From: an uncultured Acidobacteriota bacterium
Lineage (GTDB): Bacteria; Acidobacteriota; JAQAZP01
Reading direction: 5' to 3'
Length of the DNA stretch: 64,000 nucleotides
Assembly: GCA_963836075.1 (NCBI GenBank)
Contig: CAWIIB010000009.1
Location: 3,296,001 to 3,360,000 of the forward strand
The notes under the pieces are model-generated. The model was given only the letters and a program-made list of their open reading frames with translations. It had not been told where the DNA came from and ran no database searches. This document shows positions 1 to 64,000 of this stretch, piece by piece. Position 1 is the first letter of the stretch; each line of letters begins with the position of its first letter. Position numbers and translations under genes: made by a program.

Positions 1-13
1 TGTGCGAACCCAT
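1..13 (-). CDS. Possible 5' end of a gene truncated by the window edge
   Basis: - strand GGGAG followed by ATG GGT TCG CAC at position 13; only four codons visible. Confidence 0.3.
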
Positions 14-134
14 GGCACTACTCCCGTCAGTGGTGGGTGACAGCACCACGATCAGCGACCGGACAGCATCCGAAAATCAGTCCTAACAGGAATAACGATT
101 GTATTTCGAAATACAGGAGATTGCCCGAAAAGAA

Positions 135-965
135 TCAAGATGTTTCTACGGGAGAATCCACCACCGGCCAGATGGTGGGATCGGGCACGCAGTGCAGTTC
201 GGAGAAGTAGACGCTCTGCAGCAGCTGGGAGGCGTTGAGGAAAAGCTGGGTGTTGAAGCCGGGATCCCGGGCAAAGTTGAGCACGTTGCGCATCAGGCGG
301 GGCAGCGCCCCGGCCGGGGTCAGGGCGACTTCGGATGTTTTTTTGTCGCGGACGAGGAAGAAGATCTTCTCCACCGCTACGCCGCGGTTGGCGCCGCCGG
401 TGGCAAAGAGCCCCCAGAAGGGGGTGCCGAAGGCCTGGAACCGGCCGTCCACGGGCAGGATCACGCTCAGTTCGTCGGTGAGGTGGATGGAGTCGACCTT
501 GGCCATCTCGGAGATCTCGGATTTGCCCGACTCGGTCACCCCGGTGAAGACGTATCCCTTCTCGTTGCGCACCAACGAGGCAGCGTGGAGAAAGACCCCA
601 CCCAGTTTTACCGTGCAGATGGTGTAGAAGATCCGGTAGATGGCGTCGAAGCTGTAGATGTTGGGCAGCATCCGGGCGTGGGCCCGGCCTTCCTCCCACT
701 CCAGGTCCACGGTGAATTCCAACCGTCCGTAGCGGATGATCCCACCGTTGAATGAGACTTCGGGAATGCCGGGCTCCAGGCCGGCCATATGTGCGGAGAC
801 CACTCCGTTCAACTCGTCCACCAGGTCCACACGGAACTCCACCGCCGGGGAGGAGTTGGTGACCACGAAGGCACCATAGCGCTCGAGCACGTCCTCGATG
901 ATGTCATCGCGGTTGAATTCGAAACGGCAGGCGATGCCACCAACCTCGAGGGTGATCTGCTGCAC
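135..965 (-). CDS. HPr kinase-related P-loop protein (HprK-like C-terminal kinase fold)
   Basis: 276-aa ORF with LHAAS motif, Walker-A-like GVTESGKS, LTDE and GTPFWG motifs typical of HprK-related kinases; GGAGG upstream of the GTG start. Confidence 0.7.
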   Translation of the reverse strand: MQQITLEVGGIACRFEFNRDDIIEDVLERYGAFVVTNSSPAVEFRVDLVDELNGVVSAHMAGLEPGIPEVSFNGGIIRYGRLEFTVDLEWEEGRAHARMLPNIYSFDAIYRIFYTICTVKLGGVFLHAASLVRNEKGYVFTGVTESGKSEISEMAKVDSIHLTDELSVILPVDGRFQAFGTPFWGLFATGGANRGVAVEKIFFLVRDKKTSEVALTPAGALPRLMRNVLNFARDPGFNTQLFLNASQLLQSVYFSELHCVPDPTIWPVVDSPVETS

Positions 966-1043
966 GGAAGTATCCCTCCTGATGCGGTTCTGCCATTGAG
1001 ACGGGGATGGCCGCGGAATACCGGCCCGGGAGAGCGCGGATCG

Positions 1044-1985
1044 TCAGTCGAGGATGAACCACTTGGGGTTCATCCGCTTCCCGTCTACCTGCACCTCGTA
1101 GTGCAGATGCGGGCCGGTGCTCCGGCCGGAGTTGCCCACGTAGGCGATCACGTCACCGCGTTTCACGGTCTGGCCCTGGCGGACGTTGTACTCCTTGAGG
1201 TGACCGAAGATGGTTTTGAACCCATCGCCATGGCTGACTTCGAGGATCTTGCCGCCGCGCCGGTCTTTGTAGACCCTGGTCACCTTGCCGTCGGCCGGCG
1301 AGATGATCTCGGTGCCCGGCAGGGCCGAGATGTCGATGCCGTGGTGGAAGGCCTTTTTCCTGGTGAACGGGTCGACTCGCCAGCCAAAGGAACTGGAGTA
1401 GAACCCGACGCCCGGCTCCACGGGCCGGATGGACGGGGTGTGGGCCAGCGTGTCCTCCTGGTCCTCGTAGTGCGATTCCAGGTTCTTGAGGCTCTCCTCG
1501 ATGTTGTTGGACTGCTGATCGAGCTCAGCCATCTCGCTGCGGAGGGTTGCCGATTCACCGCCCGGAAGCTGGGTATCTCCATGGGGTACGAACTCGCTGG
1601 AGTTCTCGCCATCGGGGATGTCTCCCACGCCCTCTTCCAGATTCTGTCTGGACGTGAAGTTGTTCCGGATTCCGGCGATCACGGAGAGCTTGGTGGTGGT
1701 GGCCTCCAGGGAAACCAGTCGCTCCCGCATTTTTTGCGCGGCGATTTCCACCCTGGCGTTTTCCACTCGCAGTGCCTGGTTCTCTTCCTCAACGCTGGAC
1801 AGTCCAGCCAGCTGGTAGCGCAGTTTGAAGTTCTCCACCAGTGAGTAACCGGAAAAAAGGACCACTGCTATGGCGACAACAGCGCTGCCGATGAGTAGCC
1901 GCTGGGAGACGTTGAATTTTTTGAAAACGTGCCTGGCGCCGGGAATGACGATCAGCGTTATCTGCTTATGCAGCATGTAGTGCAT
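1044..1985 (-). CDS. M23 family metallopeptidase (murein endopeptidase-like) with N-terminal TM helix and coiled coil
   Basis: HHGIDIS (HxxxD) and STGPHLHYEV (HxH) motifs; N-terminal hydrophobic helix; start may be 1976. Confidence 0.92.
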   Translation of the reverse strand: MHYMLHKQITLIVIPGARHVFKKFNVSQRLLIGSAVVAIAVVLFSGYSLVENFKLRYQLAGLSSVEEENQALRVENARVEIAAQKMRERLVSLEATTTKLSVIAGIRNNFTSRQNLEEGVGDIPDGENSSEFVPHGDTQLPGGESATLRSEMAELDQQSNNIEESLKNLESHYEDQEDTLAHTPSIRPVEPGVGFYSSSFGWRVDPFTRKKAFHHGIDISALPGTEIISPADGKVTRVYKDRRGGKILEVSHGDGFKTIFGHLKEYNVRQGQTVKRGDVIAYVGNSGRSTGPHLHYEVQVDGKRMNPKWFILD

Positions 1986-2366
1986 CTCCCCACGAGGACG
2001 AACTCAACCATCCCCGTTGTATGAAAGGCTACAACTTATTGAAAAAAATGCCGGTAAGGCAACAAACCGGCGTTTCATCCATTGCACATCGTTTGAACAC
2101 AATCGACGAATTCTTAACCGAAAGAGCCCCGTTTGTCAAGGAAACCTGACCCACCTGTGACATTGAAAATAGTTATCATAACGAATGTCATGTTGGGAGT
2201 TTCGTCAAAAAATCAACATGCAGGTGTTGACATGTCACTTCCATGACTCGTCTGTTGCACCGTACAATCTGCCGCCCCGGGTTTCCGGGAACTGTGCCAG
2301 CGGTTACAATGCCCGGCGCGGCTCTCGCCGCTTGAAACAGCGGGCCGCAAAGAAACGGAGAAGACG

Positions 2367-3272
2367 ATGGATGCACACCTGGGACAACTGGCCGCCCTGG
2401 CCACGGCCATCTGCTGGACCGTCACCGCCATGGCCTTCGAGTCGGCGGGCAAGCGGGTGGGTTCGCTGCCGGTGAACCTGTTGCGGCTGCTGATGGCCAT
2501 CGTCTTTCTCAGCCTCTACTCGCTGGTGATGCGCGGTCGGCTGTTTCCCACCGATGCTTCGGCGCACGCCTGGCTCTGGCTCTCGGTTTCCGGAATCATC
2601 GGCTTCCTGCTGGGCGATCTCTTCCTCTTCCGTGCCTTCGTGGTCATCGGCGCGCGGATTTCCATGCTGATCATGTCTGCCGTGCCGCCGATCACGGCAC
2701 TGCTGGGCTGGCTGTTGCTGGACGAACGGCTCAGTAGCACCAACCTGGTGGGCATGGGCCTGACCATGGCCGGAATTATCTGGGTTGTGCTGGAGCGGGG
2801 GAGGGGCGAAGCCGGCACGGCCGGGGAGTCCCGGGGATCCCGTCCGCTGGCCGGCATTCTGATGGCCTTCGGCGGCGCCTTGGGGCAGGCGGTGGGCCTG
2901 GTGCTGAGCAAGTACGGCATGGGCGACTACGATGCTTTCGCCGCTACCCAGATACGGATTATCGCCGGCGCCATCGGTTTTGTTCTTCTTTTCTTCATCC
3001 GTCCCACCTGGCGCAGGGTGGGGACGGCGCTCCGTGACCGCCCGGCCATGGGGCGTATTACCCTCGGTGCCTTTTTCGGACCGTTCCTCGGCGTATCGTT
3101 ATCGCTGCTGGCGGTGCAGTACACCGAGTCGGGCGTGGCGGCGACGATCATGTCCATCGTACCGGTGCTGATCATTGTCCCGGCGATCATCGTCTTCAAG
3201 GAGCGGCCCACGGTGCGGGAGGTGGTGGGGGCTATCGTGGCGGTGGCCGGCGTGGCGGTGATGTTCCTCTGA
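2367..3272 (+). CDS. DMT/EamA family transporter
   Basis: 301 aa, about 10 hydrophobic helices in two EamA-like halves (LLDERLS, VFKERPT). Confidence 0.9.
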   Translation: MDAHLGQLAALATAICWTVTAMAFESAGKRVGSLPVNLLRLLMAIVFLSLYSLVMRGRLFPTDASAHAWLWLSVSGIIGFLLGDLFLFRAFVVIGARISMLIMSAVPPITALLGWLLLDERLSSTNLVGMGLTMAGIIWVVLERGRGEAGTAGESRGSRPLAGILMAFGGALGQAVGLVLSKYGMGDYDAFAATQIRIIAGAIGFVLLFFIRPTWRRVGTALRDRPAMGRITLGAFFGPFLGVSLSLLAVQYTESGVAATIMSIVPVLIIVPAIIVFKERPTVREVVGAIVAVAGVAVMFL

Positions 3273-3302
3273 GGATCACCGCCGCCACGCCGTCCGGGTC
3301 TG

Positions 3303-5528
<2,226 letters not shown>

Positions 5529-5681
5529 GTTCTGTCCTCGTAGCAAAAGTGAGTTGTTTTTATGTATGTATAGCCGTCGATCCTGGCTCGATCGATGAAG
5601 GAGGTCCGCTACGGAAAGTGCCCTTCTCGGCAAGCGGAAGCAGCTGCAAAAACAGAAGAATAGGGGATAGGTCAACGTGCG

Positions 5682-7410
5682 TCAAGCGCTGCGCGACGCT
5701 TTCTCCAGCGCCCGGCGCAGCTTGCGGTTCCCGGCCAGCAGGCGCACGAACCCGCTCTCCTGTGGACGGCCCTTGGCCCGGATCAGCTCCACCAGGTCCT
5801 TCCTTTCCCCGGCGGGCCACTTCTCCAGGCCGGGGATCAGCGAGAACATCGGCGCCAGCCGCCGGAACCAGAGACGTTCCATGGCCGGCCACTTGTCACG
5901 GCCCCGGACGCCAAGCCCGGCGGCCAGCTGGTCCGCCGACCCGGCCAGCGCCTTCTCCCGGTCGCCGCCGAACCGTTCACCGATCAGCCGGGTGGTGGCC
6001 AGGCTCAGCCCGGTGAGCGGGAACGGGTCACGGATCTTCTCCGGGTCGCCCTTCATGGTGTAGTACATGTCGCTCACCGCCAGCTTCTTCAGCGTGGCGA
6101 TGGGGGTGCGGTAGCCCGGTCTGCGCCTGATCTTCTTCAGCTCTGCCTCGCCGAGGGTCCGGTACGTCCGGGTTTTCGGAGATGAACCCCAGCTTGCGGT
6201 AGAACCAGAAGGAGCCGGACTGCAGGCCCTCGTCGTTCTCGTAGCCCACCTGGTAGCGTTCCATGCGGAACCGGGTGCAGCCGAAGTGCTGGTGGAAGAC
6301 CCGCAGATACTGGGAGAAGATGTAGGCCGCCTCGCCGCCGCGCCAGGTGTCGAAGATGTTGATCGCGATCTCGCACTGGTCAAAGAGGATCGCCCCCACG
6401 CCGTAGCCGATGACGTAGCCGTTCTTGATGATCAGCGCGGCGTAGTCGCTCTCCACGGGCAGCCGGTAGTCCGGCTTCATGCCGAAGAGCACCAGCTGGT
6501 AGCCGCGGTTGCAGCGGGCCACGATCACCTCGTCCGGGGAGGCGTATTCCACGGGGTAGAGGCCCCGGTGACGGACGGCCAGGGCGCAGCGGATGGTTTT
6601 GATCAGCTGCCGGGCGGTCCGCGGCGAGGCGAGGCTGATCCGGTCCAGCGGCCGCTTCACCTCCCGGTTGAAGTTCTCCATCTTTCGCAGCAGCGGGCCC
6701 TCATGAAAGTAAGGAACGCCGCCGCTGACTTTTGCATGGGTCCGGCAGGCCGGCGAGTCGCCCAGCTGCCAGGCCACCGGCAGTTCCAGGGCGTCGTAGA
6801 GCTGCCGCTTGACCAGGTAGGGCACCTTCAGGCGGTCCAGCCGGGCCAGCAGCCACTGCAGCGCGCTTTGTCCATCCTGTCCCCGGGCCAGGTCGACCCA
6901 CTCCTCGGTTGAGACCGGGGCCAGGTCGAGACCGTCGCTTTCCGCCCAGGAGGCCAGCAGCGGCAGCAGGGCGTCGAGCTTTTCGGTGTCCTCGAACTCC
7001 TCCCACTGGATCTCCAGCTTCGGGCCATACCACTTCACCAGCTCGGCCACGGTGGTGTGGTCATACTGGTAACTCACCGCTGTTTCGGGGAGCGCTTCCT
7101 CGTCAAGTGCTTCCGCGGCATCCGGATCTTCTTCCCTGAGCCGCAGCACCCGCTGCCCGAAGCGGTCGCACTCCCGGCGGGTGATGCGGAACACCTCCCT
7201 GTCGTCGGGGTAGACACGGATAAAGAGCAACGCCTCGTGATACTCCAGCAGCAGTTCGGGGTCGAGAATCTCCGTCCCCGAGAGCTGCTGCAGCAGGGCC
7301 AGCTTCCACTGTCGCGGCTCTTCACCAAACTGGTTGCGCAGCTGGACCAGCAATCTGATCTGCTTGCCGAGGGATACTGGGAGACGCGGGATGGTGTTCT
7401 GTTTGGTCAT
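5682..7410 (-). CDS. Conserved-looking hypothetical protein (~575 aa) split by a +1 frameshift near 6162; GNAT-like motif
   Basis: ORFs 6028-7443 and 5682-6383 join as ...ENPDV/RTLGEAE... if one C is removed from GTACCGG (- strand); FWFYRKLGF resembles a GNAT motif; GAGGA before ATG 7410. Confidence 0.6.
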
Positions 7411-7516
7411 GGTTATCCTCGTATTTCGGTTGTGGGGCTTCATAGTAGGAGAGATTGTCGGGGATTTCCAGTGGCGGACCGCGATAATCGAGGTGCCGGC
7501 ACCCTTTTTTAAGCTG

Positions 7517-9058
7517 TCACCGGCCTAGCCAGAGCTTGCGGTCCAGCACCCGGTACCGGATCGCCTCGGCCACGTGCTCGGCCGCAACCCCCTTCGACCC
7601 CGCCAGGTCGGCCAGGGTGCGGCCCAGCTTCAGCACCCTGGCCCGGCTGCGGGCGCTCAGACCCAGCTGCTTCATCGCCCGGCGCAGCAGCGCAGCGGCA
7701 TCGGCGGGCAGGGCACAGACCGTTTCCAGTTCACGGGGTGACAATCCGGCATTGGTGGCCGCCCGGCCGTAGCGCTCGGCCTGCACCGCCCGGGCCGAGG
7801 CCACCCGTGCGGCCATCGCTTGCGACCCTTCGCCCCGCTCCACCGATTCAAGGTCCTCCAGCTTCACCGCCGGCACCTCCACCTGGATGTCGATGCGGTC
7901 GAGGAGCGGGCCTGAAATCCGCGAGAGGTAGCGCTGGATCTGTGGTGCGGAGCAACTGCACTCCCGCCGGGAATCACCCAGGAAACCGCAGGGGCAGGGG
8001 TTCATGGCTGCGGCCAGCATGAAGTCGGCGGGGAAGCGGGCGGTGCGGTTGCTTCGGGTGACGTGGATCACCCGCGATTCCAGCGGCTGGCGCAGCACTT
8101 CCAGCACGTGGCGGCGGAACTCGGGCAGTTCGTCGAGGAAGAGGATGCCGTTGTGGGCCAGGGTGGCTTCGCCTGGTGTGGGGACCTGGCCCCCGCCGAT
8201 CAGGCCCGGGGCAGTGATGGTGTGGTGGGGCGAGCGGAAGGGCCTCTGCCGCACCAGCCCGTGACCGTTGTGCGGCAGACCCGCCGCGCTGTAGATACAG
8301 CAGGACTCCAGCGCCTCGTCACCGGTCATCGCCGGCAGGATGGTGCGGATCCGGCCGGCCAGCATGGTCTTGCCCGACCCTGGCGGACCGATGAGCAGCA
8401 GGTTGTGACCCCCGGCCACCGCCGCCTCGATGGCCCGCTTGGCCTGTTCCTGGCCCTTGACGTCGGCGAAGTCCTCGTCCTCCCTGGTGGAATGTGTATT
8501 TCCCACTGCTACGATACCAGGAGGGCCACCGGGAAGGGGGGAGGGCTCCACCTGACCCCGCAGGATGGCCACGGCCTCGTCCAGCGAGTCCACCGGCAGG
8601 ACGTTCAGGCCGTCAACCAGCCCCACTTCCCGGGCATTCTCATGGGGCAGCATCAGGCCGAGGCCCAGACGGCGGGCCAGCAGAGCCGCCGGCAGGGCCC
8701 CGCGCACCGAGCGCAGGGTGCCGTCGAGGCTCAGCTCACCCATGGCGAGAAGCTTGCCCATGCTGCCCGGAGGCACCACGTCCGAAGCGGTGAGCACCCC
8801 CAGCGCGATGGGCAGGTCCAGGGCGCTACCCTCCTTGCGCAGGTCGGCCGGGGCCATGTTGATCACCAGCTTCTGCCGGGGGAATTCAAAGCCGGAGTTG
8901 ATGATCGCCGACTTGACCCTCAGCTGGCTCTCGCGCACCGCGGCATCGGGCAGACCGGCGATATGGACTCCGGGGATCCCGCGGAGCAGGTCAACCTCCA
9001 CCTGGACCCTGAGCGCTTCCACTCCCAGAAGGCTGGCTGTGACGACACGTGCGAGCAT
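7517..9058 (-). CDS. comM: YifB/ComM family Mg-chelatase-like AAA+ ATPase
   Basis: NMAPADLRKEGSALDLPIA, GPPGSGKTM, FRSPHHT, LFLDELPEF and MNPCPCG motifs; start set at MLARV. Confidence 0.93.
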   Translation of the reverse strand: MLARVVTASLLGVEALRVQVEVDLLRGIPGVHIAGLPDAAVRESQLRVKSAIINSGFEFPRQKLVINMAPADLRKEGSALDLPIALGVLTASDVVPPGSMGKLLAMGELSLDGTLRSVRGALPAALLARRLGLGLMLPHENAREVGLVDGLNVLPVDSLDEAVAILRGQVEPSPLPGGPPGIVAVGNTHSTREDEDFADVKGQEQAKRAIEAAVAGGHNLLLIGPPGSGKTMLAGRIRTILPAMTGDEALESCCIYSAAGLPHNGHGLVRQRPFRSPHHTITAPGLIGGGQVPTPGEATLAHNGILFLDELPEFRRHVLEVLRQPLESRVIHVTRSNRTARFPADFMLAAAMNPCPCGFLGDSRRECSCSAPQIQRYLSRISGPLLDRIDIQVEVPAVKLEDLESVERGEGSQAMAARVASARAVQAERYGRAATNAGLSPRELETVCALPADAAALLRRAMKQLGLSARSRARVLKLGRTLADLAGSKGVAAEHVAEAIRYRVLDRKLWLGR

Positions 9059-9271
9059 GGATGACCTGAAGCCGCTTTTGCAGCGCATCAATGAACTTCT
9101 GTTTTGATACAGAAGTGAATACGGCAGCAAGATCTGTTCCACGCCGAAGCAGTGCAAAAGAGATTGTGGTCAGGAGCGAGAGTGGTGATCGTCGGGTTTG
9201 TAGTGCCAACTGCCGGATTCATGCTGTTACGGGAAGTTGTCGAGCGATTGAAGAAATGACAGTCCGGGCAG

Positions 9272-11875
9272 CTAGCCGAAGAGCGGGTTTGCCCTGGGAT
9301 AGTCGGGTGGACCATCACCGTGGGCATTGTTCGCCCGCAGCGCTTTGGTCACCGTATCCCTGACCCCTTCGGAGTCCAGCGGCTTGGGCAGGACCCAGGG
9401 GCTGATCGAAGAGAGGAAATCGACAACCGCCCGGTTGTTCAGATCGCCGGTGGTGAAGACCACTCGCCCCTCCATGTCGGGGCGCTCGGAAATGATGGAG
9501 TGGTAGAGTTCCATGCCGTTCATTCCCGGCATTCGTATGTCGGTGATCACCAGATCGTAGGCCGTTGAGCGAACCTTGCGGCAGGCCTCTTCGCCATTGG
9601 AGGCGGTGTCCAGCCGGTGGCCGAGGTCGGCCAGGACATCGAGGAAGAGATCGATGATCATCGGCTCATCATCCACCACCAGGATGTTGGATACCCCTGA
9701 GTTGTTGAGGATGCGGTCCGCGTCTTCCGCCGGGTCCTCGCCGACAAATACCTCCTGATTCTCGAGGATCGGGAGTTCCACGACAAATGTCGTGCCTTCG
9801 CCCCTTCGGCTGCGGCAACTGATCTGTCCTCCGTGCTCCCGCACGATGCCGTAGGTCACCGAAAGGCCCAGGCCCGTTCCCCCTCCCTGCTCCCTGGTGG
9901 TGAAGAAGGGGTCGAAGATCCGCTTCCGCGTCGCCTCTTCCATTCCCTCGCCATTGTCGGTAACCGCGATGCGGATCATTCCGTCCTCGTGTGACGTGTG
10001 GACCACCAGGCACCCGGGACGATCCGGCAGTACCGTCATCGCCTGGCGGGCATTGTTGAACAGGTTGAGAAAGACCTGCTGCATCCGGTGGAAATCGAGC
10101 ATGGTTCGGGGGACCTCGGGACTCAGTTCACGTACCAGTTCGATCTGGTTCTCCTCAAACCTGTCCTTCAACAGCTCGAGGGTTTTTTCGAGGATACCGT
10201 TGACGCCGAGATATGTTCGTTCGGGCTGGTAGCCCCTGACAAATGAAAGCAGGTTCTGCACGATCTTCTGGCAGCGAATGGCTGAATCGTGAATTTTTCC
10301 CAACTCGCGGATCATCGGGCTGTTGGCGTTGCGGACCATGAGCAGTTGCGAGAAACCGAGGACGACGCTCAGGGGGTTGTTCAGTTCGTGGGTCACACCG
10401 GAGATGGCCTCACCGATGGCGGACAGTTTCTCCGCCTGCAGCAACTTTGACTGGGCCGCCTTCAGTTCGGTGACATCACGGCCCAGCCAGACGGTACCAT
10501 CGAGGTCGTTCTGCTCGTTGCGCAGGATCGACATGTTCAGTTCCAGTTTGACTTCGGAACCGCCCTTTCTGGACAGGCTGGCGGAATATCGCGTGATTTC
10601 TTTCATCTCGAGAATCCGGTCCACCAGACCGCTGTCCCTCTCTTCTTCGAAAAGAACCCGGAACGACTTGCCCAGCAAGTCGCTCTTGCTGTGGCCGGCA
10701 AGCCGTTCGGCGCTGTGGTTGAACTCTGTGATCAGGCCTTCGTTGTCCGTGGTGAGGATGAAGTCCGGGGAATGGTTCAGCACACGTTCCAGCTTGCGGA
10801 TGGTGAGGTGGCGGCCGCGCGACTCCTTGATCACCTGTCGGTGGAGCATCGCATTTTTGAAGGCGTTTGCCGACGCCCGGGCCACGGCAGTGCAGAACTT
10901 GATCTCCCTGGCGCTGAACTGCTGGTTGTCCCGGGCCGTCTTGAGACAGAGCGTACCCAGCAGATCGTCCCCGAAGGTCAGCGGGATTACGAGAATGGAT
11001 TGGAAGTTCAGGTCCTTGAGGATCTCCCTGACCTCGGCCATCAGCGGATCGCTGATCACATTCTGGACCACCACGGGATTCCGGGTCCGGATGGCTTCGC
11101 GGATTTCGGGATATTTATCGAGGTCGATCTCCAGCATGTAGACATCGGGGTCGTCGTGGGAAGACATGACCAGGCATTTCCTGGTGGTTTCGTCGAGGAA
11201 GAGAAGGGAGCACCGGACCGCCGGAACGATTTTGGTAATCTGGCGCACGATGCCGTGGGTCACCTCCCGCAGGTCCAGGGAGGACGTGATGGTTTCCAGA
11301 ATGTTCAGCAGGGCGGAGAGTTCACGAACCTCCTGTTGCTCCACTTCCGATTGTCGCCTGGAACGATGAATCGTTTCGGCCAAATAGTCATAGTACATCC
11401 CCACGGTGCAGAGAAACAGAATCTGGAGCACCAGGTTGTACTGCGACGAGCCGGCCACTCCGGTTTCCAGAACCAGCCATGAATGCAGGGCGCCCACGGC
11501 CAGGGCGCCGGCCAGCATGTGGGATCTGTAGTAGGTGAGCACGGCGACAAGGGCCATGAGAAAGTAAGAGATGAGGATGGCTTTGCCTACCGCGCCTCCC
11601 AGGAGAAGGATTCCGGTGACGATGAACACGATATCGACGGCGCCCACCGCCAGGTCGAAATGCGAGGCGCCCACCACTGGCAGGGGGGCCGCCAGCAGCA
11701 GAATATTGGAGAGGGCAAAGACCACCAGGAGCAGGACCGCGGCCGGACCCGCGCTCTCCACACCGGCGTCGAAGACCAGGCCGCCAAACGCCACGATCAG
11801 CGCGCCCCGAAGAAGAAATATATTGCGCTGCCTGGCGATAGCTGTCGAGGTCACTGTTGAACTGAGTGGCACCAT
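9272..11875 (-). CDS. Hybrid sensor histidine kinase (TM-GAF-PAS-HisKA-HATPase-REC)
   Basis: N-terminal TM helices, GAF-like and PAS-like regions, THELNNPL H-box, FDPFFTT and GTGLGLS boxes, C-terminal ILVVDDE...ITDIRMP receiver. Confidence 0.93.
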
Positions 11876-12140
11876 TTCAGCACGGTCACTTTCGATGGGG
11901 CAGAACCAATCGGTCCCCGGGATCAGGGCGGGGACCGGGCACTGCTAAACCATTGAATTCATGTATCCCCAGTTTCTTATCGAACAACGACCGGGAGTTC
12001 TGTAACCCTGATTCGGGAATTCGAAGCACTTCCCGACCGGGGAAATGGTCGAGAAGGGAGAGGTTGGAGACCATGCGGGAGGATGCTGGGAAATAGCTGA
12101 ACACTATGTGAAAAAAAGACTATACTTTTTTCAGCAAACA

Positions 12141-12149
12141 TGCTACAGT
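12141..12149 (+). promoter_or_regulatory. Candidate extended -10 element for the RRM gene leader
   Basis: TGcTACAGT in an AT-rich stretch immediately before a long hairpin. Confidence 0.35.
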
Positions 12150-12152
12150 GCT

Positions 12153-12458
12153 CCCACGTTTTCGGACATGTCGACACGATAGTGAAAGGGCGGTCTTGAG
12201 ATCGCCCTTTTTCTAGTTGTCGATAGGGGTCGAAAACCTGGGGCCGCTGCGGCGGCCGGGGCGGCACCCCTTTCAGACTGCCGGCCCGGTAAAGCTGTCG
12301 TGGCGGCTACTGTTGCTACTATGGGGCCTCAAGGTTTGAATGCTCAGAAAGGATGCGGAGACGGAAGATTAGAAGAAGAGGGCGCCGGAGGTCGATAGCA
12401 CCGGCCGGTGTCGTTAAGTGAACATCAGCCCCACAGGGGGCCCTCCGAGCATTCAGCC
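12153..12458 (+). other. Structured 5' leader or ncRNA candidate upstream of the RRM gene
   Basis: Rod-like ~90-nt imperfect hairpin at 12153-12243 plus long-range stem TGAATGCTC (12337-12345) / GAGCATTCA (12447-12455). Confidence 0.45.
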
Positions 12459-12498
12459 AAAGCTTGCTGAGCCGTGAGGACGAATTGAGAGAAAGACA

Positions 12499-12762
12499 AT
12501 GAGTAAGAATATCTACGTTGGCAACCTGTCCTTTGATTCCACTGAGAGTTCTGTCCGCCAGGCGTTTGAAGAGTTTGGCACCGTGGACGAAGTCAAGCTG
12601 ATCACCGACCGCGACACCGGCCGGCCCCGCGGCTTTGGTTTTGTCGTGATGTCTTCGGGCGGCGACGAGGCCATCCAGGCCCTCGACGGCAAAGAGCTCG
12701 ACGGCCGGAATCTGAAGGTTAATGAGGCTCGGCCTCGCGAGGAGCGTCGCCCCCGGTGGTAG
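12499..12762 (+). CDS. Single-domain RRM (RNP-1) RNA-binding protein
   Basis: RNP2 IYVGNL and RNP1 RGFGFV motifs; 87 aa. Confidence 0.96.
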   Translation: MSKNIYVGNLSFDSTESSVRQAFEEFGTVDEVKLITDRDTGRPRGFGFVVMSSGGDEAIQALDGKELDGRNLKVNEARPREERRPRW

Positions 12763-12782
12763 ACCTTCCCTAGTTGCCTGAT

Positions 12783-12822
12783 AAAAATGGGATGAAGCTT
12801 CAGGGTTTCATCCCGTTTTTTT
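12783..12822 (+). terminator. Intrinsic terminator, probably bidirectional
   Basis: AAAAATGGGATGAAGC-loop-GTTTCATCCCGTTTTTTT between convergent genes. Confidence 0.8.
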
Positions 12823-12844
12823 GTACGGCGGAGGAGGGGATTGT

Positions 12845-13363
12845 TCAGGCCGGTAAATCGATCCAGGGTTCCAGCAGTCTTTCCACTTCCCTGGCCACGG
12901 CGTTCAAGCCGGGGAGGGGGCCATCGGACGCGGTGAGCGAGGTGACGGTGACCAGGAACCGGCCGCTGTGGAATTCCAGGTAATAGCCGTAGCTTTGCCC
13001 GCCATCGCCAATATGGATGGCTGCGCCGCCTTCGCCGGCCCGGCGCTGGTAGATGCAGCCGGCCGCGGCGGTGTCCGACATTTCGAAGAGTTCCAGCATC
13101 AGCCGGCGTTGTTCTCCGTTGGCGTATTCCCTGGCCCTGACCTGCCGGAACCCGCACTCGATCCAGGTCGCTGCTCCACCGTTGATGTAGAGATAGAGAT
13201 CATCCTCGACGTAGTGCTGCGGGTCCCCGTCCGCCCGCCAGCCGGCAGCCTGATCAGGAAGTAGCGGAAGACCGGCCGAATGATCAGCGGGCGGCGTGCA
13301 GTGGACCAGCAGGCCTGCCGATGCCAGCACCGTCAGCAGCAGGGTGAAAACCGTCATCCGCAT
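12845..13363 (-). CDS. Secreted/lipoprotein, DUF6599-like
   Basis: Signal-like N-terminus ending near a Cys; LYLYINGGA and ELFEM motifs recalled from this family. Confidence 0.6.
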   Translation of the reverse strand: MRMTVFTLLLTVLASAGLLVHCTPPADHSAGLPLLPDQAAGWRADGDPQHYVEDDLYLYINGGAATWIECGFRQVRAREYANGEQRRLMLELFEMSDTAAAGCIYQRRAGEGGAAIHIGDGGQSYGYYLEFHSGRFLVTVTSLTASDGPLPGLNAVAREVERLLEPWIDLPA

Positions 13364-13389
13364 ATCCGCATGTTCCTTCGGGTGGCGCT

Positions 13390-14376
13390 TCAGACCGCCG
13401 CCTCGTGGACGGCCACCTGCTGCAGGTCAAGTTGACCCAGACCGTGACGCCGGGCTTTATCGATCATGATGATGCCGGCCGGGTCGAGACCCCACAGCGA
13501 GGCGCAGTACGCATCCACCGCCACCCGGTCGGTGCCAGCCACCACCTTGTGCGGCCGGTGCAGTTCCCCGGGGCCGAAGGGGCCGTTGGTGATGATGAAT
13601 TCCGTGGCGTCCACCACGCAGAGTGCCGGGTGGATGACGGTGTTCAGATCGGCGATGCACTGGTCCAGGTGCCCGATGTCGTCGTTCTTGAAGTCGCCGG
13701 TGTGGAAAGTCCGGTTCGTTTTTGGTGAACTGAGCCCCATCATGTTCTTCAGCGCACCGGTGAACCGGTTTCCCGCGTGGTCCTTGGTGATCGGCAGGGT
13801 GATCAGCACGTCGTATTCAAAGAACAGCTCCATCACCCGGGCTTTCTTGAGTATTTCGCCCCGGGGAACGGACACCTCCCGGAACAGCGACTCATCAGCG
13901 CGGTCGACGATCCTCAACTGTGCCCCGGCCTGCTCCAGTGCCTGATCCAGACCGGTGGATTTCCAGCTGGACTGGGGGAGCCAGCTGAGACAGGCCACCT
14001 CAGCGGCCCCGGCCTCGCGGCACATGGTCACCACGGCCCGCACGATCTCCGGTTTGGTGAACGTTCCGGGGTTGCTCCGCTGGGCATTGGGCAGCAGGCA
14101 GACCTTCGAACCGCGGGGCACGAAACGATCCATCCCGCCCAGCAGGCGCATGGCCTCCACGGCCTGGGCCCGGGGGTTCCCACCCCGCACCACGGCAATG
14201 TCCGGAGGTGTCACCTTGGCTTCTTTGGCCTGCGGGTCAGCCGGCTTCTCTTCAGCTGTCGGCGGCTGGGTACTGCCTAGGGCCAGGTCAGCAAGCACCC
14301 GGCCGCCCACCAGCGACGCGGCGCAGATGCCGGTTCCCCGGCGGAGAAAGGAGCGACGGGAAATGTTTCGCTTCAC
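13390..14376 (-). CDS. DUF362 domain protein with Tat signal
   Basis: SRRSFL twin-arginine motif, LLPN, TKPEIV, KDH, ALKNMMG and DRVAVDAY motifs; GGAGG before GTG 14376. Confidence 0.85.
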   Translation of the reverse strand: MKRNISRRSFLRRGTGICAASLVGGRVLADLALGSTQPPTAEEKPADPQAKEAKVTPPDIAVVRGGNPRAQAVEAMRLLGGMDRFVPRGSKVCLLPNAQRSNPGTFTKPEIVRAVVTMCREAGAAEVACLSWLPQSSWKSTGLDQALEQAGAQLRIVDRADESLFREVSVPRGEILKKARVMELFFEYDVLITLPITKDHAGNRFTGALKNMMGLSSPKTNRTFHTGDFKNDDIGHLDQCIADLNTVIHPALCVVDATEFIITNGPFGPGELHRPHKVVAGTDRVAVDAYCASLWGLDPAGIIMIDKARRHGLGQLDLQQVAVHEAAV

Positions 14377-14587
14377 GGTGGGTTCCTCCCTGGTGTAAAG
14401 ATGGCTGAGCGCATTATCCACCAAGCGCTCCGATCGTTCAAACACCCGCGAGACGGTTGCTGTCGCGCCGTCGACTATCCCGGTATTCTTGACCTTGCCG
14501 GGGGTGATCACTATCCTTGGATCGACCGCCTGCCGGCCGGGGCTGCCGGGAATTCACCAGGAAACTCCACCAGGAGTGCAGCAGCAG

Positions 14588-16042
14588 ATGATGAACTTTC
14601 GCCGTCCGTTTCCCGGCTTGCCGCTCCGGGTTTCCGCTGTTCTTGCCGCCACTGTTCTCGTGCTGCTCCTTGCCGCGGCCTGGGGCTGTGGTCGGGAAAA
14701 GGGGGGCGAGCGCTGGAACCTGGTGCTGATCACCCTCGACACCTTGCGGGCCGACCATCTCGGCTGTTACGGCTACATCCGCGCCCGGACGCCGAACATT
14801 GACGGCTTTGCCAACGAGGCGCTTCGTTACCAGTGTGCCTACTCGGTGATCAACACCACCCTCGCCTCGCACGCCGCGATGATGACCGGGCGCTACCCGC
14901 AGGGCCTGGGGATCCCGCGCAACAGTTTTCCCCTGGCCCGGGACATCCCGACCCTGGCCGAGCTGCTTCGGGATGAGGGCTATACCACGGCGGCCTTTGT
15001 CAGCGCGTCTTCCCTGCACTCCTCCATGGGCCTGGCCCGGGGGTTCGAGACCTATGACGAGGATTTTGGCATCCTGCACCTGAACCAGGAGCAGCGCCGC
15101 GCCGAGAGCACCACCACCGCCGCTGGCCGCTGGCTCGGCGAGAATGGCGCCGGAAAGCCTTTCTTCCTCTGGGTCCACTACTTCGATCCCCACTATCCCT
15201 ATGCGCCGCCCCCGCCCTTCGACACCATCTACGGGTCGGACTACCAGGGCCCGGCCGACGGCAGCATGGAGTATCTGGCCACCTTGCGCTTGCCGCAAGC
15301 CCGGCCGACACCCGAGGACCTCCAGCAGATGGTCGACCTCTACGACGGGGAGATCGCCTACCTCGACCACTGGCTGGGGAAGCTGATCGAGAGGCTGGAG
15401 GCGCCGGGCATCGGCGAACGGACCCTGGTGGTGATCACCGCGGACCACGGGGAGCAGCTGCTGGAGTGCGAGGTGCTGTTCAATCACGGGCTCTACCTCT
15501 ACCAGCCGAGCGTGGCCGTCCCGCTGCTGATCCGTTTTCCCGAGCCGCTGAAGGTCACGCCGGCGGCGGCCAGCACGGTGCAGACGCTGGATATCCTCCC
15601 CACCATGCTGGCCGCCGCCGGCGTGACCTCTCCGCCGGATAGCGGCGGCCGGAGCCTTATCCCACTCCCGGGCTGCCGGGAACCGGCGGCAGGGCAGGAG
15701 GGGCCGCGGCCGGCCTTCGCCGAGGCCAGCCGGCCCTGGCACGTGGAACGGGGCCATCCGGACGAGTATCAGAACCTGCGCAAGGCGGCCATGGTGGTCA
15801 GCTACCCCTGGAAGCTGGTGGAGACGCCGTATCTCCACCAGGTTGAGCTGTACAACCTGGACCAGGACCCCGGGGAGCGGAACAATGTGGCCGGGGGGAA
15901 CCCGGAGCTGGCCGCCGACCTGCGCCGCCTGATCAGCGGCTGGAGGGACGGGGCGCAGGACGGTTCTGCCCGGCCGGACGACGAGAATCTGCGCCGGCTG
16001 GAAGCGCTGGGCTACGTGGAAGGCTCGCCGGACTCACCCTGA
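14588..16042 (+). CDS. Sulfatase-like alkaline phosphatase superfamily protein (lipoprotein, Thr nucleophile)
   Basis: LDTLRADH, TTLASHAAMMTG, DPH, ADHGE motifs; AWGC lipobox-like site; C-terminal LEALGY. Confidence 0.88.
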   Translation: MMNFRRPFPGLPLRVSAVLAATVLVLLLAAAWGCGREKGGERWNLVLITLDTLRADHLGCYGYIRARTPNIDGFANEALRYQCAYSVINTTLASHAAMMTGRYPQGLGIPRNSFPLARDIPTLAELLRDEGYTTAAFVSASSLHSSMGLARGFETYDEDFGILHLNQEQRRAESTTTAAGRWLGENGAGKPFFLWVHYFDPHYPYAPPPPFDTIYGSDYQGPADGSMEYLATLRLPQARPTPEDLQQMVDLYDGEIAYLDHWLGKLIERLEAPGIGERTLVVITADHGEQLLECEVLFNHGLYLYQPSVAVPLLIRFPEPLKVTPAAASTVQTLDILPTMLAAAGVTSPPDSGGRSLIPLPGCREPAAGQEGPRPAFAEASRPWHVERGHPDEYQNLRKAAMVVSYPWKLVETPYLHQVELYNLDQDPGERNNVAGGNPELAADLRRLISGWRDGAQDGSARPDDENLRRLEALGYVEGSPDSP

Positions 16043-16063
16043 CCCCATCCGGTCGGATTCCGG

Positions 16064-17503
16064 TCACTCGACATACCCGAGAACCCGCAGCCGTTCCCTG
16101 GTTGCCGGGCTGAACTCGGGAACCGCGGACCGTTCGCCGGCCGACGGCAGTTCCTCGAGAAGCGCCTCCATCCCGCCGCGCAACGCCTGCCCCACCTCCG
16201 GCATCGATTCGATCAGGTTGTCATACTCTCCGGGGTCGCTGGACAGGTGGTAGAGTTCGCTGATCTGGTCCGAGCCGACGATGAGCTTGTAATCGCCCCG
16301 GATCAAGCTGCGCAGGCTGCGGCGGTAGCGGTCGAGGACCGAGAGGTCGCGGTCCCGCTGACGGAAGGCGCCCAGGGCCTGCTGCGGATACCCGTACTCG
16401 GAGAGGAGCGGCCGGTCCCGGTCAATCCGCTCCCACTGTTCGGGAAGCAGGGGAATGGCGTGGCCCGGTTCTCCTTCCGATTCCAGGCCGCAGGCCTGCA
16501 CAAGGGTGGGGAAGATGTCGCTGATCACCACCGGTGCGTCGCAGGTCGCCCCGGCCGGGAACAGCTCGCGGTGGACCATGATCAGCGGGATGTGCAGCGT
16601 GGTGTTGTAGAGTGAAAAGACATGGTCCACCAGGCCGTGTTCGCCGAGATTCTCCCCGTGGTCCGAAGTGACCACCAGCACCGTGTTGTCCATCATCCCC
16701 TCACGCTCCAGCAGGCCGGCCACGTCTTCCATCGCTTCGTCGAGGCGGCGCAGCTCGGCGTCGTAGAGCGAGCTGAGCAGGCGGAAGGCCAGTGCGTCGT
16801 AGACGATCCGGCCCAGGAAGTAGTCGGTCCACCGCTGGGGCAGTGCCCTCGCCGCGGCCAGTTCCCTCTCCTCCAGCATCAGCAGGGCCTGGCGGTCAGG
16901 GGGGCGGTACGGGGCATGGGTGTCGAGGTAGTTGATGAACAGGAATAGCGGCTTCTCCCGGTTCCGCTCCTGCTTCCACCAGCGCCGCAGCTCGTAGTTC
17001 ACCCGGTGGGGGTAGCTGTCTCCCCAGCGGGTTATCTTTTTCGTTCGCTCCATTTTCCAGACCTCGTGAAAGGTCTGGAACCCCTGGGAAAGGTTGGTGG
17101 AACTGCCCACCAGGGGGTTGGCGGAGAAGGCCACGGTCTGGTAGCCCTGTGCGGCGAAGCGTTCGGCCAGTGTCAGGCAGCTGTCTTCCAGGTAGAGGTG
17201 TTCCTGGGTCGCCCCGTGGGAGAAGGGATAGAGGCCGGTGAACATGCTGGCGTGGGACGGAAGAGTCCAGCAGGACGTGGAATAGGCCCGGGTGAACCGG
17301 ACGCCCTGTCCGGCCAGCCGGTCGAGGAAGGGCGTCGTCTCCCGCTGATAGCCGTAGCTGCCGAACCGGTCGGCTCGCGAGGTGTCCAGAACCACCAGCA
17401 CCACGCTGGGCGGCAGCTCCTGCCGGGGTGAGCACTGGAGCAGGCCCAGGACCGCTGCTCCGGCAACAGCCAGCAAGATGGTAAGCGATGCGGTTCTGTT
17501 CAT
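16064..17503 (-). CDS. Sulfatase-like alkaline phosphatase superfamily protein (Thr nucleophile)
   Basis: LDTSRAD, WTLPSHASMFTG, DTH, SDHGE motifs; C-terminal LRVLGY. Confidence 0.88.
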   Translation of the reverse strand: MNRTASLTILLAVAGAAVLGLLQCSPRQELPPSVVLVVLDTSRADRFGSYGYQRETTPFLDRLAGQGVRFTRAYSTSCWTLPSHASMFTGLYPFSHGATQEHLYLEDSCLTLAERFAAQGYQTVAFSANPLVGSSTNLSQGFQTFHEVWKMERTKKITRWGDSYPHRVNYELRRWWKQERNREKPLFLFINYLDTHAPYRPPDRQALLMLEERELAAARALPQRWTDYFLGRIVYDALAFRLLSSLYDAELRRLDEAMEDVAGLLEREGMMDNTVLVVTSDHGENLGEHGLVDHVFSLYNTTLHIPLIMVHRELFPAGATCDAPVVISDIFPTLVQACGLESEGEPGHAIPLLPEQWERIDRDRPLLSEYGYPQQALGAFRQRDRDLSVLDRYRRSLRSLIRGDYKLIVGSDQISELYHLSSDPGEYDNLIESMPEVGQALRGGMEALLEELPSAGERSAVPEFSPATRERLRVLGYVE

Positions 17504-17522
17504 CCCTTCACCTCAGCCTCGT

Positions 17523-19502
17523 TCAATAGCCGGACCGCAGAAATTCGGGAGAGAAGGGGACGCGGGGTTCCACATTGAAGGAGCAAAAGCGGACGCCGGT
17601 GAACTCGACCCGCTCCGGGCGGGCGTTGAGCATCCCGGGAAAAGTTATGGTCAGCGCCACCCGGCCGGCGTTGCCGGGCAGGAAAGCGCGGAACGATCCG
17701 CCTTCCGGCGTGGTGCGGAGACGCTCCATACCGTTGCCGTGCGCCCTCGGCCTGTCCTGCAGGATCCCGTTGACCCGGACCTTCATCTCCGGGACGGAGA
17801 AGCGCCGCAGCAGGCCGGGCCGGTACTCGAAGCGGCAGTTCATCTCCACAAAGCCCCGGCCCGTTCCCTCGGGCACGGGCCACTCCACCGTGAACCCGTT
17901 TTCCGCCGATGCGGCGATCAGGCCCTCCACGGTTCCGGTCACTGCCACCGGATCCGCCGCACTCTCCCGCTTTTCGTAGACGATGCTGGTCCCGAAACTG
18001 TGAATCGGCCGGTAGTGCCGCAGAATGTAATCGAGCAGCGGGTGCAGGTCCTCGGCCACCGCCGAAAAGAAGACGTTGTTGCAGTCGATGACCGCGTAGC
18101 GGGCATCCAGCTGAGCCAGGGTGTCGGCCAGCCGAGCCTGCCGCGACGGCATGCTCAGCCAGCAGTTGTCGTCGTGGGCCAGCAGCAGGGGCTGGCCGGC
18201 CCGGTACGCCTCGAATCCGTGCAGGGGGAAGATAATGCGCTCGCCTGGATGGCGATCGCAGAATTGACGGACCTGCTGCACCATCCTGTCGGTTGCCGGC
18301 ATGACGTGCACCCCGCCAGCCCATTCCGGCGCGGGCCAGCTCCGGCTGAAGTGCTCACGGTTGATGTTGTTTCCGGCGGTCCTGGCCCGGGTGGAATCGA
18401 AGGTGGTGATCCCCGAGGCGACCAGCAGGCAGAGCAGCACGCGATGCCAGTGCAAGCGCGCGCGCTGCTGGAACAGCCAGCCCATCAGCACCATGAACGG
18501 GGGGAGCACGTAGACCAGGTGATCGAAGGACGTGCGGACATAGTCCGAGGTCCAGAGCAGGGCGGCGTAGGTGGTGACCGCGGGAATCCAGATCGGGGCC
18601 GGCTCCCGCATGTTGCGGGAAGAACGGAGCACCGCGGTCCAGACCGCGGTGATCAGTACCAGGGCCAAAGGAAGGTAGTGGAACAGGGCTCGTGGATCGG
18701 CGGCGATTTCGGCGGGGCCGGGAAAGGGCAGGCCGAAAATCCAGACCTGGTTTGACGAGACATAAGCGGCGTGGGCCAGGTAGGCGGAACCCCAGACGGT
18801 GCCGGCGGTGAGCAGGGCCAGCATCAGGCCGGCGCAGGCGGCGCCCATCAGGTAGCGGAGTAGCGCGCCCTTGCGCAGGGACGGTGAAAGGGCGCAGAGG
18901 TCGAACAGGGCCAGCACGAGCGCTGACGGTACAAGGTAGATCCCGATATCCAGCGAGTAGAAGAAGGCGAAGAGGATCATCGGGAATACGGCGAGCCGGA
19001 TCCGGCCGGCAAAGCGTGTGCCGATGGACCGGGCCCAGACGGCGAGAAAGAACAGGCCCAGGACGGATCGTGTCGATCCGCAGTGAAAGAGGTGGCCCAC
19101 CGACCAGCAGGCCGCGGCAATGATGGTGAACAGCCGCCCCGGCCAGGCCAGGCCAAAGAGCCGGACTGATCCCAGCAGCATGGCCATCGACACCAGCGGG
19201 CTGGCGACGTAGAGGAAGAACTTCACCGAGAGCAGCGTCGCACCGCCGGTGAGCAGGGCGCAGAACGATTGGAAATAGTGATAGAGAGGGCCGTACCAGG
19301 GCAGGAAGTCCCGGTACGGGACCTGCCCGTCAAAGATGCGGACGGTGGCCATCAGCAGCGCCGTGTGGTGCAGGCGGTCGTAGCCGTGCCACAGGCCGGG
19401 GATGGGGAAGAGCACGGACCAGAGCACCACGAAATAGAGGCCCAGGGCGATCAGGTCCGCGTTGTGGAGCAGGCGTGGGCGCTGTGCCGCGAGATCAGTC
19501 AT
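17523..19502 (-). CDS. Polytopic membrane protein, probable GT-C fold glycosyltransferase
   Basis: 659 aa, about 11-13 TM helices; GQVPYRDFLPWYGPL loop after the first helix; soluble C-terminal domain. Confidence 0.55.
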   Translation of the reverse strand: MTDLAAQRPRLLHNADLIALGLYFVVLWSVLFPIPGLWHGYDRLHHTALLMATVRIFDGQVPYRDFLPWYGPLYHYFQSFCALLTGGATLLSVKFFLYVASPLVSMAMLLGSVRLFGLAWPGRLFTIIAAACWSVGHLFHCGSTRSVLGLFFLAVWARSIGTRFAGRIRLAVFPMILFAFFYSLDIGIYLVPSALVLALFDLCALSPSLRKGALLRYLMGAACAGLMLALLTAGTVWGSAYLAHAAYVSSNQVWIFGLPFPGPAEIAADPRALFHYLPLALVLITAVWTAVLRSSRNMREPAPIWIPAVTTYAALLWTSDYVRTSFDHLVYVLPPFMVLMGWLFQQRARLHWHRVLLCLLVASGITTFDSTRARTAGNNINREHFSRSWPAPEWAGGVHVMPATDRMVQQVRQFCDRHPGERIIFPLHGFEAYRAGQPLLLAHDDNCWLSMPSRQARLADTLAQLDARYAVIDCNNVFFSAVAEDLHPLLDYILRHYRPIHSFGTSIVYEKRESAADPVAVTGTVEGLIAASAENGFTVEWPVPEGTGRGFVEMNCRFEYRPGLLRRFSVPEMKVRVNGILQDRPRAHGNGMERLRTTPEGGSFRAFLPGNAGRVALTITFPGMLNARPERVEFTGVRFCSFNVEPRVPFSPEFLRSGY

Positions 19503-19681
19503 CTACCCACCAGTCTATTCCGGCTCGGTCGCTGCCGCCGGCTTTGCGGAAATCCGGCATGCTGAAATCAGGACAACCTGGAGAGCATACGTGAAAGCGG
19601 ATTTATTGCCAACCGTTGACACCCGTGGGGGCCGGAACTATCCTTTTCCCGCCCTGGTTTCCCGCGGGCCTGGAGGATCGA

Positions 19682-21046
19682 ATGCGAGAACTGATGACAT
19701 CGCTGGCCGTGCTCGGCGTCGCTACGGTGCTCATCTATCTCCTGCTGGTTGCCGGCGGCGGTGATGTGGTTACCGTCGAGTCGGCCGGCGGCCCCTGGAA
19801 CCTGATCCTCCTCACCCTGGACACGCTCCGCGCTGACCACCTCGGCTGCTACGGGTATTTCCGGGAAACCTCACCTGCCATCGACCGCCTTGCCGGTGAG
19901 TCCGCAGTCTTTGACAACGCCATCATCCCTTCACCCTTTACCGCGCCCTCCCACGCCACCATGCTCACCGGCCTCTATCCCGCAGGGCACGGGGTGCTGA
20001 CCAACGGCTACCGGCTGGTCAGCGCCAACCGCTCGTTGGCCGAGGTGCTGCGGGACAGCGGATACCGCACCGCCGGCTTTGTCGCCGCCCGGCGGGTGCT
20101 GGGTCGGCGGTTCGGCTTCGGCCAGGGTTTCGAGGTTTTCGAGGAAGGGGAGGCGGACCAGCGGCGGGCCGCCGAGGTCAACCGGGAGGTCACGGCCTGG
20201 CTCGAGACCCTCGGCGACGGGGAGCGTTTTTTTGCCTGGATCCACTACTACGACATCCACTGCGACTACCAGGCGCCCGAGCCCTGGTTCGAGCTGTTCT
20301 GCCCCGGCTACGGCGGGGATATCGACCCGCACGGCAAGTGCGGCAAGTCGTATTACAACAGTGCCGAGCTGGACGACGAGGACCTGGATTACGTCCGCTC
20401 GCTCTACGACGGTGAGATCCGCTACGTCGACGAGCAGATCTCCGGGCTGCTGGACCGGCTGGCGGAAACCGGGCTGCTCCACCGGACGATCATCGTCATC
20501 ACCTCCGACCATGGCGAGTCTCTGGGCGAGCGGGGCCTCGTGGGCCACAACCTCTGCCTCTACGACTACGAGATCCGCGTGCCGTTGATCATCCGCCACC
20601 CGGGGCTCGCCGCGGCCCCGTCCCGGATCGGGAACCTGGTGTCCACTGCTTCGCTGATGCCGAGCCTGCTCGAACTGCTGGGCATCGCCCACCACGGGGA
20701 TCTGGATGAGACCAGTTTCGCCGGCCTGCTCCACGGCCGTCCCCGGCGCCCCTCGTTTGGATTTTCCCACACCGCTCCCGAAGGCCAGGCCGCCCAGCTC
20801 TTCAGCATCCGCACCCGGGACCGCAAGCTGATCCTCAACCCGGACGGCCGGCAGGAATTCTACTCGCTGAATAACGGCGTGGAGCAGGACCCGCCGGCAG
20901 GTGACCGGGATCAATCGGCGGAGCAACTCCGAAATGCGCTCAGCCGGTGGATCCTCCACCGGGAAGAGCGTGCGTCGGGCAAGGGCCAGGCGGTCAGTGA
21001 CGAGGTGAAGCAGCAGTTGAAGGCACTGGGCTACGTCAACCAGTAG
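19682..21046 (+). CDS. Sulfatase-like alkaline phosphatase superfamily protein (Thr nucleophile)
   Basis: LDTLRADH, FTAPSHATMLTG, DIH, SDHGE; C-terminal LKALGY; GGAGG before ATG 19682. Confidence 0.88.
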   Translation: MRELMTSLAVLGVATVLIYLLLVAGGGDVVTVESAGGPWNLILLTLDTLRADHLGCYGYFRETSPAIDRLAGESAVFDNAIIPSPFTAPSHATMLTGLYPAGHGVLTNGYRLVSANRSLAEVLRDSGYRTAGFVAARRVLGRRFGFGQGFEVFEEGEADQRRAAEVNREVTAWLETLGDGERFFAWIHYYDIHCDYQAPEPWFELFCPGYGGDIDPHGKCGKSYYNSAELDDEDLDYVRSLYDGEIRYVDEQISGLLDRLAETGLLHRTIIVITSDHGESLGERGLVGHNLCLYDYEIRVPLIIRHPGLAAAPSRIGNLVSTASLMPSLLELLGIAHHGDLDETSFAGLLHGRPRRPSFGFSHTAPEGQAAQLFSIRTRDRKLILNPDGRQEFYSLNNGVEQDPPAGDRDQSAEQLRNALSRWILHREERASGKGQAVSDEVKQQLKALGYVNQ

Positions 21047-21269
21047 GTCAGGGCGGTCTGCAGTCCGCAGCCCCGAGGCGACCACCCTCATCCCCCACCA
21101 AAGCCCGTCTGGCGGAAAAAATTATCGCTAACCACTGAAAGTATACTAAAATAATAGGGTATAAGTGGTCACGACCATGATTTTCGGTCAGGTGACGTAG
21201 TGCGGCCTCGCTGACTGGCGAAACAGTCTGACGCCGGAGCGCAGCAGGAGAAAGTGGAAAGGTGACCCG

Positions 21270-21719
21270 ATGAAATTGCGCGTGTTTCTGATAGACGACG
21301 ATCAGAGGATCAGGGATCTGGTGCAGGATGTTGTGGAGGAGCGGGGGCACAAGGTGTATGCCTTTACCGAGCCGTTCCGCTGCCCGATCCTGCTCAACGA
21401 GAAGTGTGACTGCCCCGATGGCTGGCAGTGCGGTGACCTGTTCATCACCGATCTGGAGATGCCGGGGATGAGCGGCCTCGATTTTATCGCCAACCAGGTC
21501 CGTTTCGGCTGCCGGGGGCTGACGGAAAACACCGCGGTGATGTCCGGGGGCTGGACCGACGGCGAACTGGCCCGGGCCAGGGAGCTGGGCTGCCGGACGT
21601 TTCACAAACCGTTCGATCTGGAAGAATTCATCTCCTGGATCGAGGCGTGCGAACGGCGGGCCAATCCCGCCCGGGGGCTGACCGCCATGTGCGTCGACCG
21701 GCAGGCCGCACAGTCGTAG
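21270..21719 (+). CDS. Single-domain response regulator receiver with Cys-rich insert
   Basis: LIDDD, ITDLEMP, SG and KPF receiver motifs; insert CPILLNEKCDCPDGWQC. Confidence 0.85.
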   Translation: MKLRVFLIDDDQRIRDLVQDVVEERGHKVYAFTEPFRCPILLNEKCDCPDGWQCGDLFITDLEMPGMSGLDFIANQVRFGCRGLTENTAVMSGGWTDGELARARELGCRTFHKPFDLEEFISWIEACERRANPARGLTAMCVDRQAAQS

Positions 21720-21731
21720 GTCAAAGGGGAG

Positions 21732-22983
<1,252 letters not shown>

Positions 22984-23014
22984 GGTTCAGATCTCCTTTG
23001 CGCAGCCCGGACGG

Positions 23015-24251
23015 CTATTCATAGCGCAGGGCCTCCAGCGGCTTCATCCGCGACGCCTTGAGCGCCGGGATCAGGCCGGAGACCAGACCCACCAGCAGGG
23101 AAACGGCGATGGCCACCAGCACGATTCCCACGGAAATGCTGGCCGGCATCACCAGCCGGTCGATGAGGGCGGTGGCCCCGTAGGCCAGCACCAGCCCAAC
23201 CAGGCAGCCGGCGAGGCAGATGGCCGAGCTTTCGATGAGAAACTGGGACAGAATCGCCCGCCGTTTGGCGCCGATGGCCTTGCGGATGCCGATCTCCCTG
23301 GTCCGTTCGGTGACCGAGACGAACATGATGTTGGTCACCCCGATGCCGCCCACAAAGAGCGAGATGCCGGTGATCAGCATGCCGATCAGCACCACTACCC
23401 CCATCACGTTGTTGAACATCGCCACCAGGGCGTCCATCTTGTTGATCGCGAAGTTGTCGTCCTCGGTGGGGCGCAGGCGGCGGATCTTGCGCATCTCGCC
23501 GATCACCTCGAACTCGAAGTCTTCCAGCGCCTCTCCGGGGGGGGCTTTGACCGCGATGTCGAGGTTGCGGTTGGCCATGCCGAAGCAGCAGGCGAAGGTG
23601 GTGATCGGCACCTGAATCTGGCTGTCGAAGTCCGGGCCGCCGAAGACGCCGGCGCTGCCCTGTTTCTCCATCACCCCCACCACCCGGTAGTTGTGCCGGC
23701 CCACCTTGACCGTCTTGTTCAACGGGTCACTGTTTTCGAAGAGCTTTTCGTGGATCGTGCTGCCAATGACGCAGACCCGTTTCTTGTAGTTTACGTCGTA
23801 GGCGCTGAGGAAGCGGCCGAATTCGGGCACCGCGCTGGAGACCAGCATCTGTTTGTGGGTCGTGCCGATCACATCCACGTTGTCCATGGTGCTGGAGAGA
23901 TACTTCATCGCCCGCCGGGTGCTGGCGGTGGGGTTCACCGCAACGGCGCTGTGCAGCGCCCGGTCCAGCTTGGTCGGAATCCTTGAGGTCGACGTTGGGC
24001 CGGTTGCGAAAGTCGAAGAAGCGGCCGGTGTGGACCCAGGGCGTCCGCGAGATGTAGAGCACGTCCGAGCCGAGAACCGAGACGCTCTCCTTGAACGAGT
24101 TGGAAAGGCCATTGGCCGCGGTCATGGTGGTCACCACGCCGACGATGCCGATGATGATGCCGAGGGTCGTGAGGATGCCGCGGGACTTGTTGGCCCGCAC
24201 CGCTCCGAAGGCGATCCTCATCGACTCGGCGATTTCGTGGACTATCCTCAC
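23015..24251 (-). CDS. MacB/FtsX-type ABC transporter permease, +1 frameshift near 23972
   Basis: [14 protein letters not shown]-terminus joins ...DLKDSD/KLDR... to the frame with [17 protein letters not shown]. Confidence 0.88.
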
Positions 24252-24970
24252 ATCACGACCTGCATCAGCGGCTCACGGAGTACCGCGGAGTCATCCTCGA
24301 TCAGCCCGTCACGCAACTTGATCACCCGCTCGGTGTGCCGGGCCATGGCTTCTTCGTGGGTCACCAGCAGGATGGTGTTCCCCTGCCGGTGCAGCCGGTT
24401 GAAGATGCCCATGATCTCCTCGCCGGTGACGCTGTCCAGGTTTCCGGTGGGCTCGTCGGCGAGGATCATCGAGGGCTTGTTGACCAGGGCCCGGGCAATG
24501 GCCACCCGCTGGCGCTCGCCGCCCGACAGCTCGCTGGGCTTGTGGTGCATCCTGGCGCTCAGGCCCACCGCCTCGATGGCCTCCTGCACCAGCTGTTTCC
24601 GCTTTCCGCGGGCCATTCCACCGTAGATCAGCGGCAGCTCGACGTTGTAGAAGACGTCGGTGCGCGGGATCAGGTTGAAGGTCTGGAAGACGAAACCGAT
24701 CATCCGGTTACGGATTTCGGCCAGCTGATCTTCCTTGAGCGTGCTCACGTCCACGCCATCCAGGAGGTAGCTGCCCGAGGTGGGCGTGTCGAGACAGCCG
24801 AGGAGATTCATCATCGTCGACTTGCCGGAGCCGGAAGGCCCCATGATCGCCACGTATTCATTCTTGTCAATGTCAAAGTTGACCCCTTTCAGGGCCGGCA
24901 CTTCCACACTGCCCATGCGGTAGGTCTTGACCAGTTGATTCACTTGTACGGTCATTGCTGCCTCGCTCAT
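24248..24970 (-). CDS. ABC transporter ATP-binding protein (MacB/LolD-like)
   Basis: [16 protein letters not shown] and ADEPTGNLD motifs. Confidence 0.96.
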
Positions 24971-26250
24971 TCCCCGGCGGTTTCCTCGCCGGCTGGCGCA
25001 TCCTTCTCACTCACCGTCACTTCGGCCCCGTGCTGCAGGTCGCGGCTGATCATGCGGTAGCTGCCGGTGACCACCTGCTCGCCCTCTTCGAGGCCTTTGA
25101 CGATTTCGATGTGGGTGTCGCTCTGGATCCCGGTCTGTACCTGTCGTGCTTCAACCTTGCCGTCACTGAAGACCCAGACGATCTCCACGAAGCCGTCCTT
25201 GTCCGGTGTCCACGGCTCCTCTTCGATCTCCGCTCCATCTGCGCCTCCGGCCGGCGCCGCGGATTGCAGCTGCTCCGGGGTTCGCACCGCCACACACTGG
25301 ATCGGCACGCCCAGCGCCTCCTCCCGAGTCTCGGTGATGATGTCGCAGGAGCAGGTCATACCCGGACGCAGCTCGGTGACCGGGTCGATCACGGTGATCT
25401 TCACCTCGAACTCGGTCCGCTGGTCGGTGGTGCCCTGGCCGGAGACCTTGGCGCTGTTGGCGATCTCGGTCACCACGCCTTTGGCCTCGTTGTCGGGCAG
25501 GGCGTCCACTTCGATTGTCGACTCGTCGGACAGTGATACGGAGACGATGTCGTTCTCGTCCACGTCCACCAGTGCTTCCATCCCCGAGAGGTTGGAGAGG
25601 ACCATGATCACATCGGACTGGAACTGGGAGCCCACGGCGATTTCACCGATCTCCTTGTTCAGCTTGCTGATGGTTCCGGCCATGGGGGAATAGATCCTGG
25701 TCTTGGAGAGGTCGTCGGTGCTCTGTTTCAACGCCGCCCGCACCTGTTCCACCTGGTTCAGGGCCGACTGGTAGCGCGCCTTGTCCGCCTGGTAGGCCGC
25801 CTCGGCCGCGTCAAGCTGGGCCTGGGTTTCCAGCTGCTGGTCGAAGAGCTCCCGGATCCTGGCCAGGTCCTTCTCCGCCTTGGTCAGGTTCTCCAGGGTG
25901 ACCCTGGAGTTGGACTGGGCCATTCGCAGGTTGGCCTCGCTGCTCTCCACCGCCGCCGAGTGCCGTTCGCGGTCCAGTTCCAGCAGCAACTGGCCCTTTT
26001 CCACCTGTTGACCCTCTTCCACTTCCAGGCGGATGATCTTGCCGCTGACGTCTGCGCTGATGTTGACCTGGGTCTCGGGCTGGATCCGGCCGGTGGCGGT
26101 GACCGTTTCGATGATGGCCATCCGCTCGGCGGGGGCGGTTTCCACCTCCAGACCGGCCTCCTCGGTCTTGAAGAATTTGAGGTAGCTGCCAACACCGGCA
26201 GCTGCGACAATCAGAACGATGGCGATAATGAGCAATCTCTTCCTGGTCAT
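24967..26250 (-). CDS. Efflux periplasmic adaptor subunit (MacA/HlyD family)
   Basis: N-terminal TM helix, [20 protein letters not shown] lipoyl-like half, helical hairpin, LRPGMT. Confidence 0.92.
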
Positions 26251-26285
26251 GAAGGCTCCTTTCTGCTAATCCCGTCTCCAGACTA

Positions 26286-26310
26286 TACGGAATTCCGGCA
26301 GGTGCGGTTC
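26286..26310 (-). promoter_or_regulatory. Candidate ECF sigma promoter for the MacA/ABC operon
   Basis: - strand GAAC-N17-CGTA. Confidence 0.45.
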
Positions 26311-26376
26311 GACGCTTATCATCATGAATTTCAGGGGGATGGGGTTGGCCCGGGGCGGGGGAGAGGGGGGGGTGAC

Positions 26377-26406
26377 AAAAAAAGCCGGCCCCCGCTGGAG
26401 GCCGGC
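26377..26406 (-). terminator. Intrinsic terminator
   Basis: - strand GCCGGCCTCC-AGC-GGGGGCCGGC followed by T7. Confidence 0.85.
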
Positions 26407-26449
26407 CCCTGGTGGCTCATCTTCGAGCCAGCGATATCGTCAACGGTCG

Positions 26450-26923
26450 TTATTCAGCATAGGCCACGGAAGTGGCGAAAAAGGTGATCTCCAGCTTTGT
26501 TTCGGTCTTTTCACCTTTCTTGCCGTCCACCGGGCTGGCGCAGGTGGCCTCGCCTTCCTTCAGTTCGCCCTTCTCGGCGCAGTAATCCATTTTCTTCGCC
26601 ACGGCGAATCCGGTGAGGGTCACAGCCTTGCCGGCCGCATCGGTGTTGAATTTGTAGGCGTCGTCCTTGGCCCGCACCAGCGCGTTGAGGTCGCCTTCCT
26701 TCCACTCGCCTTCGGAGATCCACATCTTGCAGCCGCTCTTGCAGGCGCCGATGATGGTGCCGGTAACCACGACCTCTTTCTTCTGGAAGGTGTCGATGCC
26801 GGCGGCCAGTTCGGAAAGGGTCAGCGGGTTGTCCGCGGTGCCCTTGTCGGGGCCGGCGGTGGCCACGCCCAGCGAGAGGAAAAGGACCAGGGAAAGGACG
26901 AACAGTTTAGCAGTCAGTTTCAT
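26450..26923 (-). CDS. Secreted small protein, OB-fold/DUF4920-like, CxxxC motif
   Basis: Signal peptide, VVVTGTIIGACKSGCKMWI, further Cys pair; GGAGG upstream; TGGTATAAT extended -10 at 26955-26963. Confidence 0.6.
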   Translation of the reverse strand: MKLTAKLFVLSLVLFLSLGVATAGPDKGTADNPLTLSELAAGIDTFQKKEVVVTGTIIGACKSGCKMWISEGEWKEGDLNALVRAKDDAYKFNTDAAGKAVTLTGFAVAKKMDYCAEKGELKEGEATCASPVDGKKGEKTETKLEITFFATSVAYAE

Positions 26924-27012
26924 TTGCAGAGCCTCCTTTAAAAAAGATCATTAAATTATACCAGAATCAAGCACTTTCTCTCCAGCGCCTGCGGATGGCC
27001 GCCTGCGGCCCT

Positions 27013-27417
27013 TCACCAGCGCACTCTCTTTCGAACCCTGAAATACATATAGATGCCGGTGACCGCCAGCACGGCCAGGGCCCCGCCCAGCAGGTCGTAG
27101 AAGATACGGCCCCAGAAACCGCCGAAAAATTCGCCATTGTGCAGGTCGATCACCACCCACATCACCGGCACGCTGTGGGCCTCCTCGGGGAAGAGGTCGG
27201 CAATGCCCTGGGCCCGGCGGACATCGTCGATCCGCTCCTGATACTTGTCGGGCAGGATGCTGGTGGGGATGCGGCCGTTGCTGAGAAAATCGAAGTCGTG
27301 ATGGTGATTGTAGAGGATGCCGGTGAGCGCAATGATCAGCAGCAGGGTGCTGGTGATCAGGCTTACCAGCTTGAAGTAGCCAAAGGAGAAGATGTGAACC
27401 TTGCGCCAGTACTTCAT
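27013..27417 (-). CDS. PepSY-associated TM helix domain protein
   Basis: WRKVH, ALTGILYNH, DLHNG and VTGIYMY motifs. Confidence 0.75.
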   Translation of the reverse strand: MKYWRKVHIFSFGYFKLVSLITSTLLLIIALTGILYNHHHDFDFLSNGRIPTSILPDKYQERIDDVRRAQGIADLFPEEAHSVPVMWVVIDLHNGEFFGGFWGRIFYDLLGGALAVLAVTGIYMYFRVRKRVRW

Positions 27418-27598
27418 TTTCCCAGGAACACCCCGTCTCGGGCCGCCGCCGGCCGGTTAAGCCTCAAGAGGATAGAGGAAACAGAGCCTGCTTGTCAAAG
27501 CATTGAATCCGCGCGTAACAGACCCCCGCGCCGACCGCCAGTCGGCGGCACAGGGGTATTTACGGCAGGTTTTCCGGGGGGATCTAGAAAATTCGGCA

Positions 27599-28120
27599 CT
27601 AGGTCCGGTCAGCCTCTTCGCGGGCCTCGTTGCGGCCGAAGGCGGCGGCCTCCTCCAGCACCTGGTCCAGCTTGCCCTTCATCCGGACAATGACCAGCTC
27701 ATCACTCTCGTTGACCACCACCAGCATCTCGCGAACCTGGCCCTTTTTGCGCTTGAGCAGGATCAGGACGTCCTCGTCACCCTCCTTGAGGTTCATCATC
27801 GGTTCCCAGCTGGCCATGGTGATCTGACCCAGCTCCATCTCGCCCGGATCATCGGGCCGGCTCTCCACCTGGTAGACGCCCACCTGGATTTTGGTCAGCC
27901 CCTTGAGCACTTTCAGCTCCTGGTCGTCCTCGTCCAGGGCCATGCGGGCCACGGCCAGACCGACCCGGCCGAGGGTCAGCCCCACTTCCCGGGTATAGGT
28001 GGTGCCGGTGGACTGGGAGATGTCGCGGCGGATCCCCTCGGGGCCGCGCAGGGTACAGGCCGGCGCCGCCAGCAGAATGACCAGCAGCGCGGCGGGATAA
28101 AGGCGAAGCAGATTTCGCAT
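27599..28120 (-). CDS. DUF4252-like lipoprotein
   Basis: Lipobox-like APAC; LKGLTKIQVGVY and ELVIVRMKGKL motifs. Confidence 0.7.
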   Translation of the reverse strand: MRNLLRLYPAALLVILLAAPACTLRGPEGIRRDISQSTGTTYTREVGLTLGRVGLAVARMALDEDDQELKVLKGLTKIQVGVYQVESRPDDPGEMELGQITMASWEPMMNLKEGDEDVLILLKRKKGQVREMLVVVNESDELVIVRMKGKLDQVLEEAAAFGRNEAREEADRT

Positions 28121-28169
28121 GATGGCTCCTCGGTTTTCGAACGGTCACCAGTGTCCCTTCGAAAGATAT

Positions 28170-28196
28170 AACGCGGCAGGAGCCGGGATGGTTACA
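28170..28196 (-). promoter_or_regulatory. Candidate ECF sigma promoter for the DUF4252-like gene
   Basis: - strand TGTAAC-N17-CGTT. Confidence 0.55.
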
Positions 28197-28270
28197 TGAT
28201 CAAAGCGGTTTTTTACCAGCTGATTCGTGGCGCACTGCCAGTGATGCTCAGGGCGAGGTCAGTCAGCTGT

Positions 28271-29044
28271 TCATTTGGCCTGGATCTCGAGTTTCAGGGT
28301 CACCGGTGAGAAGGCGTTGCTCGGGTTGCTGATCCGCAGAAGATAGCTGCCGGGGGTGCTGATTGTCAGATCGGATTTCACACCGGGCCGCGCAATATTC
28401 GTATCGGAGAAGTCGACCACGCTCCCCGGTTCGAGATGTATTGTTCCATCCCGCCCGATGACCTCGATATCGAACATCGTTCCCACGTCGATCTTGGAAT
28501 TCGTGAAGACATGTCGAATCTTCAGCACTGAATGTACCTTTGCGCTGTGAGTCGGGAGGTCCTGCGTGGCCGAACGGGTCTGCACGTCAGTGGAGGGGAC
28601 CATCACCTCCGGCCCGAGAACGGTCACCGGCGAATCGGGCCTGGCGGGCCAGAAGATCGCCACCAGCAGCAACGCGCATGCCGCTGCCGGCACCATGACC
28701 GGGACCCGGGTCTCCCAGATCCAGGAAAGGCGCTCCAGAAAGGGCTTGGCCGGTGGTCGGCCGACGCGGAAACCGAGAGCCCCGGCCACCTGGAGACGGT
28801 CCTCCTCCCGGGCGGCCAGATAGGCGGCATCCTCGGCCATCGGACTCTCGGCTTCGTCCAGTTGCTCGATCAGCCGGGCGCAGTCCGGGCAACGGCCCAG
28901 GTGGGCCGCCACGGAAGTGGCAGTAGCGGCGGAGAGTTCGTCCTCGCGAAAGGATACCAGTGCTTCAGCCGGCGGGCACTCCAGGTGCTGGTCGAGGACT
29001 TTGCGGCATTCACGGGCTGCTGCGTCGGTCGGGTGTTCGTTCAT
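28271..29044 (-). CDS. Zinc-binding anti-sigma factor (zf-HC2) with TM helix and extracytoplasmic domain
   Basis: HLGRCPDC (HxxxCxxC) motif; ATG overlaps the sigma factor stop codon (ATGA). Confidence 0.8.
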   Translation of the reverse strand: MNEHPTDAAARECRKVLDQHLECPPAEALVSFREDELSAATATSVAAHLGRCPDCARLIEQLDEAESPMAEDAAYLAAREEDRLQVAGALGFRVGRPPAKPFLERLSWIWETRVPVMVPAAACALLLVAIFWPARPDSPVTVLGPEVMVPSTDVQTRSATQDLPTHSAKVHSVLKIRHVFTNSKIDVGTMFDIEVIGRDGTIHLEPGSVVDFSDTNIARPGVKSDLTISTPGSYLLRISNPSNAFSPVTLKLEIQAK

Positions 29045-29634
29045 TGTTTTGCTCTGGAAAAGAACGCATCCAGCTCTTTCTCGCTGGCGGCGTTGTTGTT
29101 CACCAGAATCTCCCTGATCGCTTTTCGTGCCTTTTTGAGGCAATAGCGTACCGTGGTTATTTTTACATCCAGCTGACGGGCGATCTCCTCATCGGTCAGC
29201 TTTTCAAAATAGGCCATCTCGAAAATGCCCCGCTCCGGCTGGGGCAGAGGTACCTTTTGTCCTTCCAGCCGGCTGGACACCAGTTCCTCCTCCTGGCCCG
29301 GGCCGTTGGACAGCCGGTCAGCAGGAATACCATCCAGATCCTGGTATTTCCACCGCATGGTCAGCCGCATCTTATCGATCAGCAGGTTGCGGAACGTGCG
29401 GAAGAGAAAGCGGCTCGCATCGCCGTCGGTTCCGAAGTTCCTGTCTGAACCGAGCAGTTTCACAAACGCCTCCTGTATCGCGTCACGGGCCAGGCTGCGG
29501 TCGCTGAGCGAGCGGAGTGCTATTCGGTGGAGCGTGTTGAAGTGCTCTTCGTAAAGCGACTCCACTCTCTGCTTCCATACAGGATAACGTTCCATGGTCC
29601 GAAATTGGGAAAATCGGGTGAAAGAGCGGGTCAC
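29041..29634 (-). CDS. ECF family RNA polymerase sigma factor
   Basis: ARDAIQEAFVKL (region 2) and EEIARQLDVKITTVRYCLKKAR (region 4); start may be 29595. Confidence 0.9.
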   Translation of the reverse strand: MTRSFTRFSQFRTMERYPVWKQRVESLYEEHFNTLHRIALRSLSDRSLARDAIQEAFVKLLGSDRNFGTDGDASRFLFRTFRNLLIDKMRLTMRWKYQDLDGIPADRLSNGPGQEEELVSSRLEGQKVPLPQPERGIFEMAYFEKLTDEEIARQLDVKITTVRYCLKKARKAIREILVNNNAASEKELDAFFSRAKQ

Positions 29635-29805
29635 CCGGGGTTGTGTTTTTGAATTCGTCTGAACTGCTGCCTCGAACCGAACTGTGATTTACCCTATCTT
29701 AACAGTTTTCTTTAGCCAATTGAATCAGGGAGCGTCTCGGCGGCCTGGGGCAGGCCGGCGGGTTGTGAGGAGTGGTTGATTCTGCTACCGTTCTGGCCCA
29801 GGATC

Positions 29806-31962
29806 ATGGGAAAACGGATCATCATTGTAACCCTGGCGGCGATTGTGCTCTTCGCGGTTGTTCTGCGTATCGGCCTTCAGCGGGAAGAGCTGTTTTATCC
29901 GGACTCCTGCATCTATCTCTCCATGGCCGAGAACATGAAGCAGGGGGTCTTTTCCCGCTCCCTCTTTCCCGTAGTCGCCCTGCACCAGCCGCTCTATTCG
30001 CTGCTCACCGCGGCCATCTCCCTGACCGGTCCTGCGGTGGAAACGGCAGGCTTGGCGGTGTCGGTGATTTCCGGCCTGGTCCTGGTCCTGGTGCTCTTTT
30101 TTACCGGCCGGCGGTTGGCCGGAGAGGGGGCCGGGCTCAGCGCCGCCCTGCTGGCGGCCAGCGACCCGGCACTGGTGAAATACTCCACCGAACTGCTCAC
30201 CGAATCGTTGTTCCTCTGCCTGTTTTACCTCGTCGTTCTGCTGGTGCTTCGCGCCGGTGACGCCAGGCGCTACCCGCTCGCGGCGGGGTGCGGAGCGCTG
30301 GCGGCTGCGGCCTTCGGCGCCCGTTTCATCGGCCTGGCGGCTTTGCCCGCCGCGTTCTGCTGGGTGGTGCTGCTCTGGTTGCGCAGGAGGCCGGCCGAGA
30401 AGGGGCTGCGGTTCCGCCGGGCCATGGCAGCCGGACTGCTGGTGCTCCTCGGATTCGCGCTGGCCGCTTCGCCGGTGCTGCTGCGCAACCGGGTGGTGCG
30501 GGGGCAGTGGAGCCTCACCGGGTTCGCTGAGAGGGCCGTTTCCCAAGCGGCTGAGACCGGCGGCGAGCAGGGTCGGGGCGGCACGGCTGGCATGTTGCGG
30601 GCCCTGCTGGAGCAGTACCGGGGCATGAGGGCGGACAATGCGGTGGACCTCAGCCTGGGGGGGTATCTGGCCGAATTCTGGCGGGTGTTCCGCGAAACCG
30701 TTCCGCCGGCCTGGCCGCTGCTGGCCCTGGCCGGCGTCGTGGTGCTGGTGTTCACCCGCGGGGTCGCCGGGCTCTTTCCCGCCGGCTACCTGATCAGCTG
30801 GCTGGTGCTCCCCATGGGCATCACCTTCGTGGCCCAGTCGGCGTCGGGCAGCGATGAAATCTCTCGCTACCTGACGCCGGTGCTGCCGGCGCTGCTCCTG
30901 CTGGCGGCCATCGGTCTCGGTGTCCTGGCCGGCTGGGCGGCCGGGTTCTGTAAACGTCAGCGGAGGGTGGCCGGCCTGGTCCGGCTGGCCGCACCGCTGG
31001 GCGCCGGTCTCGTCCTGGCCCTGCTGCTGAACAGCGGCCCGCTGAAGGCGATGGCCGCCGAACGCGAAACTCAGGCCGACAGCACGTCATGGGTCACCGG
31101 CGCCCGGGAGGTGTCCGAATTCATCAGGGAATGGGCCGCCGGCGCGGACATGGGCAAACCTACGCTGACGGACCGCAAACCGTTCGTGGCCTATTTCTCC
31201 GGGTGCTGGTGGCGTCCCCTGAGCGACAGCCGACCCAGACGCCTGCTGCTCAACTGCTACCGCACGAAAACCGACCTGGTGGTGGTGGACAGCGTTGCCG
31301 TGGCCCTCTACCTGCCACAACTGGCCCCGCTGGTCTGCGGTGACCATGTCCCGCCCGGATTCCGGCTGATCTACCACCGGGTTTGGCCCGAGCAGGAGCG
31401 GGCGGTGGCCGTATACCAGGTGCTGCGCAGCCACCGGGAGGGTCGCGAGGGGATGGAACGGCGGGATGGGCTGGCCCAGCTGCCCGACGATACCGCCCGG
31501 CAGCACGCTCTCACCGGCCGCCGGCTCTACGCCGAAGGGCAAGTCCACCTGGCCGGTCTGCACCTCCAGCGGGCAGTGGAGCTGCAACCCGATTTTGCCG
31601 AGGCCTGGTATCAACTGGGGGCGGTCTATTTCCTGAAAAGTCTGTACTTGCTGCCGGAACAGCGGCACCTCGGGGTGTTCCACAAGGCGATCCGCTGTTA
31701 CGGTGAGGCGGCCAGACTCTCACCCCGGCTGGCCACCATGGCCCGCAAGGAGGTGGCCACTTTGGAGCGCAACCTGCCCCCGGGGCCTCTCTCCCAGGTC
31801 TATACGAGACTGGGCCGGCTGTATCTGCGGCTGGACCAGGTGCGGGAGGCCCGTTCCGCCTTCAACCACGCCCTCTCCATCGACCCGCAGAACCAGGGGG
31901 CCCGGGACGAGCTCCGCTCGCTCACCGAGGCCGGTTCCGTGGAGCTGCCCGGGCAAACCTGA
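29806..31962 (+). CDS. ArnT/PMT-like (GT-C) glycosyltransferase with C-terminal TPR repeats
   Basis: PDSCIY, HQPLYS, LTESLF and RYLTP motifs in a multi-TM core; AEAWYQLG and ALSIDPQN TPR signatures. Confidence 0.78.
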   Translation: MGKRIIIVTLAAIVLFAVVLRIGLQREELFYPDSCIYLSMAENMKQGVFSRSLFPVVALHQPLYSLLTAAISLTGPAVETAGLAVSVISGLVLVLVLFFTGRRLAGEGAGLSAALLAASDPALVKYSTELLTESLFLCLFYLVVLLVLRAGDARRYPLAAGCGALAAAAFGARFIGLAALPAAFCWVVLLWLRRRPAEKGLRFRRAMAAGLLVLLGFALAASPVLLRNRVVRGQWSLTGFAERAVSQAAETGGEQGRGGTAGMLRALLEQYRGMRADNAVDLSLGGYLAEFWRVFRETVPPAWPLLALAGVVVLVFTRGVAGLFPAGYLISWLVLPMGITFVAQSASGSDEISRYLTPVLPALLLLAAIGLGVLAGWAAGFCKRQRRVAGLVRLAAPLGAGLVLALLLNSGPLKAMAAERETQADSTSWVTGAREVSEFIREWAAGADMGKPTLTDRKPFVAYFSGCWWRPLSDSRPRRLLLNCYRTKTDLVVVDSVAVALYLPQLAPLVCGDHVPPGFRLIYHRVWPEQERAVAVYQVLRSHREGREGMERRDGLAQLPDDTARQHALTGRRLYAEGQVHLAGLHLQRAVELQPDFAEAWYQLGAVYFLKSLYLLPEQRHLGVFHKAIRCYGEAARLSPRLATMARKEVATLERNLPPGPLSQVYTRLGRLYLRLDQVREARSAFNHALSIDPQNQGARDELRSLTEAGSVELPGQT

Positions 31963-32103
31963 TATACTTTCCGTTCCATCGGTCTGATCTGTCCCAGGCT
32001 GGCCCGCGGCATGTTCCGCCGGCGCTGGCCGGGCTTTTCGATCTGTTTCCGGCGGGCCGGTTGGCCTCGCCGCACCATGAAATAAAGAGGAGGGTCTGGA
32101 ATC

Positions 32104-34110
32104 GTGGCCAAGTCCGATAACACCGCGTACCGGTTGACCGGTGAACTGTTTCTTCGGCTGCGGGTCGGCCTGCTGGCCGGTCTGGCCGCAGGGGCCCTGG
32201 TGGGCATGGCGGAGGGCCTCTGGCTGCTCATCTTCAATTGGGGATCGATCAACCCCGGTGTCCTGCTTTACGGGGCGGTGCTCTACTCGCTGATCGGGGC
32301 CGGAATGGGTCTCGGTCTCGGTCTGGTGCTGGGCATCCTCAGTATGGTGCTGAAGAAAACCGGCGAAGCCGCCGGGATTTACGGGCTGATTTTCGCGGTG
32401 GTTTTTGCCCTGAACGGCCTGGTGATCTTCCGCTTTCGGATTTTCCGTGACGTGATGCACGAACAGCCGATACCGCTGTTGATCAATCTGGCCCTGCTGG
32501 CGGTGTTCGTCCTGCTCTTCCTTGTTTTCGCCTTCGTGCTCCGCCTGCTGGTCAAGAACACGCCGCTCAAGGGGCTGGCCAAAGTGGTGGGTACCTTGCT
32601 CATCGTGGGCAGCTTCTTCTTCGTCCTCTTCCTGGTCCAGCTGGCCGGGACGTATGTGCACAGGGTCAAGGGGCCGGCCCTGATCAGCGCCCCCGGCGAA
32701 GAAAAAGCGGTCCAGGGGCCGAGCGTGCTGCTGCTGATGATCGACACCCTGCGTGCCGACCGGCTCTCCTGTTACGGATATGAGGGGAACGAGACACCGG
32801 TGATCGACGGGCTGGCCGGCGACGGCATCCTCTTCCAGAACCAGATCGCCCAGTCCTCCTGGACGCGTCCGGCAGTGGCCTCCATACTCACCTCGCTCTA
32901 TCCCTCGTCGCACAAGACCTACCTCAAGCCGGACATGCTGCCCGACGAGGTGGTCACCCTGCCCGAGGCGCTGAAGGAGCAGGGCTACAGGACCATCGGT
33001 TTTGCGGACAACATCAACGTCACCGAGGCGTTCAACTTCCAGCAGGGGTTCGACCGGTTCGTCTACCTCGCCCCCGACTACTTCTTCCTCGCTGACGAGT
33101 CCTCATCCCAGCTGGCCTACTACAGCGTGCTGCGGCTGATCCGCGAGCGGTTCCTCTCGAGGAAGAAATATGTCCAGCACTACTACCAGGACGCCGACGT
33201 GGTCAACCAGAGCGTGATCCAGGCGCTGGAGGGGCTGGACAGTTCCTCGCCGGCTTTTATCTTTGCCCACTACATGGATCCCCACGATCCCTATTTCACC
33301 CACCCCTATGACGGATATGGCGTGGCCCGGGTCAGCATGCCTCACCCGCCGGCCGAGATGGCCGAGGAGCTCTCGCAACTGTACGACGGCGAGGTCAGCT
33401 TTCTCGACGAACGTCTGGGCCAGCTCTTTGACCGGATGCGCGAACTGGGGATCTACGACGACTGGACCATCGTGCTCACCGCCGACCATGGCGAGGAGTT
33501 TTATGAACACCAGGGCTGGTGGCACGGCCTCACCCTCTACCAGGAGCAGGTGAACGTCCCGCTGATCATCAAGCTTCCCGGTTCCCAATTCGCCGGGCTG
33601 CGGGTCCCCGGCCTGGTGCGGCAGATCGACATCTGTCCCACCGTCCTGGCCCTGGCCGGCGGCAGCCACGACGACTTCCAGGGCATCGACCTGATGCCGG
33701 CGGTGGCCGGTCTGGTCACCCCGCCCGTTGTGGAAGGTGAGGGCGAGGCGGAGGAGGTTCCGCAGGGCGGAACCGACAACGTGGTCTGGCAGCTGGACTC
33801 GGTCTTCTCCGAGGAGGACCACGAGGGTAACGTGATTCACGCGCTGATCGCCGGCAAGTGGAAACTGATTCGGGCCAACGAGGGCAATCCCCGCGGCCTG
33901 CCGGTCCTCGCCCTCTACAACCTCGAGGACGATCCCGGGGAGACCACCAACCTGGCTGACGGCAACACCGAGCTGGTGGCCGAGCTGGACAGGCAGCTGG
34001 AGGAGCGGCTCACCGTCGCTCTGGAATCGGCTGTCCAGCGGGTTGAAGGGGACGAGATGGACGAGGCCACTCGCAGCCGTCTCGAGGCCCTCGGCTACCT
34101 GGAGGAGTAA
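32104..34110 (+). CDS. Membrane-anchored sulfatase-like hydrolase/transferase (5 N-terminal TM helices, Thr nucleophile)
   Basis: IDTLRAD, SWTRPAVASILTS, DPH, ADHGE; C-terminal LEALGY. Confidence 0.88.
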   Translation: MAKSDNTAYRLTGELFLRLRVGLLAGLAAGALVGMAEGLWLLIFNWGSINPGVLLYGAVLYSLIGAGMGLGLGLVLGILSMVLKKTGEAAGIYGLIFAVVFALNGLVIFRFRIFRDVMHEQPIPLLINLALLAVFVLLFLVFAFVLRLLVKNTPLKGLAKVVGTLLIVGSFFFVLFLVQLAGTYVHRVKGPALISAPGEEKAVQGPSVLLLMIDTLRADRLSCYGYEGNETPVIDGLAGDGILFQNQIAQSSWTRPAVASILTSLYPSSHKTYLKPDMLPDEVVTLPEALKEQGYRTIGFADNINVTEAFNFQQGFDRFVYLAPDYFFLADESSSQLAYYSVLRLIRERFLSRKKYVQHYYQDADVVNQSVIQALEGLDSSSPAFIFAHYMDPHDPYFTHPYDGYGVARVSMPHPPAEMAEELSQLYDGEVSFLDERLGQLFDRMRELGIYDDWTIVLTADHGEEFYEHQGWWHGLTLYQEQVNVPLIIKLPGSQFAGLRVPGLVRQIDICPTVLALAGGSHDDFQGIDLMPAVAGLVTPPVVEGEGEAEEVPQGGTDNVVWQLDSVFSEEDHEGNVIHALIAGKWKLIRANEGNPRGLPVLALYNLEDDPGETTNLADGNTELVAELDRQLEERLTVALESAVQRVEGDEMDEATRSRLEALGYLEE

Positions 34111-34126
34111 TTTCCCCTGAGGTTCC

Positions 34127-35860
34127 ATGTCCGTACCGGCTGCCAGAACGCTGATCATCGGTCTGGACGGGGGGACGTGGGACCTGATTCGCCCCTTCCA
34201 GGAGGCCGGCCACCTGCCGAACCTCGCCCGGCTGATGCGCCAGGGCGCCTGGGGCCCCCTGCGGTCGACCATCCCGCCGATGACCTTTCCCGCCTGGTCC
34301 ACCTTCATGACCGGGACCAACCCGGGCAAGCACGGCATCTTCGACTTCACCGTCCACCAGCCGGGGCGCTACGCCGTCCGGTACACCAATGCCACCTGGC
34401 GCCGGCAGCCCACCATCTGGTCCATCCTCTCCGGGCACGGCCTGCGGGTGGGCGCCATGGGATTTCCCACCACCTACCCGCCCGAGCCGGTGAACGGGTT
34501 CATGATTAGCGGGTTTGACGCACCGGTAACCACCGGCATCGATTCCTCCTTCGTCTACCCCCGCTCGCTGTACCACGAACTGCGGCGAAAAATCGGGCCC
34601 TACGCCATCACTGAGTTCCAGGAGATCGACATCGGCCCGGGATGGCACCGCGCGGCACTGGAGGGGCTCTTCTCGGCCCTGGGGCGCAAGATGGAGTACG
34701 CCCGCTACCTGCTGGAGCAGAAGGGGCCCTGGGACGTCTTCGGCGTCCTCTTCGGCGAGTCGGACACCGCGGCCCACCACTTCTGGCTCTTCCACGACAA
34801 GCTCTCGCCGCGGCACGACCCGCGGACCGGAGTGGAGTTCCGCGATGCCCTGCTCCGGGTATACCAGGCCCTGGACGCGGCGGTGGGGGAGCTGGTGGAG
34901 CGGGCCGGCGAGGGGGCCCGGGTGATGATCCTCTCCGACCACGGCTTTGGCGGCGCCGGGCTGAAGACGCTGCACATTAATCGCTGGCTCTGGAGCGAGG
35001 GGCTGCTGGAGTTCGTGCCGCGCCGCGGGGATTCGCTGGTCAACCGTCTCAAGAGCTGGGGCATGCGGCGGGTGCCGACGGCGCTGCAGGAACAGCTCTT
35101 CCGCCGTTTTTCAGGGCGCATCGCCTCGCGGATCGAGTCGGCCTCGCGCTACGGCTCGATCCATTGGCCGGGCACCCGGGCCTACTCCGACGAGCTGAAC
35201 TACTTCCCCTCCATCTGGATCAACCGCAAGGGCCGAGAGCCCGACGGCACCGTGTCCACCGCCGAGGAATACCGTTCCACCGTGCGGCTGATCCAGGAGC
35301 GCCTGGCCGGGTTGACCGACCCGGAGACCGGTGAGCCGGTGGTGGCCCGGGCCTGGCACCGCGATGAGCTCTACCACGGGCCATATGTCGAGCGGGCCCC
35401 GGACCTGGTGCTGGAGCTGAACCTCGACCGGGGGTATTCGTACAGCTGCCTGCCCACACCGGCAGCGGGGGACAGCCCGATCATCGCCAGGATTCCCCTG
35501 GAGGACCGGCTGGGGGCCAAGGGCAAGGGGATGAACGGGACCCACCGCCGCCACGGCATCCTGCTGCTCAGCGGCGAGGGCTGCCGTTCCGGGCTGGTGC
35601 AGGGGGCGGGGCTGGAGGATTTGGCGCCCACCCTGCTCCACCTGCTGGGTCTCGCGGTGCCGGCCGGGATGGACGGCCGGGTGCTGACGGAGGCGCTCTC
35701 CCCGGTCTGGCTGCGTGAGCAGCCGGTGCCCAGGTCGAGGGGGCAGGTTGACCGCGTGGTTCGAGGCCTTGAAAGGGAACCTTTGCGGTTCACGCCTGAG
35801 GAAGAGGAACTGCTCCGCCGGCGCCTGCAGGGGCTGGGATACCTGGAAAAAGATGACTGA
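34127..35860 (+). CDS. Alkaline phosphatase superfamily nucleotide pyrophosphatase/phosphodiesterase-type protein
   Basis: IGLDGG, STIPPMTFPAWSTFMTG, SDHGF, GTH; C-terminal LQGLGY; no signal peptide. Confidence 0.87.
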   Translation: MSVPAARTLIIGLDGGTWDLIRPFQEAGHLPNLARLMRQGAWGPLRSTIPPMTFPAWSTFMTGTNPGKHGIFDFTVHQPGRYAVRYTNATWRRQPTIWSILSGHGLRVGAMGFPTTYPPEPVNGFMISGFDAPVTTGIDSSFVYPRSLYHELRRKIGPYAITEFQEIDIGPGWHRAALEGLFSALGRKMEYARYLLEQKGPWDVFGVLFGESDTAAHHFWLFHDKLSPRHDPRTGVEFRDALLRVYQALDAAVGELVERAGEGARVMILSDHGFGGAGLKTLHINRWLWSEGLLEFVPRRGDSLVNRLKSWGMRRVPTALQEQLFRRFSGRIASRIESASRYGSIHWPGTRAYSDELNYFPSIWINRKGREPDGTVSTAEEYRSTVRLIQERLAGLTDPETGEPVVARAWHRDELYHGPYVERAPDLVLELNLDRGYSYSCLPTPAAGDSPIIARIPLEDRLGAKGKGMNGTHRRHGILLLSGEGCRSGLVQGAGLEDLAPTLLHLLGLAVPAGMDGRVLTEALSPVWLREQPVPRSRGQVDRVVRGLEREPLRFTPEEEELLRRRLQGLGYLEKDD

Positions 35861-37071
35861 GCCTCGCCGTTACCGCATCGCCATGGTGGCCGCCTGCCCC
35901 TTTCCCACCTGTCAGGGATCGCAGGTGCTGGTCAGGCAGACCGCCGAGTCCCTGGCCCGGCGCGGGCACCAGGTGCATCTGATCTGCTACCATTTTGGCG
36001 AGGAGATTCCGCTGCAAACATCGGAGCAGCTGGTGCTGCACCGCATCGCCTACCCTTCGATCTACCGCAAGTACCGGGCCGGGCCCTCGATCCAGAAGCC
36101 GCTGCTCGACGCGTTGATGGTCCGCTTGCTGCTCAAGGTGACCCGCCGTCACCGCATCCAGGTGGTCCACGCCCACAACTACGAAGCGCTGCTGGTGGGG
36201 CTCAGCTCCAGGCTGTTCAGCCGCACCCCGGTGGTTTTTCACTCGCACAACGCCATCAGCGACGAGTTGAGTTCCTTTTTTCGCTCCACCCGGGCCAGGC
36301 GGCTGGCCGACCGGGTGGGCGGGCTGATCGACGGCAGCATGCCCCGGCGGGCCGACCACGTGATCGCCATCAACGACGAACTGGAGCGCTTCTTTCTAGA
36401 CCATGGAGTGGGGGAGGGGCGGATCTCCTGCCTGCCCCCGGGGATCGCACTGGAGGAGTGGTCGGAAAGGCCCCTGGCCGACGGATCGCCGGAATCGGCC
36501 GCCCTGGAGGCGCTGGACCGCTGGCTGGGGGAGCAGGAATCGGTCGCTCTCTATGCCGGCAATCTCGATGACTACCAGAACCTGCCGCTGATGTTCCGTG
36601 CCTTTGTCCGGGTGCGTGCGCAACTGCCCCAGGCGAGGCTGGTGGTGGTCAGTCGCTCCGACCCCCGACCGTACCAGGGAACTGACCGCCGAACTGGGCC
36701 TGGCCGATGTTGTTCTGTTCGTCGATCACACCAGCTTTCAGCTGGCCCGCCAGGTCTTCCGCCGCTGCCGGGTGGCCTTGCTGCCCCGGATCTCATGGTG
36801 CGGTTTCCCGATCAAGCTGCTCAACTACATGGCCGCCGGCCTGCCGGTAGTGGCCAGCCAGGGCAGCGCCAAGATCGTCTACCACGGTGAATCGGGCCTG
36901 GTGGTGCCGGATGGCGACGAGGAGGGTTTTGCCGCAGCCGTGACCCGGCTGCTGTCCGAGCCTGACACCGCCAGGGCCATGGGCCATGCCGGACGGCAGC
37001 GCGTGGAAGCGGAACATGGCTGGGATACGCACACCCACCGGCTGGAAGAGATTTACGCCTCCCTGGTCTGA
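35853..37071 (+). CDS. Glycosyltransferase family 4, +1 frameshift near 36678
   Basis: LARRGHQVHLI, VHAHN, YAGNL, then GFPIKLLNYMAAGLPVV in the second frame; join at TAC CAG G GAA CTG. Confidence 0.85.
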
Positions 37072-37120
37072 ATGCAACAGAATGGGGCCCCTTCTGTTGC
37101 ACGCCCTGGACTCTCACCCC

Positions 37121-40100
37121 TCATGGCGCGTAGGTCGTCACCACCTGCAGGCTGGTGTCCGTATCACCCGCCGGCGCGTACGGCGGAAAGTTGTATGGCG
37201 GCGGTGTCACGTCCTCGGCCACCAGGCGAAAGCGATTCTCGCCGATCACCGTGGCCAGGGCCGGGATGTTCTGCATCCAGCTGGTGGTATAGTTCTCACC
37301 GGGGGAGAGGTTGGTATAGCCGGCTCGCCAATTCGGGAAGTAGGACTTGTTGGCCAGGACCACGTCGATGCGCGCCGCCATCCGCCGGGTCTGCTCGCTG
37401 TGGTTGTTTACCAGGGAGATCGACATCAGGGTGCTGAAGGGCACTGTTCCAACCGAAGGCACCGAGGTGATCGTGGCCGAGATCGTGGGGGGCAGGGCGT
37501 GGCACAGTTCCAGGTGGCTCGGTTCCATGCCCCAGTTTTCCATGAACGGGTTCTCAGCGGGCGGCGAGATGGCGGTAGAGGTCATGGTGTAGCCGCCGCC
37601 GGGCGGGTACTGGTCCGAGGTGATCAGCGTCTCGCTGCTGAACAGGTAGCAGTTTCTCACCATGCCGTCTCTGTCGGTGTGTGCCACGAACGCCTGCACA
37701 CTGGACGAACCGAAGCTGGTCGTGGACCCGGCAGCGGCAAAGCCGTCCTCGTGGACCACCAGGGCTTCGAAATTGTCTTCGCCGCCACTACCGATCCGGT
37801 GGGCCCAGAGTGCTTGCCCCTCACTGTCGAAACGGCAGAGTAGGGCGTCATTTGTCGCTCCCCGTACCTGACTGATCCTCCCGCATCCCACCACATCGCC
37901 GTCCCCGGTCGGCTTCAGGTCGTAAAGACTTTCGTAGTTCGATGTCTCCGCTGTGCGGAACCACTGGCGGGTGCCGTTGCCGGCCAGCTTGACCAGCAGG
38001 ATGTCGGTGTCGCCGTAGCTGTTGGTGTGACCGCCGAGCAGCAGGTCGCCACCCGACAGTTCAACTATGCCGTAAAACCTGTCGACACCGGCGCTCCCCG
38101 ACTGAGAGCACCAGGTGAAGCTGCCGTCATCCTCCATGCGAACGGCGATGGCATCCTGGTCGCCACCGTCCGGGTTGGAGTAGCCGGCAATCACCGATCC
38201 TCCGCCGCTGAGCGCTATGCCCCGGAGGCCCACTTCGTTCTGCGCTGTACCCAGCGTCCGCACGGACGGCACGGTGCCGGCGGATGTCAACTCCACCGCC
38301 AGCAGGTCGAACAGCCCTTCACCGTAGCTGTCGGTGTTGCCCACAGCCAGGTAGTTCCCGTCGGATTTCCGGTGGATCGACCAGAGCCGGTCGAACTGGG
38401 TGCCGCCGGTGACCGAGGTCCAGAGCACGGCGCCGCCGGAGTCGAAGCGCATCATCAGCGCATCATCCAGGCCGGCGCCGTAGGTGCTCGTGTATCCCAC
38501 CACAATGCATCCGCCGTCGTCGGTGACCAGCAGGTCACGGGGGATTTCATCGTACATGCCGCCGGCTTCCCTGGCCCATTCCAGATCGCCCAGGGCGTCG
38601 TATTTGAGCAGCAGCACATCGGTGTTGTAGATACCCACCCAGGACTGGGTGGCCACGAGGTAGCCCTGGTCAGGGGTTTGCCCTATGGCATCGGCCCAGT
38701 CCGGGTCGTCGCGGCCGCTGGCCACCAGCCAGTATTCGGGGTCCAGGGGTTCATAATCGCATAGGGAATCCCAGTAGAAATACGGATTGACGGCGGTGGT
38801 GGTGTAAGCCTGTTCGCCCAGGGTCACCGGGGAGACAGCGAGGGTCACCGCGGACCAGGCCGGCGTTTGCAGCGGTGAGTAGGTGTCCCAGGTGCGGATG
38901 TGGGGGCACCCCGGAACCTGACCGTTGGCGTCCACCGCCGCCAGTATCGTATCCTGTTCGCCCGTGCCGAAGGGGGTCCTGGTGCCGGCCAGCAGATAGC
39001 CCCCGCCAGGCCGGTTGTGTACCTGGCCGGCACGCTCGAAGCCGTCATCCCCCAGGATACGGACCCACTGCAGACCGCCCACGTCGTCGAAGTCGATCAG
39101 CAGGACGTCCTCTAACACGCCGCCGTCGTCACTATCGCCGCACACCATGAATCCGCCCCCCTCTCGAAGGGCCAGGGTTTCTCCGCTCTCATCCACGCCC
39201 GCGTCGCCCAGGGAGCGGGCCCAGTAGAGCGTTCCATTGGCGCCGAACCGGGCCACCAGGACATCCTTGGTGCCGGAGGGGTCGTAGTCCTGGGTGGCAC
39301 CGGAGGCGAAAAAATCACCATTTGGTGCTTCCACGGCATCGAACAGATAGGAGTAGCCGACATCATCCCCCACCACCGTGGTCCAGGAGACCGTGGTTGT
39401 GTCGGCGAACTTGATCAGCAGGCCCTGGGCGTGTGTGGCGAAACTGCTCGACCAGCCGGTGGCGATGAAGCCGCCATCACTGGTGGCGCTGAAGGACCGG
39501 AGGATATCGTTGCTCGAGTCGCCGACGACGGTGGTCTGGATCAAATCACCGGTGAAGTCGAACTCCAGCAGCAACACATCGACACTGCCCGGTCCGTATC
39601 CGGATCCGTGCGCACCGACGGCCAGGGTGTCGTCGGTGGTGAGGCAGATGCCCGCAGGGTAGATGGCGGCAGAGCTGCCGGCAAGACGGGTCCACTGGAT
39701 CGTGCCGTTGGTGTTGTATCTCACCAGCAGAACCCGTGGTTCTTCTTCACCCAGGACTTCGGTCTTGCCCACCGCCACGAAGGTCCCGTCGGGCAGCTCA
39801 CAGACGGCTGTGTAAAAGTCGTTCCCCCCGAGGTTCAGAGCGGAGGCCCAGACCAGGTCCCCCTCGGCATCGTGTCTCATCAGGTGGGCATCAAAGAAAT
39901 TTCCGGCGGAATTCCAACTGTATCCGGCCACCACCGAGCCGCCGTCAGCGGTCACGATCATATCCATCGCGTAATCGTAGTCGGGGCCTCCTCCATAGTC
40001 GAGGAACAGGTGGTCCCCATCGGCCCGGCTTTTTCCATGGAGGCCAGCTGCATATTCCGCGGTGACGTCTCTGGACTGAACGTCCACGTGGTGAACCGCT

Positions 40101-40216
40101 GTCTCCACATCCACGGATCGTGTCTGGAAATCTGCTGCGGAAACCGCGGCAGGAGCGGTAACGGCCAAAAGGGCAGTGAGGAAAACAGACAGAACGATGA
40201 TGTGTTTCCGGATCAT
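37121..40216 (-). CDS. Large secreted tandem beta-propeller-like repeat protein with shared C-terminal domain
   Basis: Signal peptide; about 14 repeats of the type DGGxxxxG...DxLLxKxDxxGxxxW; C-terminal ~120 aa similar to the end of the 42644-45164 protein; alternative TTG start at 40261. Confidence 0.8.
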   Translation of the reverse strand: MIRKHIIVLSVFLTALLAVTAPAAVSAADFQTRSVDVETAVHHVDVQSRDVTAEYAAGLHGKSRADGDHLFLDYGGGPDYDYAMDMIVTADGGSVVAGYSWNSAGNFFDAHLMRHDAEGDLVWASALNLGGNDFYTAVCELPDGTFVAVGKTEVLGEEEPRVLLVRYNTNGTIQWTRLAGSSAAIYPAGICLTTDDTLAVGAHGSGYGPGSVDVLLLEFDFTGDLIQTTVVGDSSNDILRSFSATSDGGFIATGWSSSFATHAQGLLIKFADTTTVSWTTVVGDDVGYSYLFDAVEAPNGDFFASGATQDYDPSGTKDVLVARFGANGTLYWARSLGDAGVDESGETLALREGGGFMVCGDSDDGGVLEDVLLIDFDDVGGLQWVRILGDDGFERAGQVHNRPGGGYLLAGTRTPFGTGEQDTILAAVDANGQVPGCPHIRTWDTYSPLQTPAWSAVTLAVSPVTLGEQAYTTTAVNPYFYWDSLCDYEPLDPEYWLVASGRDDPDWADAIGQTPDQGYLVATQSWVGIYNTDVLLLKYDALGDLEWAREAGGMYDEIPRDLLVTDDGGCIVVGYTSTYGAGLDDALMMRFDSGGAVLWTSVTGGTQFDRLWSIHRKSDGNYLAVGNTDSYGEGLFDLLAVELTSAGTVPSVRTLGTAQNEVGLRGIALSGGGSVIAGYSNPDGGDQDAIAVRMEDDGSFTWCSQSGSAGVDRFYGIVELSGGDLLLGGHTNSYGDTDILLVKLAGNGTRQWFRTAETSNYESLYDLKPTGDGDVVGCGRISQVRGATNDALLCRFDSEGQALWAHRIGSGGEDNFEALVVHEDGFAAAGSTTSFGSSSVQAFVAHTDRDGMVRNCYLFSSETLITSDQYPPGGGYTMTSTAISPPAENPFMENWGMEPSHLELCHALPPTISATITSVPSVGTVPFSTLMSISLVNNHSEQTRRMAARIDVVLANKSYFPNWRAGYTNLSPGENYTTSWMQNIPALATVIGENRFRLVAEDVTPPPYNFPPYAPAGDTDTSLQVVTTYAP

Positions 40217-40314
40217 GGTGGGCAAGCTCCTGTGGAAGAAGATTGGTTGGGATCTATTCAAATTTTCCTCGGAGGGTCGACGGGAAAACGAGACGAGAAA
40301 AAACCTATGAGGAA

Positions 40315-40343
40315 AATGTAAGTTCTGACGTGGGCTTTGTCAA
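40315..40343 (-). promoter_or_regulatory. Sigma-70-type promoter for the beta-propeller gene
   Basis: - strand TTGACA-N17-TACATT. Confidence 0.65.
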
Positions 40344-40406
40344 GGCGAGGAGATGAAACAGGTTTTTGCATGCAACAAAAGGTGCCTGCCCCATTCTGTT
40401 GCGTTT

Positions 40407-41375
40407 TCAGCAGGAGTGGTGGACCGTGGTGAAGGGGATGACCAGCGGGAAGCGGTCGGACAGTTCCTCCACCAGGCGGTGCTGTTCACCAGGGGCGGTG
40501 AGGGCAATGACAGCCCCGCCGCCGCCTGAGCCGGTGAGCTTGGCCCCCAGGACGCCTTTCTGCCGGCGCAGCAGGGCAGTGGCCCGGTCGAGTTCAGGCG
40601 TGGAGACACCCAGTTGAGCCAGCAGCTCGTGGTTGCGGTTCATCAGCTCGCCGGTTTTGGCCAGGTTGCCGGAGACCAGAAGGCTGCTCGCCTCTTCCGC
40701 AATCCGGCCGATTTCATTGAGCAATCCCTTGACCAGCCGTTCGTCCAGGACCAGGTTCTGGCGCACCCTGCGCACCTGCTCCAGGGTGGAGGCTCCAGGT
40801 TCGACGATACCGATCAGGCCCGACGGCGGGGTGGGGATGCGGAGGGGCAGGATTTCCCGCGGGGGCCCCTTGCGAAACCGGAGCACGCCATCGGCCAGCA
40901 CGGTGGCGGCGTCCATGCCGCTGGGGTTGCCGTGAAAGATCGATTCCAGCTGCTGCACGTCGTCGAAGAGCGTGCTCTCGCTGTCGCTCTCCTCATGTCC
41001 GGCATGGCGGCGCAGGGCCTTGCAGACCCCGGCGGAGAATGCCGCCGAAGAACCGAGACCCATACCCACCGGCAGGTCCGACTCCACCTCCAGGGCGATG
41101 GGCTCCTGTTCCAGGTTGTAGATCGAGAGGCCCTGCTGCACCGCCCGGGAGAAGAGATCGAAGCTCGACTCCGGTTCGGTCTCGCCGAAATACTGCTTGA
41201 ACCGCGGGCGGACCAGCCGCGGCCCCCGGGGATCGTGGCTCACCCGGATGCGCATTCCGATGTCGATGGGGGCGGCGATGCCGGGATGGCCGTAAACCGT
41301 GGCGTGCTCGCCAAAGAGAATCAGCTTCCCCGGAGCCGGTACCTCGAAGGGCAGGTTGGCCTGATTTCTGTTCAT
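40407..41375 (-). CDS. mvk: Mevalonate kinase (GHMP family)
   Basis: PGKLILFGEHATVYG, PVGMGLGSSAA, HGNPSGMD and GAKLTGSGGGG motifs. Confidence 0.92.
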   Translation of the reverse strand: MNRNQANLPFEVPAPGKLILFGEHATVYGHPGIAAPIDIGMRIRVSHDPRGPRLVRPRFKQYFGETEPESSFDLFSRAVQQGLSIYNLEQEPIALEVESDLPVGMGLGSSAAFSAGVCKALRRHAGHEESDSESTLFDDVQQLESIFHGNPSGMDAATVLADGVLRFRKGPPREILPLRIPTPPSGLIGIVEPGASTLEQVRRVRQNLVLDERLVKGLLNEIGRIAEEASSLLVSGNLAKTGELMNRNHELLAQLGVSTPELDRATALLRRQKGVLGAKLTGSGGGGAVIALTAPGEQHRLVEELSDRFPLVIPFTTVHHSC

Positions 41376-41382
41376 TGGGCGT

Positions 41383-42459
41383 TTACGATTCGTGCCATCC
41401 CTTGGCGGAGAGCCAGCGGAACAGTTCCCCGGTGTAGACCCGGGGCGCCCGCTTCAAGGCAGCGAGGTCTCCGGCCCCGGTGAGCACCATGGCGTTTTTC
41501 AACTCACGAATCACCCGGTCCACATACTGGTCCGCGCCGTGGACGCCCCCTTCGCGGTAGGCGAGGAACACCGAGCGGGCAAAACCGACCAGGTCGGCGC
41601 CGGCGGCGATGGCCCGTGCGGCGTCGAGACCGGTGATGATCCCCCCGGCGCCGATGATGCAGGTGCCGGGACGGCAGGTCCTGCGGGCGGCGATGATGCT
41701 GAAAGCGGTGGGAATGCCCCAGTCGGCAAAGGTACCGGCGATCTGCCTCGAGGAGTCGTCAACTTCGCGGTGCATCTCCACCTTGGTCCAGGAGGTGCCC
41801 CCGGCCCCGGCCACATCGATGCAGGTGACCCCGGCCCGGTCGAGCATGGCCAGGGTCTCAGGGCTCATTCCTGCGCCGGTCTCCTTGACCAGTACCCTGC
41901 CGGGGATGCGTTTGACCAGCTTTTCCAGAGCGTTGAGGATTCCGCCGAAGTTGCAGTCCCCCTCGGGCTGCACCAGCTCCTGGGCCGGGTTGAGGTGGAT
42001 GCAGATGGCGTCGGCCTCGATCTGTTCCTTGAGCCCGGCGATGGCGGCGGTATCGTATTCCAGCAACTGGGCCCCGCCGATGTTGCCCAGCAGTACCGAC
42101 TCGGGGATGTGACTGCGCACGGCGAAGTCGGTGAGCGCCTCGGGGTGGTCGAGGATCACCCGCTGGCTGCCCACCCCGAACCCGATGCCATGCTCGGCGG
42201 CCACGGTGGCCAGATCACGATTCATCGCCCCGGCCAGCTCGGTGCCGCCGGACATGCTGGTGATCAGCAGCGGGGCCCTGAGCTTCCGCCCGAAGAACTC
42301 CACCGATGTGTCCACACTGTCCAGGTCGATTTCGGGCAGGGCCTGGTGGAACAGCCGCACGTGCTCCAGCAGGGTGGTGGACGCGTGGGCCACCGGTTCC
42401 TCGGCCACGATCCGCAGGTGATCGGCCTTTCTCGTCCTGATTTGATGGTCCCTGGCCAT
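41383..42459 (-). CDS. fni: Type 2 isopentenyl-diphosphate delta-isomerase (FMN-dependent)
   Basis: RKADH, SMSGG, GSQR, HLNPAQE, KETGAG and GAGGTSW motifs. Confidence 0.95.
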   Translation of the reverse strand: MARDHQIRTRKADHLRIVAEEPVAHASTTLLEHVRLFHQALPEIDLDSVDTSVEFFGRKLRAPLLITSMSGGTELAGAMNRDLATVAAEHGIGFGVGSQRVILDHPEALTDFAVRSHIPESVLLGNIGGAQLLEYDTAAIAGLKEQIEADAICIHLNPAQELVQPEGDCNFGGILNALEKLVKRIPGRVLVKETGAGMSPETLAMLDRAGVTCIDVAGAGGTSWTKVEMHREVDDSSRQIAGTFADWGIPTAFSIIAARRTCRPGTCIIGAGGIITGLDAARAIAAGADLVGFARSVFLAYREGGVHGADQYVDRVIRELKNAMVLTGAGDLAALKRAPRVYTGELFRWLSAKGWHES

Positions 42460-42490
42460 GTCTCCTCGACTGAAAAGTTATATCCGAAAG

Positions 42491-42518
42491 ATGTTAGAAC
42501 ATTTTTCCAGTCTGTCAA
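42491..42518 (-). promoter_or_regulatory. Sigma-70-type promoter for fni-mvk
   Basis: - strand TTGACA-N16-TAACAT. Confidence 0.55.
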
Positions 42519-42593
42519 GGAATTCCTGTGCTGCCGAGCCTGTCCGGCAACCTGTCCGGGCCCCACTCGTCCCCGTCGGCCACCGAAGAAAAC

Positions 42594-42622
42594 TTGACCC
42601 CGTATAAGGAAAGACCTACACT
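42594..42622 (+). promoter_or_regulatory. Sigma-70-type promoter for the FG-GAP gene
   Basis: TTGACC-N17-TACACT upstream of GGAGG and ATG 42644. Confidence 0.55.
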
Positions 42623-42643
42623 TTCCAAAATGGAGGGCGAGCC

Positions 42644-45164
42644 ATGAACACTCTTCTGCGCCACCTTCTCCCTTTCGTTATCGTTGCGGTACTACTTACA
42701 TTCTGTTCCGGTTTGTCGGCCCTGGCCCACCCCTGGCTCTTCGAGGCGAGGATGGACTTTTTTGCCAACGATGAACCGGGAGGCATCGCCCATGGCGATT
42801 TCGATGCCGATGGTGCCGTCGATCTGGCGGTGACCAATTACGGATTGGAAACGATCACGATTTTCTTGGGCAAGGGGGACGGCACCTTCGATGAGCTGGG
42901 AGTATACGTCGTGGGGCACGAACCCTCATCGCTGGCCGCCGGGGACCTGAACGGCGACGGCCGGCCGGACCTTGCGGTATCCATGACATCTCCAGGATCG
43001 GTGCATGTTCTGCTGGGCAATGGTGACGGCACCTTCCAGGATGCCGTGCCCTACGGGACCGCTTCCGGCACGTATTGCGTGGTCATCGCCCACCTGGACT
43101 CCGATACGATTCCCGATCTGGTCACATCCAATTTTTACGAGGACTCTGTTTCCGTCTTTCTGGGCAACGGGGATGGAACATTCGAACATCTGGGAGACCA
43201 AGGCGCCGGTGACGGTCCCGCGTGGGTGGCCGTGGACGATTTTGACGGTGACGGGGATTCCGATCTGGTTACGGCCAATGCCTTTGCCCACACTGTCCGC
43301 ATTCTCCTGGGAAACGGAGACGGCAGTTTCCAGGCCGGCGCGGCCTACCAGGCTGGAAGCGACCCGAGGTCGGTGGCTGTGGGCCTGTTCAACGATGACA
43401 GCCACCCGGACCTGGTGGCGGCCAATCACCAGTCGGACTATCTCTCGCTGTTTCTGGGCAACGGTGATGGTACGTTCCAGCAGGCAATACAGATCGATTC
43501 CCACTTCAACATCCGTTCCCTCTCCGTTTCCGACCTTGATGAGGATGGTCATCAGGACCTGGTGACGGCAAATGTTGGAGACGATACGATCTCGGTGATG
43601 GCCGGCAACGGAAACGGCACTTTCGACGCGGCTGTGGACTACCGTACCGCCGAAGCCCCGTTGGACGTTGCGGTCGTGGACCTGGACGGTGACGGAATGT
43701 CCGATCTCAGTGTGGTGAACTTCTGGAGTGACAACATCTCGACATTCAGGGGTAACGGGGACGCCACCTTTGTTGTGCCGTTCTCCATCGAGGTCCATGA
43801 ACATCCCTGGTCGGTGGCCGCTGCAGATTTCAACGGCGACTCCATCCTCGACCTGGTGTCCGGCTCCGGGGTAGAGAGTTTGATCTCAGGTCCTGCTGGG
43901 ATACGGTGACGGCACCTTCCAGACTCCCGTGGACTATTCCGTGGGCGAAGAGCCGCAATCGATCGCCGTACGTGATCTGAACGGTGACGGCGCCCCTGAT
44001 CTGGTCACCGCCAACTACGACTCTGACGACCTGTCGGTGCTGCTGGGCAATGGTGACGGAACATTCCAGTCCGCGGTGGCGTACCAGGTCGGTAACGGTC
44101 CCGAATCGGTGGCCGCCGGCGACCTGGATGGTGACGGCATTCCCGACCTGATGGCGGCCAACAAGTACACCGACGATGTATCGGTGCTGCGGGGCAATGG
44201 TGACGGCACGTTTCAGGCCGCGGCATCGTTTCCAGCCGGTGATTCGCCAGGCGGAATGGCCGCCGGCGACCTGGACGGCGACGGGGCTCTCGACCTGGGC
44301 GTGGCCACGATGGATGGCCTCGCCGTGCTTGCGGGGAATGGTGGGGGGGCATTTGGGAACCCCGTGTTCTACCCGGCAGGCCCGGACCCCTCCGCCGTGG
44401 TCATCGGCGATTTTGATGAGAACGGCATCCCGGACCTGGCGGTGACCAACTACGAGAGCGACTATATTTCAATGTTTCTGGGTGTCGGTGACGGCACCTT
44501 TCAGGCCGCCATGAACCACGCGGTGGGCGACAAGCCCTATGCCATTGTCGCCGGCGATCTGGACGGGGACTTTCACCTCGACCTGGCGGTGGGGAACATC
44601 ATCAGCAACAATGTCGCCGTCCTGCCGGGCCACGGTGACGGCACCTTCGGCGACGTCTTGTTCTACGGTGCCGGATCCGGTCCTCCGACCCTCGCCATCG
44701 GAGACTTTGACCGGGATCGCCACCTCGACCTGGTTTCACCATCCACCGCCGACAGTCACCTTGAGCTGCTCTTCAACACCACCGGCCTGGTCAAGGGCAC
44801 CATCTGTGCCGGCCTGGACTGCACACCGTCCTGGGGCACACTGCCGTTCCCCGTCACCATGTCGGTGAGGGTGGACAACCTCTATCCCGGGCAGACCCGG
44901 CAGTTCGACGCCCGGATCCACGCCACCCTGGCCAGCGGCCAGTCCATTTACAGCTGGAAGGAGGGGTACCTGAACATCGCCGGCGGCTCCAGCCACACCG
45001 TATCCTGGACCCAGGGCTTTCCGCTGCACGACTCCCTGGTGGGCGAAAACCTCTTCATTCTGGGGACCGAGGATGTCACCCCCACACCCTTCAACCAGCC
45101 ACCCTACCCGCCGGCCGGGGACAAGTGGGGGGATGACTGCACGGTGACCGGCATGGCCCCATGA
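42644..45164 (+). CDS. Secreted FG-GAP/VCBS repeat protein with shared C-terminal domain, +1 frameshift near 43890
   Basis: About 14 GD(L/F)xGDGxxDL...LGNGDGTF repeats across two ORFs; join at ATC TCA G GTC CTG CTG GGA. Confidence 0.85.
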
Positions 45165-45172
45165 ACCGGCGA

Positions 45173-45201
45173 TTGACTGCATGTCGGCGGTGACATATCC
45201 T
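45173..45201 (+). promoter_or_regulatory. Sigma-70-type promoter for the UbiD-AcnX-ipk operon
   Basis: TTGACT-N17-TATCCT; AGGAGG before ATG 45267. Confidence 0.55.
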
Positions 45202-45266
45202 TCAGTTGCTGTTTTTCCACTCGATCTACAACGGGATCAGATTGTTACGGATCGCGAAGGAGGACC

Positions 45267-46547
45267 ATGACGCTCAAGTCATTTCTCGGCCTGGTGGATG
45301 AACGTTCCCTGCTGACAAGGGTCTCCCGGCCGGTGGATGTGCGTTACGAGCTGGCCGCGGTGGCCGGCCGTCTGGGTGAGAAACCGGTTCTGTTCAGCCA
45401 GGTAAAAGGCCATGACATGCCGGTGGCGGCCAATGTCTGTGCCAGCCGGGAACTGGTCTGTCTGGGCCTGGGTGTCTCCGCCGGCAACCTGGTGCCGCGG
45501 ATGATCGAGGCCATCGACCACCCCCGGGAGCCGGAGGTGGTGCAGGCCGAGGGATACGAGGAGCGTGCGGCAGACCTCTCGGCGCTGCCGATCCTGACCT
45601 ACTACCCGCGGGACGGGGGCCCCTATATCGCCTCCGGCATCATTTTCTGCCAGGACCGGGAACTGGGTCTCAACGCCTCCTACCACCGGGCCATGGTCAT
45701 CGGCGAGGACCGGCTGGCGCTGCGGATCCTGCCCCGCCACCTGCACCAGTACATGGAGCGGGGCCTCACCGAGTTCGCCTTCTGCATCGGCAACACCATC
45801 CCGGTGCTGGTGGGTGCGGCCATGTCGGTGGAACTGGACAAGAGTGAGCTGGCCATTGCCAACGCCCTGCAGCACACGGAGGCGGTGAAACTGGAGGGCC
45901 ATCTGATCCCGCAGAGCGAGCTGGTGCTGATCTGCGAGTTCACCGGTGAGCAGGCTGACGAGGGGCCGTTCCTCGACCTCACCGAGACCTTTGACATCGT
46001 GCGCAAGCAGCCGGTGGCCCGGGTGAAAAAGGTGTTCGCCCGGCCCGATTCGGTCTATCATGCCCTGCTCCCCGGCGGTCCGGAGCACAAGATCCTGATG
46101 GGCATGCCGCGGGAGCCGACCATTTTCAGGGAGGTGTCCCGGTATTGTGACTGCCTGGATGTCCGGATCACGCCTGGTGGCTGCTCCTGGCTCCACGCCG
46201 CGGTGAAAATCCGCAAGCAGGACGGTCTTGACGGCAGGCGGGCCATCGAGGCCGCCTTTGCCGGGCACAGTTCCATGAAGCATGTCTTCGTGGTGGACGA
46301 GGACATTGACATCGACGATCCGCATGCTCTGGAGTGGGCTCTGGCCACCCGTTTCCAGGGGGACCGGGACCTGGTGGTGCGGCCCGGGGAAAAGGGCTCC
46401 TCGCTGGACCCGTCGGCCGATCCGGAGACCCGGGAGACCACCAAACTCGGTTTTGACCTGACCATCCCCGCCGGGGGGGCGCCGGAGAAGTTCCTGCGTC
46501 CCGAGCCCCCGGTGAAAGTGGACCTCGAGGACTACCTGGAGAACTGA
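45267..46547 (+). CDS. UbiD-family prFMN-dependent decarboxylase, putative trans-anhydromevalonate 5-phosphate decarboxylase
   Basis: DGGPYI, NASYHR, EGPFLD, VVDEDID and GSSLDPS motifs; short 426-aa form; specific function inferred from operon context. Confidence 0.85.
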   Translation: MTLKSFLGLVDERSLLTRVSRPVDVRYELAAVAGRLGEKPVLFSQVKGHDMPVAANVCASRELVCLGLGVSAGNLVPRMIEAIDHPREPEVVQAEGYEERAADLSALPILTYYPRDGGPYIASGIIFCQDRELGLNASYHRAMVIGEDRLALRILPRHLHQYMERGLTEFAFCIGNTIPVLVGAAMSVELDKSELAIANALQHTEAVKLEGHLIPQSELVLICEFTGEQADEGPFLDLTETFDIVRKQPVARVKKVFARPDSVYHALLPGGPEHKILMGMPREPTIFREVSRYCDCLDVRITPGGCSWLHAAVKIRKQDGLDGRRAIEAAFAGHSSMKHVFVVDEDIDIDDPHALEWALATRFQGDRDLVVRPGEKGSSLDPSADPETRETTKLGFDLTIPAGGAPEKFLRPEPPVKVDLEDYLEN

Positions 46548-46554
46548 CCGAACC

Positions 46555-47742
46555 ATGGAACTGAGCAGGGAACAGCAGCGGCTGCTGGACGGCGAGCAGG
46601 GAGAGGTGACCTCCCGCCTGATGCGCCTGCTGGTCAGCCTGGGTGAGATCTTCGGGGCCCGGCGGATGGTGGATGTGGGCTCGACCCAGGTGTCCGGCGT
46701 GTCGTACAAATCGATCGGCGAGCCGGGGCTGGAGTTCCTTGAGGACCTGGCCCGGGAGGGCGTGCAGGTGAGAGTGCCCACCAGCCTCAACCCGGCCGGC
46801 ATGGACCTCCAGGGCTGGCGGGAACTGGGTATCCCCGAAGCCTTTGCCGTGAAACAGCAGCGGATCATGGCCGCCTTTGGCGCCATGGGGATCACCGCGC
46901 CGCCCACCTGCACCCCCTACCTCATCGGCAGCGTCCCCCAACCCGGCGAGCACGTGGCCTGGGCCGAGAGCTCGGCGGTGATCTTTGTCAACTCGGTGCT
47001 GGGGGCGCGGACCAACCGCGAGGGCGGCCCGTCGGCCCTGGCCGCGGCGGTCTGCGGCTGCACCCCCTGCTACGGCCTGCACCTCGACGAAAACCGGCGG
47101 CCCACGGTGCTGGTGGAGGTGGACGCCCGTCTCGAATCCAACGCCGACTACGGCGCCCTGGGCTACTGCCTGGGCCGCAAGGTGCGCGGGGCCATCCCCT
47201 TCATCACCGGGATCGAAGCGGCCGGCAGGGACAACCTCAAGTCGTTCGGCGCGGCCATGGCGGCCAGCGGAGCGGTGGCCCTGTACCACGCTCGGGGGGT
47301 GACTCCCGAGGCGCCGGAGATGCCCACCGCCGGCCTGGAGCGGATCAAGGTGGGGCAGGGCGAGCTGGACACGCTGGCCGCCGGTCTCGATGCCGGGGAG
47401 ACCCCCGACCTGGTGGTCACCGGCTGTCCCCACGCCTCGCTGGAGGAGGTGGCCGCGGTGGCCGGGCAGGTCCGCGGACGGACGCTCCGTGTGCCGGTCT
47501 GGGTCTGCACCTCCCGGGTGATCAAGGAGCGGGCGGAGAGCGAGGGCTACCTGGCCCGGATCGAGGCCGCCGGCGGACGTATCGTGGCCGACACCTGTAT
47601 GGTGGTCTCACCGCTGGAGGAGCTGGACTACGGGGTCACCTCGGTGGACTCGGGCAAGGCAGCCAACTACCTCCCCGGGTTCTGCCGGCAGAAGGTGAAC
47701 TTCCGCGACCTTCACGACATCATCGAGGAGGTGCTGGAATGA
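46555..47742 (+). CDS. Aconitase X catalytic subunit (DUF521), putative phosphomevalonate dehydratase large subunit
   Basis: SGVSY, LNPAGMD, TCTPY, WAESSA, GARTNREGG, GCPH and DTC motifs (three Cys candidates as Fe-S ligands). Confidence 0.88.
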   Translation: MELSREQQRLLDGEQGEVTSRLMRLLVSLGEIFGARRMVDVGSTQVSGVSYKSIGEPGLEFLEDLAREGVQVRVPTSLNPAGMDLQGWRELGIPEAFAVKQQRIMAAFGAMGITAPPTCTPYLIGSVPQPGEHVAWAESSAVIFVNSVLGARTNREGGPSALAAAVCGCTPCYGLHLDENRRPTVLVEVDARLESNADYGALGYCLGRKVRGAIPFITGIEAAGRDNLKSFGAAMAASGAVALYHARGVTPEAPEMPTAGLERIKVGQGELDTLAAGLDAGETPDLVVTGCPHASLEEVAAVAGQVRGRTLRVPVWVCTSRVIKERAESEGYLARIEAAGGRIVADTCMVVSPLEELDYGVTSVDSGKAANYLPGFCRQKVNFRDLHDIIEEVLE

Positions 47743-48122
47743 AGGGCCGGACCATCATGACCGGCAGGGCTGAAGGCCGGGCGCTGGTTTCGCGGACGCC
47801 GATCAGTTTCTACGGCGGGGTTGACGCCAAAACCGGGATGATCATCGAGCAGGGGCACGAACTGGAGGGGCAGTGTCTCAGCGGCACGATCCTCGTCTTC
47901 CCCTGCGGCAAGGGCTCCACCGTGGGCTCCTACGTGATCTACGGCCTGCAGAAGAACGGCGTGGCCCCGCTGGCCATCGTCAACGAGGAGACGGAGACCA
48001 TCATCGCCACCGGCGCCATCCTCGCCGGGATTCCCTGTGTGGACGGGGTCGACATCAGCGGCATCAGCAGCGGCGACAGACTGCGGGTGGACGGCGCCGC
48101 CGGCCTGGTGGAAAAGGACTGA
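47739..48122 (+). CDS. Aconitase X swivel subunit (DUF126), putative phosphomevalonate dehydratase small subunit
   Basis: ISFYGGVD and GKGSTVGSY motifs; ATGA overlap with the large subunit. Confidence 0.88.
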   Translation: MKGRTIMTGRAEGRALVSRTPISFYGGVDAKTGMIIEQGHELEGQCLSGTILVFPCGKGSTVGSYVIYGLQKNGVAPLAIVNEETETIIATGAILAGIPCVDGVDISGISSGDRLRVDGAAGLVEKD

Positions 48123-48129
48123 ACCGGAG

Positions 48130-48912
48130 ATGGGACAGCAACTGGTTTTCGTCAAGCTGGGCGGGTCGCTGATCACCGACAAGACGAAGCCGTACACCGC
48201 CAGGCCTGAAGTGATCGCCCGGGCGGCGTCCGAGATTCACCGGGCGCGGAACAAGGCCGGTCTGGCCCTGCTGGTGGGCCACGGCGGCGGCAGCTTCCCC
48301 CATGTCAGCGCCGCAAAGTACCGGATTCACAAGGGAGCCTCCGATGCCCGGGGCTGGGAGGGTTTTGCCAGGGTGCAGGCCGATGCGGCGCGACTGAACC
48401 GCATGGTTGTTTCGGCGCTGCTGGAAGCCGGGGAACCGGCCATCTCCGTCCAGCCTTCGGCGGCCTGCCTGGCCCGGGACCGCCGTCTGGAGCGCTGGGA
48501 TGGCCAGGCGCTGGAGCAGTGCCTGGCCCGGGGCCTGGTGCCGGTACCTTACGGCGATGTCTGTTTTGACGAGGCCCGGGGCTGCTGCATCCTCTCCACC
48601 GAGGAGATCTTCCGCTTTCTCGCTCCGCGGCTCCGACCTGCGCGGATCATCATGGCCGGCAAGACCGACGGCGTGCTGGACGAGGAGGGGAACACCGTCC
48701 CCGAGCTCACCCCCGCGGACCTCGGTCGAATGAAGAGTGCACTCTCCGCCTCGGACGGCGTGGCCGACGTCACCGGCGGCATGGTGCACAAGGTGGAGAG
48801 GGCCCTGGAGACCGGTGTGGCCACCCTGATCATCAACGGCCTGCGGCCCGGGGAACTGGAGAAGGCCCTCCTCGGCCGCCCGGTGGCCGGCACGCTGGTC
48901 ACCCGCGGCTGA
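48130..48912 (+). CDS. ipk: Isopentenyl phosphate kinase (amino acid kinase family)
   Basis: KLGGSLITDK, HGGGSFPH (contains the IPK-type His), GDV and DVTGGM motifs. Confidence 0.88.
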   Translation: MGQQLVFVKLGGSLITDKTKPYTARPEVIARAASEIHRARNKAGLALLVGHGGGSFPHVSAAKYRIHKGASDARGWEGFARVQADAARLNRMVVSALLEAGEPAISVQPSAACLARDRRLERWDGQALEQCLARGLVPVPYGDVCFDEARGCCILSTEEIFRFLAPRLRPARIIMAGKTDGVLDEEGNTVPELTPADLGRMKSALSASDGVADVTGGMVHKVERALETGVATLIINGLRPGELEKALLGRPVAGTLVTRG

Positions 48913-48922
48913 CAGCGCAGGA

Positions 48923-49990
48923 TCACTGCGGCCGCAACTCCTCGATGACCGACGCGTCCACCCAGTAGACGTCCGAGTTTCCGTTGCGCGGCTGGCCGTG
49001 ACTCTGCAGGAACTCCTTGTAGCTCCGGCCGCCGTCCGTGGAGTCCTTTTCCGTCCCCCGGTTGGAGGCGAAGAAGAGATACCTGCCGTCGGGGGACAGG
49101 CTGGCCGAAACCACCCGGTTCCCCGGGGTGTTGAACTTCTCACCCATGTTCAGCGGACCGGTCCAGCTGTCGTCCTCGGCGCGGAACGAGATGTAGTAGT
49201 CGGCCAGCCCGATGGCGTCCTCCCGGCCGGCCATGCCGTAGATGAGGAAACGCTCGTCCGGATCGATGAAGGCGTTGAACTGGGTGTCTCCGGCGTTCAC
49301 TTCGGCCGGCAGGGCCACCGCCGCCAGATACGCCCCGTCCACCATCCTGGAGCGGAAGATCAGGTTCCGCGTCTTCCCCTCTTCTTCCACATCGCGGGTG
49401 AAGTAGATATTTCCCTCCCTGGTGGTGGAGGGGAAGAACTCCGCCGCCTCGCTGTTCACCGGCGGTCCGAGGTTGTAGGGTTCGCTCCAGCCGTCGGCGG
49501 TGCGGTCCATGGCCCAGATGTCCTGGTCGTGCCACCCGGGTGTCGGTTCGGTGCCGTCTCCGGGCCGGGTGGAGAGGAAGAGAAACCGTGAGCCGTCCGG
49601 TGTGATGTGCGGTTCGAGGTCGTAGATCGCCGGGTGGCTGGAAAAGCCGGCGATCTCCGGCTCGGTCCACCTGCCGTCCACCTGGCGGCTGACCACCAGC
49701 GCCACCTGGTTGCGGGCCATCAGGCCGAAGTAGAGCTCCTTGCCGTCCGGAGTGATGACCACGTCCCGTTCGTAGAGACCGGTGGAGAGGATCCCCGGGG
49801 CAAAGAGCTGCGGTTCCAGGCCCGGGGGCTCCTGCCCCAGGTAGTCCCCCTCCAGAACGGGGAAGGCCGTGGGACAGCATGCGCTGTCCGCGTTGACGGC
49901 GTCCTCCGAGGCCGGGGGTGAACCGCAGTGCCATGCTGAAAGCCCGAGCACCAGGATCAGGGAAACAGTGCGGTAAATCCGTGCATTCAT
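48923..49990 (-). CDS. PD40/WD40-like beta-propeller lipoprotein
   Basis: Lipobox-like AWHC; TPDGKELYF, WSEPYNLGPPVNS and SPDGRYLFFAS repeats. Confidence 0.82.
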   Translation of the reverse strand: MNARIYRTVSLILVLGLSAWHCGSPPASEDAVNADSACCPTAFPVLEGDYLGQEPPGLEPQLFAPGILSTGLYERDVVITPDGKELYFGLMARNQVALVVSRQVDGRWTEPEIAGFSSHPAIYDLEPHITPDGSRFLFLSTRPGDGTEPTPGWHDQDIWAMDRTADGWSEPYNLGPPVNSEAAEFFPSTTREGNIYFTRDVEEEGKTRNLIFRSRMVDGAYLAAVALPAEVNAGDTQFNAFIDPDERFLIYGMAGREDAIGLADYYISFRAEDDSWTGPLNMGEKFNTPGNRVVSASLSPDGRYLFFASNRGTEKDSTDGGRSYKEFLQSHGQPRNGNSDVYWVDASVIEELRPQ

Positions 49991-50103
49991 GATGACCTCT
50001 AAGCGTTGTGGAGATCGTTGCTGATGGACAAACGCGTACGGCCCCGCGCCGCACGTTTCTTGCTAGCAACTATACAACGGGTTGGCCGGGCGTGCCCTTT
50101 TTG

Positions 50104-51003
50104 TCAGCCGATAAAGATGCCGATGGCCATCAGAATCGGCGTGGCAATCACAATGATCACGTTGCGGCCCAGGAAGGGCACCAGCTCGGGTATGGATGTG
50201 GCGTACCTGGCCGCGCCTCGAGCCGTTGGGATGGCGAGGAGCAGTGTGCCCAGACCCAGCAGGGCGAAGGGTGGAAGTTGCCGGAGGACCACACCGAGGA
50301 CGATGGAGAGATAGGCCAGGGCGAGGAACGTGATGTAGACCCGGACCGCGGCCGGGACGCCCCAGGCGATGGGCAGGTGGTGCCGGCCCACTTCACGATC
50401 GGCATCTACATCGGGGAACTGGTTGATCAGCAACAGGTTGCTGACCAGGAAAAAGGGGACCAGCGAGGCGATGAATGAGGGCCAGTTGTAAGTCCCGGTG
50501 AGGGCGAAGTGTGTGCCCATCACCATCAGCGGCCCGAAGCCGAGACCCGGGGCGATGAGGCAGATCAGGGGGCTGCGGGTGATCCAGCGGGTGTAGAGGA
50601 CGATGACCAGCAGGCCCAGCAGACCGAGGGGAATGATCCCCCAGCCGCGGAGGATGGTGAAATAGACGCCCACCGATACGGTGAACAAAGCCGAGGCCAC
50701 CCCGGTGAGCAGGGCCACGTGGGCCTGCCCCGGGTTGCCGGGCAGGGCGCCGCTGCCGCCGCTGAACGGCGTGCGCTCGGTCTTCATGTCGAGGCCGGTG
50801 CGAAAGTCGTCGAACTCGTTCAGGGCGTTTACGCTGATGTGTGCCGCCACGGCACCGGCGAGGGCCATAATCACCGGCAGCGGTGAGATGGAGGCGCCGC
50901 TCCAGACCGCGGTGGCCACGCCCGCCAGCACGCAGGCCGGGGTGAGGATCAGAAAAGGCAGGCGCATCGGCCCGAACAGGGGGCTGGGAGCGGCGTCGGT
51001 CAT
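50104..51003 (-). CDS. UbiA/MenA family prenyltransferase
   Basis: NALNEFDDFRTGLD, FSGGS and NQFPDVDAD motifs; multi-TM. Confidence 0.88.
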   Translation of the reverse strand: MTDAAPSPLFGPMRLPFLILTPACVLAGVATAVWSGASISPLPVIMALAGAVAAHISVNALNEFDDFRTGLDMKTERTPFSGGSGALPGNPGQAHVALLTGVASALFTVSVGVYFTILRGWGIIPLGLLGLLVIVLYTRWITRSPLICLIAPGLGFGPLMVMGTHFALTGTYNWPSFIASLVPFFLVSNLLLINQFPDVDADREVGRHHLPIAWGVPAAVRVYITFLALAYLSIVLGVVLRQLPPFALLGLGTLLLAIPTARGAARYATSIPELVPFLGRNVIIVIATPILMAIGIFIG

Positions 51004-51080
51004 CGGCGGCCTCCGGATTGATGTATCAAACGTATCTTTCGTTCGCCACGTCAGATGATAACAAAAATGGTGACCGTCAC

Positions 51081-51551
51081 CTATTTCCTCAGCATGTCAC
51101 CGGTGGCGAGGAAGTGGTTCAGCGCCTTCTCGTCTACAGCCACCATGGCGGCGAAGGCGTCCCGGGAAACACCGGCCAGCTCTCCGCCGTCGATGGCGGT
51201 GACCACCTGGCGCCACCGGGCTGTGGTGCCGCCGGAGCCGTCGTCCTCCAGCCGGATGGTGTAGCGGATGACCCGGCGGCGGTTCATCCGGACGAATTCG
51301 ATCTCGACCGGCGGCTGGTGACGGCTGATCAACCAGATGTCCCGCTCGCCGCTCTGCGGGTCGGTGGTGGCGAACAGGCAGTCCTGCTCCGCCAGCCCGG
51401 ACCGGGTGTGAATCATGCCGCACACCCAGCCCTCCAGCCACTCGCCCTCCCGCACCGGGCAGAGCAGGGGAAACACCACTGCCGGCGGGGCCGCGAGATT
51501 CTGCAGCGCTTCAAGTTCCACCCGGGCCGCTTTCACCGGTTCATACATCAC
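51081..51551 (-). CDS. Hypothetical protein, SRPBCC-like
   Basis: APPAVVFPLLCPVREGEWLEGW N-terminal motif; AGGAGAG upstream. Confidence 0.6.
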   Translation of the reverse strand: MMYEPVKAARVELEALQNLAAPPAVVFPLLCPVREGEWLEGWVCGMIHTRSGLAEQDCLFATTDPQSGERDIWLISRHQPPVEIEFVRMNRRRVIRYTIRLEDDGSGGTTARWRQVVTAIDGGELAGVSRDAFAAMVAVDEKALNHFLATGDMLRK

Positions 51552-51730
51552 TCTCCTCCTGACCTGTCTGATGGCTCCTCAAAGAGCCCCTCGATGCGGA
51601 TCTAACTCTATACAGGGATTGCCGTATCCGGATCAAGTCATTTGCCGGTGAACAGAAATGGAGTTGAGCCGTTCCATCTGCTGATGTACTGTTAGCGATT
51701 CCCGTGGGGGACCGTGGAGCGACCCGACCG

Positions 51731-53089
51731 ATGACCAGCCCCTTTGCCAGACCGCACAAGGATGACCTCCGGGCCATGCTGCGCCTGGCCCTGCCGGTGG
51801 TGATCAGCCAGTTGGGGATGATGCTGATGGGAGTGGTGGACACGGTGATGGTGGGCCACTACTCGGCCACCGATCTGGCCGCGGTGGCCCTGGGCAACCT
51901 CTACTTCGTCTCGGTCTACGCCTTCGGCCTCGGTGTGCTGATGTCCCTCGACCCGCTGGTTTCCCAGGCGGTGGGCAGCGGTGACCGCACAGCGGTGGTG
52001 CGGGCGGTGCAGCGGGGACTGCTGATCGCTTTCGGGCTCAGCGTTCCGCTCACCGCTGCCCTCTGGCCCGGGGAGCTGGTTTTCATTTTCCTCCGCCAGC
52101 CGGAGGAGATCATCCCTGTGGCCGCGTCCTACGCCCGGATCTGCATCCCCGGGCTGCTGCCGTTTCTCGCCTTTATCGTGCTCAAGCAGACCCTGCAGGC
52201 GATGCAGAAGGTGCGGCCGGTGGTGCTGGTGATCTTTGCCGCCAACCTGCTCAACGTTCTGCTCAACTGGCTGCTGATCTTTGGCGGGATGGGCCTGGAG
52301 CCCATGGGTGCGCTGGGTTCGGCCTGGGCCTCCACCGCCAGCCGCTGGTTTCTGGCCCTGAGCCTCTTTTTCCTGGCCCGGGACCAGCTGGGCCCCCTTC
52401 TCCGGCGTCTCGACCCGGTGGTGCTGCAGACCCGGCCGCTGTGGCGGATGTTTGTCCTCGGTGTGCCCATCGGGATCCAGCACTGCATCGAGTTCGGCGC
52501 CTTTGCTACCATCGCCCTCTTCATGGGCTGGATGGGGGCCGTGCCCCTGGCCGCTCACCAGGTGGCGCTCTACCTCGCCGCGCTGTCGTTCATGGTCCCG
52601 CTGGGGGTATCGGCGGCCGCCGCGGTTCACGTGGGCAACGCCATCGGCCGGAGAGACCAGGCCGGGGCCCGGAGAGCCGCTTCTGCCGCCCTGATCTGCG
52701 GCGGTGGCTTCATGGTCTTCACCGCGGTGATTTTCCTCACCATCCCCGGCCCGCTGGCTTCTGTCTTCACGAATTCAGGAGAGGTGGTTGCCGTGGCCCT
52801 GGTGCTGATCCCCATTGCCGGGTTCTTTCAGATTTTCGATGGGCTGCAGGTGGTGGCCGGCGGCATTCTCCGCGGCATGGGGGATACCCGCGCGCCGATG
52901 GTGCTCAATGTCCTCGGTTTCTGGCTTGCCGGCGTCCCGGTGAGCCTCTGGCTGGGTTTCAAGCTGAATATGGGCCCGCCCGGGCTGTGGTACGGCTTCG
53001 TGGCCGGCCTGGGGGCTGTGGCCGTTCTGTTGTTGATCCGGGTTTCCTCGAAGCTGAGGCAGCCGGTGGCCCGGCTGCTCATCGACTGA
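51731..53089 (+). CDS. MATE family efflux transporter (NorM-like)
   Basis: LALPVV, VDTVMVG, LAAHQV, FDGLQVV and GILRGMGDT motifs; about 12 TM helices. Confidence 0.93.
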   Translation: MTSPFARPHKDDLRAMLRLALPVVISQLGMMLMGVVDTVMVGHYSATDLAAVALGNLYFVSVYAFGLGVLMSLDPLVSQAVGSGDRTAVVRAVQRGLLIAFGLSVPLTAALWPGELVFIFLRQPEEIIPVAASYARICIPGLLPFLAFIVLKQTLQAMQKVRPVVLVIFAANLLNVLLNWLLIFGGMGLEPMGALGSAWASTASRWFLALSLFFLARDQLGPLLRRLDPVVLQTRPLWRMFVLGVPIGIQHCIEFGAFATIALFMGWMGAVPLAAHQVALYLAALSFMVPLGVSAAAAVHVGNAIGRRDQAGARRAASAALICGGGFMVFTAVIFLTIPGPLASVFTNSGEVVAVALVLIPIAGFFQIFDGLQVVAGGILRGMGDTRAPMVLNVLGFWLAGVPVSLWLGFKLNMGPPGLWYGFVAGLGAVAVLLLIRVSSKLRQPVARLLID

Positions 53090-53119
53090 CGCCACCCGGG
53101 TCATCTGTCCGGATTGCAA

Positions 53120-55846
53120 TCATTCGGCCCGGACGCCGGCGATATTGCCCCCGTAGGTCATCCAGTCATTGTAGGCAAGGAAGCTGTGGTCGGCGATATA
53201 ATCGACCCTGCTCTCCCGGACTTTATACGAATGGAGATAGGCCTTTGCCTCAGGGTCCGGGCCCTGCAGGGTAAGGATTTCATCCACGCCGTCCTGGTCC
53301 GCATCCCCGGCCGAGACTTTGGCGCCATACCAGGTGCCATAGTAAGGAAAGGCGATGAAATTGACGTTGCCCATCAGGGTCAGGTTGCCACCGTCAAAGT
53401 TCCACCCCCGGATGTGACCGGAGAACGAGGGCCCCGGGCCCGGGGCGGTGAGGATCTCGTCGATCCCGTCGCCGTCGATATCGCCGGCCGCCACTTCCAC
53501 CCCGAAACGGGGTGTGTTGTAGGCGAAGAAGTTGACCCCCGGGATCGGGGTGGTGCTGCCGCCGTCGTCGTGGTTCCAGCCCCGCACGTGGGCGCCGAAC
53601 ACCGGCCCGGGCCCGGCCCCGGTGATGATCTCATCGAAACCGTCGCCGTCGATATCGCCGGTGGCCACTTTCACCCCGAATCGGGGCGTGTTGTAGGCGA
53701 AGAAGTTGACCCCCGGGATGGGGAGAACGGTGCCGCTGCCGTCATGGTTCCAGCCCCGCACGTGGGCGCCGAACACCGGACCGGGTCCGGCGCCGGTGAT
53801 GATCTCATCCTTCCCGTCGCCGTCGATGTCGCCGGCCGCCACGTTGACCCCGTGGCGGTGCGTGCCGTAGGCCATGAAACTGCCCCCGGTCACGGGGGTG
53901 CCGCTCATCGACCAGCAGCGGACGTGGGGGCCGAAGATCTGGCCCGGGCCAGGCCCGGTGATCACTTCGGATGCTCCATCACCATGGAGGTCTCCGCAGG
54001 CCACGTTGACGCCATAACCCGGGACGCCGTAGGCCAGCCACTGGGCTGCGGGGGTGCGGACCAGCGGCGGGTTGTACCTGCCGGGGCCGGGGCCGGTGAC
54101 CATGTTGACCATTCCCTCATCCGCTTCCCATGGATAAACGAATATGGTGCGCACGGCGGGGGTGTTGTCGATCCGTCCCTCGAGATCCCGGGTCCGGACG
54201 GAGAAGGTATGGGCTCCTTCGGTGAGGCCCTGGAGCACGGCATGCTGGACGGTGCTGAACGGGCTCCAGCTATCCGAGTCGACCTTCCAGGAGTATTGCA
54301 GTCCTTCGGCGGAGCCATGATGGTTGCGACCCGAAAACGCGAAAGTGAACATGGGTGAATCCACACCCCACTCCGGACCGGACGTGATCGTGGTGTCCGG
54401 ATCGCGCACGGTGACGAAGTGGTGCCAGCCCATGTCGGCGACGCCGGTATCGTCCAGGCCGTCGGTGCGGGTGCTGCCGATGACCCGGGCGTCGGAAAAG
54501 TCGCCCGAGTCGACACAGGGGCTCTGCACGGCCTGCCCGGACGTGAACTGGCTCAGGTAGTGGTCGCCGCCCGGCCCGGCGGCGAACTCGGGATCGCCGG
54601 TGATCATCCCCTCCCCCCAGATGAATGTCACGTCATCGTCCACTACGCAGGAGCCCGTACCGCCCTCCACGTCGCAGTGGCTGAATTTGATTGTGCACGG
54701 ATAGGAGCTGGTGTAATTGCAGACGTAGAGTTCCGGGCCTTGCCATCCCGCCTCGTCATTCCAGAGTATCGAATTGACAATGACCAGGCTGTCCGCCTGC
54801 CCGGGGGATGGACCGTGAAATGACCTGTTGAAGTAGATCCCGCCGCCCTCGCCGGCGCTGTTCCCGTAGAATGTACTGCTGTTGATGGTGTGATTGCCGC
54901 CCCACTCGAAGGCGATCCCGCCGCCGCTCCCGGCATGGTTCTGCACAAAGATGTTGTTCACCAGGAAGGAGCTTCCACCGATCAAGTAAATTCCGCCGCC
55001 CAGGTCCGCGTCGTTCCAGCGAAATACGTTTTTCGAAATCTCCCCCGGCTTGCTACTGAAACAGCAGATAGCACCGCCACGGCTGGGGGCTTCCATGTAC
55101 CCTCCGGCTTCATTGCCGATGAAGGTGTTCTCCACGATGGTGGGGATAGAATCATTTCCACAGAAGATTCCGCCGCCCCCATAACCGTAAGTCGTACTGC
55201 CAGTGACATTGTGTGAGATGGTGTTCAGGGCGATGCGTGGACTGCTGCCTTCGCTGCAATAGATGCCTCCACCGTCGTGAGCCCGGTTCCCGGTGATGAT
55301 GTTGCCCACGATGGTGGGGGAGGCGCCGTTACCACAAACGATCGCTCCACCCACAGTGGCCCGGTTGCCGGTGAGAATGTTGTAGGCGATTCGCGGTGAA
55401 CTGTTTTGACAGAGGATGGCGCCGCCGCCAAAAGTAGTCCCGTAGCCATTGCGGATAGTGAACCCCTGCACAACCGATTTCTCGGACTCCCCACTTTGAA
55501 AGATGAACCCGCGGTGAGCGGTGGGACTGTCGACACGGCCGCAATCGATGATGCAGAAGTGGGTCTCGCCAGCCGACTTGACGGTGATCGCCTTGCCGTG
55601 GAAATCGATATCCCTGTTGCCGTCACCTGTGTACAGACCGTTGGCCACCAGCACCGTGTCGCCGTCAGCGGCGGCGTCGATCCCCGCCTGGATCGTGGGC
55701 TGGTCGGCCGGCACATGGATCGCGGCCGCCATGACCGATGCCGCCGGTATGGTGATGAGGATGAAGAAAACGAGAGCGAGTGCGGTGGAAAGCGGTGCGC
55801 GGTTGTGGGGATTCGATGCCGATTGACCGATCATGATGGCCTCCAT
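53120..55846 (-). CDS. Secreted multidomain protein: right-handed beta-helix, Ig-like domain, FG-GAP-like repeats
   Basis: VPADQPTIQAGID and repeated GGGIxC...N (beta-helix); PDTTITSGP...GAHTFSVR (Ig-like); GDIDGDGxDEIITGAGPG repeats. Confidence 0.85.
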   Translation of the reverse strand: MEAIMIGQSASNPHNRAPLSTALALVFFILITIPAASVMAAAIHVPADQPTIQAGIDAAADGDTVLVANGLYTGDGNRDIDFHGKAITVKSAGETHFCIIDCGRVDSPTAHRGFIFQSGESEKSVVQGFTIRNGYGTTFGGGAILCQNSSPRIAYNILTGNRATVGGAIVCGNGASPTIVGNIITGNRAHDGGGIYCSEGSSPRIALNTISHNVTGSTTYGYGGGGIFCGNDSIPTIVENTFIGNEAGGYMEAPSRGGAICCFSSKPGEISKNVFRWNDADLGGGIYLIGGSSFLVNNIFVQNHAGSGGGIAFEWGGNHTINSSTFYGNSAGEGGGIYFNRSFHGPSPGQADSLVIVNSILWNDEAGWQGPELYVCNYTSSYPCTIKFSHCDVEGGTGSCVVDDDVTFIWGEGMITGDPEFAAGPGGDHYLSQFTSGQAVQSPCVDSGDFSDARVIGSTRTDGLDDTGVADMGWHHFVTVRDPDTTITSGPEWGVDSPMFTFAFSGRNHHGSAEGLQYSWKVDSDSWSPFSTVQHAVLQGLTEGAHTFSVRTRDLEGRIDNTPAVRTIFVYPWEADEGMVNMVTGPGPGRYNPPLVRTPAAQWLAYGVPGYGVNVACGDLHGDGASEVITGPGPGQIFGPHVRCWSMSGTPVTGGSFMAYGTHRHGVNVAAGDIDGDGKDEIITGAGPGPVFGAHVRGWNHDGSGTVLPIPGVNFFAYNTPRFGVKVATGDIDGDGFDEIITGAGPGPVFGAHVRGWNHDDGGSTTPIPGVNFFAYNTPRFGVEVAAGDIDGDGIDEILTAPGPGPSFSGHIRGWNFDGGNLTLMGNVNFIAFPYYGTWYGAKVSAGDADQDGVDEILTLQGPDPEAKAYLHSYKVRESRVDYIADHSFLAYNDWMTYGGNIAGVRAE
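53467..53835 (-). repeat. Intragenic tandem repeat, 174-bp (58-aa) period
   Basis: CGTCGCCGTCGAT.TCGCCGG recurs at 53467, 53641 and 53815; the units are near identical. Confidence 0.85.
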
Positions 55847-55940
55847 GGCATTTGGTCGATATGAAGAAGTTGGTTTCTTATAAGATCATAGGTGAATATA
55901 GGTCAATCAATCCTGATTTTCCACAAGAATACAGGACGGA

Positions 55941-56414
55941 TCAGGACGACCCGCCTCGTCCGGGACCCTGGCCGTGACGCGTTCGGCCCTGGCCACCCTG
56001 CCAGTGGCCCTGGTTGTTCCATAGCGGAATCTGGTGCAGGGACCGGAGGCGCACCATCAGTCCCCGGGACGTGTTGAGGACCTTGTGGGCCTTGCCGGGC
56101 CCCTCATCTCCGACAAAGTACTTGACCTTCAGCTGGTCCCCCGGCTCGACGGAGAATCCGATGTCATCCATCGCTTGCGGCGGGGCGAGGAGAATGGTCA
56201 CCGGGTGATCTTTGTCACCTTTCGGGGCGAGGCTTACCTGCACCACTTCGATACCGCCCTCACCGGCAATGCGGCTGACCGTCAGCACTTCGCCCTCCAC
56301 GGTCTTCAGCGAGGAGCGGGGGGCAGGCCCGTCCGACCCCTCTGCCGAGACGGCCAGGCCCAGCAGCAGGCCGCAGCAGAGAAGGAGCAGACTGTAGTGG
56401 CGGAACAGCCTCAC
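55941..56414 (-). CDS. Secreted small protein, OB-fold-like (MamS/MamX-domain-like) with Gly-rich tail
   Basis: GTG overlaps the upstream stop (GTGA); signal peptide; TVEGEV...LLAP...GDQLKV...LR...PLW pattern. Confidence 0.55.
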   Translation of the reverse strand: MRLFRHYSLLLLCCGLLLGLAVSAEGSDGPAPRSSLKTVEGEVLTVSRIAGEGGIEVVQVSLAPKGDKDHPVTILLAPPQAMDDIGFSVEPGDQLKVKYFVGDEGPGKAHKVLNTSRGLMVRLRSLHQIPLWNNQGHWQGGQGRTRHGQGPGRGGSS

Positions 56415-57388
56415 AGGACGTCTCCTCCCAACCAGAGCCGGCCCGGCGTGTGGCGGCCCACGGAGATCCCGATGGCCAGCGAGACGTCCGGCGACGCGTT
56501 CCCCAGGCCCACCAGCACCCGGCCATACCAGCGGTAGCGGCCGGTGGTCCGCACGGATGCGCCGAAGTTGAACACCTCGCCCGTGTCCTCCACGGCTTCC
56601 TGTGCCGCGCTGATCCAGCCGGCAAGTATCACCCGGTCGGAGGCCAGCGGGTCGCTCTCCATCCCCACGTTGAGATCCAGCACGTCGTTCAGTTCGCCCC
56701 ACGAGGGATCGCCCAGCCAGTTCCAGCCGATCCGGCCGTAGAGTGTGGATGACCAGAAGCGGTAGCCGCTCCAGAAACCGATCCGGTAGTCGGTCTCACC
56801 GGTGCCCATGCCATTGTCGGCGTCGGCTGTGGGGAGTTTAACTTCCAGTTCGGCATCCAGGCGAAAAACTTTCACGCCGCCGCCCACCAGGCGCCGGGAG
56901 AGGGCTACGAGGATGTCCCCGATACCGTTGGCCGTTTCGTCATAATGTGAAATATCGCCTTCACCCCCGTCGCCACCTCCGCCTCCGCCTCCGCCACCAC
57001 CGCCACCACCGCCACCACCGCCACCGCCACCGCCGCCGTCACCACCGCCACCACCACTGCCACCACCACTGCCGCCACGCCGCCTTCTCTCGTTCTCCCC
57101 GCCCACCGGCATGGTTCCGGCGCCGGTGCGTACCACGCTGTAGGACGTGTCCATCACCAGGTAGGGCAGATTGACCCTCAGCTGCCAGGCATCGCCGAGA
57201 ATGTACTGCAGGTTCGCGGCCCAGGTGTCCACCTTGTCGTCGGTGCCGTAGTCGCCGGTGGTCCAGGAGGTGATCAGGGTCCATTCGCCCACCGGTTCGG
57301 CCACTGCCGCGGTGGAGGTGAGCAGTGCGAGGGCGAGGAGCAGGGCCTGGACGAATCGGCAACAGCCGGCAGTTCTGTTCCACCTCAT
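56411..57388 (-). CDS. Secreted protein, probable outer-membrane beta-barrel with a poly-Gly loop
   Basis: Signal peptide, alternating beta-strand pattern, GIGDI and VKLPTAD...GMGTGETD motifs as in MetA/phenol-pathway-type barrels. Confidence 0.6.
   Translation of the reverse strand: MRWNRTAGCCRFVQALLLALALLTSTAAVAEPVGEWTLITSWTTGDYGTDDKVDTWAANLQYILGDAWQLRVNLPYLVMDTSYSVVRTGAGTMPVGGENERRRRGGSGGGSGGGGGDGGGGGGGGGGGGGGGGGGGGGGDGGEGDISHYDETANGIGDILVALSRRLVGGGVKVFRLDAELEVKLPTADADNGMGTGETDYRIGFWSGYRFWSSTLYGRIGWNWLGDPSWGELNDVLDLNVGMESDPLASDRVILAGWISAAQEAVEDTGEVFNFGASVRTTGRYRWYGRVLVGLGNASPDVSLAIGISVGRHTPGRLWLGGDVL
56965..57077 (-). repeat. GGY/GGA trinucleotide low-complexity tract encoding poly-Gly
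   Basis: (CCG/CCA/CCT)n on the + strand; more than 30 Gly codons. Confidence 0.9.
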
Positions 57389-57391
57389 GGA

Positions 57392-58756
57392 TCAGCCTTT
57401 CATCCCGTATTTCGAGATCTTGTAGCGCAGGGCCCGTTCCGATATCCCCAGCTTGCGGGCGGCGCGGGACTGCACGCCGCTGGCCGCGGCCAATGCCTCG
57501 GTGATGGCCGATTTCTCCATCGCCGCTACCCGGCCGGGCAGCGAGTCGTTCTCTTCGTCCTGCGGGGCGCCGTTCTCGTGGCGCGATCCCAGCACCGCCG
57601 GGGGAAGGTCGCCGGCGGTGATCTGGTTCCTGCGGGCCAGCACCATGCCTCGTTGCACGGCGTTCTCCAGCTCGCGGACATTGCCCGGGAAATCGTAGGC
57701 GATCAGCAGGTCCATGGCCTCCCGGGAGATCGACGCGGCGGTGCCGTCTTCGCCGTGCTTGGACAGGAAGTGATCCACCAGCAGCGGAATGTCCGATTTG
57801 CGATTGCGCAGCGGCGGGATTTCAATATTCACCACGGCCAGCCGGTAGAAAAGGTCATCCCTGAAGTCGCCCTTTTCGATGGCCTCCGGCAGGTTGCGGT
57901 GGGTGGCGGCGATAACCCGCACATCCACCGGCACGGTGGTGTTGGATCCCACGCGCTCCAGGGATCTCTCCTGGAGCACCCGCAGCAGCTTGACCTGGAC
58001 CTCTGCCGGCAGGTCCCCGATCTCGTCGAGGAAAATGGTGCCGCCGGAAGCAACCTCGAACCGCCCCTGCCGCTCGCGATCGGCCCCGGTGAACGCCCCC
58101 TTCTCGTGCCCGAAGAGCTCGCTCTCCAGCAACTGGCTGGAGAGGGCGCTGGCATTCACGGCCACGAACGGGCCGCCGGCCCGGGGGCCGGCCCCGTGAA
58201 TCGCCCGGGCCACCAGTTCCTTTCCCGTGCCGCTTTCCCCCTGCACCAGCACCGAGACATCGGAGCGGGACACCCGGGAGATGAGGGAGAGCACCTCGCT
58301 CATCACCCCGCCGGCGGTGACGATGCCGGGCACCGACTCGAACCTGGCCAGCCGCGCCTTGAGGTCAATGTTTTCCCGGTGCAGCCGGCGTGCATCCAGC
58401 AACCGTCGCACCAGGTGTTCCACCTCGTCCAGGTCCAGAGGTTTGAGCAGGTAGTCCGCCGCCCCCTGTTTGAGACAGGCCACCGCATCCTCCACCGTAC
58501 CAAAGGCGGTGGCCAGGATCACGGCCACTTCGGGGTTGACCCGCTGGATTTCCTCCAGCAGATGGGTCCCGTCCATCCGCGGCATTCGGATGTCGCTGAT
58601 ACAGAGGTCCGGTGCCTGCCGCACCACGGCATCCAGTGCCTCCCGGCCGTCGCCGGCCTCGGTCACTTTGGCGCCGAGGTCGCGGAGAAAGCCTGCAAGT
58701 TCTTCGCGCTGGGAGCGGTCGTCGTCCACCACCAGAATGCGGGCATCGAGGTTCAT
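57392..58756 (-). CDS. Sigma-54-dependent response regulator (NtrC/AtoC/ZraR family)
   Basis: Receiver domain, GESGTGKE, GAFTGA, FPGNVRELEN and C-terminal HTH. Confidence 0.96.
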   Translation of the reverse strand: MNLDARILVVDDDRSQREELAGFLRDLGAKVTEAGDGREALDAVVRQAPDLCISDIRMPRMDGTHLLEEIQRVNPEVAVILATAFGTVEDAVACLKQGAADYLLKPLDLDEVEHLVRRLLDARRLHRENIDLKARLARFESVPGIVTAGGVMSEVLSLISRVSRSDVSVLVQGESGTGKELVARAIHGAGPRAGGPFVAVNASALSSQLLESELFGHEKGAFTGADRERQGRFEVASGGTIFLDEIGDLPAEVQVKLLRVLQERSLERVGSNTTVPVDVRVIAATHRNLPEAIEKGDFRDDLFYRLAVVNIEIPPLRNRKSDIPLLVDHFLSKHGEDGTAASISREAMDLLIAYDFPGNVRELENAVQRGMVLARRNQITAGDLPPAVLGSRHENGAPQDEENDSLPGRVAAMEKSAITEALAAASGVQSRAARKLGISERALRYKISKYGMKG

Positions 58757-60384
58757 ACTGTTTCTCCGTCGCCGCCGGCGGGCAGCTTCAACCGGGCCAG
58801 CGCACCGCCATTTTTCCTGCTGCGCAGGGTCGCCGAACCGCCGTGTTCTTCAGCCACCCGCCGGACCAGGGCCAGACCCAGGCCAACACCGCCGGCCTGG
58901 TTGGTGACAAAGGCGTCAAACAGCTGCTCCGCCGTGGCGTCATCCACCCCGGGGCCTTCATCCGACACGCCCACCTGGACGAACCCGTTCGCTGCCGTGG
59001 TCTCCACTCGAACCTCGCCGCCGGCCGGGCTGGCCTGGATCGCGTTGCGCACCAGGTTGATCAGCGAACGGCGGATCGACTCCGGGTCCACCGGGGCCGG
59101 ACAGGGGGGGCCGGACAGGGTGAGGCGCACGCCGGTGGATTCGGCCTCGTCGGTGAGCAGCTCCACCACCTCACCGGAGATGACCCGGAGATCGGTCTGT
59201 TTCCTGGACCGGCCCACCGGGCTGGCCAGTTCGAGGAATTCGCGAAGAATCGCTTCCAGCCGTCCTATCTCGCCGCGGACCTTGGCCGCAAAACGACCCA
59301 CATCGTCCTGCGGTGGGTGAGTCCGTCCGATACGCTGTGCGGCGAGGCTGATGGCGTTGAGCGGCGACCGCACCTCGTGAGCCAGGCCGGCGGTGAGGGC
59401 GCCGGCGGCCGCCAGCCGCTCACTGCGCCTCCGTGCCGTCTCCACCTCGGCCAGACGCCGGGCCGCCGCTTCACGCTCCACGGCGCGACTTCTGGTGAGC
59501 AGGGCGATGAAGACCAGGGCCAGACTGAACACGGAGAGCACGATGCCCACCATGGCCGTCCGGCGCACCGCGGATGCCGAAGCCGCGGCCAGGGGCCGCC
59601 CGTCCATCCCCACCCGCAGCGATGCCTGAAAACCGGCCGGTGCGCTCACCGGTACCACCACCTCGTACACTTCGCGGCCGCGCACCGTGCGACGGCCGTC
59701 ACCTGCGTCCAGTCCCGGCGGGATCGGTTCGCCATCCCAGCTGGCCTCCAGCGGCTCCCCACCCGGGGAGACGGTGTAGCCGAGGTAGAGCACGCCTCCG
59801 GACCCGGCCAGCCGTTGGAGCAGGTTGGCCGCGCCGATGGTGCCGGAGAAGGCGAGGTTTGACCGTGCGTGCACCCTGACGATTACAGCGCCGCCGTCGA
59901 CTGTCCGCACCACAGCAGCGATGTGTTCCACGCCGTCTTCCATCTGTGGCCCGAGGATCATCTCGTCGGCCTTTCCCTCGATCACTTCAACCGCCTGCCG
60001 GCGCAGCGCATCGGGAACCGGTGCTCCCACGGATACGCTCTGGCTGCCCGCCCGGTCGAGGTGGACGATGGAGTCGAGGTCGTTCTGTTCTGCCAGGGCA
60101 CCGGCTGCAGCAGCGGTGAGGCCGCCGGATTGCTGCAGGACGGCGAGAATCCGTGTGTTTTCAAGAACCTTGGCCGTGGAGGTCTCCTCGATCTCCCGGG
60201 CCGCGGTGGAAGCCGCTTCGAGGCCCGGACCGAGGGTGCGGGCGAGGAGAGTGGCCTGGGCGGCCAGCACCTCGGCGGTTTCCCGCCGCTGGTTACGCCC
60301 TTCGTGGATCGCCCATGCGGCCAGTGCCATGGCGAGCACCAGCAGCGGAATCATGGTCGTCAGTGTTCGGAGCCTTCTCAACAT
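58753..60384 (-). CDS. Membrane sensor histidine kinase
   Basis: Two TM helices around a periplasmic domain; AHEVRSPL, NLVRNA, DEGPG and GLGL boxes. Confidence 0.93.
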   Translation of the reverse strand: MLRRLRTLTTMIPLLVLAMALAAWAIHEGRNQRRETAEVLAAQATLLARTLGPGLEAASTAAREIEETSTAKVLENTRILAVLQQSGGLTAAAAGALAEQNDLDSIVHLDRAGSQSVSVGAPVPDALRRQAVEVIEGKADEMILGPQMEDGVEHIAAVVRTVDGGAVIVRVHARSNLAFSGTIGAANLLQRLAGSGGVLYLGYTVSPGGEPLEASWDGEPIPPGLDAGDGRRTVRGREVYEVVVPVSAPAGFQASLRVGMDGRPLAAASASAVRRTAMVGIVLSVFSLALVFIALLTRSRAVEREAAARRLAEVETARRRSERLAAAGALTAGLAHEVRSPLNAISLAAQRIGRTHPPQDDVGRFAAKVRGEIGRLEAILREFLELASPVGRSRKQTDLRVISGEVVELLTDEAESTGVRLTLSGPPCPAPVDPESIRRSLINLVRNAIQASPAGGEVRVETTAANGFVQVGVSDEGPGVDDATAEQLFDAFVTNQAGGVGLGLALVRRVAEEHGGSATLRSRKNGGALARLKLPAGGDGETV

Positions 60385-60412
60385 GCGCCTATTTTACGCC
60401 GTAAAGCCCCGT

Positions 60413-60928
60413 TTAGCGACCGCCTCCGCAACTTCCGCCGCCGCCACCGCCGCCGCCGCGGGAGCCGCCATTGCCGCCTCGTTGACCGCTGCCGCTGCCG
60501 GTCCCGGGGCATTTCGGGTTCTGGATGCCGTCTCCGGGTATTCCGCCGCAGGAGCCATCCCGGGTACGGGTCCTGGTCCACTGCTGGTTCATCTCACCGG
60601 TCCCGTTGCGGAACTTATACGAGGCACCGGTACGCCGGACTCTCATCCCCCGGGCCAGGGGAATACCGTCTTTCTCCATTCCGTCCAGCAGGTCGAGGCG
60701 CACCTGGTCACCGTCCAGCACCAGGCCGCGGCAGGTGCCGGCCTCGCCCAACCGGACCTGCATCCGCTGGCCTCCGGTGGTGAGGATGGTCAACTGGTCG
60801 AACCCCTGGGCGTCGGTCAATTCCACGACCCTGCCCTGGATGCTGGGCGCCTGACTGTCACCCGCCATGGCGGTCGCCGCGCAGATGGCAAGTGTCAGGA
60901 TCCACAATGCTGCGGTTCTCGTTTTCAT
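60413..60928 (-). CDS. Secreted small protein with OB-fold-like core and Gly/Cys-rich tail
   Basis: Signal peptide; IQGRVVEL...VRLG...GDQVR; tail RTRTRDGSCGG...CPG...GGSCGGGR; GGGAGGGAG upstream. Confidence 0.65.
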   Translation of the reverse strand: MKTRTAALWILTLAICAATAMAGDSQAPSIQGRVVELTDAQGFDQLTILTTGGQRMQVRLGEAGTCRGLVLDGDQVRLDLLDGMEKDGIPLARGMRVRRTGASYKFRNGTGEMNQQWTRTRTRDGSCGGIPGDGIQNPKCPGTGSGSGQRGGNGGSRGGGGGGGGSCGGGR

Positions 60929-60956
60929 CTGCTCCCTCCCTCACCGGTTTTTGTGT

Positions 60957-60998
60957 AAAAAAATGGCGGTCATGCATCACCATCACACGACCGCCATT
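60957..60998 (-). terminator. Intrinsic terminator after the first gene of the cluster
   Basis: - strand AATGGCGGTC...GACCGCCATT followed by a T run. Confidence 0.75.
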
Positions 60999-61020
60999 CG
61001 GTTCCTGCTCGTCCCCTCAG

Positions 61021-61491
61021 TTAGCGGAGAGCGAGCGCAAAGTCCTGAACCAGGGTCTCACCCTCGGCGACGGTCACCGGAGTCAGTTCGGTGGGCAGGT
61101 AGCCGCAGGCGCAGGCGCGCATCAGGTAGTCAGCGGCATCGAGGTTTTCAATGACATAGACGCCGTTGGCATCGGTCTCGACCCGGGTGGCCATTCCCGC
61201 GCCGCCGCCGTGGTAACCGCCGCCAAAACCACCGCCACCGCCGCTGCCGGATCCGCCGCCGCTGCCCCAGCCGTGGTCGCCGCCGTGGAACTGCGAGCCG
61301 CCGCCGCCGCTGCAGCCGTCCGCCGGGCGGATGGTCACGAAGGCTCCTTCGATGGGCAGACCGGTGTCCGCGTCGGTCACCGTGCCGGTGACCGTGGCTG
61401 TCTGGGCCATGGCGGTGGCGCCGGTCAGGGCCACGGCCGCCACAAAGATGAGGGCAGTCTTGATCAGCGATGATTTCGTGAGTTTGAACAT
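61021..61491 (-). CDS. Secreted carboxypeptidase-regulatory-like (prealbumin-fold) domain protein with Gly/His-rich insert
   Basis: VTGTVTDADTGLPIEGAFV...TDANGVY...GY...QDFAL; insert FHGGDHGWG...YHGGG. Confidence 0.75.
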   Translation of the reverse strand: MFKLTKSSLIKTALIFVAAVALTGATAMAQTATVTGTVTDADTGLPIEGAFVTIRPADGCSGGGGSQFHGGDHGWGSGGGSGSGGGGGFGGGYHGGGAGMATRVETDANGVYVIENLDAADYLMRACACGYLPTELTPVTVAEGETLVQDFALALR

Positions 61492-61740
61492 CTTCTCTCC
61501 TTTTAGCAGTTCACATGAATCCTTAAAATGATGAAAACCTTCTGATTGAGGCCCGATTCAAATCCTCCTTTCCCCCTGGTTTCAAACCGTGGTGGTATGG
61601 GCAACCCGTCAAATCGATCTCTGCAGTTGGTGTCGAGCCATTCGTGATGACCGTGACACCAGATTCATGGAGCAAGAACCGTACCAGACGAAAACAAAGG
61701 ACTTACGGGCGGGAATTCGACATTTCGGGCGGATGGCCGG

Positions 61741-61772
61741 GCCCCGGTTCGACGAAATTGTCGAACCGGGGC
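61741..61772. repeat. Perfect 13-bp inverted repeat just downstream of the HTH gene
   Basis: GCCCCGGTTCGAC-GAAATT-GTCGAACCGGGGC. Confidence 0.8.
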
Positions 61773-61783
61773 TGGGGAGAAGC

Positions 61784-63052
61784 TCAGTTCCAGAAGGGCA
61801 GCGGAATCACTTCCTCGACGGAGGCCTTGTAGTCCTCCTCGTCATCGTCGTCCCCGGTACGCTTCGATTTGTCCTTCGGTTCGAATTTCACGCGGCAGAC
61901 ATAGACCCCGATCTCCAGCCCGCTGGCAGTGGTTGTGGCAGCCTTGTCCGAGTATTTGTCGCTTTCCTTCTCCTCCTCGGTCAGGTTCTCCGGATCGGAT
62001 CTCAGGGGCCAGAACTCCCAGGGATACTCGATCAGGTGCCGGCCCAAAGCTACCGTGGCCGAACCCGAGAATCCGACCACTGACATCTCCATTCTTCCTT
62101 CCCTGCGCACAATAATGACGATGCCGGCGTCCTCCTTCGCCGGTATCCAGGGGCAGAGATCCCACGGGCCCTCCTTGTCCTTCAGGAAGTAGGTGCCGGG
62201 GATCGACGGCGGGTGCTTTTTGTCGAACTGTTTTTTCTTCCTGGCCTCATCGCAGGTCTTCTGATATAGCTCCGGGTTCCAGTCTTCGAAGTTCGGCGGG
62301 AATACATCACCGCCGAAGCAGCTTCTCACCGTCCGGTCGAAATCGCGGTAACAGAGATAGAAGGGCACCACCGGCGGCCCGGATGCCGGAGAGAAGGGCT
62401 GGCAACCGAAGAGGTTGGCCACCGTGCACTCCACCAGGTAGTTTGCGCGCTGGCTGCCCAGCAGGATCACGCTCTCCTCGGGATTCCGCGGCAGGATTTC
62501 CCGGTCAAAGGTTCTGGTCGCCCGGTCACGGTCTTTGTCGAATTCGCAGCCTTCCTGGCAGGGCTGGTTCCAGGTGTAGTGGAACGGGATGAATCGCGTG
62601 TGCACTGACGGTCGATACTGGCCCATGTCACTGGTGGAGGAGAGGCGCCCGGTGAACATCGACGCCACCTCGGCATCGCGCCGGGACACCGAGCGGTGGG
62701 CCGGCACGTGGGGCAGGTCCCGGTGGGCCTGCTGGTATTCGCCCAGATAGATGGTGACCCACCTCGATTTTCCAAAGGCCAGCCACAGTTTGGACTCCCG
62801 GGAGCCGAAGAGGGCACCGGGTAGGATGGAGGGATCGAAGAGCCCCTTTTCGATGTCACTCTTCTTCTTGACCAGAATCCAGCGGCAGATGTTGCTGAGA
62901 ACCTTGAGGGAAGGGTTGCTTATTTCGTTGGTCAGGAGGGCGCCGATGGTATGCCGGTGGACTTTGCATGCCTTGGCCAGTTCCTTCCTGAACCCGTGTG
63001 TATCGAGGCCGTAAAGCTTCAGGAATTGTTTCAGCCTCAGTTCGATCTGCAT
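61784..63052 (-). CDS. XRE/Cro-type HTH protein with a large uncharacterised C-terminal domain
   Basis: ELAKACKVHRHTIGALLTNEISNPSLKVLSNIC HTH pattern; GGGGAGG upstream. Confidence 0.72.
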   Translation of the reverse strand: MQIELRLKQFLKLYGLDTHGFRKELAKACKVHRHTIGALLTNEISNPSLKVLSNICRWILVKKKSDIEKGLFDPSILPGALFGSRESKLWLAFGKSRWVTIYLGEYQQAHRDLPHVPAHRSVSRRDAEVASMFTGRLSSTSDMGQYRPSVHTRFIPFHYTWNQPCQEGCEFDKDRDRATRTFDREILPRNPEESVILLGSQRANYLVECTVANLFGCQPFSPASGPPVVPFYLCYRDFDRTVRSCFGGDVFPPNFEDWNPELYQKTCDEARKKKQFDKKHPPSIPGTYFLKDKEGPWDLCPWIPAKEDAGIVIIVRREGRMEMSVVGFSGSATVALGRHLIEYPWEFWPLRSDPENLTEEEKESDKYSDKAATTTASGLEIGVYVCRVKFEPKDKSKRTGDDDDEEDYKASVEEVIPLPFWN

Positions 63053-63731
63053 CGTTCCGCCCTCCCCGAATAAATCACTGATGCCCGGTGATGACTACCG
63101 GATCTGCTGTCTGCTGGTGCCGGCCCATGGTTGAAATCGGGCCCGACTCCAATTTTTTTTGGTTTTTTTTACCTCCTGCGATTTGTCAGTCCCCAAGACT
63201 TTTAAAGAATGTTCATAAATTGACACTGTCAAATATCCCGATTGTCCACAACAATCCCGGATATGTCGGCTGTGCGGAAGCATTTGGCTTCCCGATGGCG
63301 CATCCTCCGCTCCATCATAGTCCATTCGATTGTGAAATGTCCATAATAAATTACATTGTATTTGAATTATTATGGATAATTAAAACTGACATGAAACCAT
63401 ATATATGTATACTGAGATTCTACACGACTGTACAATAAAAATCGGCAAAAGTGCAGAAAATTGCTGTTTTAATTCAAATATGAGGCTCTTGACGTAATTG
63501 ATTTGAGGTATTAGGTTCAATATATCTCGTTTGTGTGTGTTGAATTTCTTTTTTAATCTTCTGTGGCTAATGATGAAAAGTGACAGCTTAAGACAACATA
63601 TCTTACTTGTTCAGATTTTGCTCGATAGGATAGAAAAAGTGTACATATCGGAATTTCAGGTGTCAAGCGTCATGGAGTTTAACCGGAGGGCGGTGCGCAA
63701 CCGGGCACCGGTCATTGGGAGGTGAATAGAG

Positions 63732-64000
63732 ATGATCTGCGCAGATTCCATGCATTTGCTCCTGGAGACAGCAGGCTCGGGAAGCCTGTCGGTTCCACGG
63801 CCAGGTGCTTCCACAAGAGGCCCGGAGGATCCCGCCAGACCCCTGTGGCTCGAAATCCCTCCTGGCGTGAGCTATCTGACTATGGAGAAGGACGGATACC
63901 CCCGTTTGGACCAGGATCCACCGGAAGGAGCCAGCGGCTTCGTGCTGCTCGAACCGATCAGCTGGGACCAGGGCGACCGAGTGCTTGCAATCAATATGCG
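63732..64000 (+). CDS. Hypothetical protein, truncated by the window edge
   Basis: GGGAGGTG then ATG 63732; the frame (MICADSMHLLLE...LLEPISWDQGDRVLAINM) stays open to the end. Confidence 0.55.
   Translation, partial: MICADSMHLLLETAGSGSLSVPRPGASTRGPEDPARPLWLEIPPGVSYLTMEKDGYPRLDQDPPEGASGFVLLEPISWDQGDRVLAINM

Follow-up and report, generated by a model that had tools for sequence, protein, structure and literature searches.

A gene cluster predicted to encode the lower half of an archaeal-type mevalonate pathway in a diderm acidobacterium

Introduction

An archaeal modified mevalonate pathway, the Aeropyrum pernix type, was reportedly described by Hayakawa and co-workers in 2018. [quoted passage not shown] Furthermore, Kanno and co-workers are said to have reported in Appl Environ Microbiol in 2024 an archaeal mevalonate pathway of a bacterium, Candidatus Promineifilum breve, a member of the Chloroflexota. 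In the surveyed portion of the literature, this organism is the sole bacterial case of the archaeal route that is named (PMC13001223), in line with an earlier note on the present DNA which had placed bacterial examples mainly in the Chloroflexota. Here, we have analyzed a 64-kb stretch of DNA (the window) from a member of the phylum Acidobacteriota found in sediment, which carries candidate genes for a route of the Aeropyrum type.

Results

Six candidate pathway genes, two further genes and two promoter motifs were located between positions 40407 and 48912 of the window:

40407-41375, minus strand: mvk, mevalonate kinase, 322 aa (TIGR00549, 209.6 bits, cut-off 163)
41383-42459, minus strand: fni, type-2 (FMN) isopentenyl-diphosphate isomerase (IDI-2), 358 aa (TIGR02151, 351 bits, cut-off 281)
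42491-42518, minus strand: sigma-70-like promoter motif upstream of fni-mvk, TTGACA-16-TAACAT (10/12 consensus matches only)
42644-43909 and 43929-45164, plus strand: two FG-GAP repeat genes, 421 and 411 aa (PF13517, 200 and 154 bits)
45173-45201, plus strand: sigma-70-like promoter motif upstream of the UbiD operon, TTGACT-17-TATCCT (9/12 consensus matches only)
45267-46547, plus strand: UbiD-family decarboxylase, putative anhydromevalonate phosphate decarboxylase, 426 aa (TIGR00148, 300 bits, cut-off 245)
46555-47742, plus strand: AcnX large subunit (AcnX-L), putative phosphomevalonate dehydratase large subunit, 395 aa (PF04412, 522 bits)
47739-48122, plus strand: AcnX small (swivel) subunit (AcnX-S), 127 aa (PF01989, 119.5 bits; NF003046, 173 bits, cut-off 163)
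48130-48912, plus strand: IPK, 260 aa from ATG 48130 (NF040647, 184.5 bits, cut-off 120)

The earlier note, made from the sequence alone, had named these six pathway genes; each was found at the position it gave and passed its family model. The tight coupling it described for the plus-strand operon was also evident, with spacers of 7 nt between UbiD and AcnX-L and between AcnX-S and IPK, as between fni and mvk, and a 4-nt overlap of the AcnX-L and AcnX-S reading frames. IPK likely starts at ATG 48130, which has GGAG ahead of it; this start was preferred to GTG 48037, which opens the longest frame. A promoter for each unit, likewise claimed, agrees with the sigma-70-like sites upstream of fni and UbiD, both of them consensus matches only; by such matching, the 9.5-kb region contained 5 promoter-like sites versus 0.9 ± 1.1 in shuffled sequences. 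Profile searches of the 64-kb window found neither a phosphomevalonate kinase (PMK) nor a diphosphomevalonate decarboxylase (MDD) gene, again as noted before. The two FG-GAP genes had been overlooked. This pair is an insertion which separates the two pathway units and stands outside the pathway; it occurs in the genome under study (G000) and in the sister genome G001 and is missing from the sister genome G002, where the gap between fni and UbiD measures 252 nt. The first FG-GAP gene has a lower GC3 (0.69).

Comparison with solved structures gave AcnX-L a score of 337 bits with the phosphomevalonate dehydratase (PMDh) of T. kodakarensis (7CNR) and 215 bits with cis-3-hydroxyproline dehydratase; for AcnX-S, the values were 144 bits with chain B of 7CNR versus 67 bits with hydroxyproline dehydratase. 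AcnX of type IIb holds a [4Fe-4S] cluster by three Cys ligands (sites A, 1 and B) without the Cys of site C, according to PMC10040528. In AcnX-L, Cys119, Cys291 and Cys348 align with Cys110, Cys283 and Cys342 of the T. kodakarensis enzyme (TkPMDh), and position 350 is Val. The residues of TkPMDh that bind the cluster and mevalonate 5-phosphate (MVA5P) were taken from PMC8184944. Besides the three cysteines, AcnX-L retains Gly48-Val49-Ser50, Asn79, Glu138-Ser139-Ser140, Lys368 and Tyr372, and Ser60-Thr61-Val62 of AcnX-S equals the catalytic triplet of TkPMDh. In the alignment, 13 of the 15 positions contacting MVA5P are identical. The two mismatches, Asn53 to Ser and Leu27 of the small subunit to Tyr (Tyr25), are universal in the archaeal set (Ser53 in 80/80 and Tyr25 in 77/77 sequences). 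The other AcnX proteins of the phylum (four sequences) deviate at positions 47-50, 140 and 291; position 47 is Ser in AcnX-L and the proline-binding Asp in these proteins.

A careful tree of AcnX-L separated a PMDh-like clade from other AcnX with a support of 100/100. The bacterial clade was not nested in the archaea; it has a long stem (0.69) and forms the sister group of 39 archaeal sequences (81/98). Structure scores, diagnostic residues and the tree together place this AcnX with archaeal PMDh and not with hydroxyproline dehydratases, as a putative phosphomevalonate dehydratase.

The UbiD protein contains three of three UbiD Pfam domains and is encoded by the sole UbiD-family gene of the genome, which also has one UbiX (151.6 bits). 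Its best solved relatives were 6H6X and 6H6V (213 and 208 bits), which we take to be the furan-dicarboxylate decarboxylase HmfF; AnInD 7P9Q reached 147 bits and E. coli UbiD 2IDB 108 bits. Some UbiD relatives are annotated at source as 'furandicarboxylate decarboxylase'. Archaeal relatives linked to gene clusters scored 600-668 bits. The closest relatives beyond its own clade share 60-67% identity with it, and those named by organism are mostly archaeal. A careful tree placed the clade inside archaeal sequences (supports 95/97, 100/99 and 97/89), among the UbiDs of MVK-UbiD-AcnX clusters and not among aromatic-acid decarboxylases. The clade is small and includes sequences labelled Schekmanbacteria and Deltaproteobacteria; hence, spread among several phyla is possible. 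From orthology and context we infer that this UbiD is an anhydromevalonate phosphate decarboxylase (AMPD).

The closest solved relatives of the mvk product are mevalonate kinases (6MDE, 110 bits). It shares 25-32% identity with the MVKs of archaeal clusters and 29-33% with those of other Acidobacteriota; MVK is present in all three genomes of the genus, and fni adjoins mvk in both sister genomes as well. Since mvk and fni reach only 25-44% identity with archaeal cluster genes, only the four-gene operon looks transferred. Among eight solved relatives of IPK, the seven best are IPKs or a close IPK relative (3LL9, 131 bits), and a careful tree grouped the protein with those of its own genus and of the archaeal locus L010 (support 100/99). 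UbiD, AcnX-L, AcnX-S, IPK, MVK and IDI-2 are each encoded by a single-copy gene.

Gene order was compared with the 80 nearest loci, taken from species-representative genomes and labelled archaeal in 77 cases. Of the 80 loci, 68 have UbiD upstream on the same strand, 78 have AcnX-S downstream and 50 have MVK upstream. Locus L010, which is archaeal because it contains TFIIB and Trm1, shows the order MVK, UbiD, AcnX-L, AcnX-S, IPK, IDI-2; the operon studied here keeps the same order of its genes, with identities of 63% (UbiD), 62% (AcnX-L), 69% (AcnX-S) and 59% (IPK). We infer that these four genes came together, in a single block, from an archaeon, both the direction and the single-block nature of the transfer belonging to this reading. 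The GC3 of the operon (0.84-0.91) is at host level (0.84-0.86 in housekeeping genes of the window), so the transfer would not be recent.

RpoB confirmed the host phylum: all ten organism-named matches among the 120 listed were from Acidobacteriota (66-69% identity). LpxC (276 bits) and BamA (488 bits) were found, in keeping with the diderm lineage that the earlier note had read from the flanking genes. The 3.5-Mb contig, which holds the window 3.3 Mb from its start, also carries rpoB, dxr, ispG and lpxC, and the flanks of the cluster encode bacterial proteins (a sigma-54 activator, a MacAB adaptor and an OmpA/PorE-like protein). This is a long bacterial contig and not a chimera. All three species of the genus have the cluster, and the independent assemblies G001 and G002 share its UbiA and PorE neighbors. 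Of 401 genomes sampled from the phylum, three had a PMDh-like AcnX, corresponding to 1 of 227 genera; the cluster was found in none of the other 398. Among 15 MVK loci examined from other Acidobacteriota, seven combine MVK, an MDD-family gene, IPK and IDI-2, and two more have the latter three with no MVK detected (9/15 in total). None of these 15 loci contained AcnX or UbiD.

The genes for mevalonate supply are located elsewhere in the genome and comprise a thiolase/HMG-CoA synthase/DUF35 operon and a class II HMG-CoA reductase (TIGR00532). The MEP pathway lacks two enzymes, and five are still there. DXS exceeded the cut-off in none of the three genus genomes, the best DXS-like match being a split transketolase, and IspH was found in none of the three versus 272 of 301 genomes in the phylum sample, where genomes without IspH are largely MVK carriers. 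Intact genes encode Dxr (TIGR00243, 414 bits), IspDF, IspE and IspG (453 bits). IspDF and IspE occur in each of the three genomes; the search for Dxr and IspG covered G000 only. A partial MEP pathway beside a mevalonate pathway is known from Listeria and others, according to PMC13001223. PMK, searched with the single model TIGR01220, was found in none of the three genus genomes, the same model passing its cut-off in 0 of 14 control genomes.

Outside the window, an MDD-family gene was detected in G000 on the same 3.5-Mb contig (C9:107518-108496), next to cydB and a methyltransferase gene and with no pathway gene beside it. It is frameshifted in the assembly, its C-terminal part scoring 167 bits and its N-terminal part 57 bits with TIGR01240. 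A short-read contig (run X1) is one letter shorter at the frameshift site, and omission of this letter yields an open frame of 326 aa, a correction resting on that single contig with a depth of 5.3. The rpoB gene is also frameshifted, so indel errors do occur in this assembly. The MDD-family gene of G000 is probably intact and its frameshift an assembly error; hence, the archaeal route may not be the sole one there, and the MDD-family protein and IPK could form a second, ATP-dependent route from MVA5P. The MDD family was found in neither of the two sister genomes (91% and 100% complete).

Discussion

Very probably, the cluster represents the lower half of an Aeropyrum-type mevalonate pathway in a diderm acidobacterium, its operon having come from an archaeon before the three species diverged. 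Gene identity, order, conservation, residues, affinity and gene content can be read directly from the DNA; the enzyme activities and the flux are predicted from them. Mevalonate would be supplied by the thiolase/HMG-CoA synthase/DUF35 operon and the class II HMG-CoA reductase and converted by MVK to MVA5P. The two-subunit, [4Fe-4S]-type AcnX would dehydrate MVA5P to trans-anhydromevalonate 5-phosphate, from which the prFMN-dependent UbiD homologue, with its cofactor provided by the single UbiX, would form isopentenyl phosphate. IPK would then produce isopentenyl diphosphate (IPP), and IDI-2 would isomerize IPP to dimethylallyl diphosphate (DMAPP). The earlier note had proposed that this bacterium makes isoprenoids by the archaeal route; gene set and ancestry speak for this, and all of its suggested checks that were run here turned out in line with it, but the MDD-family gene counts against it as the sole route.

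This gene leads to a different view of G000, in which the main flux follows the haloarchaeal/Chloroflexota-type route through MVK, an MDD-family phosphomevalonate decarboxylase and IPK. AcnX and UbiD would then be redundant or would act as a bypass under certain conditions, for example at low oxygen or low ATP. Such a division of roles would fit the occurrence of MDD-family, IPK and IDI-2 loci in other Acidobacteriota (9/15, seven with MVK) and the coincidence of the frameshift with a one-letter difference in the short reads, in an assembly in which rpoB is frameshifted too. We nevertheless regard it as rather unlikely, because both sister genomes appear to do without the MDD family while the AcnX/UbiD operon is kept in all three, the gene stands isolated from the pathway genes, and the short-read support is one contig at depth 5.3. 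Quite improbable is a working MEP pathway with unrecognised first and last enzymes, to which the mevalonate cluster would be an addition and not the sole source of IPP. The intact Dxr, IspDF, IspE and IspG could be read in this way, and IspDF and IspE recur in all three genomes; however, IspH and DXS were found in none of them, IspH being common in the phylum sample, and partial MEP pathways have the precedent mentioned above.

AcnX and UbiD might also belong to a different metabolism, for instance hydroxyproline dehydration or the decarboxylation of aromatic or furan acids, and be chance neighbors of mevalonate genes. The top NCBIfam match of AcnX-L is indeed the hydroxyproline dehydratase equivalog NF051439, but its 293 bits fall short of the cut-off (700), and AcnX-L has Ser in place of the proline-binding Asp and possesses the Cys that the 4Fe-4S type has at site 1. 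The resemblance of UbiD to 6H6X and 6H6V and the furandicarboxylate annotations of some relatives point the same way; against them stand the 59-69% identity to archaeal cluster genes in conserved order and the sister genomes, in which no alternative IPP route is complete. Taken together, we consider an unrelated function highly improbable. A misjoining or mis-binning of archaeal DNA into the bacterial assembly has a minimal probability. Mis-binning does seem to affect such genes, as two loci that carry bacterial labels in public MAGs (L015 and L041) fall within Bathyarchaeia, but here the position deep in a contig with rpoB, dxr, ispG and lpxC, the bacterial flanks, the recurrence with UbiA and PorE in two independent assemblies and a GC3 that fits the host all argue against an artifact.

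If the Aeropyrum-type reading holds, the acquired operon would have replaced the MDD-family decarboxylase step of other mevalonate-using Acidobacteriota. A possible, though tentative, history is a module swap: a lineage with MVK, an MDD-family enzyme and IPK would have taken up the archaeal UbiD-AcnXL-AcnXS-IPK operon from a donor near MAGs labelled Aenigmatarchaeota, lost DXS and IspH and been shedding the MDD-family gene, which is left in one of the three species. The ATP-saving archaeal route may then have spread across several bacterial phyla of anoxic sediments beyond the Chloroflexota.

Hydroxyproline dehydratase AcnX has PF04412, PF01989 and the fold class in common with the AcnX described here, but another Fe-S ligand pattern and another substrate pocket. 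Solved UbiD-family decarboxylases show the same three-domain architecture, and dependence on prFMN, via UbiX, is assigned by family. Compared with the haloarchaeal/Chloroflexota-type pathway, the locus has MVK, IPK and IDI-2 in common and, as far as the single-model search shows, the absence of PMK. That arrangement is the one found in other Acidobacteriota (9/15 loci), whereas beside the pathway genes here its decarboxylase step would be replaced by AcnX and UbiD, at the cost of one ATP fewer. Candidatus Promineifilum breve, likened here by gene set alone, is also a bacterium with the whole archaeal-route gene set, but it belongs to the Chloroflexota, whereas the present host is a diderm acidobacterium. 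With the Aeropyrum-type pathway, the bacterium shares the same set of MVK, two-subunit AcnX (PMDh), putative UbiD-type AMPD with UbiX, IPK and IDI-2, and its UbiD-AcnXL-AcnXS order recurs in 68 of the 80 nearest loci. Unlike that type, the host is diderm with LPS genes, its HMG-CoA reductase is of class II, and five MEP genes coexist with the cluster, plus the MDD-family gene in G000. The Acidobacteriota case is thus, as judged from gene content and phylogeny, an addition to an already known archaeal-type route by putative transfer of an operon from archaea.

Organization of the gene cluster

Profile searches recovered all six genes that the earlier note had assigned to an archaeal-type mevalonate pathway, in the positions and on the strands claimed, together with a pair of FG-GAP repeat genes in the same span which had been overlooked. 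The features are (window positions):

within 40407-48912, - strand, mvk, mevalonate kinase (MVK; TIGR00549, 209.6 bits)
within 40407-48912, - strand, fni, type-2 IPP isomerase (IDI2; TIGR02151, 351 bits)
42644-45164, two FG-GAP repeat genes between the fni/mvk unit and the UbiD operon
within 40407-48912, + strand, UbiD-family gene (TIGR00148, 300 bits)
within 40407-48912, + strand, AcnX large subunit (AcnX-L; PF04412, 522 bits)
within 40407-48912, + strand, AcnX small subunit (AcnX-S; PF01989, 119.5 bits)
within 40407-48912, likely start ATG 48130, + strand, isopentenyl phosphate kinase (IPK; NF040647, 184.5 bits)

Spacers in the cluster measure 7 nt, and the two AcnX genes share 4 nt. The likeliest start codon of IPK is the ATG at 48130, with GGAG ahead of it. 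Each unit had been credited with a promoter of its own. Promoter-like motifs were present upstream of fni and of the UbiD gene (5 sites in the region as compared to 0.9 +/- 1.1 in shuffles), and these are candidate sites defined by motif matching.

The FG-GAP pair was found in the studied genome (G000) and in its sister species G001, but was absent from the second sister species G002, where fni and UbiD are separated by 252 nt. Therefore, the pathway cluster is a divergent six-gene unit with an FG-GAP insertion in two of three species. The first FG-GAP gene has a GC3 of 0.69, below that of its neighbors (about 0.85). Furthermore, a weakly MenA-like gene (93 bits, cut-off 264) for a UbiA-family prenyltransferase is located two genes downstream of IPK (50104-51003, - strand); G001 has it close to the cluster as well (90% identity). 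Its product may consume the products of the pathway.

The host genome

The window, G000:C9:3296001-3360000, and with it the cluster, lies on a 3.5-Mb contig of a 6.23-Mb assembly (10 contigs, 94.7% complete, 4.6% contamination). All ten organism-named RpoB relatives among the 120 listed belong to Acidobacteriota (66-69% identity); two related genomes, G001 and G002, share the genus, and the next closest relatives share the phylum. LpxC (276 bits, same contig) and BamA (488 bits) were detected. The host is therefore diderm, and the lineage proposed from the flanking genes was correct. These flanks are bacterial, encoding a sigma-54 activator, a MacAB adaptor, a PorE/OmpA-like protein and sulfatases; together with LpxC they mark the contig as bacterial, not archaeal. 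Three sulfatase-family genes and one type I phosphodiesterase gene (16064-17503, 19616-21046, 32104-34110) fit a polymer-degrading sediment lifestyle.

Assignment of the dehydratase and the decarboxylase

The best solved relative of AcnX-L was the phosphomevalonate dehydratase (PMDh) of T. kodakarensis, 7CNR, with 337 bits as compared to 210-215 bits for cis-3-hydroxyproline dehydratases. AcnX-S reached 144 bits against PMDh and 67 bits against hydroxyproline dehydratase (solved structures), and the NCBIfam hydroxyproline dehydratase equivalog matched AcnX with 293 bits, under its cut-off of 700. Diagnostic residues were taken from the lists in PMC8184944 and PMC10040528. Among the residues listed there, AcnX-L retained Cys119, Cys291 and Cys348 of the [4Fe-4S] type, the phosphate loop Gly48-Val49-Ser50 with Asn79, and Glu138-Ser139-Ser140, Lys368 and Tyr372; AcnX-S retained Ser60-Thr61-Val62. 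Two differences from the T. kodakarensis enzyme at these listed positions, Ser53 and Tyr25, are common to 80/80 and 77/77 sequences of the archaeal set. Other AcnX proteins of the phylum (n = 4) deviate at positions 47-50, 140 and 291, and a tree of 52 rows split the PMDh-like proteins from them with 100/100 support. Structure scores, residues and tree thus all place AcnX with archaeal PMDh, as had been suggested, and not with hydroxyproline dehydratases.

A structure of anhydromevalonate phosphate decarboxylase (AMPD) was not found among the solved relatives of UbiD. The best of these were 6H6X (213 bits) and 6H6V (208 bits), which we take to be the furan-dicarboxylate decarboxylase HmfF, followed by AnInD (147 bits) and E. 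coli UbiD (108 bits). Because no AMPD structure occurs among these matches, the assignment of UbiD leans on orthology and context, both of which support its prediction as the partner decarboxylase, AMPD. Proteins of its own clade share 82-92% identity; the next relatives in a large protein collection share 60-67% and, where an organism is named, are mostly archaeal (Aenigmatarchaeota, Hadesarchaea, Thermoplasmatota, Hodarchaeaceae). UbiD also nests in archaeal rows of its tree, so that its proposed place among archaeal cluster-linked enzymes was borne out. Among the 80 nearest AcnX-L loci of species-representative genomes, 77 with archaeal labels, 68 have a UbiD gene immediately upstream in the same orientation, 78 have AcnX-S downstream, and 50 have MVK in turn upstream of UbiD.

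A tblastn search of G000 yielded no second UbiD, AcnX, MVK, IDI2 or IPK gene. The search for ubiX, which the earlier note had recommended, returned one gene (151.6 bits). As UbiX is single and no second UbiD was found, the cluster UbiD is the only evident client predicted for it.

Isoprenoid genes elsewhere in the genome

HMG-CoA synthase (TIGR00748, 524 bits) was found in an operon with a thiolase (NF004720, 540 bits) and a DUF35-like protein, and a class II HMG-CoA reductase (TIGR00532, 422 bits) is also encoded; both upstream enzymes sought in support of the pathway are thus present. The MEP route gave a divided result. IspH was detected in 0/3 genomes of the genus, as was DXS over the cut-off, the best match being a split transketolase; IspDF and IspE are kept in 3/3, and G000, the sole genome searched for Dxr and IspG, has both:

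G000:C9:2661624-2663854, dxr and ispG
G000:C9:2596166-2597467, ispDF
G000:C1:169502-170293, ispE

Phosphomevalonate kinase was found in 0/3 genomes of the genus with a model whose performance on controls was weak. G000 harbors a lone gene of the diphosphomevalonate decarboxylase (MDD) family next to cydB and a methyltransferase gene:

G000:C9:107518-108496 (L007 1423-2404 in the fetched locus), - strand, MDD-family gene, frameshift-split

Indel errors do exist in this assembly, since rpoB (G000:C9:2605496-2609843; L106 97-4035, 3932-4444) is frameshifted near its 3' end, one frame giving 1312 aa and another the final ~160 residues, and is whole in relatives (1432 aa). Contigs of four public runs were compared at the MDD-family locus. 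A short-read contig of run X1 (588 nt, depth 5.3) has one letter fewer exactly at the frameshift at L007:2199 and no other differences; without the extra letter the frame spans 326 aa as compared to 245 aa as assembled. The gene is thus probably intact in G000, and searches of G001 and G002 did not detect it. Its product resembles the proteins from both cluster types of relatives alike (40-49% identity), and together with IPK it could form a second, ATP-dependent route in G000. The archaeal isoprenoid route read from the window is thus supported at the sequence level, with the amendment that a second decarboxylation route may coexist with it in G000.

Distribution in the phylum

PMDh-like AcnX (E <= 1e-90) occurred in 3/401 genomes of the phylum and 1/227 genera, the genus of G000 alone. 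MVK (E <= 1e-30) was found in about a tenth (32/301 genomes, 19/185 genera) and IspH in 272/301; genomes lacking IspH include those of this genus, of one family of the sample (f21, 0/11 with IspH) and of other MVK holders. These tallies take in three genomes flagged unpublished (G025, G048, G151), on which no other result depends. Fifteen MVK loci of relatives were fetched, and none carried AcnX or UbiD (0/15). Seven combined MVK, an MDD-family gene, IPK and IDI2, and two more did so without a detected MVK; three showed an MDD/HMG-CoA reductase/MVK arrangement, one MVK alone and two no match. IDI2/MVK/MDD-family/IPK clusters are common in MVK-bearing Acidobacteriota (L122-L126, L128-L130, L133), where IspH is mostly absent. 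This co-occurrence suggests that a mevalonate route replaced MEP in the phylum repeatedly or long ago.

Origin of the operon

An archaeal locus (L010) has the same gene order as the cluster, with MVK, UbiD (63% identity), AcnX-L (62%), AcnX-S (69%), IPK (59%) and IDI2 (40%). It lies on a 231-kb contig labelled Aenigmatarchaeota, whose TFIIB and Trm1 genes show it to be archaeal. With the second archaeal cluster-linked subtype as root, a 31-row UbiD tree joins the clade of the genus (100/100) to Schekmanbacteria- and Deltaproteobacteria-labelled sequences (95/97), then to an Aenigmatarchaeota-labelled group (100/99) and then to Bathyarchaeia (97/89), within further archaeal rows. The IPK tree (18 rows) unites the genus and L010 (100/99), as sister to other Acidobacteriota IPKs (96/94). 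The AcnX-L tree, with archaeal PMDh drawn from the 80 nearest loci, is less clear on origin: the clade, with a long stem of 0.69, is the sister group of the 39 archaeal rows (81/98). The operon was probably gained from archaea, and it is fixed in one acidobacterial genus.

The transferred block looks like the four-gene operon only (UbiD, AcnX-L, AcnX-S, IPK), because mvk and fni show little likeness to the archaeal cluster genes (25-32% and 36-44% identity, as compared to 29-33% and 40-43% with phylum relatives). The transfer would be old, since the GC3 of the operon (0.84-0.91) is comparable to that of housekeeping genes in the window (0.84-0.86). The archaeal-type HMG-CoA synthase was considered as a further trace of this transfer and discarded because TIGR00748 exceeded its cut-off in 65/301 genomes of the phylum sample; these genomes mostly have IspH and lack MVK. 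Archaeal ether lipids were also considered, and GGGP synthase (PF01884) was found in 0/3 genomes of the genus.

Three loci with bacterial labels were rejected as further examples. UbiD-AcnX-L-AcnX-S clusters occur on public MAG contigs labelled Methylomirabilota (L015, also with MVK and IDI2) and Acidoferrum (L041, nearly identical to a Bathyarchaeota locus); as both fall within Bathyarchaeia in the trees of AcnX and UbiD and have the same gene order, they are probably mis-binned archaeal contigs. A locus labelled Planctomycetota (L016) was dropped, its 3.7-kb contig being too short for a judgement; a UbiX-like flavoprotein gene (L016 3013-3582) directly follows AcnX-L and AcnX-S there.

Discussion

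The archaeal mevalonate route consumes one ATP fewer per IPP and requires an oxygen-sensitive Fe-S dehydratase. The cluster would offer bacterial enzymes for engineering this ATP-saving route, and these may be expressed more readily than their archaeal counterparts. As the cluster is conserved in the genus and the end steps of MEP are missing, operon transfer from archaea apparently can substitute for part of an essential bacterial pathway. G000 may carry both decarboxylation options, making their selective value directly comparable. The finding also bears on early-evolution arguments built upon how the types of mevalonate pathway are distributed.

To our knowledge, the archaeal route has been regarded as almost exclusive to archaea. 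Kanno et al. reportedly described it in 2024 in Ca. Promineifilum breve (Chloroflexota). A 2023 abstract still called the pathway 'unique to archaea', and the term 'Acidobacteri' does not occur in a 2026 review of bacterial isoprenoid pathways. Full-text searches yielded no account of PMDh or AMPD from Acidobacteriota; supplementary tables of surveys may include such bacteria. Consistent with the earlier note, only Chloroflexota are named as bacterial holders in the literature examined. The archaeal-type mevalonate pathway itself is known; its predicted presence in Acidobacteriota is new and would make them a second, unrelated and diderm bacterial phylum with this route.
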